Assembly: GCA_965112155.1 (NCBI GenBank)
Contig: OZ218102.1
DNA: 64,000 nucleotides
Reading direction: 5' to 3' (one strand)
DNA from: Podarcis liolepis
Taxonomy: Eukaryota
The position numbers and the translations under genes were made by a program. The notes below the pieces were generated by a model. It made no database searches and was not told the DNA's origin. It saw only the letters and a list, made by a program, of their open reading frames with translations. This document shows positions 1-64,000 of this stretch, piece by piece; the first letter of the stretch is position 1; each line of letters begins with the position of its first letter.

Positions 1-14331: not shown

Positions 14332-15718
14332 GGAAGGCTACAGAAACTACCTTGTTCAAAATTCTTAAAATAATTTCACAAGCACTATAAATAGTTGTGA
14401 AATATATTTTGCCTTCGTAATCTGAATCTGAAATTATCGGTAATTATTGGGGAGGGGATGAATTTGTAAGAAACTCTGCAGGCAGTTGTCTTCTTCATCA
14501 CAAGCAATATTATGGCTTCTTGGATATCATAAAGGTATTGGAGACCCCATACCCCTCAGAGAGGTACAGTTTCCAGAGTGATTTAACAGTCAATCCCTCT
14601 TCCTAGAGAACTCTGAGAATTGTAACTCTCCCGTGGAGAAATATAATATCTTGATCAAGAGAGAGAGGGGGGAACATTTTCTGGCCAGAAGGCCAGATCT
14701 TAATCTCCCCACCCCTGGCAGGCCAAATCTGATTGTCAGGATTGGAAGCACAGTGCTGGGGCTGTTTGAAAGCCCTTTTGCAAACAGCTCTGCAATCCAG
14801 AGGTTCAAAGCGCAGATTTTAACATTAGTTTCAAATGGAAACTGTTTGCCAGTCCTGGAGCAAAGCATACTTCCAGCACCCATCAGCACCTTGCTTCAGC
14901 AAAGAAACAATTTGGATTTCACCTTAAGCTCCTGATAGCTCCTTTGAAGTCCTGTTGTTGCCTGCCTCATGCCTGGTATCCTGTGTGATGGCAAGTGCAG
15001 GACCCATGGGTGTGACTTACCCAGTTACAGACTTGCAGGCCAAGTGGGGAGGCCTAGTGGCCAGGGTGCCCCACACTGATTTTGAGATAGAGTTTTGCTA
15101 TAAAAAGTCAGTCATCAACAGAATGAGTTGCTTTAGAATTGTATCTATCTTTTCTTGACAACCTTTGTTATAATTCCATTTCTTTAGAAATTTCACATTA
15201 GAACAGCTGTTCCTTTTTTACTATCATTCTAAGGCCAAATGTTACACCATGCATTTTTGTGGTGAATAAGTAAATTAAATATAAACCAGCAATAATTGCA
15301 GCTATTAATCTATGGGATTTGAAGCCTGAGATTTACTTAATATGATATGATTTTAGTGCTTTGCATATCAATTGTGTTTTCACATACCTTTTGTTTCCCT
15401 CCACATTATTTAGTCCTATCTCTTCAGTCTTCTCAACGCCTTAATTTTGCTCTAAAAAGAATAATTAACACATGTTATCTTGTGGGTGATTAATTAAAGG
15501 AGTGAGCTTTCAGTTCAATACTGTTGTCATGTTGCTTCACTGCTTTCCTGAGCGTTAACATCTGGTTATAACATGGCATACTGGCATTGTTTAATTTTTG
15601 CCCAGTTTTTTTATATATCATTTCTCCTGACCTCACGAGGCGTAACAGGAAACAAAAATATGTGCTTTATATTATTCCGTTTTTACTTTGGGAAAAAAGG
15701 CACTAGTTTTCTCAAACC

Positions 15719-15878
15719 TAGGGCTGCCATATTTCAAAAAGGGTAAATCTGGACACAAAAGTTATCAAGGTGATGGTTTGGCTTAAAAAAATGTAGTTTT
15801 TAAGCCAAGCCCAGATTTCCCTGGACATTAAAGAGATTATCCACCCGGGGGCGCTGTTTCCAATGGATGGCAGCCCTA
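15719..15878. mobile_element. hAT-type MITE (TAGGG termini)
   Basis: TIR tagggctgccat/atggcagcccta; 8-bp TSD ctcaaacc/gtcaaacc. Confidence 0.75.
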
Positions 15879-16252
15879 GTCAAACCGTATCCCTGGCAAC
15901 TCTAAGGTTCCAATTTGAGACTTATCAGTAGCCTTGGGTTCATCTTATGCCCTTGCACAGGTGAGGAGCAGGCCTGATTGTACTAGGTTTGTGGTGGTAG
16001 CTTGCAAGTAGTGGTGTGTGGACAGTGGTTCAGCTGCATTATGGCCAGGGAAGGCCATGCCCCAGGAGCCAGTCAGTGGCACCAGTGGGCTCTAAGGGCA
16101 GGGAGCACACCAGAGGGATAAATGGGTTTCCTTCTGCACCATAATTGTGGATCTGATTCTGGGGCTTTTGGATTGCTGTCACCAGTCTCCCCACTCACCC
16201 TCCCTATATTAGATGGTTTTAATTATTGTTATGGACAGGTGTTGCCCATATG

Positions 16253-16256
<4 letters not shown>

Positions 16257-16285
<29 letters not shown>
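16257..16285. repeat. (AC)n microsatellite
   Basis: Direct reading. Confidence 0.95.
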
Positions 16286-16287
<2 letters not shown>

Positions 16288-19252
16288 TGGAAAGTAAGCC
16301 ATGGGACTAGCTGTCCATGAAAATGCAAAAGTGTACAGTCTCCCCAATTTGGTTGGGGAGCAAATCGCAGCAGAGGAATGGGTAGCAGGGCATAGATGTG
16401 ACCAAATGTAGTCATGTGTATTTCCATTTTGCTATAATTTGGAGTGAAAGTGGCAGTGGCTGAACAAAAAGGCAGTATTGTTTTAAAAGAGAGGAATTCC
16501 AGGATATAGTAGAAATACCGCATTTTGAACTTTGATCTAAGCTTGTAAGACACTTTTAAGAAGGTATAGTTTCATGAAATTCTTTCTGATTTTGCAATAA
16601 AAATGATATCAAGAAGTTAAGGGGTGATACAGTTTGTCTATGTCACTTTAGTAATGCATTGCACTATTATTTTGCTTTTATTGAGTCTGTGAGGACTACT
16701 GTACTGACCCATCACCTTACCTTCTCTGTGGACTCAGCAAAATGTTGCTCAGGGCCTGAAGACTGCTGAAAATTTATCATTTTATCAGCAGTGACGGCCA
16801 TCAGTTGCTAACCATTTCTTTTTCTCCTTTTAAGAAAGCAAGCTTGAGTCAAACTAGCTGCTTAAAGCAAGGAGGGGGACGAATAAACTCTCATCAGTCC
16901 TTTTGTGCATTGCAGCCTTCCTCACAGGGTCATTCTTAATTTTAGTTCTAATATACTGAAGGGGCTCATAAAACGAATAGGCTTTCCTAGTCAACATTAG
17001 CTCTACTAAAGCAGATGGCAAATTCAGATGTTTCCAATCACAGTTTCCGGCAAAATATAATAGCTTTTAAAACAAAATCACTTTTCTCCCTGCAGGAACT
17101 GACAGCTTGATGTATATTTTCAGTTTTAAAAGCTACATCTGCTGTCCCAGTATTTTTAACACTTTGACATTAGTGCCTTGTCTCACACATATAGTTGTAA
17201 GTAAATTTGTTCCCACATTTAGATGTTCTTTATACTCTTCTTTTTGCCTTGCTTTGACCCCACTTAAAATACCACTTGTTTCCATCCTTGTATTGTGACT
17301 ATCTTGGTTGTCCTGATAGGTGGTTTTCCGGCTATAAATTCCCGATAACAACTTCTTCTTTTGAGTAATCTTATTGATCCACAAGGATGACTCATCTACA
17401 AGTGTATGTCCTCCAAGAGCAAAAACTAAACACAGTATATGTATTTTACAAGTGTCTGGATGATATTTACTACTTTCAAATTCTGAGTTCCACATGCTCT
17501 CCTTGTTTCAACTCTGCTGAGATCAGGTTTCTCCCAATCCTGCATTATAAAGAGAACATTGGAACCTGCTGTATTTGCAGGTTGAAAATAAGAGTAGTAT
17601 TGGAGTCGTACTTTGTGTTCTTGGATGTTTGCTTCACTGAGACATGATTCAGGCAGCCACATAAAGGTTTCTGGCCATGTAGGATTGGGTAATGGCAACA
17701 TGGGACCCTAAAATATCAGTGGCTTAAAGCCCAAGTGCATAGAGGTAGTTCTACATTATCATATGTTTTATGTGCATTTATATTAGGGGTGTGCATGTCC
17801 AACGTTCAAGAGACTGCGATCTACTCCCACAATAAAGAAACTGGCAGTGATCTAGCTTTTTTGGGAGGGGGGCAGGGGTCAGGATCCTGCAGTCGACCGT
17901 GATCGACCAAGGACACCCCCCCCCAAGATCGACCTGTAGATCGTGATCAAACTGTTGGACATCCTAGAACTATAAGATTCAGTTCAGACCCCAATTTGGC
18001 ACATCAGAAAACGGTCCAAAGCACTTGGGAGGTTGCCCAGTTCAACTTGGGGCCTAAGTCCTGATCTGCTTTGGCAAAGCAAGCAAACAAACAAGGCTTT
18101 GTCTCCCCTCCTCACCCACTGCAATTTACTGTTGGGACATCTTTAAAAAGCTATAACTTTTCTCCCTTTTGGTAGAAGTAGATGGAAGTTGCAGGCATAC
18201 TAGCCCCTCAGGAACAGATTAAGCCTGCCAAATAAGTCCAGGGGTATTACAGTGGGTACCTTGGATGTTATTGTGTGTGTTTTTAAATGAAATGTCTATA
18301 ACTTCCCCCTCCCAGCAGAATTGCATAAAATTTGTAGGCATAGTAGCCCTTCCTTGTAAGATGAAGCCTGCCAAATTTCAAAAGTATAGCTGCTTTGTTT
18401 TTCTGACAAGGGCGGCATTTACTGTTTTGTGGTTGACAATTCTTTCCTAATCTAGTGTTTTGTGGGCAATTGGCCCCTCTCCCAGCAATGCTGTTTAATA
18501 TACCTTAGTCTTTCCTTTATACAAAGGCTAGCATTGCTAGCTTCACTTTTATCAGACGCTTGTCTGTAGTTGGGGAGAGGGGTCATATGGCTATGGGACA
18601 TTGACACTTTTAAACACAAACCAAGCCAATACCTATGTAACCTTCCCAATTCCTAAGCATGGCTGAAGAAGTGGGCCACAGGATCACAAGCTCCTCTCCT
18701 CCGGCCTCTTCCCTTTCTGACATAAATTCACCTCACCGCCCTCTCCCTTGCCACCGAAAACTTTGGATATCAGTTCCCACCTTAGCTATGCCTAATACTT
18801 ACCAGGATTTGAAATTAACCAATTAAAAAAGATGGGGATCATTTCATCAGCACTAGCCCCCCCCCCTTTGTTAGCCTACACATGGCGTTGTTTGTTTCAG
18901 TTGACAACCCACACAGCCTGGTTGCATATATGGATTAGTTTTACAACAGTCTGTATTTTGGAAGATGCATCGCAGGGCAAAAAACAGCAGAAACAGAAGC
19001 ACATTCCATCTATGCTTTGGTCCACTGCCACTTCTCTTTCATCTTGACAATTCGGTGATTAGGTCCTGATTGATTGCATGTCTATGCAAACAGTGTTAGT
19101 AGATCGGTTTTCATTATTTGGAACACTTGGTTAAAGATGCCATATCTTCAAGAGATAATTGCCGATGAATTGAGTTAATCTAACAACAGTGGCTGCAATC
19201 CAGAATGTCCCATTAGGCCATTTGTCAGCACTTCTGCACATGTGGTAAATGG

Positions 19253-19253
<1 letters not shown>

Positions 19254-19284
<31 letters not shown>
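19254..19284. repeat. (CA)n microsatellite
   Basis: Direct reading. Confidence 0.95.
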
Positions 19285-19286
<2 letters not shown>

Positions 19287-21840
19287 CGTTTGAAACTCTT
19301 CATGCTGCGTCAAAGGCTGTTCCTGAAGTTCATCCAAGTTTTGCAAGCAGTTTATTGAATGATGCGGAGGCTGGAAAGTTATCAAACATGCTTTAAAATG
19401 TCTGAATCATTTTTTTTTTAAGCAGCTGGCAACTAAAGGTTGATGGAAGGCATACCTTGGGAGGAGGGAGTTCCGACCTGGGGTGTCATTACTGAAAAAG
19501 CCATCTCCTTTGTCATAAGAAATGTCACCTGTGATAGAGGTGATGCTTCAAAAAGGTCATTGGTAAATGATTATTTGTATGTGGGAGGCTGATCTGGAAG
19601 GAGATTTCCCTTCAACTAATATGCTAGCTGGGACTGATGGTACTTGTAGTCCAAATCTCAGGAAAGTCCCAGGATGGTGAAAGCTGATTTAAATTCTAGT
19701 TAGTGTACAAATCAGAATCTGAAATCCTGGTTTGATACCGGTTTGTTCTTGCTAGTTAGAGTTCAAACAAACCACAGTTCCCAAAGTTTAGATATAGTGG
19801 AGAGATATTGTTTGTTTGAGACTAGAAGTGCAAACGTCTGATTTATTCTTCTCAACTACAAAAGAAGAGGAGAGAGGAGGCTTGCCAGAGCTCATTCACC
19901 TAATGAGAGACCATGGGCTGTACACAGCACCCCTGAGCCACCCCATGGCTATAATCCAATGGTCTTCAATCAGGCTAGTCCACCCTGGGACAACCCAAGG
20001 ACCGCCCAGCCCTCCACAGATACAGTTCTAAATTAATTTGGTGATGGGGCTAATGCTTAATTAAGTTTTTTTATATAAAAAAACAAGTAAACATACAGCT
20101 GGCAGTGGGGCAGAGAAAGGAGACATGTCTCCTCCTCATTATAGGGGGAGGGGAATCAATTCAGGAGGGTGTTCCATTACAAGAGGCGTCTTTCCCACCC
20201 CCACCCCCTTCTCATCCAAACTTTTGCCTTCATAGATGTGAACAAGAAGCCTATGATGAAGCTTTAGAACGATTTGGTATTTTTAAGCACCTTTAAAACA
20301 TGCCTCAGTTTAGCTATAAATTTGCACCCGAAAGATAATGCCGCTCCTTATTTTGACAGTTGAGGTGAAGTCTGACACAGAGGACATATAATATTTCTCA
20401 ACATTCATTCATAAAAGAATTGTGAAAACATCTGCGTATTTATGTCTGCCACATAAACAAAAGAAAATATATAATGCTATTAAGATCAACTGTAGTCCTT
20501 TCTCTTTTCTGACAGGCATATCACTTCCCTTGAGGTGTCATATCTTCCCTTAATGAAGTGACAAAAATATTTACCTTCAGGACAAATTATAGGAATAACA
20601 AGCTCCCTTCCCTTGTGTTAAAAAGGACTTGTGCTTGTTATGTCATTCGCTGAGCTTAGGGTTGCTCTGGTGGTCCCGAAACAGATAAACATTATTTATT
20701 TATTTTTACTAACGTTTAAAGATGTATTAGAAAACACATGAGAAAAACAAATTACAGACAAAACACATGATAATTTTTTAATAAATTGATTATTTATTTG
20801 TGTTCAATATTTCTTTTACTATAGTGGACAGTAGTCTTCATGTCAATCTTTTAAACAATTTTGAAACAAATGTTTTGAACAGATTTTATATCTGTATATG
20901 GTTTTAATTGTATCATGTTTAATTATTTTCACATAATTCCACCCCCCCCCCCGTGTTTTTAGTGGTTCTTGTTTTTATGTGTAAGCTGCCTTGGGTCCCG
21001 TCAGGGGAAAAGTGGGGTAATCATCATCATCATCATCATCATCATCTTCTTCTAGCTTGCTAACATTAATACACCATTCATTTCCCCCTCATAATGATAG
21101 TGTATGCAATAAAAACATCAAACCTGTTTGTTTCCTTAATAGTGGTGTACCATAACTTTTTTAAAAAAAATCTGTGCGAGTCAAACGGATGATCTAGCCA
21201 AAACCCTTTATATCCTATTAATTTAAATGGGAGGGATTTAAGTGCACTGAACAAAATACCCCACTGAATATGAAGCAGACCCATTGAAAGGAAAGGACCG
21301 AAATTAATCAGGGCCGTTAATTTCAATGACTCTACCCTGAGTTCATTGAAGATGGCTCCAAAATTATTCTGCTTTCCCCCACATCCTGAATGCTGCTTTT
21401 GTGAGTCTGAATGAGAGTTGGGGAACCTCAGGCCTTAGAAGTGTGATGATGCCTTTTCCTTGCCTGCATGGAGGATGAAGTGTGTGTTTGTGTGCTTGAA
21501 ATATAGCCTACTACTCACATCCATTGTTCTGTCCACTTTCCCCTCTGGCCCCAACCACCACTCAAGTGCATTCTCCAGAAGGTTGTCCACAAGGGAATGC
21601 AGCTCTTGGGCTGAAACAGGTTCTCCACCCCTAGCCTAAATTTCACTTGAAGCCATGAAGCTACTAAAAATTAATTTCTGATATTACAAATGCAGAAAGC
21701 AGTCAAACTGATTATCATAATGCCCATGAGATTAGTTTCTGTATTGATTACAGAGGCCGCAGCGAGTGCTTCTCAGTATACATGATTGTCTCAGTAATTT
21801 CTCTGCCTTCTTTCTCCCCCTTCTTTTTTGAACCTCTCAG

Positions 21841-22056
21841 GCAAATGATAAAGATACGGGCAACTACAGTGCCATGCAGTACAGACTCATCATCCCTCCA
21901 ATCAAGGATGGCAAGGAAGGTTTTGTGATCGAACCTTATACGGGGCTGATCAAAACTGCTATGCTCTTCAAAAACATGCGGCGATCGTATTTCAAGTTTC
22001 AGGTCATTGCTACAGACAACTATGGAAAGGGGCTGAGCAATAAATCAGATGTACTT
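21841..22056 (+). CDS. PCDH15: PCDH15 internal exon (last cadherin repeat)
   Basis: Long pyrimidine tract + ctctcAG|, |GTaagt donor; 216 nt phase 0 to 0; [72 protein letters not shown] (AxDxD motif). Confidence 0.97.
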
Positions 22057-24040
22057 GTAAGTATGCATTCGGGGGCTTGTTCTTGCTGCAAAGTTTATTA
22101 TAGACGACATTGGGCTACAGGCATTCACCCTCCTTGTAGTTTTTTTGTTATTCTGATTTCATACGATGAGGATACAACAGCTAGTGTTGTCAGGCCTTCC
22201 TAAGTAGCCCATCAGTGGGTCTTTAAATCTCCTATTCCTGTTGCCTGCCTGGGACTGAAGGGGACTGACTTCCACAAATCTGCTTATCAGGTTGTCAAAG
22301 ACTAGTGCCCTAACGAATCTTGTGTACAGCACCCAGCAGCGTAAAAGTTCCCTGTCCAAAGTTTGTTTGCGAGTTGTGGAGGATTGCATTAAACTTTGAA
22401 AACACTTGACCTGAGGCCTTCCTCTCCCTGTTTCCCCAATTCTCTGTAAAGCATTGAGAAGTCTTGGGCAGTCTAGTAGGGTCTCTGTCCTCAAGCGCAG
22501 AGGAAACGTGTGCCCAGTCACTTCTTTCAACTTTCAAAGACAACTCGCCAACATTACCCACAAGGGGTTAGAGCAGAAGCAAGAATCATAGAGTGTGAAG
22601 GTCACTGCTTTGTGGTAGTTTCATTGTGCATCCAGCCATGGCAAAAGGGAGCAACTGAGTCATGCAAAGATGTCATTTCACTCATCTTTATTCCACTCAC
22701 TGGCAAGCTGGATCCAGCCTTGAGATTTTGAATCTGATATTTCACTGTTTGAGACGTGTCCAAGGATGAAGTTGATGGCACAAAGTACTATGTTGGTCAG
22801 ACTCAAATTGCAGCACTCAGAGGAAGCACTCAAGGAGAAGGGGAGCGTAGCCCCTGCTACTTAGTTCAGAACTATTTTGCATCAAATAATCTCATATCAC
22901 TTGGGCTTTCTGGCAGGCAGAAGCTCCTCTTGTTTTCTCCAAAGCTTCCACTTCCGCCAAAGAACATGAGATAACAAGCTTCCTCCCACACCAAGCTTTC
23001 TGCATCCCTATTCAGGAATAGGGAAAGGTGAAGTGGCTGTTGGGAAACACCAAGACCATCACCTCTCCCCCAGTGCAGCGCCGTCCGGGATGATTCATCA
23101 CTCTTGTGTCCCATCGTGCTGATGTGACCCATATCCAAGGACATGAGTGCACAACACTAGCAGAGTCCAAACAGAAGCTGAGCTTTGAGGTGTGACATCT
23201 AAGCCTAATTTATTATGTACAAAATCAAACATAACAGAACAAAGAAAACATGGCTCCCCTCTCTCTTTCTTCCACGGAGAGAAGGGAAAAAACAAAAGCA
23301 ATACAGAAGAGAACAGTGTATCTGAACTTCCGTTCCCCATGACATCCAGCACTGTGGAATGTAAACACAGACGTGTGACAACAACAATCACACATCTGCA
23401 GCATGGAGGAATGAAATTCCCAACAGTGTCAACCATAAATAATCAAACCTTGTGGACCCCTGTTCCTTCAATTTTGCAGATCTAAGCAGCATTTATTCTT
23501 TATTACAAACCTGCTGGTGCAAATGGGAGTATGTAGAGCGCAAGTGTTTATTATTTGCTTTAAAGAACAAATTGAAATAGTGTTAAGAAATGTCTTTAGG
23601 ATTTATTCTGCAATACAGTAGATGATACTACTTCTGATTACCAAAGCCACTACTATGGCTTCCATTATTGCACTATCTCAGTGGAGGGGTACCTGGCCAC
23701 TGAATGGAAAGGTTGTATTCTTAAATCTATAAAGACTTAGATAATACCATCTCTTAAAAACAAACAAACTAGAGTTGTCCTTTTTAAAACACTGCATGTT
23801 GAGAATGACTAATACACCAACACTTAACTGCTTTAGAGTTTCATTTAGTAGATTACACTGAAGTTTGCATTTGAGTTTAATAGCATTCGGATGATTTGCA
23901 CATGTATCTGCATGTAATTATCTAGTACCTCTGCATATCATTTGTAGTATTACCTTTTTATCAAACTCTTGTGCCAGGTATGTGGTACTTATGAAGTTCT
24001 CTCAGTGTGCAGAAGGGGAAGCAACTGATTTTCAAGCAGA

Positions 24041-24160
24041 AGGGCCATAGCTGAATGGTAAAACTCATGATTAGAATGCAGAAGATTCCAGGTTTGATCC
24101 CCAGCATCTCCAAGTAGGGCTGTAAAGACATATGCCTGAAATCCTGAAGAGCAACTGTCT
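24041..24160 (+). mobile_element. Diverged Squam3-like tRNA-derived SINE (partial)
   Basis: gggccatagctgaatggta (A box)...ccaggtttgatccccagcatctcc (B box)...gcctgaaatcctgaagagc. Confidence 0.7.
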
Positions 24161-25261
24161 GTGTCGAATCATAGAGTTTGAAGGGGGGGGGGCTTGTTAG
24201 CCAATCAGCAGCTCATTGTAGGAAATCCAGAGCTAGAACATTCACAACAGTTCTTCTCCCAGCCTTCTCCCAGTGCATTTACCATGAAGCTCTGAATGGG
24301 GATTCTAACCCCATCACCTTGAAGGTTAGAATCCTCCCCACATTCAGAAACACTGCAGGTTACTTATCCAAGGAGGGATTTTTACTGAATTCAGCTAAAG
24401 TTCATTGCCCCTGCATCCCCATCACAGCTGAGCCACTGACTTTATTTTGAATGCCTGAAAGTTTATAGTTCCCTAAGAAGTGCACATGTATGGTATGTAT
24501 GTTTGCAAACACATTGTTTCTACCCTTTTCATGCTTATGTACATAACCATGACTGACAGATGGAACTTCCTGTATTGTAGATTATATGCTTTACACTATA
24601 TTTGTATGCAAAACTGATTGATTTATCACTGAATGGACATTTGTTGGTAGTACTGTAGGCCCTTTATGATTTGTCTGCTGTGCCATTAATACTGTTTACC
24701 CTTAACTGCCCTGGCTAGTTTGCGAACACTAGAGGAGAGAATTCTCTCATATTTCTTTTCTCAGTTCAGCAACTTGATTGCTTCCCTTTCACATACAGGC
24801 CAGCAGAGAAAAACAAGGCTCTGTGTGATAGAGGAAGAGAGAAGTTTGCCCTGCTTGCTTGGAGTTTTCTCTGCTTGTCCATTTGAAAAAATCATTCAAG
24901 CTGTTTTCCTTCCCTCCTGTGATCTTTGAAACCAGCGCTGTACCACTTTTGATAAGGAAAGAAAAAACTACACACAGCTTGATCGCTTTTTCAGTGTACA
25001 TGTGGCTAAACTCTCACTATGCTTGCTTTGTCTCACATATAGGGGACAAAATATGAGCTGAGATTTCCTATCACTGTTTGCCTTGCTGTTAACAGGTTGC
25101 CTTTGCTGTTCTGAGAAATAGAGCTCGAGGGGAGACAGTTACTAGTTTTGTCTCCAAAAAGAAAGAAAAAAGCACTATCTTTGATACCTTTGTGCTTCAG
25201 AACCTTTACGTGTTACCCAGTCAGTTTCTCAGGTGCAATTTGGAGACTTAATTTCCATATA

Positions 25262-25490
25262 CGGTGGTACCTCGTTTTATGTACTTAATCTGTTCATAAC
25301 CGGAAACCGCTCCTAACATGAGGCGCGCTTTCTCTAATGGTGACTCCCGCTTCTGCTGCTCCGCTGGAGTGCAACTTCCGTTCGCATTATGGGGCAAAGG
25401 TTGCAACAAGGGGCATCTACTTCCAGGTTAGCGGAGCGTGTAACCTGCAGCATTTGTAAGGGGGATAGTACGTAACACGAGGTACCACTG
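25262..25490. mobile_element. Tc1/mariner (pogo/Tigger-like) MITE
   Basis: TA-cggtggtacctcgt...acgaggtaccactg-TA. Confidence 0.85.
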
Positions 25491-25864
25491 TAAGTGGGCA
25501 CAGTGTTGCAAATAGGATGGCCATGTGCCCTTCTTTATAAATGACAGTCCACGTTTTGTTGAAAGCGACCTTGCCCAGTCAACAGTCTTTCCCACTGTGG
25601 TGAGAGGTGTATTGTATTTCTATTCACATTATGGTAACTAAATTTGAAGCTATATGTATTGATTAGCATATGTATTCCCCCCACCAATTCTGTTTCTTCT
25701 GAGCTTTTTCTTTAGTGATACATTTCCTCTCAGTGTTTCTGCATCCCTGCTCCATATAAATGGTCCTTACAGGTGCAGGTGGAGAATCTCACCTTGCTCC
25801 TGTTCTCATTCTGAGATAATGTATGTTTTGCAAGCTCAAGTGTATCTTTCTTTTCTCTTTCCAG

Positions 25865-25953
25865 GTCTCTGTAGTCAACCAGTTGGACATGCAAGTCATT
25901 GTCTCCAATGTCCCTCCTACTCTTGTGGAACAAAGCAAGGATCAGCTTATAGG
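25865..25953 (+). CDS. PCDH15: PCDH15 internal exon (start of membrane-adjacent MAD12/PICA domain)
   Basis: ttttctctttccAG|...|GTaatg; 89 nt phase 0 to 2; VSVVNQLDMQVIVSNVPPTLVEQSKDQLI(G). Confidence 0.96.
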
Positions 25954-28900
25954 GTAATGAAATGTGTTCATTGTCTAAACATCTTATAGAGTCAAACCCT
26001 GGAAAGTACCAGTGGTTAAAATGTTACTGTTCAATATTTCCTGAAACATCAGTGCAATAGGCAATATAAAGCTTAGAAAGAAGGGAGAAACTGAGGGAGA
26101 AGATCTAAGGCACAACATTTTGAGTTTCACTTTTGCTATTTGTGGAAACCACTTCCATTTTGGTGTGCTCTTGAATACCTCACTGGCATTTCATTTGTTT
26201 TGGTCTGTCCATTTCAGCTTGCCAGGTGGAACAATCTCTCCTCTCTCCCCCCCCCCACTGTTCTATGGGTTTCCCCAGTTCTCCATCCTCCAAGCCAATT
26301 TTGAACCCCCAGGGAGAACACTATGAACTGCCCTGAGACCCCCTGGGTATAGGGCGGTATATAAATTCCATAAACAAATAAAACACCGGGGGAGGAGAGA
26401 GGGCAGAAAGCCCCCCCAGCACTAGCAGAAGGCCATTCTACTAGCAGGACTCATAAGTTGATTCTGACCCTTGGTACAGATTTTGTTTTTAAATCATTGC
26501 CATTTAATGAGGAAACAGTATGAAATGGACTTATGAATAAGCACGTGCAAATTTGACATGAATGAGAAATAGATTGAGCCATCCATCCCTACTTGGAAGG
26601 GAATCAGAAAAGGTAGCAAGTACACCAGGAAATTCCAAATATACCCTCACCTTGCTGACCCTGCGAAACAAATCCCACAATCCAGTCTTTTCAGTCAATT
26701 AATTACATTTATATAAATGTGGTTATTATCAAAATCTCTCAATACATTCTTTTTGAAGCACTGAAGGCAATGTAAGATTACTGTACTTAAAATTTTCTTC
26801 TTTAACAAAAATAGCACTCCTTGTTAAAAACCATCTTCCATTTTTATTCTTTCCCTATTATAGTAGCACATCAGAACAAAATGAACCTCAAACAAATTAA
26901 AGAAATGTGCTCTTAACCCACAGTTCCCACGTATTAAAATTGATCCTCAGTGATAAATAAAGTGCAGATTTTTTAATTAATGCACTGATTAAACCAACAA
27001 CAACTTGTAGCCCTACTTAAAGGTATTATAATTTTATGATTTATTTCTATGCCAATAATTATTTTACTCATTCTTCAACAAAGCAACAATAAATTAGACC
27101 ACAAGGAGACCAATTGCCTCTGGTTAACATCTGTGATGAAATCAAGGAGACTACTCTTTAGCTTATTTACTATAAAAGCACTGGTGATCATTTCCCATTT
27201 CAATGCAGATATGATGTTTTGGCTGTGAGACCAAAGATCATTTAATTTTAGAAAGTATCTCATTCTGGCTATTGTTCTGTTACTATAACAGGATGCACAC
27301 AATAGTCCTTCCCATCTTCTCCACAATCCATCTTTTAACAGCTTACTATTTTAAAATGTTTATTCATAAAAAAATTGAGTTGTTTGACAGTGCCGGATTA
27401 CCAAGTAGGCAGAGTAGGCACTGGCCTATGGGCCCCATGCTTTCTAGGGGCCCCGCAACAATGGATCAAAATAATATTGTGTAATAAAATGGAGTTATTA
27501 AAATTGTTGGTTGGTAAAATCAAAAGCGTATTATGAGACATGGGAGTAGCCAGTCATATGCGGAGATATCTGTGCTGCTTATCACAAGAGAGCCCACCTA
27601 TTTGGAACGCTCACCTAGCACTCCAGGAAGAAAGCACAACAGCAACACAGGTGTGGTGTTAACAGCTTTAAGTGTTGTGCTTTCAGTACTCAGGAATTAA
27701 CATGTCCCTCAGCAAGGGAAATGCAAAGGTGACAGATTGCATGAAGACTGTGTGTACAACAAATGAGTAACAGAAATTCATCCATCGCTCACAAAACTGC
27801 AGTGCCTATGGTCTCAGCACAGTGGGCCTAATCCAAGCATACACAACTGAAATAGCAAGTTGTTAGCAGATTGACTCATGCTTAATTTACATGTGCACAC
27901 ATAACATAAGTGTTGACAGAAGCACAACGATGGGGATCTTTCATCTGGAGACAGTGGTTTCATTCTAGTGGTTATTGCACCATGTCACTGCTGCTTGAGA
28001 AATGTCAACACCCGCCTTGCCTGCTTGGAGGAGTTAGCAAGAGTCCATAAAGATCTAATTACATGTGTTTAAATGCTTGTGTACAAAAAATGGCAGATAA
28101 TTAATAAAATGGCCTTGCGGCTTGAGATGTAACTACAAAATTTGAAAACATCAATATGTTATTTTAACTAAGAAAAGGGTACATGTTTATGCACACTTGC
28201 TCCTAAACTATGCATTTTTATATATCACCTTCATGGTTGCCGAACTGTGTTGGAAAGTTAGGAGAAGTATTTTGCTACACATATTGTTTTGAGAACTGCA
28301 AATTACGTAACCAAAATGAATTCTTCTCCATCCCAACCAAAGGGGTGAATTAGAAGTGGAGTACAAAATGACTCAGTTACCCCACTTGGCTCAAAAGGTC
28401 ACCAGAATTAAATTTACGTTTGCAGCTATGTTTGCAGAAACCTGTAGATATGTTAGTGTCTTCATCTTGGCTGTTCAGGCTAATGTAAATATTGCTGGCA
28501 ACTCAGAAATCCATTTTTGTGTTTGTGCCTGGGCATTTATAAGCAAGAAATATTTTCCCAATTATGGACTGACCTTCCTCCCCCTTCCCTCTGCATTACT
28601 TCTAAAGGTATGTTTATAACAAAAAATGAAAATACACAATTTCAACACTTGGGAGTTAAAATTAGGTATTATGGCTGCCTGTGACTTTTACAATGAGCTG
28701 TGGTGCTGTATCCTATGACATTTCATAAGGCTTTACAATATCTATTTTGGAATGAAGAATTAATATCTTCAAATCCTTATCTGACATACGTATGCTCAGC
28801 CTTTGATCCTCCACTGGGATTCCTGGATTCTAGACAGCATGGTGAAGATCTTGAAGCAAATCTCAATATACAGTGTTAGGGCTTTGTTGGGTCTATTATA

Positions 28901-31900
28901 ATAATCTCTCTGTAAATTTCAGTTTTCAGTGCAGTGTGGGGGGGAATCAGTATAATGAAACATTAATACTTCCATTTGTCTTTTCATTTTGGAAAAATGA
29001 ATTAATAGCTGTAGCTCTGTTGGAGGAAGAGTCTGTACTTTTAACTGTATTGTTAAGATCAGGATCCTTGTGTCAAATTTTGTGGACCCCACATTCACAT
29101 CGAAAGGTGCAGCAGAATTCAATGCATGAATTGAAATGACAGTACAGCACATATGTGCCAAATTTTTAAGGGGCTGGTGTCCCTTAGGCCTCCCCGCCAT
29201 GCCTGGTAATTTTCTTATGGGGGCCCAGTCCCCTTAATATTTTCCCCCGCCTGCCTGCCTTTCCACCTCCCTCTCTCCTTCCCTCAGTTTGCTGCCTGTT
29301 TCTGGCTTGTCTCCAGGAGGAACAAGAGGGATGCAGCAGTAGCCATGGGCATAGGCAAGTTTACGGCATGTGCATGTCCTGGTTCCACATCCCTCTTTCT
29401 CCTGCTCACTCTTTTGCTCCATACCTGTGGCTTGGTATTGAGCAGCCCTGCAGGAGAGCATGGCCAGGCAGGTGAGCCAGTGGAGACGGCGTCCTCCAAT
29501 GGCAGGGACAGTGGCCCCTTTGGGGGACATCCCCCGAACTACTACATCCTGAGCATTGATGAGCACACCTGGCCAGCAGGCAGCAGCATGCATTGGAGAG
29601 GTGGGAGCATGGTTGGGGTAAGGCAGCTGACCGAGGGAAGGAGAGAGAAAGGAAGGCAGCCACCACCAACCGCCTGTTCTCACTGCACTGAACTGGGCAT
29701 GTGCCGACGTGACCCCTGGCTGAGAAGTAGTGCAGCACAATGAGGAGGCAGCAGCAGGTGGCAAGGCAAGGTAGTGGGGGGCAGGGCAGGGCAAGATGGG
29801 CCTGCCCCCCAGCGTTTTGTTCAAGAAGGCCAGTTTAGCCATTTTTTTTCAACCTGTTGCTGCTACTCTGGCATACTGCATGGTCAGCCTCTCCCAACCT
29901 GTTAGTTGCAGGAAGAGTTAAAGCTGTTTGTGTTGTTGCTGGCAAATTCCACAAGTATGAGTAGCAATAATGTGGGTTGTCGAATTAAAGGAGGGAGATG
30001 TTGAAGGAAGGCACTTGGTGTGGTGCTGGGGGACCTGTGATGTGGAGGTAAGTGAGAGAGCACTGTGGGGTGTAGAGAGGAAAGGGGGTGGCTAAGAAAA
30101 TGAACTGGAGGTGAAAGAGAAAAAGAAAAAGAGGTTTAACAGAATACAGGTGTTCAGTAGTTTTAAAGAAAGAGGACATGATAGGCAGAAAAAAGTGGTT
30201 AATCTATGCAAGTGAAGAATGAAAAAGGAAGCTTGACAAATGACTGTTGAAAAGAAAGCAACAAGTTAAAATGGTAACAGAAATCACCTCCTGTAGCTAC
30301 GTGGACCTCCTGAGGTAATAAAAATCTGAAGATGGCACTCATAGTGATTTGAGTTGCGCACCCCTGCTTTAAAGTGTAGAACTGCATGCATGAGGAAGAG
30401 GATGTTTATGCACGGTGGAGAGAGGAACAGAATGTCTGCCTCCCCAGGGAGAAGCAGCCCCCTGAGGTTTGGTTAAGTACAAAGGAGGAGGGAGGGAGAA
30501 AGAAGCAAGCTGAGGGGAGAGAAATGTAGAGGGTGCCTTGCCTCTGAAAGCTGCTCTGCTAGCTGCAGAAATAAGAGATGTTGATACAAAAACAGAAGCA
30601 AAGGCAGCGTGCAGAGCTGATCTCCTGGAAAGCATTGCTGTATAATTGTAATGCAAAAATGGAGGAAACAACTGAAGGAAAGGGCAATAAATAAGTACAA
30701 CTTTATTCATTTTCCTACAGACGAATGCGGGGCAGGGGGTGGGCATTGAAAATCCATTACATTCCAAAAGTTAGGTAAAGAAAAATAACAAGAGCTGAGT
30801 GCCTGGTTTAGGTAACACAGAGAGTTAATTGGCTTTGCACTGTGTTCTCCACAAGTGGATTGGAAAAATGGGTAGAAGACAACAAATCCTTTCTTGTTTT
30901 CCAAGCCAGTGTAGCACCTATCAGCAAACATGAACTCATAGAAGTGGCCTTCTATGTAGGTAGGATGATTTTAATGTATTTCTTTTTCCTCTTGTTTTTA
31001 ATATAAGGGGTTTATTGTATTTTTGTTTGGTTGCCCTGGGCAAGATAAAGTGAGTATAATAATAATAATGGCTTTCCCTGTCATTCTCTGTTTTGGAGGA
31101 AGAGTCACAGCTGGATAGGGAAGGGTTAACTAGTATGTCTCCAGCTGTGGCCCAAACACACAACACACACACACACACTTAAAATGTTCCCCTTGAGTGA
31201 GTTAGGCTTAAGAAAAGCACACATTGATTGGGTGGATCTCTGTGGGTATTGGAGAAAACCTCTTTTTTTAAAAGCCTAATATTTATAGGGATGTGATCTT
31301 TTTGAAAATTGCAGCTGGGGCATTAAAATCAGCTCTTGCACTCTGAGAAAGATTATTATTCATTCAATTTATATCCTACCCTTCCTCCTAAGGAACCCCA
31401 GGGAAGTACCCCTTCCCCCACCCCCAAAAGATCGTGTTGAAAAAACCCACACGCAGGAGTGTGCGCATGTGTGTGGTTGTGATGCCTTGTGTGCATATGT
31501 GTGTTTGCCACGTGTGCATGATTGTGGCACATGTAGCAGTGTGTGTGTGTTTGTGGTGCCATGTCCAAGACAGTTTTTCTCATGTGCAGAGGTGCCCACA
31601 CACACATCCTGCTTTAGCTGTTTTTGCGCTACAACAGAACCAATATTGCCTAAACTTGATGGTCCCAAAAATCATTCAGGTTTTTAAATTTTTGGACAAA
31701 AATAAGTGCATAGATGTGCTACTCTATACTGGAAACAGTGCAGTTGCGGTTGGCAGAGTTTCATCATATTTCCCATATATAAATGCCATTTTTGAGATTC
31801 CAGGGTGCTTCACATACCTTATCTCTGTGATCTTTACAATCCACGGTAACCTCTGCTTCTTTTTGTGTGGCCATCATGACTATGTTCTGCCTGCACTGTT

Positions 31901-34412
31901 GGATGCCTCTGAATGCCACTTTCTGGGATGCATAAGTGAGAGATTGTTGTTCTCAAGTCCTACTTTCAGGCTTCCCATGGGCATCTGGTTTGCCATTGTG
32001 AGAATATTGGACTAGCTGGGCCACCATCCTGATCCAGCAGAGCTCTTCTTATCTTTTTTCTTCTTCTCATCTCTTATTCTTGTTGAGTTCAGCAGCAATA
32101 GCACACAAGCAAGGCTTTCACACTAAAAAAACAACAACATATAGTCTTCATCAAGATGCTCCTTTTCATTCCATATTTATAGAATAACCATACTGGGAGG
32201 ATTTTGTGTTATTTCTAGAGCCATACAATTATGTGTATTTTTTCAAACAAACAAAAATGTACAAAATCATTGCCTTAGTTTTCTTAACACTCGTGTAGAC
32301 ATTTCAGGTGGGTTTTTTAAAGGAAAAAAGCATTAATATTCACCTTCCATCGCTATCACATTTCAGCAACTCCTAAATTGCTGAACAGAATAGCTGTTTG
32401 CTACATTATTACAATGTTTGAAGTTCATGCAGTCATTCCTGTAACTCCTGTAAATCCCCTTTTCATTAGATGCAGCATGTAGCAAATGCCCACAGAGATA
32501 CTATTCTGAAATGTATATATGCCTTTGTCTATAATGAATATGAAAAGCACTTCTTTTGTTAGTAGTTTCTTTCTGTCAGGTTAAATTTCAGAGGAAACAG
32601 GACAGAGGCATACTGTTCATTGGATCAGTTTGAAAACAATTCATTGATCTGTATATTGAAATTATCAGTAGTGAGGTTTGTACCCAAGATGATTGTATGG
32701 TTAGAATAATCAGTGTCAAGCCCTTTTAAAACAATAAATGAAATTCAGAGAATATTGCGAGGAACAGCACATATTGATCTGAACTGGATTAGTTTTTTGC
32801 CACTCCTAGTATTATGCTGCTGCAGCTTTGCTTATCTTGTCCTTAGAGTAGTTTATATATTTTGTCATAACAAACATTTTGGAGTACTAAAAGACACCTC
32901 TTTCCAGTGCAGAATGGATGCATGAACCATGAGAGTTTCCAGATTAGAACTGAGAAAGGAAAGATGGGGCAGTTGCAATCTTTATGAGGCCCAAGAGAGA
33001 TTCCTAGTGTTGCTTAAATTGTGGGCAAGGCTCTTACAGGTTTCTTGGACAAGAGAACCTGGGACTCCCATCTTAAAGTGGGGATATAAATATAATGGTT
33101 GTTCTTTGAAGTATCCCCAAGTAGGGATGTACAAAGGTACCTCAATCTGTTCATTCACACTTCGATCCAGTATTTTCTATTATTGGTTTATTTTACACAA
33201 GTCTTCTGTTACATCATTTGCTGATGTGGAAATACATTTATTTATTTATTTTACTAATATTGTAGCACACAGTAGACATGCATATATCAGTCATCAGCAT
33301 TTACAAACCAGTTAACTTCCCTATGGGTTCCCTTTCAAAGTTAATGAATCTAATCCTAACCATATCTACTCAGACATACATCCCATTGAATTGAACTGGG
33401 CTTACTCCAGAACGAGGCAAGCTAGGATGGAAGGCTTGTGTCCTTGATTCAGCAGAAATTTATTCCTGTTTCATTTCCCTCACTCAGATATCAGGGAAGG
33501 ACAGTTTTGCATCCTGTTGATATTTTTTGCTCTTTTGTGTTTTGGCTTGTGTGAATTACTGTGGGCATAATAAATATTTTACAGGCATGTTCCTTCGGTC
33601 ATTGTAATGCCACTTATAAAAGTGTTTGTAAGGCAACAATTTATTTCATAAATGAGTGTTTTATGCAGAAGACGGTTGTGTGTATGCATTTGCTGAAACA
33701 ATGCTCAAGCTAGTCTATGTTTTAAATATTTGTAGTAAACAGGGTTTTGTGTTTGACAGCTAGAAATCCTCAGATTTTAACTGAGGAGCACAGATAAAAT
33801 CAACAGGGGACAACAGGTCACTTATTTCCATGTGAAAAGAACAATCATGAATGATGCACTCTATTTTTAAAAGGTTACAATCATTCAATGATACTTACTT
33901 CTGAATAGACATGGTTAGAATTGCATCCTTAGTGTCTATAGACTGCCTCTAGAAACAAACAACTTTGTTGCATATAAAATTAGCAAACACTTCAGGAAAA
34001 AGAAAAGCAGTGAGGCCCCTGTTGGGACAGCACCAATTATACATCAATGAATATGTAAATAACATAAATTACAAGGCAATTTACATATCTCTTTACAATA
34101 CTGCATTTAAAATAAAAACACCTTTCATCATATTAAAAAAACTCAGGTGAAAAACCTTCATAACAAGAGTCCATGTGATGATGGGGGTTGGGGATTGAAT
34201 GGGTGAGTACAAGGAAATCTGCTTTATAGGCCAAAAGATTCCTCTGACATCTCTATCTCAGAGAATCCAAAGACGAACATAGCAAAACGTTGAACAGTAA
34301 CAAGCCACTCGATTCCCAGACCTGTTAGTCAACTGTATAAAGGACATAAAATGTATGTACCCTGTAGAAGGGGTGGCTAACTTTTTACCCTCCAGATATT
34401 GTTGGACTATAA

Positions 34413-34548
34413 CAGGCATAGGCAAACTTGGCCCTCCAGATGTTTTGGGACTACAATTCCCATCATCCCTGACCACTGGCCCTGTTAGCTAGGGATCATG
34501 GGAGCTGTAGTCCCAAAGCATCTGGAGGGCCGAGTTTGCCAATGCCTG
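34413..34548. mobile_element. Palindromic hAT MITE nested in an older related MITE (about 34367-34639)
   Basis: caggcataggcaaact...agtttgccaatgcctg; TSD gactataa/gactagaa; other family remnants at 1-77, 57825-57955, 60382-60503. Confidence 0.85.
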
Positions 34549-35813
34549 GACTAGAACTCCCATCATCCCTGATTATTGGCCACCCTGGTCAGACGTTGGA
34601 GTCCACAACATATTGAGGGCCAAAAGCCAGCTACCCCTGCTCTTTGGACCCAAAAAAGGGATAAAGAAAAAATGGTTGGAAAATAGTATCAAGAAGAAAA
34701 AGATGCACCTCTCATTAATGGTTCAGAATGCACTTAACCCCTTTCAGGCTGGCTTAAGCACTGAAAAAGGTCGGTATTTCATCAACATGAAATCCAGAAT
34801 ATAGGCATTGTTTTAGCCTCTCCCCTCCCCCATGTGACTCCTCCTGACTCTTGAGTTTGTCCCCTGAGACCCTTTTCTTTGTTCCTCTTCTCATCTGAAG
34901 TATGGCAAGTCGGCACAAGGGTCTTTTTTGTGGTAGCCTCGTGTCAAAGGAATGCCCTGCTGGAGGAAATCTTGCCTTCCAATAAACAGCTAAAACCAAC
35001 TTTTTTCAACAAGTTTTTCAGCTGCTACTTTTTCAATAATGACAAAATTCAGTTGTTGCTGTTTTTCTGTTGACTTGATTTTTACGGTTTTGGTTTAATT
35101 TACAGTTCTTTTGAGTTTGTTATACTGTTTTAATTTTCCACTGCATTGTTGTTGTTTTTTGCTTTGAACCCCCTTTAAGAAGAGCATAGATGTGCATTTA
35201 GATATGTATCAGTGCAGAGGCCTATTTCTGTGGATAGATCTCACCTGCTAGATTCAGGACAATTTTGAACTGTGTTTTCTATGTCCCTGATACAGTGTGT
35301 ATTTGTGCAGCTACATTGCTTAAGCTATCTTGCAACAGTTTTGTCAGTTTCTATATAATGCCTGTAGCTTAACTGCAGGCCTGGTTTTTGTTTGTTTGTT
35401 TTATCATCCTGTGGTAAACCTGTCAGCTCCATACCCTGATTGCAAAGCTTACTATATTTCTTGAGGAATACTAGATACACTGCTACCTGCTATGTTATGT
35501 CATCTTGTACGTATCAATGAAATATTCTACTGCAACTCATCATGGGCATATTTTGTGTGAGAGAGAATTTATTAGCCTTCTATGAAGAGGTGAAACTGAC
35601 TCCTATATAATGCTAACAGTTTTATTTGGAAAATACCATTGGAATTTCCCCAAAGCCATTTAAAACTCAAATGCTATCATAAATACACATTAGTAGTGTT
35701 ATGGGCACAATGCTGGTAAGAGCTGCTTCTTTGTTGCTACAGTTTTCCTTAGGAATTTTGCACTTAAAAATACCTGGGTTTTAGGGCCTATGGGTTTTTT
35801 TTACCATTGGGCT

Positions 35814-35848
35814 TCTGTCTCTGTCTCTGTCTCTGTCTCTGTCTATCT
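35814..35848. repeat. (CTGTCT)n microsatellite just upstream of the 35904 exon
   Basis: Direct reading. Confidence 0.9.
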
Positions 35849-35903
35849 GGCATGAACATGTCAATTAGTCACAGAAGATGTTTCTATTGTATTCCATTAC
35901 CAG

Positions 35904-36080
35904 GATTTTGGAACGCTATATTCAAGATCAGATTCCTGGCGCAAGGGTTGTGGTAGAATCCATTGGTGCTCGCAGATACGGAGATGGCTACTCAGAAGAA
36001 GACTATTCAAAATCCGATCTTATGGTCTACGCAATTGACCCTCAAACTAACCGTGCTATAATGAGGAACGAGCTTTTCAA
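35904..36080 (+). CDS. PCDH15: PCDH15 internal exon (membrane-adjacent domain)
   Basis: taccAG|...|GTatgt; 177 nt phase 2 to 2; [58 protein letters not shown](K). Confidence 0.97.
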
Positions 36081-37867
36081 GTATGTATTCCATCATGTCA
36101 TTGTAGCATTATCTCCGTGGTCAGCACTGTGAATATGTAGTTGGCAGAATGGTTATTTTAGTTACTGACTTGATCACATTGCTTAGCAAAATTAATACCC
36201 CTCTCTCCTTTTGCACCACACTGTGATTTCATGCACACCATTATGTACCTATAAGCTGTTGATATATGTATATAATACTTATAGCCATGTTGCACATAAG
36301 GCTCATTGGAAAGTTTTGAGTACCCATGTAATGCTGCTGTCTCACACAACACATTAGGATTAGAAACTAGATTTATCTTGACTCAGTGTCATTTCAAGGT
36401 TGCCCTTCCAGTGCAGATGTAGAAATATATATTTCCCATTCGCTACCTAGCTTTTGGGCAGGGGAAAGAAGCATATATCTAGTTTTCCCCACCAGAAACA
36501 GAAAGGTTGCTCTGTTTGGGTTTTTTCCAGATGGACTAGATGCCAGGGCTCAGAATGAGGAAGAACATAGGCTTAGTTCTCTCAAGAGGCTGAGCATTAT
36601 TGAGGCTTCATGGGATTACAATACACAAAGGAGACTGAGTCATGCTTCCTGAACCTATGTTCCTCTCTCATGTCCTCACCACTCAATCTGCACACCTCTG
36701 ACCTTATAAAGATAACTTCTGAAGCAGGAAGCCTACCATAAGGAGATTGGCTCCATATGTGATTTAGAATCCTGGACAATATAAACCATGAGACAATGAG
36801 GACACAACAGAAAGGGAGAGACAGAAACTGCAACAGCACTCTCTCCTTTTTCATAGCTATAATCTCATGGGAGAGGACACTCAAACAGGACTCTGAAGGC
36901 AAACTGAACCTGTATCACTGGTAGAAGCTCTCATGACAGAAAGCTCTTCCATATAAAGCATTCTCTGTGACTAGAAAACCAGAAGTCAGGGAGAAAAACT
37001 TAGCCTGGCCAGTGGGAAAGCCATTTTTTCTCCTCAATAATGCCCTAAATGAAGTACAATAAACACATTTCTGTCTGCAGTTTTGATCAACGTATACATT
37101 TTCTCCTAATATAATGCAGTTTGTATGCTATTTTCACTAATATATACTCATTTATTCACACCTTTCTTCGAATATTTGCATTTTTGTAAACATTGGTTGG
37201 TGAACTGCATTGCGAAGGACAGAATGAATTTTGTTCTCGATTTGCATACCATTTTGGAAAGTGTAAAATTGGCTTCAAATACGAACTGAATTGAATTTCT
37301 CTCCTCTCCATCCCACGAAGATTCCTATTCACAGACTTTGTCTGGGATCTTCAGCAGTTGTATGAATGACGCAGTCAGCAAGCTAAGGACATTTTCTGCA
37401 ATGAGTGTGCATGTGTTGGTTCATTCATTTGTGAAGCCTGCTATTTTTCATCTCTATTCCCAAACCTATTTCATCTGTTGCCTTGTATTTGTGGAAAGTG
37501 GGAGATCATTATTCTTTCTCCAAACCCTCTCTGGTGCCTGCTGCTGCTTTGCATATATTTTATTGTACCTCTTCTCCCCAAAGGAGAGTCAGGTCACAGT
37601 GCTCCATGATGGAATGAGGCAATCTGTCAGTCATATGTCCATGAAGCAAATACCTATGGGCTGCCTTATGAATTGTGATTCGTTAGAGGAATCTTATTCT
37701 CCTGAGTCCCAAATCTTGTGTGGATAAATTATAGCACAAGTAAGATAGAAAAGCATGTGGCTGTTAAGAAGAGCTATAGTGAATAGGCTCATCATAGGTG
37801 GTGTGAGTTAGAAATAGCCACAGAAAAAGAGAGGAGAAAATTAATTTATAGACTAATATTATATTAA

Positions 37868-38222
37868 AAGGTAAAGGTACCCCTGCCCATACGGGCCAGT
37901 CGTGTCCAACTCTAGGGTTGCGTGCTCATCTCGCTCTATAGGCCGTGAGCTGGCGCCGTCCGAAGACACTTCCGGGTCATGTGGCCAGCGTGACGAAGCT
38001 GCAGCACAAGGAAACGCAGCACAAGGAAACGCCGTTTACCTTCCCGCTATAAAGCGGTACCTATTTATCTACTTGCACTTAAGAGTGCTTTCGAACTGCT
38101 AGGTGGGCAGGAGCTGGGACCGAACAACGGGAGCTCACCCCGCCGCGGGGATTCGAACCGCCGACCATACGATCAGCAAGTCCTAGGCACTGAGGTTTTA
38201 CCCACAGCGCCACCCGCGTCCC
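37868..38222 (-). mobile_element. Full-length Sauria SINE, different subfamily, CpG-rich (young)
   Basis: Same architecture; B-box ggttcgaatcc on the - strand; TSD taatattatattaa at 37854-37867 and 38225-38238. Confidence 0.92.
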
Positions 38223-38406
38223 TTTAATATTATATTAACAGGTAGCAAATATACAGCCTGACAGTGGTAAAGGTTTGAACATACAGAACAAAACATGAGA
38301 TTTATTCTGTAGTTTCAAACCTCTTGATTGGTTCCCCCTTTCACATGCAGATACACATACACACTCAAAAAAGAAGGGCTGGATTCAGTCATCAGTTGCA
38401 TTCACA

Positions 38407-38624
38407 TGGCGAGCCAGCGCAGCACACGGAACGCCGTTTACCTTCCCGCTGGTAAGCGGTCCCTATTTATCTACTTGCACCCGGAGGTGCTTTCGAACTG
38501 CTAGGTTGGCAGGCGCTGGGACCAAACGATGGGAGCGCACCCCGCCGCGGGGATTCGAACTGCCGACCATGCGATCGGCAAGTCCTAGGCGCTGAAGTTT
38601 TACCCACAGCGCCACCCGTGTCCC
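38407..38624 (-). mobile_element. Sauria SINE, 3'-truncated
   Basis: Aligns to the head and body of the neighbouring copy; tail portion absent. Confidence 0.88.
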
Positions 38625-39374
38625 TGCAGGAATAATATCCCTGTGCAAATTTGTAGTATTTTAGTCTCTAGTCATTCTTTTATACTGCTATGTCCTCTTT
38701 TTATGTCCTAAAAGTCATAGTTAATCATGCACTCAACAAGATATTTTATTAGAATCGCTCTTTGGTTTCAATTTATTCAATGGAATGAAGACAATTTCTG
38801 AAATACGGGGTTTCAATTATCCTGTGAAGCTTGCCTAGAGATCTGCTAGTTTACAGATCTCACGGCCTTTCTAGTAAGCTATGTAACAAACAGCCTCAAA
38901 ATGGGTGTTTTGTTTTGTTTTACGATAGTAGAATATATTTCTTAGGCTTAAGCCCAGGAGCCAGGCTGGTACTCTTCCCTGGCTCAAGGCATTTTCCTTG
39001 ACACATACACAAAGCCCACTCACATCATGCTTCTGTAGATGGGTCAGTCAGCTGATAGTCCTTTAGATCGGCTACCTACATGGCTGCAGAACAGTCTCCT
39101 GATTAATTCTTCCTCTCATAATATGGAGCAAGGAAAAGACCCTTAGTTTTTGTTTCATTTTTTTGTAGTTTCTGGTGTAATGTTTCTGGCATGTTAGTTT
39201 GATAACTACTCTGCAAGGATGATCCACAAGATCACAACCACCACACAATTTCTGGTGCTCCAGAAAGCTTCACCAGTGCAGCTGCTCCTGTCACAATCTA
39301 TACCTTTGTCGCACACATTACGCAGTTGTTCTTTTAAGCTTCATATGCACAAATGGCATAAATCACTGGTGATA

Positions 39375-39543
39375 CCGTATTTTTCGCTCTATAACACGCA
39401 CCTGACCATAACACGCATGTAGTTTTTAGAGGAGGAAAATCCGTAGGCATGCCACCCGTAGGCATTCCCTCCATAACACGCACAGACATTTCCCCTTACT
39501 TTTTAGGAGGAAAAAAGTGAGTGTTATGGTGCAAAAAATACGG
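39375..39543. mobile_element. Tc1/mariner MITE
   Basis: TA-ccgtatttttcgc...gcaaaaaatacgg-TA; internal ataacacgca repeats. Confidence 0.85.
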
Positions 39544-42500
39544 TACTTCAGCAGTTGGACCAACTCTTTTTTTAACACCTACCGTCACTGGCTGGCAACT
39601 CTACTTTCCTTTCGGACTACGAGAGGCTATTCCATATGACTTCTGTCAGTCTTCTGTGACTTCCTCTTCTTAGCTGCATAGCTAGAACTGAACAACTAAG
39701 AATAAACAAGCCAGGAACTAATAAACTGACTATACAGCTACATCTTCTTCTTATTGTGAATCAGAACACCCAAAGAGCTGCAGCACCCAATAGCCTAGAT
39801 GTTTTACTCTCAAGTAAATGTACACAGGATCACAGCACATATTAAAAAAAGAACTGTTTCTGTACCATCAGCACTAACAGCAGCCTCAACTTTGTGTAAT
39901 TTTTAGAGATTTAGCATCTTGTGTTAATTGGTTGTTCTCTCCAACCCTCTACCCCCCTCCCCCAAGGCAGGTCTGAGGAATCAGCTTGTATCATTTTTCC
40001 TTCATTTAATATACAGACTTTGTACTAAAGAAGGTTAACATGAAAAAAAGTGAAGAAAGTGTGTGGTTTCTTGTTTTGAACAGCTACCGATTAACGTTGG
40101 CTTAGAAGCAACCTAATTAAACAATTTTCTTATGCTTGCACAGTCAGCCTTTTCCCCCTCTCTTCAAAAGCTTTATAAAATTTAAATCAGCAAAATCCTA
40201 GGGAATACTACCTTGGCTTTGGGGTAGAGGTGAATGAGTGTCAGCTTAGCAAAGTAAAGGGGGGAAATGAAGTGAGAGTTTCAATCTGAAGCATTAACAT
40301 GTTTTAGCTTGTGGCTGGGAACCTCCAGAGGTTTGGTTCAGATAAGCTCAGATTCTTATCCTAATCTCCAAAGCTACTCCAACTGGTACTTTCCATCACC
40401 TAATCCTGCTGTAAGAAGCTTTGAAGGGGATTCTGTGACCTTTCTTACCCAGCAGATCCTGCAGGGGGATCTTAGAGGTGGCTTTCATTGTCCTTTGGAA
40501 GAGTAAGCTGGGTTCTTCAGACACCTGTTTTATCTTCTTTCCATGCCTCATGACCTGACTCAAGGAATGTCCTTCAGGGAATGGAGAACAGCAGAAAGAA
40601 TGTGATTTGGGGGAGAGAAAATGGAGAGAGGTAAATAAAGGACACAAGCCCTGTGTTGTATCTCTCTCCTCCCTTCATGGACTCTTATATCCTCCCATAT
40701 TTCCTGGTTCTCAGCAAAGCATAGTTTATGCAACCCACTTTTGTCTGCAGACCAGAACCGGAGATCACAATTTTTAAAAAATCTTGACTATGCAAACAAT
40801 AGTTTGCCCACTGTGGACAAAATGTGGCTGTATGACAGTAAAGAGAAACTTAGATGTGACTATGCAGATGTCCTGTTCCTACCAAGAGAGGAGTGAAGGG
40901 GCTCAGTTTCATCATCTACTTGGGGCAGGACAGCTGTCCAGCAAGACCAAAAAAAACCCAATGCTTATGGCAACATTTCTGAAAAAAGCAAGACAGCTGT
41001 CTAGTCACATCAGGAGACTTGAGCTGGTTCTGTTGTAGCAGTCAGGCAGCAAGTTTTAAATAGCCATAGTCAATATATTTGCATTTTTTTACAAACATAT
41101 ATGTGCTTAAAGCAGTTCCATAATCCAGAGAACATACTCATGTTTCTTCTTCTTCCCAAGCTGGGTTTAGGGATGGGACTCCTCAGGCTGCCAGGTATAC
41201 ACTGTGTCTGAACATTAGTTCATAAAGTTGGCTATGGTTCCCTATTTCAGTATATCAACAGTCTATAGTCACTGGATATTAGGTGATTGTTTCACTTCTC
41301 ATTAATTGAAGTGCTCACACAGAATGAACCTGCATAATTTTATCTGGTATTCTTGGCTGCAACTCCACATACTTGGAAGGAAGTTCCATTGATTTCAGTG
41401 ACATTTTCTTCCAGTTAAGTGTGCAAAGTCTTGTGATCAATTATATAATTGCAGTTTTGAACTGAGTGCTGACTTGAGAGTGTCCTGAAGATGCATATGA
41501 AGTTATTTGCCAAAGTAACTCCAGTTGTGTGCTACATTGCAATTCCATTACTAGTACCAGGAAAAGGTCACTGTTAGGTACCAAATATTAGGTGTCTGCA
41601 TTATCTTCTACAAACACGAGAGACAGAGAAAATTTCTCAAGCAAACTGTCTTCGTGAAAATATGTGACATTAAAAAATAAAAAAGTTCCCCTGTCTCATT
41701 TTGTACAGTATGCCAGATTTCATCTGGAGTGGAATATGCACAGTTGAGCTATAAAAACCTTAAAATAGAGGTTTGTACAGAAATTGCTTACAGAATTTTT
41801 AGGAGAGGCAGTGTTACATCTCCCAAAAGTATACTGCCAGCCAAGCAAAATTCCTTCATGTTCTTCATCAGTACAAATGACATCTAGCATACACGAGCAT
41901 CATCTAGTGTGCAGTGAGAGGCTTTCTTCTTGCATTACACTTGAATGTACAGCTAGTCTAATGGGGTTGTATTCAACTAAGTCCTACACAGAGTTCACCC
42001 ACTGAAATAAATGAACCTAAGTTAGTTATGTCCATTAACTTCAATGGGCCCATGGTATAGTTCAGAAAGAATGTTGGGAACACTGAGTCTCCTGATGTTC
42101 TGCCCATTTGCAGAACAGCATCTACACTTTGCAATGCATTATTGTTTTTATGTGGTCTTTTGGGTACTCATTATTATGATCATGTTTGCATTGCATCGGT
42201 GTTGTTTGATCCCCTTTGGTTCTTTTCGGGGGTCATCGTGTCTTGGCTCCATTTTACTCCTCCCCCTTTGCCCCCGATGCTGTTCAGCCCAATTAACAAT
42301 GACAATGTAGGTTTGTTGTGATGCAATGTCTGATGCTATGTCATTGCAAATGTCACCCCTCTAAAGAGCAAACTGGTGGGTCACTACAACCCAAGCAGTG
42401 AGCCAAGCAAGGCATCCCACCATGGCAGTGAGATCGCATGTGGTTCAGGGAAGGCAAAGAAGGAAGAGGAAACTGTCATCCCCATAGACAAAAATCATTC

Positions 42501-42811
42501 TCAGGAAACAAAAGGGCACTGGGGGGAAATCAGAATGTTCATATTTCCCCCCCAATAAATACTTTTCTGTTTTCTTCCCAATAATCATTTATCTGTGTCT
42601 AATATGCTAATATTGGAGTAAATATTAAATAATGTCCAGTGCAGCCCTAAATAGGAATACAATAGCCGTCTCAAGCATGGTGCCCTTGAGATATTTTGGA
42701 CTAAAACTCCCACTACAAAACATCTGGAGGAGGCATCACATTTGAAGAAGAGACATGACAGCTTGATCTTGCCTGTTTTACTTGCTATTTTATTTTATTT
42801 TAATCTTCAAG

Positions 42812-43030
42812 ATTTCTGGATGGCAAACTCCTGGATATCAATAAAGAATTCCAGCCATACCTTGGGCAAGGAGGACGTATTTTGGAGATCCGCACTCCAG
42901 ATGTGGTGGCCAATGTCAAGAAGCAGGCCCAAGCCGTAGGCTACACAGAAGGGGCCTTGCTGGCTCTGGCTGTCATCATCATCCTTTGCTGCATGCCTGC
43001 TATTTTAATAGTTATGGTCAGCTACAAACA
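42812..43030 (+). CDS. PCDH15: PCDH15 transmembrane exon
   Basis: ttttaatcttcaAG|...|GTaagt; 219 nt phase 2 to 2; [72 protein letters not shown](Q), with hydrophobic TM helix. Confidence 0.97.
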
Positions 43031-43761
43031 GTAAGTATGCCAGCACTCTGTATACATCAAAGATGAAAGACTGGGCTGTGCTTGGTGGCAGGTTTCATAC
43101 TTTTGGTCACATTTCCAGCATACACATTTGAGGAGCCCTTCCTATTTAGGCTCCAGGTTCCACTGTCTCTCTTCCTCACCAAGAGCATTTACAGAAAAAC
43201 TCAAGGCTCTACCCTCCTTGAAAACAGAGGCTCACTATTTGGGGGCAAGGCCCAGGACTAAAAGGTAGAAGATACACGTCGCAAATAAGGTTCCAGGTTT
43301 GTTCCCAAGACTTTAGAAGAACTAACAATTCAGCCAAATGAGCTATGGGTTTCTATTCAGCATACATCAGCTGCCTTGTAGGTACCAAACCTTCTCCTTT
43401 TCTTCTCACACAACCTGATCACCCTTTCATCATGTTCTGAAAAAGGCCTCTCCCTTTCTGGTATGCTTCAAGGGATCATTAGTGCAGCAATCCAGTTTTT
43501 TTCCAGGGGCTGCAACATAGATTTTTTGCACCCCCTCCATCTTTCAGATTACTTCCATCCTGTGAGTTCTAAACTACTCTGTGTGATCCCTCCGAGGGAA
43601 GTGCTGGAGGTCAAAATGGGCCATTTCAGTGGTGGTTCCCTGCTTGTAGAATGCTCCTATGCCCTTTTAAAATGTGTGGGTTTTTTTGGGGGGGGGAGAG
43701 GTTATTGGGTTGTTTTTATTTTGATTATATATTTTGTGGTTTTATATTTTGATTTTGTTCT

Positions 43762-43830
43762 GTGAACTGCCCCGAGACCTCCAGGTATAGAGTGCTGTAT
43801 GAATTCAATAAATAATAATAACAATAATAA
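43762..43830 (+). mobile_element. L2-like LINE 3' end
   Basis: gtgaactgccccgagacc...gtatagagtgctgtatgaattcaataaataataa; similar ends at 26323-26383 and 20980-21046 (the latter with an (ATC)n tail). Confidence 0.6.
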
Positions 43831-44129
43831 TTTTAGACACCAGGCAAAAAATGTTTCCTTTTACCCAGGCTTTTGGCCCCTAATTTGGAATGTTTTAGGT
43901 GTTTGTTGTTGTTAGTATTGTGGCTACTGTTATTTATTAAATCTATGTACCACCCTTCAACAGAGGACCATAGGAAGGTTTACAATATGAAAACACAAGG
44001 ATACATACCATAGTAACAACCAAAAGCAATAACCCTCCCCCACCACTAGCACATTTAAAAGGCCATAGATAATTTAAATTTAAAAAATCCTTCCAGTAGC
44101 ACCTTAAAGACCAACTAAGTTAGTTCTTG

Positions 44130-44167
44130 GGATGAGCTTTCGTGTGCAAGCACACTTCTTCAGATAC
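44130..44167 (-). ncRNA. Second hammerhead motif copy (stem I mismatch)
   Basis: Reverse complement reads GUAUCUGAAGAAGUGUGCUUGCACACGAAAGCUCAUCC; core intact, AUAC changed to AUCC breaks one stem I pair. Confidence 0.7.
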
Positions 44168-44554
44168 ACTGAAACAGAAGTTGCCAGATCCTTCTATATA
44201 GTGAGAAGGTGGGGAGGGGTATTACTCAGAAGGGTGGTGGGAATGGGAGATTGGCAGATAGCTGAGATGAGCCTGTTGGCGACTCTTAACGACTGTAATA
44301 GGTCTTACAGGAAAAGGCAAGGGGTGAGAAGGTGAGAAATGGCTTAGTCATGTATAATGAGATAAGAATCCAGTGTCTTTGTTCAGACCAGGTCTCACCC
44401 CTTGCCTTTTCCTGTAAGACCTATTACAGTCGTTAAGAGTCGTCAATAGGCTCATCTCAGCTATCTGCCAATCTCCCATTCCCACCACCCTTCTGAGTAA
44501 TACCCCTCCCCACCTTCTCACTATATAGAAGGATCTGGCAACTTCTGTTTCAGT

Positions 44555-44592
44555 GTATCTGAAGAAGTGTGCATGCACACGAAAGCTCATAC
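44555..44592 (+). ncRNA. Minimal type I hammerhead ribozyme motif (PLE-type)
   Basis: GUAU-CUGAAGA-A-GUGUG-CAUG-CACAC-GAAA-GC-UC-AUAC: catalytic boxes, 5-bp stem II, 4-bp stem I, palindromic AGCU in place of stem III. Confidence 0.8.
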
Positions 44593-47188
44593 CAAGAACT
44601 AACTTAGTTGGTCTTTAAGGTGCTACTGGAAGGAATTTTTTTATTTTGACTATGGCAGACCAACATGGCTACCTATCTGTAAATAGATAATTTAATTAGC
44701 CAAAGGCCTGGGGGGAAGGATGTTAGGGATCCAGACATTCTTCCCTGGAAAAAGCATTCCACAACCAGGGAGCCACCATGGAAAAGGCCCATTTTTGTAT
44801 TGCCACCCTCCAGATCTCTTTTAATGGAGTAGGATGTGTTCAACCTGCTTTTTGCATGTGTGGATTCTTAAGTTTTTGATTTATTTTGGCTTTTATACCT
44901 GGCTTTAACGTTTGTATTTTGAACTATTTTGTTGCATTACAAAGTTTGTCAGTTGCTTCATGCCTCTTTTGTGAAAGAGCAACTAATAAGATTTAGTAAG
45001 ATTAATAAGGATAAAAATAAGAATACCTTGATGGTTTTTAAAGCCATATTCAATAGTACTCCTGTGTACCTGTCACCTGTGATCTGTACTAAAATAATAA
45101 GGAAATATGTGTATTTTCCTCTTCTCCTAAGGTTTTGCTATGCTTTAATCACCAAATATCAAAGCTAGCAAAATAACTATTCAAGTTAATGCAAGAATTA
45201 AAGCCAAATGAACATAACCGTCATCATTGGAGCACATAAAATGGAAACATTAAGAATTGCTTTATATTAAAATTGTGTGTGTGTGTCATAGTTACATTTT
45301 TCAATACTTTCCAGGCCACTGATCAGCTTAATATTCAATGAATTAATTTTTGCAGATTGTAAAAAGCACAGTAAAGTTAAATGAATTTTACACTACTTGT
45401 TTTCCAGGGTGAAATAACAGTGTTGCAGCACTGCTCAGTACCTCCTTGTATAGTTTGCAAATAACCCCAAAAAGTATTGCTGCTCATTTCTATTAGGTGG
45501 CACCTCTGAAATTTTGGTATCCTGTACTGAAGAATAAATCAATGGTGAACCACAAATTATGAATTAATGAAAGTAGAGTGGCACATTTTAAATGGCCCTC
45601 AAAATGGAGAACAGCCTTGCTATTATTTTTAATTTCCTTTATATTATATCTATAATTTGAATTCAGAAAGTAATTGTAAGACTTATTTTTTCGTCTCCTA
45701 ACATTTGAAAGCAACAACTGTAGTTGGAATTGCTGTTTTAATCACTGGGGTTTTTTGTTTTTAAAAAAAACAACAAAAAAATACCAAACAATCAAAACAT
45801 TCCAAATACCACATTGAGAGAGACAAAATACATAAGTGACCCACACGTCCCCATTACACACTGGAAATAATATATCTATAAATGCCAAACATATAGGATT
45901 GATTACAGCAACAGATTTGTGAAGTTAACCACAGCCATCTTTAAATATTAGAGATGATCAGTGACATGATGGCTAAATGAAGAAAATCCAGAATATCAAT
46001 ATAAAGTTCAGAATAACATAACTCTACAAAACAAAAAGTGAATGTGTTTTAGGTTCTTCTTGTGAGGAATTAATGATAGAAATTAAGATAGACCAGCTAT
46101 AAAATGTATCACTGATAATGTCGACTCTAACTACTCTGCAGTGTTGTGCTAGTTTGTTAACAGGCACTGTCTTCCAAACCTATCATGCCAGTTTTTCATA
46201 GTTAACAAGTGACCACTTCTCCACAAGACTGCAATCTCCATCTGGGCTGCTTTCAGGAAATTTATTATTAACGACTTAAACAAAACATTGGCTTTTGTAG
46301 ACTGTCTTTAGCCAGTGAAATTCTTCGTGCAAATCACATTATTACAATGATTTTTTTTTAAAAAACAAAACCTTAAGTAATAAATTGACAACTGCAAAGC
46401 ATGACCCATTCCCTGCTGGAAATTCCATAGGGCAACTTGAAGACCTTTGCATGCCTTCTTAGCCCTAAGCCCAGTGCACCAGTAAACTATTTGCTTGCAC
46501 ACCACAATAAATCGAACTATGGCTTCGTAGGACTACATGAACATAGAGGCTCCCAGAGAGGAGCTTGCAGCCACTTTGCTCTTCCACAATCCTTAGCTGA
46601 GTGTGTCATGGCAGTAAAGCCAAGGTTTTACTTAGTGTGTCATCTAAATCTACAGTTGGGGTTAAGCTCTTTCTTCCTTAACCACGAACAGTGGCCAATT
46701 TACATGTGATTGTTTAAAAGGAAAAAAGCTTGCTGTTTTATTTTAAAGAGAGGGCATTTATATGACACACCAGCTGCTGTCTCAGAAGATACCGTACTTT
46801 AACTCCTATATGAGAATGGTGGTTCTTCTCTTAAGATGGTGTTTTGTCATATGTGGTTTTCCTGGGTATAGTAAAATGCTTAATTTAATTTGCATTGCCT
46901 GATCAGTGATGCCTGTTTAGTTTATTAATTGACTCCTTAAGACTGTAGTACTATACACATTTACTTGGGAGTAAATCCCATTGAAATCAACAGGGTCTAC
47001 TTCTGAGCAGACCTTTATATGATTGCACTGTTAACTGACTAACCCATTAATGTTTTAGCCCTAATGTGATTTGTACAGTTAAATTTAATGCCTTATGAAA
47101 TTTATTAGATTTCACAATGTGAATTATTTTTACTAAGTGAAACTCACAACTTTTGTTCTCTGTTTTATCACTCTGCATAACAAAACAG

Positions 47189-47197
47189 ATTTAAAGA
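47189..47197 (+). CDS. PCDH15: PCDH15 9-nt microexon (Q-F-K-E)
   Basis: ctctgcataacaaaacAG|ATTTAAAGA|GTAAGT; frame-preserving phase 2 to 2; gives YKQFKERQAEC, matching recalled mammalian YRQFKVRQAEC. Confidence 0.9.
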
Positions 47198-48178
47198 GTA
47201 AGTATTTATTTTTGGCCTTGTTTCAAATGCATTACATAGGATAAATAAATATCACTGGGGATTGTGGCCGGAGGAGAGGGAGGGTGGCCGAGGAAAAATC
47301 CCAAGGGCCAGATGGAAAGAACTTGAGGGATACATTCTGCCCCCAGATTTTCCACCCTTTGGCTATTGCATGTTGAAAGCAGAGATCATATTGAAATACA
47401 GGTCTCCATATGCCACTTTTAATATTGGCTGAAGTATTCCTACCAAAAGCAATAAAGTTAAACTATGAAAATGGCATATATCAGAGTATGCCTAGATTTT
47501 AAAAGAGACAGGATAATTATATAGCCTGTATAGTGTAAGATGAGAGTTATCAAGATAGATTGATAAATAGATAGATAGATGTCGTGTTGTACTGCATGGT
47601 GTGTTTCTGTGTGTAAAGGAAGTGCATTTCCTTAAAAACTGCTGAATCTTGAACATGGCTAGGAATGACAGAGGAATGAATAGTATAATCGCCTTAAGAA
47701 TAAATCCCGGTGTATTTTCCTAACACAGACTAATCAATACATGGATTGTTAGGTCAGCAGTAACACACTGAGATAATCTGGTTTTATCTGCTCTGTAACA
47801 CAAATGCAGCATCTTTTCTTAAATTTACTTGGAAATAAGCTCCATTGAAAACATCATTCGCTTTCATGTTTAGGTATCTCAGGTATCCATTTCCAAGAGT
47901 GAGAGGTGATATTTAAAACTCTTTCAGAACTCTCACTAAAGGATATTTTATCATAACTTGAGTTGCATACAGTATGTCAGAAGCAAGTAAAAAAAAAAGT
48001 CAGGAGCCAGATTTTATTCTGCCATGTGGTGCATTCAAATTCTCTTCTTAGTATTGTCACCAATCACGAGGTGAAAAACTGCAACAAATATCCCTTTGGG
48101 GGCTGTTGCGGCTGATGTGTTCTTGGTGGGAGACCATGTGTGACACTCTCCATTTCCTTTCCATGTGACTCACCAAAG

Positions 48179-48289
48179 GAGACAAGCAGAATGTGCAAAG
48201 ACGGCTCGAATCCAGATGGCCTTACCAGCTGGCAAACCAGCAAGCACTCCTGCCCATAATCTCTATGAAGAACTCGGCGACAGCACCAT
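48179..48289 (+). CDS. PCDH15: PCDH15 juxtamembrane cytoplasmic common-region exon
   Basis: caccaaAG|...|GTAAGT; 111 nt phase 2 to 2; [36 protein letters not shown](M/I). Confidence 0.95.
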
Positions 48290-51272
48290 GTAAGTCCTCA
48301 GTGATGTTTGCGGTTTAAAATACTAGCAATTCAAAGTATAATTCTGATGCTTCAGAAATTACAGTTGACATTGCTGTGTAAATTCAAGAACAGGGAAGAA
48401 TTAACAAGCCACTCATGGTGGCTTAAACATCAAGGTTATGATCTATGATGGGGAAATGTTTTAAGCCTAGGGGCCACATTCCAACATGATCAACCTTCCA
48501 GACAGCCAAATACCAGTGGTGGGCAGAGCCAAAGGCAAAAATGTCCAAACCAACAGGTGTAACCCTTACCTTTGTACAGTGCTTTTTGTTTCTAGAAAAA
48601 TAGGTGCCAGTACTCACCATGATGTGGTTACTGTAAATGCCACACTTTTTAACAACAACAACGCGATGCCAGTACTGTGTACCCTTGAGTTCCCCCAAAT
48701 GAAAGAAAAGGCACTGCTTTTGTACAATAGGCAACAGGCTAGCCATGTAAAAGACAGGTTTCTGTGTTCCCCACCCACACTTTTCCCCACCCAAGCAAAC
48801 AAGAGATGTTATCTCAGTTTGGTAACACATCACAGACCAGGATCAATGAAAGACATGATATTATATATGAAAATGTGGTTTATAAATATTTAAACAAGAA
48901 ATAAATGTGACCTGGGGAAGATCCCGAGGGTGCATAGAGATCCATGGAGGGCCACATTCAGTCCCTGAAGTTGAGGTTGCAAAATGGCTTGGTCATAGCA
49001 ATGTTGGTCAATTCAGCATTGATTGTTTCTGGAACACATTTGAGGCCCAAGGTTACTCTGATTATACTGTCAACTGTGGTAAGAGATGCTATTACATCAA
49101 ACAATGCACATTTTTGCCCTTGTTCTTCTGGTAAGTCTTATAATCTAGTCCATGTAAACGTCTTTATGATGCCCCCCCCTTTTTTAACATAGGAAGAGTG
49201 TTTTCATTTGCTCGTTTGTTTAAATACAAGGCAATTATGAGAAGGATAAGTTTGCTCAGGGTTACTGGTGCCAGTTGCACCCAGGGAAAATGTATCTCAA
49301 ATAGCATCATATAATTTTCTCCAAAGCATTTTTTTAAAAAACCACTTTAACAACATGTTTTACAACAGCGTATCATTTCAGAAATAGTTTACAGCTTTTA
49401 AATGCTGGGCATGATCCAGCATTCAGTATCATCAATAGTGAGTTGGCTGTAGAAGCCTCCATGTGTGGGCATACCTGGGCAGCAATCCATGCCTTGGCAA
49501 TATCATTTTTTGCTACTATACCTTTTTTTCATGATCCGCAGCTTATTGGGTCTGGGCTACCCCTTCTGTGCAGATTATTCCTGCTTAGAGCTATGGTGAG
49601 AAGAGACAAGCTATGGTGGGAAGATTGCCCAGTCAGATCCTGTGCCAAGAAGGGTTGTTGCACCAATTTCTAGGAGTCACCACATCCTCGGACAATTGGA
49701 ATGGGGGAGATTGATAGCCCATGAGCTTTGTGGGTCCTAGCATTTCTCACAGGTCACTGTATCCCGAGTGACATGCCAGTTAATCTGACTTTCAGGTATC
49801 AGCAAGAGTCAAGGGTTGGTTATCAAGGCCCAGGGAAGTTGCCAGCCTAGGATAGAAAGATAGAAAGTGTGGTCAGAGCCAGGTCAAGTTCTAGGGAAGG
49901 GAGCTCAGGATCTGAGGGAGCAGAGCCAGTGATGTCATCAGAGTGGAGACAAAACAAGTTAAATCTGGAGGAAGCAAAATATGTCACAGCACCAGGATTC
50001 TGTACTGCTGCTTTCACTGACACGCTACTCACACTATGAAGCTGGTTCTGACACCAGGGTTTTATGGCGTAGAGTCAATCCACCATGGGGTCAGCTGTAA
50101 ATGATGGAAGTGATATTCAAGCAGGCTGGTATTTCAACCAGAAAATTGCATTCTTGACATACAAAACTTGGAACGTCTAGCTTGCCCAGGAATTAGTGCA
50201 TGGGTGATGCAGGAGGTAATCTTCCATTATTTAGTATGTGGCCGGATAAGTCCATGGCCCTGTAAGGGATGTGTTGCCATCCACCTGTACCACAGCATAG
50301 GAAGCTCTCTCCTTCTAATGGGTTGTGATTGTAGCTATATTCTTCAGAACTTCCTTACCACCCCCGCACCTCATGCAGAAGTTCTGGATAGTGCTCAACA
50401 AAAAATTTAAGGAAAGTGTGTGGTCACCAGGTTTAGGGTCTGTACATTTATGAATAGCACATGTGAATGAATTAATCTGTTGTTCTTTTTCAAGAGAGTG
50501 TGTGTATGTGTTTTATTAACTTCTGCATTAAAGTGGAAATTGTACGAAAGGTTATCATCACTATACTGACACTTGCCCAGAAAATGTCATTACTTATGAC
50601 ATTTCATAACATTTCAGCCTGTTTAGTCCTTAAAAAGTATTGAGTGCAAAATCCCAGTAATGAGGGAGGGAGAGTTTCAAGAGGGAGGACAAGGTTGTCA
50701 CAGGGGGTGAGGAACATGGTATGCATGTACAGAAGTTCTAATGTCCAGATATAGATCGGATAGAGCTCAAAATCCAAAGAGTCCAAAATCCAGCCCAGCA
50801 CTCTATGCAGCACTGGGAGCCAATTATGAAGATGGCAGTGGAATGAAATTGTTTTTAGAAATGGGACTTACTTCAGAAAACCTGCTGTGCCCAGAGAAGA
50901 TACTGAGAGACTTTGTGGATTAAGAACGCCTTGCTTTGCTTAACTGTGTTGTATTTAAACCTCATCGGTGAAATTGTTTTTGTGCAAAACAATAACTTGT
51001 ATCACTTCAGTAACTTCTTCAACTTGAAATTGAAGTGCCAGTGCTTCTGTGATCTCTCCAAATTTAAATGATAGGTGCTCTGAAGAGGACATCTGCTTCT
51101 AATTGCTTTTCTTATTTTCCCCGTATCACTCATTCTACTTGTTTTCTCTTGTTTTCTCATTGTTGGCTTTGGATTTACTCATAATATACACAACTATATA
51201 CATGAACTAACATTTCATTTCATTTCATTTCATGTCTCATTTCTTCCTTTTCCTCTGTCTTTGGACACATAG

Positions 51273-51278
51273 GCATCA
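51273..51278 (+). CDS. PCDH15: PCDH15 6-nt microexon (M-H-x)
   Basis: Branch-point ACTAAC (51206-51211), pyrimidine tract, catAG|GCATCA|GTAAGT; frame-preserving; yields DSTMH(H/Q), like the recalled optional mammalian MH(N/K) insert. Confidence 0.82.
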
Positions 51279-52708
51279 GTAAGTAAACTCAAACCATTGC
51301 GGGTAATATTGTAGCAGATGGGGAAAGTAGTTGATTTTTGTTACTGAGAATTGCAATTATTTCCTAGTAATGTAGTAACTGGAAGACATTTATTTCTAAA
51401 TCATTCAATGTACTACGTTCCAAAGGGAAGTAGGGCTAAGGAACTGAAAGCACTGTCATTGCACTGCGTGTGAAGACATTTCTGGTGAGTAGATTCTATC
51501 CCCTTCAGCTTGTTGGCACCTCTAAAATTTAGAGGCTGCAACCTGAAAATGTGCATTTACTGGAAGGCTCATTAACGCCAATGGGACTGATCGCTATTGA
51601 GCAGCTTAAGCTTTGCAATCATCAAATCACCAAAGCGTAGCCTTTTCATTTCACCATGTCTGCAGTTAGGCTAAGCCAAAATGGATTTGAGTTATAGGGA
51701 GCATAGAACATAGCCTGCCAACCACAGCTCCTGAAAAGCGCCTTGTTAGTGAAGTGAGCAGAGCTTGCACAGGAGTATCGCTTAGTGGGTTGACTCATTT
51801 AAATACAATTTCCATTTGCTCTTGCAAGCAGACCACATGGCACAACTGCTATGGGGATGCCTCTGAGAAGTGACTCATCCCACACTAACCCCGTAATCTT
51901 ACAACTACTCACCATATCAACACAGCAATAGACTCCTGATCCCACTAGGAATATGAAGCATATGCACAGCATGTTACCATAAATCCATGATGTTTCAGAT
52001 AGAACAGGGATTAACAGCTGTTTTGGTGACCATAAGGACTGTTCTAGCCCATTTGCAACACAAACATCCCAGTCCAGACCCTTATGTTTACAATAATTTA
52101 CAACTGAGTTCTTATTCATATAGGTGCCCCTATGCATATTGACTCGAGGGGCAGCTCTCAACATGAACCTGTCTCCTCCATTCAGATGAATGGTAAAGCC
52201 CTTTCTGTGGCTGAGTCCATGTGTACTTCAGGTCTCTGAAGCCAAAAGAAAGCACTAGACTGGGAACTTCCCTCACAATCTACTGTCCTGTCATTTTTAT
52301 TTCTTTGATCCCCACTTACTATAAGCAAGAACCTAGACACCATGTGCACTCCTTGAAATAGATCTCATACACAATGCCTCTTTGTCATGGCTTTTGAGCA
52401 TTCAGGAGAAAATTCAGATTTATAAAAAAGCATTAGCTTTTGAAAGGCATTTGTTTAAATTAACAGTTTACCTTATTTGCCTTCCCTTGGTAAGAGAAGT
52501 GAACCACTTCCCTTAGTAAATAAATAAATGTCTTGTGTTTGTAGCTTAATTACATATAGATTAATTACATGTAGCTCTAGATTCTTAGATATCCTTAGAA
52601 AGCTTTAGACGTCACTGTTTTTTGTTCACAGCATTCAGATTATATTTTCTCATTCAAATCAATGTCCATGCATGCTTCCTTACCTGTGATTATTTTCTTT
52701 CTTTCAAG

Positions 52709-54119
52709 TCTTTTTCTTCTCTATCAATTTCAACAAAGCAGGGGAAAAAAGTCAGTCTTCGAAGAAGGGGACCGTCAGAGGGCTATAAGCAGCTTTGCCT
52801 CTCGTGCTATTGAGGCCCACAAGCAATCTAATATCAATGGAACATTGAACAATAACTTCCCCAAATCTGCAAGTAATGTGACGCTTTTGTCTGATGAGAA
52901 CCCATTGACAACTCAGAACCCTCTGTACATGGAGGGTGCGACCCAGGGTTCTGCTTATTCTGGGGTCCTGCCAGAGAGAAAAGATTTTCTGTCCCCCTTT
53001 TCTCCCAGAAAGTTAGCCTTGAAAAATTCTCTGTTGGGATGGCCTTCGGGAAGCATTCATCGGGCGTGGACTCTACCAACTCGTCTTCCCAGAAGACACC
53101 TTTCTGATGCTTTGAGTAGGGCAGTCATTATGGACCCAGTTCAGTGGGAGCAGGAGAGAATCAGGGCAGAGAAGGAAAGGGCAGGGATTCAGCACCGCAG
53201 AGCCGACGTTGGCAGTCCAGTCTTCAAAAAGATCATTGGCACAAAGATATCAGTCAAAGAGAAAGCAAGGCAGTTTGAACAGCAAGCCCTGCAGGAAATG
53301 AAACAAGTGAGATCCCGAGATATGAAAAGTTTGCGTTCACCGACACATAGCAGCTGCACTCAGGATGGAGAGAGCTCACTTGAGTTGTCCACCGAAAGCC
53401 TCCTTCCATCTCCTGTCCATCTCTCACCTTCTTTTTCCTCCCTCAGTCCTCACTCTGAGGTTATTGAACTCGACACGTCTACTATACCTTCTGTGATCAT
53501 AACTCACCATGATGCTCCTGAACGTTTGTCCCCTCCACCAATTCACAAGCCCATTCCTCCTTCCTTTAGGATCAAAATTCCAGCTCGCCAAAATCTTTTA
53601 CCCTGTCAACCTACAGTGGAAGCAATGGAAATCATTCCTGATCCACCCAAAACCCCTCCACCGCCTCCACCACCTCCGTCTCCCCTCCCCCCACCACCAA
53701 CTCCTCCCCCGTTGCCACTTCCATTTCCTTCCCCTCCTCCCAGCCTTTCCTTATCGTCTTCTTCTTCTACTCTAAGCACTCAGCTCCTCTCCCCTGTAAA
53801 ACACACCAAGTCACCCTCCAAACAAGAAGTGGTCTGCATCCCTGATTTACCTGACCCTCCTCGCCGGGAGCTGAAGGGGATTCTTAAAAACATCCAGAAC
53901 TTAGCAGATATTGAAAAATCTGTGGCCAATATGTATAGTCAAATAGACAAAAACCACATCTTACCTAAGCACATCGCCAAGCTGAGGCCAGTTGCAACGC
54001 CAGAACCACCAAGTACACAAACGATGATTGAGACTGAGCACAGCCAGCAGAATGGAAACTTGAGCTGCATAGTGGAGGAACTTGAAAAAAGATTCCCATC
54101 GCAGTCCACTGCATTATGA
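52709..54119 (+). CDS. PCDH15: PCDH15 terminal exon, cytoplasmic domain CD1
   Basis: Within ORF 52662-54119; acceptor ttttctttctttcaAG| in phase 2; LFLLYQFQQSRG..., NPLY, polyproline tract, KGILK, EKSVANMYSQIDKN, ends QSTAL* (class I PDZ ligand; human CD1 recalled as ending QSTSL). Confidence 0.95.
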
Positions 54120-54937
54120 CAAACCTGTGTATGTTGCCTGATGTGTAACCTGGTACCATTGCAAACCTGTTGCCCAGGACCCCAGGATCCACAGAACTGC
54201 TTTGTCATTGTCACTGAGAGTTTCTCTTCTCTTTCTCCGCTTTTTCTTCCTGACTTTGCAAACCTGCAAATCCATTATAACACCTTTCTTCAGCTGGTCC
54301 AGATGGTTTAATTTTATGATGCTTATTTCCCTATGGGAGTGCTGTCCTTATCTACTTTTTCAAAAAGTACTGCTTTTATTTCTTAGGTGGAGGAGGAGGC
54401 ATTCCAGAACTAAAATCAGCGGACTGGAAGCACATGTTAGCTCAGATGCAATGCTAAATGGGGATGTTTTTGTTTATCGGGGAGGGGGGCATCCTTCCGT
54501 CAAAAGCGTTTGTATCAACAAGCAAAGCAACTACCCTGCAATGCAAAGAGGGGTTGTGGTGTCTTATTGCTTTCACGTTAAAATGTTCACCAGGGGAGAG
54601 GTCTTAACTTTTCACTGTAAGATGTTGGATGTCACTGGAAAGCAAGAGATAGCAAGCAAAACAGACTCAGCAAAAAAAAGTGGGGGGGGGGAGGAAAGCT
54701 GAAGTTATTACAATAACGTATCATCTTGTTCTGTAGATTGGAGAGGGTGGCAGGCTTGTCGTGTTGATAAAGGTTTTCTGATTTGTCGTTCCACCTTCTC
54801 TTCCTTCTTTCTGTAATCCACAGCATGCCTTTCATTACTTTTTCATATACTGACACTGCATATTCTAAGACTTCACGTTTGTAATTTATTTTGTGTAAAA
54901 AGCATTTTATAAAAAAAGAAAGAAAGAAAATATTCCT

Positions 54938-55032
54938 ATTAAAACACAGAGTTTCCCCATTCTGCATGCTAGATTGCTCAGCATATTTCTTTCAGAAAGT
55001 CCCCCTCCCCTAATTTCATCAAATCTAATAAA
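54938..55032 (+). terminator. Candidate polyadenylation signals of CD1 3'UTR (ATTAAA 54938-54943; AATAAA 55027-55032)
   Basis: Hexamers about 0.8-0.9 kb after the CD1 stop; GT/T-rich sequence follows the second (gtgtgtgggtttttttgg). Confidence 0.45.
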
Positions 55033-55782
55033 GTAATTTGAATCATTATTACAAAAAGAGGGATTTATAAGTGTGTGGGTTTTTTGGTGGGGTAGATTTT
55101 GCAAGCATTTGGCTTGAAGTACTCCAAATGAAACCTATTTCTTAAATGATAATTTTATTAAATTGGGTAGCTGGCTCTCTGAATACATGACAAGCTAGAA
55201 GAAGAAAAAAGGCTAAAGGCGAAAATAGATGGAGAAGCTAGAGCTATATAGGCAAATATCTGCCATTCTGTGGTAAAAAGCAGAGGGAGGGGCAGGGAAT
55301 TATTTGGATCATGGGAATAGCACTGGGGAGATGGAGATTGAACATTTTTCCTCAAAACTGCTTTTAGCCATAGAGTGGGGGGAAGAGAGGTGTCTATACT
55401 GCCCCAGACTAGCTTGCAGAGGAAAGTGGACTTCAGAAGCAGTTTTTCATAAAATGCAGAGGTCCGTCAACCTGAGCCAGGTGTAAAATAGTGATTGGCA
55501 GTGGAAGGGGGCAATTCTCTTAAAAATAAGGAACAAGGTCCCTTTGATCATATTCACAGACCAGGGATTTGTTTTCAGTATCAAGAATGAGCTCACAGGT
55601 CTGCAATATACAAAATCCACTTGGTTTTCCCCCTCAGCTTTCTTCATTTCAGTAGCCTGGTTTTTTTAGAAGAAGAGGGGGGCCAATTTTTAAATTGTTG
55701 CTAGTCTTGAACAATTAGTGAGTCAGAAACCCTTGGTTATCTACTGAAACTCTCCAATGTCCTACCTTCTGTCCATCTAGGG

Positions 55783-56033
55783 CAGGGGTCAGCAACCTTT
55801 TTCAGCTGTGGGCCGGTCCACCGTCCCTCAGACCATGTGGTAGACCAGACTATATTTTGGGAAAAAATAATGAACGAATTCCTATGCCCCACAAATAACC
55901 CAGAGATGCATTTTAAATAAAAGGACACATTCCACTCGTGTAAAAACATGCTGATTCCTGGACCATCTGCAGGCTGGATTGAGAAGGCGATTGGGCCGCA
56001 TCAGGCCCATGGGCCTTAGGTTGCATACCACTG
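55783..56033. mobile_element. hAT MITE
   Basis: caggggtcagcaacct...aggttgcataccactg; perfect 8-bp TSD atctaggg (55775-55782, 56034-56041). Confidence 0.88.
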
Positions 56034-57300
56034 ATCTAGGGCATAGGAAGCAAGGTGACTTCCATCAGAGAAAGCATTGATTCCCCTTTTCAACACCATA
56101 GCAAAAGAGTCTCACTCTGGATATTCTTTCCATGAAAGAAAATGACAGTGGGTGATTTAATCACAGATCTTTGCTGTTGTACCCTGATTAGGATGTGAGT
56201 TCATCTCATCACATCTTTCCTCTTGCCCCTTCAAATCAGAATAATTATATTAAAACTAATATTTAAGAGAAGTGTTAATGAACAGTGTCAAAAGAAAGCA
56301 TGTATTTGGAGTGAACTTTAAAAGCTTAAAGCCAGTTTGTTGGGCTAATATTATCAGTCATGCACAGACAAGTAATTACAAGGGTACTTTAGTTAAAGGT
56401 CTAAAAATATGCTGCTTTTCTTCACCGTCTGGCTTTTTCTCCAGTGGCTCTTGGGACAAGTATGGATGGCTCAATCAAAAATTGCTGAAGGTAGATTCTA
56501 TTTTGTCCCAGAGCCAAGCGCTGCAAACTTCATCACTTGAGTTCTGCTGACACATTAGAAAATGCTTTGTGCTTAATAAAGTCTCCTATTCAAGGTGGAG
56601 TTTATTTCAGGTCCAGCGTATGTCATCAGTAGCAATAATAGCCAGCTATGTAGTGAGTACAGTAATCAATTCATTTTCTTTTCTTGCTACAACAGAAGTT
56701 TAACATTTTTGAGCACTCTTGAGTATAGCACGACTTCAGGAACAGCAGGAACTCCTGAAATAAGTGGTTTCTAAATCTGTAAGTTTCAATTTGCTTCATT
56801 CTGTTATTTCAGAATGGCACTGAAATTGAATGAAATGCTGCAGTGCTGCATAACTAGCTAAATTTTCAAGCCTTATCAACATACTGTAACATGCTGCCAT
56901 ACAGTGTTCGAGTTCCTTTAAGTAATGGAAAGTTCAGGGCAGCCTTTAAAGCAGGGGTGAGAAACTTGTGGCCCCCCAAAAGACACATGAAAGCATAAGA
57001 GCCCCGCTGGCCCATTTAGTCTGGCATCCCGTTCCCACAGTAGCCAACCAGATGTGTAGGGGAAGCCACCAAGCAGGGCATGAGCAGCACAGAACTCTCC
57101 CACTTATGTTACCCATCAACTGGTATTCAGAAACATACTATCTCCTATACTTCTATACAAGACGGGGCCCTCTTGCTAGTTCCACCACCCTCCTAAAACT
57201 TTTGGTTAGGGGGAGTGGCCCAGGAGAGGGCATTATCTGTGGCATCCCCTAAGCTGTAGGACTCCATCCCCATAGAGATGCATCTGACAACTTCATTATA

Positions 57301-57543
57301 CAGTGGTACCTTGGTTTTCGAATGTAATCCGTTCCGGAAGACCGTTTGACTTCCAAAACATTCAAAAACCAAGCCGCAAAGGGCAGACTGCAAATTCAAT
57401 AGAGAAAATGGGGGGGGGGGCTCAGTGGAAGCCGTTTGATTTCCGAGGCGCATTCAAAAATGGAAGCATTTACTTCTGGGTTTTCGGCGCTTGAAAACCA
57501 AAGCGTTCGACTTCCGAGACGTTCAAAAACCAAGGTACCACTG
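57301..57543. mobile_element. Tc1/mariner (pogo/Tigger-like) MITE
   Basis: TA-cagtggtaccttggttttcgaa...ttcaaaaaccaaggtaccactg-TA. Confidence 0.88.
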
Positions 57544-58178
57544 TACAGTTTTTGGGAAATGCTGAAGACTCACCTCTTTACTCTGTCACAACCCACCCTG
57601 GGACCTTAGGGTGAAGGGTGGGGAATATATTAAAATAGTGGTGATGATATACTGAAGGGGTTTGCTGTCAGATTCCAGTTCACGTCACCCTCATGCTAGT
57701 CAGTAGCCAGGGAGGAACTGTTTCCAGAAGCATCTGTAGGGCTATGGGTTTCCCATTCCTGCTTCTCGTGATCAGTTTGTCTTGATGCGGAGCCCGCTGG
57801 GAAATTATCATGTTGCTGTATATCTGGGGTAGGGAACCTGGGGCCCTACAGATGTTATTGGACTACAAATCCCATAATTCTTGATCATTGTCCATGACAG
57901 TTGGAGCTGATGAGACTTGGGAGCTCAACATCATTCACAGGTTCCTCACCTTGGCTGTGTACAAATTAACCTGTTATTAAGAGGGTGCATCAGCAATCAC
58001 ACAAGCAGAGTCCCTCCCATAGTCAAGTCCTTGTGCATAATTTAAAGCAAAAATCAAAATAATCTTCGTTTTTACCTTTCATGTTAGACCAGACATTTTT
58101 TCCAGCCCTTGTGAAAATGTGTGGATTACATGTACCTGTCTGTGAGCAAGTAAGCCTCATGAAGTTCCAGCAGGCTTA

Positions 58179-58248
58179 TTATTGTTGTTGTTTAGTCATT
58201 TATTCATGTCCGACTCTTCGTGACCCCATGGACCAGAGCACGCCAGGC
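58179..58248 (-). mobile_element. BovB/RTE LINE extreme 3' fragment
   Basis: ttgttgttgtttagtc...tgtccgactcttcgtgaccccatggaccagagcacgccaggc is the reverse-complemented BovB end with (CAA)n tail; caggctta direct repeat at 58171-58178 and 58244-58251. Confidence 0.8.
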
Positions 58249-61200
58249 TTACTCCAAGGCAAATGGATATAGGATTGCAGCCTCAATTACTGTTATTCAG
58301 GTTAAACCTGAAGATGGAGCCTTACATCATGTTGAGGTCCTTAAAAACAGTTTCCATGTGCTATGACATCTGTAGTATGTTTAGATTCCATTACACTTCC
58401 TACTTTGAACAAAGCTAGTCATGTGGGTTTGAAGGGCTGATATGGGCAGACCAGAGAGGGCACGCGAAATCTATTACTGAAGAACATATTTTTCAAAGCA
58501 CTAAATTATTCAGAACCAAATGGCCATTGCCTTTCAAAATTAGTTTCTAGTGGATCTCATCAAGAGGATAATGAATCTCTAATCATGTGTGACCTTCCAT
58601 ATGCAAGTGGGTCAGCCAGTACACAAGAAGCCTGTTTACAAAGGTTTCTTTAGTTCAGCCAAAGTTTAGACTAATCTCCTGGGTGAAATGAATGCTGTCA
58701 TTCTAAAGAATGCTTTTTAGGGCCATAAATGGTGTCTTTTTTCCAACATAAATTATCATTTTGTTTGGGGTGGGATGCCATTTGCCCATGTTTCAGGTAG
58801 ACCCGTAACCACCCCACTTCTTTTCAGGTAGACATAATTAAGGCCACATAGACACCATAAATTTAAAGCAATAGCTGACAGAATTCTTCAGAGGAAGACC
58901 TGGTGCTTTAAATGTATGGTGTGGATGTGGCTTCTGGCTGGCCTACTCTTCTTTTCTGCTTGTTTTGAAACCATCCTGTTTTTTTCCCCTTCCCCATACT
59001 TCCTATTTTAGCATTTCCTGCCATTTGTAAAGGGCAAATATATGAACTTTTTTGGTGCCTCCAATGTCTTTTAAAACAGGAGTAAAAGAAATTGCACCAC
59101 AAGGATATCTCCTACTGCACATATCTGCAGCATGTAACATAAAGTGTCTGAAGCCATTGAGAAGACCAGTGTCCTCTGTGCTAGATATCTTGTTAGAAGT
59201 TGGCCATTTTTAGCGTTGAGGGCCATGCGCACCTGAAGTTTGGCATTTTAAGGCCCCTTGAAAATTCAGTCCAGCTGACACTGCTCTGAGTGGCAAACCA
59301 TTTTTGAAGCACTGTTTGATCAGAGACCAGAGAGGGACTCTGAAAAACTATATTCTGTTTACAGCAAGGATAGAATGGAACTGATTAAAGAGAAACAAGT
59401 GATCCTTCCATGAGCTATTTGAAAAGAGCCTGTGTATTTATCATTTACAGAGATAGGCAGTATCTTTGAAGCTTTAAATAGTAAAACCTTTATCTCAGGA
59501 GCCAAAAGTTGCAAGAAAGCATGTTCTAATTCTACATTCTGTTTACTGCCTTTGATTTGGATCTATCTTTTGGGTTTCATACAAGATAACAACTAAAATA
59601 TGTTTAGAGTAAGGCAAATACACATAGGAATCTATCTATCCAGTAACTGGAGTTGACAAATTATAACTCCTTTAAATCTGTATCACCAAAAAATTGCAGG
59701 ACAGTATGCAAACAATTGTGCAAATTATGTTTCTTGTATCCAGAAGTGGTGTATATTTACAGAAAGTGTTCTGACATCTGCTGCTGTTTGGACATGATTA
59801 TATATCATTATTTGTTTTTTGAGATTTAAGAGATTTTTGCTCAGCTACTAGTATTCATTGAATAGTAATCCAGAAATGTTGACAGTTTGCAGGAGATAGG
59901 TCTATGGTTTTCCTTCAAGCCACTAGAATTACAATGTAGCTTTCACATTTAGCCAAAACCATAAATGCATTTTCAAGTTTTTTGTCTTCGTAACAATAAT
60001 GATTAGAAATGTGCCTTACTTTTAAGAAAGAAAGATTGAAAACCAAAGTTGTCAGGAATTCAAATTATCTAAAAGATCATTGGTTGCACACATTGAGTGC
60101 AACTTAAGAGACTGGTAAAATGTGGTGGCAGGATTTCTAGTAACGACTGCATGTGTATAAGAAATATTATGTATATTGGTTCTTCTCCAGTTTTCCTTTA
60201 ATACATTGGGCAATAGCATGGCAACCATTGCCAAAATATTTTGAGGTCTGTTTTATAAAAATAAGAGAGAGAGAAAAGTATTATTTTGGTTTTATTATGA
60301 ACAGTTTGCAGGTTATTACATAACTATTATGTAATGTTTTGTTATGAACAGTTTTATTTGACACTATATCATTCAGTGCATATCAGTTCCCCGGCCTCTG
60401 ATGTTGCTAAACTCCAGCTTCAATCAAGTCCAGCCAGCCTGCTCAGTGATCAGGGATGATGAGACTTGTAGTCCATCTGGAGTCCTACAGGTTCCCCATC
60501 CCTGAATTAAAGCAATAGTGTTGCTTATTTTGCTTGCAATATTGGATCACAGAAGCGTGTGCTCGGAGACAATGAGCTTCTTCCTTCTAGTGGCAGCTCT
60601 TTAAAACGTCATCTGAAGACTGAACCATCTAGAACATGATCATTGAGACTTGGGAAGCTGCGACCTGGCCAGCAGAAGAAGTATTATTGCCAGTCTCTAT
60701 GTAAACGTAGAAGTGCTTTTGAGAATTGCCACTTGGGCTCTGAGCCATCTTGGTTTTGGAGACTGTGGGTGGAGTTGCACATTCTATTGCTACCTTGTGC
60801 CTTAAAACCCGGACCACAACCTCTCTTCTGCAAAGTTGCATTCACAGGGAATAACAATGAGGACAAGGAAGTGGGTGGCAAGGTCTTTTCTGCCCACCCA
60901 GTACTCCTCACATCTAGGGTTTCAGGTCCATATTGCCATTGTGAGGATATACTGTACCTGAAACCTTAACTGGTGGGTTTTCAGGAGGAAATCAGTAGGT
61001 GGGAGAAGGCTTAAGCTGCCCCCCTCCTGCCTGCTGTTTCTCCCTATAAATTATGGCCTCTCGAACAACTCCCCCCCCCCAACTTTCAGATCTATGTTTC
61101 TGTCAGTCAGGCACGCCAACTGGGGTGGGAGTGGTTGTGTGAAGGTGTGTCTGTGGAACAATGAACAAGGGAAAGTTAAGTTCCCCTGCTGCTCTCTGCA

Positions 61201-63541
61201 GCAGCGAGCCAGAGTTTTAACCATGAGGCAGCAATGGAACATGCCATACAAAAGAATAAAGCAATACTGCTTAGGTAGACTTTGAAAAGTCATTGATAAT
61301 CCTAGTGATAAATCTCCATTTTAGATGTTCATTACTTTCCTATCAAATGGACTACAGCAATAATTTACCTCTGATAATCCAATACACAAGCTGAATGCTA
61401 ATAGAAAAGCTTTGCAGATGGTAATATTAAAAATTAAATGTGATCCTCCAGACTCTTCTTTATTTCCCCCCTAGGTGTCATTAAATTGTTTCCCTCATCT
61501 GCTGCCTCTCTACTAGTTTAGCCTTAATATAATTGTGTGCATGTCTGCTTCAAGATAAAAAAATGTAAGTCCTAAACAGAACATGAAGAGATCAGTCCAG
61601 AGGAACTTAAGTGCTCTTAAAGCTGACTAAAACCAGTTGTCCATAAGCATGCAATTAAACACCTAATCTGGCAATCAATGCACAGTTACTGGGGGGCTGA
61701 GTCCCCTTGAATTTAGTGGGATATGTCGTGAGAAGATGTTAAGTCTTCAAAACTGCACCCTGGAAATGGATGCTGTCCCTTTGGCAGCTAGATCAGGCAT
61801 ACAGCACAGCAGCTGCCCATTTCACCTTCTGTCCTTTGCCTGCCACATCCACTCTGCAGCACATTTTGAATCCGGCTTTCTACAATAGGGAGCATGGGGT
61901 GGAACAAAGGTATCAGAGAAAATGGGTAGGGGAAGCCACAGCTACTTGCATCCCAATAGGTAAATCCAATTGTGTTTGTTCCGAAGTAACTGTGCATGGG
62001 ATCGTCGTCTGCCTACCAAGTCATTTAAAGATTCCGTCTGTGAACACACCAAACATTTAAAGCACATCCCCCACACTAAAGAATCTTAGGAAATGTACTG
62101 TACTCCTCACAGAGTTAGAGTCTCCTGGAACCCTTAACAAACTACAGTTCTCCATTCAGTGGATTGCAATGTTTCCCTTCTACTGATAAAAGGTAGAATG
62201 GGGAAGAAAAGGAATTTCCGATGAAAGACTTCTGTCAACAGAAACATTGGATGCTACCCAATAGGCAGTGGAGCAGCGTGACACTGTTGCTCTCCTGGCT
62301 TCTCAACATAGCAGCTGATTGGCACTTCCCAGGAGGGGGGAGGTGCTTGGTCCACGGTAGCAGAGCCAATCTGCCACCACAAGGCCAGGTTCCTTGCACC
62401 TCACCCCTCCACAGTAACCCACTGTGTCAGGAAGCCAGGAGAGTGATGGTGTCTGACCGGGCCCACCTCAGCAGCCACTACTGACCTGTAGCTCCGCCAT
62501 CCAAACTCCCAAGCTGCTTTGAAATTTCTCCTGGTTGGCTCCAGCTTGGAGTAGATCCATTGAAATCAATGGGGCCTAATTTAGTCATGACTAACTTGTA
62601 GAGCCATTAATGCACCTACTCTAAGCAAGCTAATTCTGGGTCCAACCCTCCATTGGCTTTAAGCTATTCAGTACTGTGATACATGAGGTGCTACCAGGAA
62701 ACTTATTTCTGAGGGGCAGATCCTGATTTTCAGTATGTTCCATTCCGACCACAGTTCCATCTGAACTACGGATTTGATGGGAGATCTTCCTAGATGTGTC
62801 TTGACTTTCTGAAGTGACCCTATGGAAGGTTCCAAGGGCAGTAGATACAAGGGGAAGGCTTTTGAATATCTGACATGTGGCCAGCAGCTTTTAACTACAA
62901 ATAGATGTTCCACCTTTGTTTCTATGCATTATTAGGAGGGGGGAGAGAGAGAGTGTTATGCATATCTCCTTGGGAGATCTAGGATTAGGATATGGTACCC
63001 AGCCCATGTCAAATGAACCTTGCCTTCCTTGGTCAATTTTGGGTTCTCATTTTTATTATTCTGTTGGCAGTAATAATCCAAAGAAACCCACAGTAATCCA
63101 GTATTTAAGATATTTATGGCCTATTTTCATACTGTTGCCATCATTATCTGTTTCTTTCTATCTTGATCATTATTTCCAATGCATTTGCCCAAGAGCCACC
63201 CTCATGTTAATGCCTTTGATGCCCTTTTTATACAAAGGTGAAACAAAGAAAATGTGATTGCCTCCCACATTCGTGTTCCAAATTAAGTCTCAAGGACCTT
63301 CTAGATTGGGAACCTGAAGCACAGCAAGGAAAAGTCCTCATAAGGATGCAACATAATCTATATGTCATGTTATTTGTTTTAGGGTAGTTCTACAGAATTC
63401 AGTGGGATGTACTGTGAGGCCCATAATGTTCTATTGCAAAGTCTTTACATTTTGAAGAAAATGATATTGTTAAAATGCATATTTATATTTACAACTTGAA
63501 TAGCTGGATTAATGTCCTGTTTTTCTTGTGCTTAATTTCAG

Positions 63542-63563
63542 GCGTGGATATGCACAGCAAGAG
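63542..63563 (+). CDS. PCDH15: Probable PCDH15 22-nt alternative microexon (M)RGYAQQE
   Basis: tttttcttgtgcttaatttcAG|GCGTGGATATGCACAGCAAGAG|GTAAGA; strong sites; open in the phase-2 frame of upstream donors; exits in phase 0. Confidence 0.6.
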
Positions 63564-64000
63564 GTAAGACACACCCTATATTTTAGTAAGAAGTTACCAT
63601 TTACATTTTTTCTCTTCAGCATAGCTTGGATAATTTTTGCATTTTATATTATTTGACTCACTGAACACAACATTTAAACTGCATTATCAATGAGAGTTGA
63701 GGATCTGCACAGCCGCAAGTGGAGTCCACTCAGGGATTTCCAAATACAGCACACCTGGCACCTCCTCGGTACCTGTTTTGTGAAATGCCTTTCCAAATTC
63801 TGTAATTATATTTCAAAAAAGTAATTTTTGCAGGAATGCTTGCCTAGTATCGGAGCATTAGAAGTTGGAATGTTTCATGAATAGGGCCTGCACAAGGCAT
63901 TCTGCATAAGAATATATGAAAGCCTCTCTCCCATTTGTTGTTCAAAACCCAGTTGGACTGGCAGTTGTGAGATAAATGGGCTCAGGGAGCTAGAACCAGA

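Follow-up and report, generated by a model that had tools for sequence, protein, structure and literature searches.

Within an intron of PCDH15, a hearing and vision gene with a role in mechanotransduction, lie two long inverted arms that can pair almost without fault, which raises the question of what this structure is, how it became palindromic, and whether it bears on the gene that carries it. A sequence-only reading of the stretch of DNA analysed here (the window, 64 kb) had described it as a young Penelope-like insertion in an older L2-like repeat, lying between the transmembrane exon and a microexon. Our analysis makes it very probable that the structure is a dead, truncated Penelope-like insert with its two arms head to head, and that its hairpin is likely edited by ADAR and likely without effect on splicing.

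Position of the insertion in PCDH15

The exons in the window match PCDH15 chains in the PDB and place the gene on the + strand. The exon carrying the transmembrane (TM) helix corresponds to residues 195-266 of PDB 6c14_A (E 4e-33), the exon starting at 48179 maps from chain residue 271 onward, and the 4 residues absent between the two fit the 9-nt exon (Table 1). These matches confirm the placement of the insert between the TM exon and the 9-nt microexon that had been proposed from the sequence: both arms fall inside the intron 43031-47188, where the insert lies 1,048 nt past the 5' splice site, with another 2,507 nt to the microexon downstream.

About 15 nt before the 3' splice site of the microexon there is a TGC, with a pyrimidine run further upstream (47170-47188), which we take to be the signature of SRRM4-type neural microexons; a term search of the PCDH15 and microexon papers checked returned nothing on the 9-nt exon. 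Further along the gene, a 506-codon proline-rich frame (52599-54119, +) that ends in STAL is likely the terminal cytoplasmic-domain exon of PCDH15.

Anatomy of the insertion

The insert is 605 nt long (44078-44682) and is flanked on both sides by a perfect 13-nt direct repeat in which 12 of the 13 bases are A or T. Its 242-nt arms (44088-44329 and 44393-44634) are separated by a loop of 63 nt (44330-44392), and pairing them leaves 4 non-Watson-Crick positions: 44131/44591 (G-A), 44149/44573 (A-A), 44275/44447 (G-U) and 44279/44443 (G-U). All the figures that the sequence-only reading had given for the arms, their mismatches (two of them G-U) and the loop were reproduced. The stem runs for 180 bp without interruption when G-U pairs are counted, and the arms contain 131 adenosines. 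Folding the region as RNA, as had been suggested, gave a very stable structure (-515.5 kcal/mol for 44060-44700, z -64.6 against 20 shuffles).

Alignment to the unit of a full-length natural copy, L052, places the - strand of about 44076-44396 at element positions 2649-2967 (93%) and the + strand from 44393 to about 44682 at positions 2715-2998 (96%). Both arms thus map to the 3' end of an element encoding RT and GIY-YIG, which upholds the Penelope-like identity, and the match of its 3' part on two strands supports the description of the insert as an inverted partial pLTR. Neither arm is contained within the other: the left arm extends, slightly degenerate, to about 44078; the 63-nt "loop" is element sequence (the ORF end) belonging to the left arm only; and the tail (the last ~35 nt, about 44648-44682) is present on the right arm only. 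The arms meet in a 4-nt microhomology, and the content of the insert comes to the pLTR plus the last ~15 ORF codons.

A scan of the 64-kb window found no second long near-perfect inverted repeat and no further copy of the insert's Penelope-like family. Older imperfect palindromes occur at 34413-34548 (83%) and 8323-8412 (76%), and another repeat is present in three direct copies that are 79-89% alike (12847-13200, 37867-38223 and 38407-38627).

Table 1. Coordinates of the insert, its parts and the neighbouring features in the window.
Feature	Position	Strand	Basis
PCDH15 exon with transmembrane helix, upstream of insert	42812-43030	+	PDB 6c14_A match
Second old LINE 3' fragment, (AAT)n-type tail, opposite to host LINE	43613-43830	+	inverted repeat, paralogs
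Host LINE, 3' UTR part left of insert, ~80% to paralogs	43925-44077	-	paralog alignment
Left TSD copy, 13 bp	44065-44077	+	direct repeat
Inverted tail-less arm, last ORF codons to ~35-45 nt short of the tailed end	44078-44396	-	alignment to L052
Left-arm hammerhead, antisense to PCDH15; one stem I mismatch, one loop II change	44130-44167	-	by eye
Junction microhomology, 4 nt	44393-44396		junction reading
Direct tailed arm: 3' pLTR part and tail	44393-44682	+	alignment to L052
Intact minimal hammerhead, sense to PCDH15; predicted trapped in stem	44555-44592	+	by eye, fold
Right TSD copy, 13 bp	44683-44695	+	direct repeat
Host LINE, ORF2 end right of insert	44696-44833	-	paralog alignment
PCDH15 9-nt microexon, 2,507 nt downstream of insert	47189-47197	+	PDB chain gap

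The host repeat

Both flanks of the insert belong to the 3' end of an older and very abundant LINE, for which a nucleotide search of the genome with the flanks returned 965 and 999 candidates at 75-90% identity and a protein search 76,088 candidates. Of 22 paralogous LINE loci, 6 can be aligned on either side of the insert, the two alignments overlapping at the 13-mer, and because these loci read across a single copy of it, the perfect 13-bp TSD claimed from the sequence is real. A related copy, L153, contains RVT_1 (E 4e-37) and is 74% identical to the flank across 89 nt. The "older L2-like repeat" of the sequence-only reading therefore stands as an older LINE; its L2 label is a tentative one given from C-terminal motifs, and a Pfam search with the LINE's C-terminal peptide gave no match. 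The opposed old LINE fragments are predicted to form a weak outer stem, pairing 43604-43663 with 44753-44813 and 43664-43817 with 43928-44061.

The parent family

With the loop and right arm as query, the insert's own genome returned 2,017 candidates, of which the 40 scored are 92-100% identical; against closer family copies the insert reaches up to 99%. Longer copies run into an ORF, and a protein search with this ORF gave 6,450 candidates, of which the 133 scored are all 97-100% identical and without stops. A 926-codon frame is found in five of these 133 copies, with RVT_1 (E 1.4e-11) and GIY-YIG (E 2.1e-5) domains; a PDB search with the full ORF at E 0.01 gave 0 matches. The frame has a DKG motif at 333, a CX4CxxC linker at 786-794 before GIY-YIG, and a CCHH motif made of CxxC 830-833, ahead of YIG 838, with histidines 853 and 869. 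The family also has partial tandems forming pLTRs, an inverted truncated copy and a one-sided tail of 30-40 bp.

Passages of PMC8557442 define endonuclease-positive Penelope-like elements (PLEs) by features that include DKG and a CCHH with two cysteines between GIY and YIG, and give a CX2-5CxxC zinc-finger-like linker before GIY-YIG as a Neptune/Nematis trait that Penelope/Poseidon is without. By its motifs, then, the parent family is an endonuclease-positive PLE of Neptune/Nematis type; of these two clades Neptune is the likely one, chosen from the vertebrate host, and the clade call follows one motif and not a tree. A Poseidon label, which we also considered, is ruled out by the linker zinc finger. 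The family is still active and has intact full-length frames; the insert is a dead, 5'-truncated copy of this abundant family.

Two further copies were noted. In L057, which represents a second young subfamily, the pLTR region is ~9 bases longer, the frame runs to 921 codons, and the arms are identical across 1.7 kb. L011 is a family copy lying within a LINE that bears endonuclease and RT remnants and, by its motifs, is presumably RTE-like.

Abundance and shape of family copies

The 38-nt hammerhead core of the family has 9,879 exact matches genome-wide, against 0 for a control. We took the first 30 pattern matches as a positional sample; these amount to 29 insertions, since two loci are one insertion, and they come from a single chromosome end, where copies are denser than average. 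Head-to-head, two-ended copies make up 12 of the 29 (41%, 95% interval 24-61%), and a TSD of 9-15 bp (median 12) was detected in 19. Among the first 100 pattern matches, neighbours within 1 kb of each other were head to head in 14 cases and tail to tail in 1. Extrapolated roughly to the genome, these numbers give ~8,500 insertions with an exact core, ~3,500 of them two-armed (~2 per Mb), and ~1,200 two-armed copies with arms longer than 150 bp.

Passages of PMC8557442 and PMC3846280 describe inverted, 5'-truncated PLE copies with a 30-40-bp tail that is often at one end only; the insert is an ordinary member of this known kind, and its anatomy is already published. What the sequence-only reading had not contained is that this genome holds such hairpins in the thousands, and that each arm has a hammerhead motif.

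In 5 of the 14 head-to-head pairs the cores are 41-66 nt apart, making minimal palindromic stubs (G000:C1:3041638-4404022). The first 5.8 Mb (G000:C1:1-5830000) hold 100 exact cores, or 17 per Mb against 6.3 genome-wide, and an enrichment of the core near the chromosome end is possible. Copies with a short inversion ending before the 3' end, which in this resemble L1 twin priming (L127, L132, L137, L005, L008 and L022), coexist with the two-ended type.

Age and presence in relatives

The four sites at which the arms differ reflect private changes of this copy, three on the left arm and one on the right; the family state at these sites is found in 114 of 114, 110 of 114, 165 of 165 and 164 of 164 matches, in a count made without de-duplication of loci. 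Two of the left-arm changes have the A-to-G look of an editing footprint, a reading that we rejected because they are T-to-C on the element's sense strand.

The arm divergence of the insert is 1.65% (95% interval 0.45-4.2%), or 7 differences in 254 with the degenerate end included. Over the 12 positional two-armed copies the mean is 25 in 1,511 (1.65%), and over six long-ORF copies, those of eight that gave an arm pair, it is 4 in 8,596 (0.05%). Since its divergence equals the sample mean and lies far above that of the long-ORF copies, the insert is a middle-aged copy of a still-moving family. The description of the insertion as young or recent is right relative to the host LINE, but within the family, where the youngest copies stand at 0.05%, the insert is of average age.

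Relatives were compared at the insert flanks in the public contigs of five of the 24 sequencing runs listed (X1, X2, X3, X4 and X7), and the search for an empty site that the sequence-only reading had advised found one. In X2 (organism B), which shows 13 differences over 618 nt, the alignment begins at 44683, and 77 additional letters do not fit the insert; read by eye from two contigs, its loose end matches 22 of 30 positions of the left flank and 8 of 30 of the element tail. On this alignment we read X2 as carrying an empty site. In X7 (organism F) and X4 (organism D) the sequence continues past 44077 for 10 and 14 letters, which do not fit the insert either; this is a hint that both are also empty, and it depends on how we read which end overhangs in - strand records. 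Organism F is probably without the insert. X1 (organism A, the closest, with 0 differences in 618 nt) and X3 (organism C) break exactly at the TSD, where filled and empty sites look the same. X1 is apparently heterozygous at 44034, 44 nt left of the insert, with a window-like and an X7-like allele, and its haplotypes could differ in the insertion.

Origin of the inversion

The distribution of tails among family copies bears on how the inversion arose. Single-ended copies in the positional sample are 8 tailed and 9 tail-less, whereas in 11 of the 12 two-armed copies one arm is tailed and the other is not (p 0.003 against the single-ended split). Among 41 loci picked by similarity, the same combination is found in 21 of the 21 copies whose inverted arm reaches the 3' end; in this set one tailed arm is forced by the query. 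The 5' reach of the arms is free: in 11 copies it is greater for the tail-less arm in 6, for the tailed arm in 3, and equal in 2, and in the PCDH15 intron it is the tail-less arm that extends further 5'. These tail statistics come from small samples, with copy ends taken from BLAST matches. For Poseidon of Anolis, passages of PMC11167929 report in-vitro use of two RT start sites delimiting the tail, an AT-rich target, and nicking and extension of both strands, with a dimer predicted; the start site is described there as not different between strands.

Taken together, the tail statistics, the free 5' reach and the Poseidon findings are most simply explained by two cDNAs, each with a nick and a start site of its own, that would have been linked through microhomology; we lean towards this model by analogy, as its in-vitro basis comes from another clade. 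The GIY-YIG endonuclease would nick AT-rich DNA at two points staggered ~13 nt apart; each nick would prime a short cDNA, one from each of two RT start sites ~35 nt apart; the two cDNA ends would be joined via the 4-nt microhomology; and repair would leave the 13-bp TSD.

The same element, equally neutral, might instead have been inverted by fold-back self-priming of one strand, with its tail made by endonuclease resolution. Self-priming on an antisense template has been proposed from junction palindromes (in passages of PMC3846280), and the tail has been ascribed to endonuclease resolution (likewise in PMC8557442); the 4-nt microhomology and a single-stranded loop are compatible with such a course, and subfamily states are common to both arms of an insertion. 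The mean arm difference over 23 insertions is 0.69% within against 1.69% between insertions, a separation that is clear only in young copies, and for 5 of the 23 insertions 12 or more of the 22 foreign arms are nearer than the insertion's own arm. A simple fold-back of one cDNA, however, predicts the tail on the arm that extends further 5', and that arm is tail-less here and in 6 of the 11 sampled copies, against 3 of the opposite kind; the tail was, moreover, later matched to two RT start sites (in passages of PMC11167929). We therefore regard fold-back as a possible but doubtful origin.

The two-cDNA model can be carried one step further. If one protein dimer were to prime both nicked strands on a single RNA, at different start sites, each two-armed insertion would receive exactly one tail and would from birth be a perfect hairpin that buries its hammerhead; the family would be a steady source of new intronic dsRNA, and the rank of Penelope as the most edited LINE-type repeat of lizards would find an explanation. 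We give this extension an even chance. The two-start model was not found stated in the literature searched; early subscription papers on Penelope, which were not searchable, may state it. A search for literature on twin priming and inversion in PLEs returned no title on PLE inversions, and a passage of PMC8557442 names the formation of the inverted structures as open.

Hammerhead motifs and predicted RNA behaviour

Comparison by eye with the hammerheads in PMC4209133 identifies a minimal motif on each arm. The sense motif has its stems and core present and folds when alone; an Rfam scan of 43500-45300 to E 10 returned 17 matches, none at gathering score and none of them a hammerhead. Forming the sense hammerhead takes +61.6 kcal/mol when the left arm is present and +2.3 kcal/mol when it is absent, and PLE hammerhead monomers are described as inactive without a partner or protein (in passages of PMC11167929 and PMC4209133). 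This motif could in principle cut the intron, but the fold model predicts that it is buried by the stem. The ATG in its loop II opens a 9-codon frame (window 44573-44602, +; L052:2741-2770) whose stop lies shortly ahead of the youngest subfamily's 926-codon frame and in phase with it; the latter may start at a downstream Met or by read-through.

During transcription of PCDH15 the left arm would be made first and the right arm would zip onto it, burying the sense hammerhead and giving a dsRNA of ~240 bp that would leave with the spliced-out intron. According to passages of PMC5625713, Penelope alone among LINE-type repeats is massively edited in the brain of lizards, at more than 40,000 sites, and short-loop palindromes are strong ADAR targets; on both grounds, editing of the present hairpin is likely by analogy, and would not be new for the lizard Penelope class. 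As for splicing, exon skipping by looping out requires inverted repeats on both sides of an exon (a passage of PMC13019027), and here both arms lie in one intron with no exon in the loop. As the loop is without an exon and the microexon is 2.5 kb away, an effect of the insert on splicing appears unlikely from the positions of these features.

Very short exons are often context-sensitive, which favours an effect on the microexon, and a functional hairpin could alter inclusion of the 9-nt exon, slow removal of the intron, or feed endo-siRNA directed against the family. The predicted stem is indeed very stable and continuous over its G-U pairs, the weak outer stem of the two old LINE fragments would widen the fold to about 43600-44860, and weak splice-site-like words are found inside the insert. 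Against this, the arms share one intron, 1.0 and 2.5 kb from its splice sites, and flank no exon; the microexon's own flanks are outside the insert; the window has no other family copy; and the insert is not conserved, being missing from at least one close relative. Intronic dsRNA is, in addition, retained in the nucleus, and editing unwinds it. Passages of PMC5625713 point in the same direction, and we consider a function of the hairpin improbable.

That the inversion is an assembly artefact is scarcely credible: inverted structures of PLEs do cause difficulties in assembly (a passage of PMC8557442), and no contig spanning the filled junction was seen among the public contigs of the five runs, but the four private differences and unequal extents of the arms speak against it, the arms stop at two family-typical ends inside a perfect TSD, and paralogs of the host LINE are continuous through the single TSD copy. 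Long inverted arms with a TSD resemble at first sight a MITE or a DNA transposon with long terminal inverted repeats, and Rfam names miRNA families on the hairpin, but these matches are far under their gathering scores (best 53 against 190 bits), and both this and a microRNA precursor are refuted, to the point of near-impossibility, by the match of arms and loop with an RT-encoding element at its 3' end and by arm lengths that vary freely between family copies.

The single locus matters little: it is one intronic hairpin among an estimated few thousand and gives no indication of a function. Its weight would grow if the 9-nt exon, part of a mechanotransduction gene, were shifted by the carrier allele, an unlikely case. 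Of more importance is the family, which is active and has intact full-length frames, and whose tail statistics, the main part worth keeping, offer a handle on how PLE inversions form.

Comparison with known systems

In L1 twin priming, a second nick primes a second cDNA, the junction shows microhomology and the TSD is kept. The model favoured here shares these three features with it, but the inverted part of L1 lies upstream and barely overlaps the direct part, whereas here both arms repeat the same 3' region, hence the hairpin.

The closest likeness is to the units of endonuclease-positive PLEs (Penelope/Poseidon, Neptune and Nematis), for which passages of PMC8557442 and PMC3846280 describe a 5'-truncated and an inverted copy head to head, a 30-40-bp tail at one end, a variable TSD, a hammerhead in the pLTR, and a parent ORF with RT plus GIY-YIG at the C terminus. 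There is no difference in kind; the insert holds the pLTR and the last ~15 codons only, and the family's median TSD of 12 is slightly above the 8-10 bp examples in PMC3846280. The Poseidon of Anolis carolinensis (PAc), as far as passages of PMC11167929 describe it, is likewise a lizard PLE with a hammerhead near the ORF start, an AT-rich target, and two 3' ends ~35 nt apart inside the ORF start, its ORF being said to begin in stem II of the hammerhead. In this comparison by description, the present family differs from it in the CX4CxxC linker.

The metazoan PLE minimal hammerheads in passages of PMC4209133 resemble the motifs found here in the extra base before stem II, the G-C first pair of stem II, the 4-bp stem I and the palindromic remnant of stem III; here, by contrast, stem II has 5 bp and a self-complementary loop, and the motif follows its own antisense copy in a host transcript. 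Finally, passages of PMC5625713 and PMC13019027 describe hyper-edited intronic inverted repeats (Alu pairs, frog Harbinger and lizard Penelope) that, like the present hairpin, put long, near-perfect, short-loop dsRNA into pre-mRNA. Unlike Alu pairs, both arms here come from one insertion, and because they enclose no exon, loop-out skipping of the Alu type is inapplicable.

Follow-up and report, generated by a model that had tools for sequence, protein, structure and literature searches.

Amniote introns hold hammerhead ribozymes of the HH9/HH10 type, which occur in few copies, are conserved, and have a full helix III. For the minimal hammerheads of Penelope-like elements (PLEs), published work reports pairs on opposite strands at a distance of 100 to 700 bp (PMC4209133), with no detectable cleavage by single motifs and little by dimers (PMC4209133; PMC6765202). 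The hammerhead of the lizard Poseidon element is reported to have cut only when the protein of the element was added; cleavage was dispensable for insertion, and no Anolis RNA-seq read ended at the cut site (PMC11167929). PLE insertions with an inverted pLTR, a one-sided tail, a short duplication, and a TATA box plus initiator are described in an earlier study, in which head-to-head was the commonest arrangement (PMC3846280). The same layout is reported for Naiad elements, which lack canonical hammerheads; that source also gives a CX2-5CxxC linker between the reverse transcriptase (RT) and the endonuclease as a mark of Neptune and Nematis elements (PMC8557442).

We analyzed a stretch of 64,000 nt from Podarcis liolepis (assembly GCA_965112155.1, contig OZ218102.1; referred to here as the window), which contains a hammerhead motif within an intron of PCDH15. 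The motif is carried as a passenger by a Penelope-like retroelement that is present in many copies. The locus is very probably a truncated head-to-head PLE insertion, likely a recent one, with the motif as a likely idle passenger and the antisense arm as a likely by-product of integration. The features on which this reading is based are as follows.

42810 to 43031, plus strand: exon of PCDH15 that precedes the host intron, 97% to PCDH15 proteins in tblastn
44065 to 44077, no strand: left copy of the 13-bp target-site duplication, identical to 44683-44695
44078 to 44395, minus strand: left arm, a 5'-truncated PLE copy (ORF end plus pLTR) with 94% identity over 320 nt to the tandem parent in L031
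44130 to 44167, minus strand: second hammerhead copy, differing at 2 of 38 nt and represented on plus-strand RNA by its complement, the antisense copy
44348 to 44395, minus strand: end of the parent RT-endonuclease ORF (15 codons plus stop), aligned to the parent by blastn and tblastn
44393 to 44682, plus strand: right arm, a shorter 5'-truncated pLTR copy with a long 3' end and 97% identity over 286 nt to the parent
44522 to 44528, plus strand: TATA-like pLTR box, a putative promoter; genomic copies most often begin 31 nt downstream of it
44552 to 44553, plus strand: putative family transcription start, initiator-like, from the 5' ends of genomic arms; 2 to 3 nt before stem I
44555 to 44592, plus strand: minimal type I hammerhead motif, from sequence and folding; predicted cut after C44588
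44645 to 44682, plus strand: one-sided tail (~38 nt) with the first ATG of the parent ORF (44652), in the right arm only
44683 to 44695, no strand: right copy of the target-site duplication, identical to 44065-44077
48165 to 48290, plus strand: exon of PCDH15 that follows the host intron, with approximate limits (tblastn, 80 to 82%)

Protein and exon matches placed PCDH15 on the plus strand, as had been assumed in an earlier, sequence-only reading of the window, according to which the motif is sense to this gene. The insertion is located between the two exons listed above, with ~1.05 kb separating it from the first and 3.5 kb from the second. An exon at 21832 matches solved PCDH15 chains, and a 506-codon frame (52599-54119) has PCDH15 proteins as its best matches (81% to a Varanus protein). 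The frame represents the long exon for the cytoplasmic part, which is intact; downstream of the window, PCDH15 has additional alternative C-terminal exons (G000:C5:36834605-36842281). Elsewhere in the window, a tRNA-like sequence (4872-4962, plus strand; 38 bits in Rfam, with no anticodon assigned by ARAGORN) is probably a tRNA pseudogene or the head of a SINE.

The boxes, stems, AGCU palindrome, and cleavage position (C44588) that the sequence-only reading had assigned to the hammerhead were each found exactly where it had placed them. Stem I consists of 4 bp (44555-44558 with 44589-44592) and is followed by the CUGAAGA box (44559-44565) and a bulged A44566 at the 5' end of stem II. The latter stem has 5 bp (44567-44571 with 44576-44580) and a loop of 4 nt, and its G44567-C44580 pair is equivalent to G10.1-C11.1. 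Next to GAA (44581-44583; GAAA box, 44581-44584), a palindromic AGCU (44584-44587) replaces helix III, and C17 corresponds to 44588, with CUC (44586-44588) as the NUH triplet. The motif therefore has all of the characteristics of PLE minimal hammerheads (i.e., the boxes, the NUH triplet, a short helix I, a bulged helix II, the palindrome, and a position in the pLTR). A TATA-like box had been claimed ~30 nt upstream and starts at 44522, i.e., 33 nt before stem I. The assignment to a minimal type I hammerhead of a PLE pLTR, in sense to PCDH15, was likewise borne out, given that the motif lies in the pLTR of an element with RT and GIY-YIG domains (described below).

Folding of the 38-mer predicted pair probabilities of 0.64 to 0.73 for stem I and 0.97 to 0.98 for stem II. 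A strict descriptor (at least 5 pairs in stem II and 4 in stem I) matched the window once and none of 200 simulated windows (order-1 Markov versions of the window). No Rfam hammerhead model matched anywhere in the window at the gathering threshold, and none was present among the 11 matches obtained for 44000-44750 at E values up to 10; these were 10 models of miRNA-precursor hairpins and one lncRNA fragment, all below the gathering threshold. The miRNA-precursor matches were rejected as candidates, since they reflect no more than the long hairpin at this site.

Stem II and its loop (44567-44580) form a perfect 14-nt palindrome, owing to which two RNAs are predicted to pair at this site rather than via AGCU; the predicted dimer energy is -32.6 kcal/mol through the stem II palindrome and only -2.5 kcal/mol for the AGCU duplex. 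The loop II change of the left copy breaks this palindrome.

The head-to-head insertion is 605 bp long (44078-44682), and the 13-bp duplication at its borders is the longest of three flanking direct repeats of at least 7 nt. The left arm has a short 3' end (~+85 from the hammerhead core), and the right arm has a 3' end of the +118 to +130 class; the right arm aligns to the parent over 44393-44678, and many genomic copies match on to 44682. The inverted arms (44069-44329 and 44393-44653) are 96% complementary, in accordance with the earlier claim that the plus-strand motif is preceded by its near-perfect antisense; this order, antisense before sense, results on either strand from the head-to-head geometry. 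Between the arms is an unpaired loop (44330-44392; 63 nt) composed mostly of the ORF end of the parent; in other copies, this ORF end is likewise inverted and immediately precedes the arm. Because the loop holds the last 15 codons and stop of the parent, it can be attributed to the longer 5' extent of the left copy. The minus-strand hammerhead (44130-44167) carries one mismatch in stem I, as had been pointed out, together with a change in loop II that had gone unmentioned, while the sense copy (44555-44592) is intact and has the family sequence. The TATA box is intact in both arms. Overall, the insertion shows the inverted 5'-truncated copy, one-sided tail of 30 to 40 bp, and short target-site duplication (TSD) of endonuclease-positive PLE insertions.

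The surroundings of the insertion are themselves repetitive. A 43-nt inverted pair (86%; 43613-43655 and 44753-44795) brackets it. By read depth, 43927-44048 and 44720-44841 are repeats of low copy number, whereas 43683-43804 is repeated in very many copies. Based on the bracketing pair and the read depth, the insertion may sit inside older repeats.

The exact 38-nt motif is present in 9,879 genomic copies (4,999 and 4,880 on the two strands; reversed control, 0), and the right arm, used as a query, was found at at least 50 genomic places among the best-scored candidates. Three pLTRs are arranged in tandem on contig C4, ~3.0 kb apart. There, the L031 unit (4476-7256, minus strand; G000:C4:88.61-88.62 Mb) contains an open frame of 926 codons with RVT_1 (E, 9e-12) and GIY-YIG (E, 2e-5) matches. 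Residues 786 to 794 of this frame form a CX4CX2C linker, which conforms to the CX2-5CxxC motif of Neptune and suggests that the parent is a PLE of the Neptune/Nematis type. No named reference PLE protein was found among the 120 matches listed for the parent protein, and its closest named relatives among the matches listed were unnamed turtle products (60 to 74% identity). With its tandem pLTRs and one or more fully open frames of 926 codons, the family seems to have been active recently.

The frequency of the layout was determined in a census of 40 loci, covering the first listed motif matches on contig C1 (first 4.8 Mb). Head-to-head pairs were present in 19 of the 40 loci; the other 21 were not head to head by the criteria used, and some were complex. 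Both arms carried the whole motif in 8 of the 19 head-to-head loci, whereas one long and one short 3' end, as well as a flanking repeat of 9 to 16 bp, were each observed in 18. Among the first 100 listed matches, neighbors within 1 kb were in minus-then-plus order 14 times versus once in plus-then-minus order. We conclude that the head-to-head layout is a routine product of the family. The pairing of long with short ends (18 of 19) would fit the use of one start site per DNA strand. Most copies of the family span only ~90 to 130 nt, i.e., from the putative start to one of the two 3' ends.

The 5' ends of the copies were collected from an anchor sequence with 15,584 exact matches, placed 3' of the cut site so that 5' ends inside the motif could show. 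The sample consisted of 100 arms in 69 of 73 loci from 4.8 Mb of one contig. Arms starting at -11 to -3 from the core were the most numerous (41 of 100), with a mode at -6 (equivalent to 44553; 15 of 100), although chance matches can move a called arm end by a few bases. The remainder started at -2 to +24 (21 arms), at -39 to -12 (4 arms), or further upstream (34 arms), and none of the 100 sampled arms started at the cleavage site (+25 to +30). With the mode 31 nt downstream of the TATA box, we infer a TATA/initiator start at 44552-44553; the D. virilis promoter is TATA-less, unlike this one (PMC2377424). Position 44555 was a top loose-end place in all four sequencing runs. The start mode and the lack of sampled arms beginning at the cut suggest that uncleaved RNA serves as the template for insertion, and both agree with the Poseidon hammerhead results (PMC11167929). 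Splicing of an intron at the AG of 44552-44553 was considered as a source of the 5'-end peak and dismissed, as the sampled copies share no upstream exon. One case (L080) looks like a microhomology deletion.

We propose the following course of events for the locus. The RT/GIY-YIG protein of the element would have cut both DNA strands, 13 bp apart, and each DNA end would have primed cDNA on uncleaved element RNA, from internal start sites at ~+85 and ~+123; this two-end priming step is borrowed from published work on a different clade, Poseidon. Both cDNAs would have stopped early, and their 5' ends would have been joined near a 7-nt inverted match (44323-44329 and 44393-44399). In the PCDH15 pre-mRNA, the arms are predicted to fold into a hairpin of ~254 bp that buries the motif. 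Burial would abolish what is probably a negligible activity in any case, as long as neither a partner motif nor the element protein is present.

The full insertion is predicted to fold at about -504 to -516 kcal/mol (hairpin z-score, -47), and formation of the hammerhead within it would cost 61 kcal/mol. In an RNA starting at 44552, the predicted cost is 1.2 to 1.4 kcal/mol, with stem I probabilities of 0.56 to 0.87, so that the motif would be mostly free in RNA from the TATA start, as the sequence-only reading had anticipated for a transcript beginning in the right arm. The same reading had also proposed that the inverted arm locks the ribozyme and thereby protects the host pre-mRNA. The first half agrees with the folding, in which the motif is predicted to be fully paired; the second half, protection, is unsupported, though not directly refuted, and the layout is routine for the family. 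There is probably little to lock, because minimal hammerheads are described as inactive as monomers (PMC4209133) or without protein (PMC11167929). Searches of the literature on PLE hammerheads, made with wording other than that of the claim, returned no title or abstract opening that proposes a host-protecting inverted arm. From this analysis, the hammerhead is likely idle at the PCDH15 locus.

We surveyed PCDH15 over 360 kb of contig C5 plus the window and found three insertions of the family, i.e., that of the window and the following two.

G000:C5:36606766-36606939 (L051): small fold-back of the same family, with the whole motif antisense to PCDH15
C5:36528340-36528549 (L099): small fold-back of the same family upstream of the first coding exon, in sense and with a partial antisense arm

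No unpaired sense copy within PCDH15 was detected in the 360 kb and the window, a small sample with three family insertions. Over the 290-kb coding span, each of the two sense motifs found, one in the window and the other from a second family (C5:36762863), follows an antisense copy, and the sole other whole motif of the window's family (L051) is antisense to the gene. The second PLE family is represented in a PCDH15 intron by a fold-back of ~890 bp beside a TA run (L036; G000:C5:36762115-36763004) and also occurs at C5:36851838 (L110). Its hammerhead has a 6-bp stem II, the palindrome ACGU, and an ATG at the start of stem II, as in the Poseidon element PAc.

These observations have to be weighed against the possibility of a selection filter, under which sense motifs can cut the host pre-mRNA (with the element protein or a partner RNA) and self-locking fold-backs are tolerated in introns. 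The contrast between the predicted opening costs in the full insertion and in RNA from 44552 would suit such a filter, as would cleavage by the lizard PLE hammerhead upon addition of protein (PMC11167929). The pairing of both sense motifs in the PCDH15 coding span points the same way and, together with the fact that the intact copy is the sense one, counts against the by-product reading. However, fold-backs make up about half of the loci whatever their position, so two of two is often expected by chance and provides no test. The same layout in hammerhead-less clades (PMC8557442), the absence of sampled arms starting at the cut site, and the absence of cut-site reads in Anolis RNA-seq (PMC11167929) further argue against the filter, which we regard as improbable. 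Equally doubtful is its wider form, in which ~10,000 intact hammerheads would endanger pre-mRNAs in the presence of the element protein and selection would keep fold-backs and purge unpaired sense copies. If true, the hazard would entail a genome-wide bias in orientation and architecture and would constitute evidence for in vivo cleavage by PLE hammerheads; the family copies combined with gene annotation could test whether these motifs harm host transcripts.

Less probable still is an effect on the host through other features, i.e., two outward TATA promoters, a candidate splice acceptor (a pyrimidine run followed by AG at 44552-44553), or a long dsRNA stem subject to A-to-I editing or small-RNA production. 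The sampled copies have no recurrent spliced exon ahead of their 5' ends and the flanking exons are ~1.05 and 3.5 kb away, even though the intact TATA boxes of both arms, the clustering of family 5' ends 31 nt downstream, and the hairpin z-score of -47 are what this idea would call for. Long terminal inverted arms and a target duplication would also be expected of a nonautonomous element with inverted repeats, similar to a MITE or retrozyme and mobile as one invariant hairpin, but junction points and arm lengths vary between loci, the 44393/44395 junction is shared by no other locus among 30 examined, and the loop is parent ORF sequence, which leaves this origin with hardly any likelihood.

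The reading of the locus as a likely recent PLE insertion is also consistent with data from other organisms. Contigs of four sequencing runs were aligned to 43500-45300. A 1,212-nt contig of run X3 aligns from 44683, preceded by 16 unmatched letters, and contigs of runs X7 and X8 align up to 44077, followed by 17 and 14 unmatched letters, respectively. In these three other organisms, the alignments thus end, without exception, where the duplication would border the insertion. Judged by these ends, the site seems to be empty in the three organisms, and the insertion would accordingly be young. A contig of run X1 ends exactly at 44683, a weak hint at two alleles; a joint between 44035 and 44691 was set aside as evidence, as its short side comprises only 19 to 23 letters. 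The conserved orthologous site and low copy number of a host-domesticated hammerhead are not seen, given 9,879 copies and three of three empty-site signatures. As one among thousands of look-alike insertions and seemingly lineage restricted, the locus itself seems to matter little. The value of the family lies in its uniform copies, which record template starts (41 of 100 within -11 to -3) and two end classes; for a Neptune-type element, they support the Poseidon result of uncleaved RNA and two internal start sites (PMC11167929).

Finally, we compared the locus with the described systems. It shares a sense-oriented motif in a vertebrate intron with the HH9/HH10-type hammerheads, from which it differs in being multicopy, in having no helix III and no Rfam hammerhead match, and in its seeming absence from the same site in three other organisms. 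With PAc, the Poseidon element of Anolis carolinensis (PMC11167929), it has in common that the hammerhead is placed where pLTR and ORF meet, that the template is mainly uncleaved RNA, and that two 3' end classes define the tail; in contrast to PAc, the Podarcis parent has the CX4CX2C linker of the Neptune/Nematis type, and its first ATG follows the core by ~93 nt, whereas that of PAc lies where stem II begins. The Pen2a_Av units (PMC3846280) and those in Fig. 2 of PMC8557442 likewise consist of head-to-head, inverted 5'-truncated pLTRs with a short TSD, a one-sided tail of 30 to 40 bp, and a TATA box plus initiator-like motif in the pLTR, whereas only 15 ORF codons separate the Podarcis arms and the TSD is 13 bp instead of the 8 to 10 bp of the rotifer examples. 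The closest resemblance in the ribozyme itself is to the minimal hammerheads of metazoan PLE pLTRs, which, as described in PMC4209133, share with it the core boxes, 4-bp helix I, bulge before helix II, G10.1-C11.1 pair, palindromic 15.2-16.2, pLTR position, 3-kb tandems, opposite-strand pairs 100 to 700 bp apart, and occurrence in reptiles. Helix II has 5 bp in the Podarcis motif versus 7 to 8 bp in the Schistosoma examples of that study, and with 9,879 identical copies, the Podarcis family resembles the young D. virilis family in its great uniformity and differs from the variable families described there.
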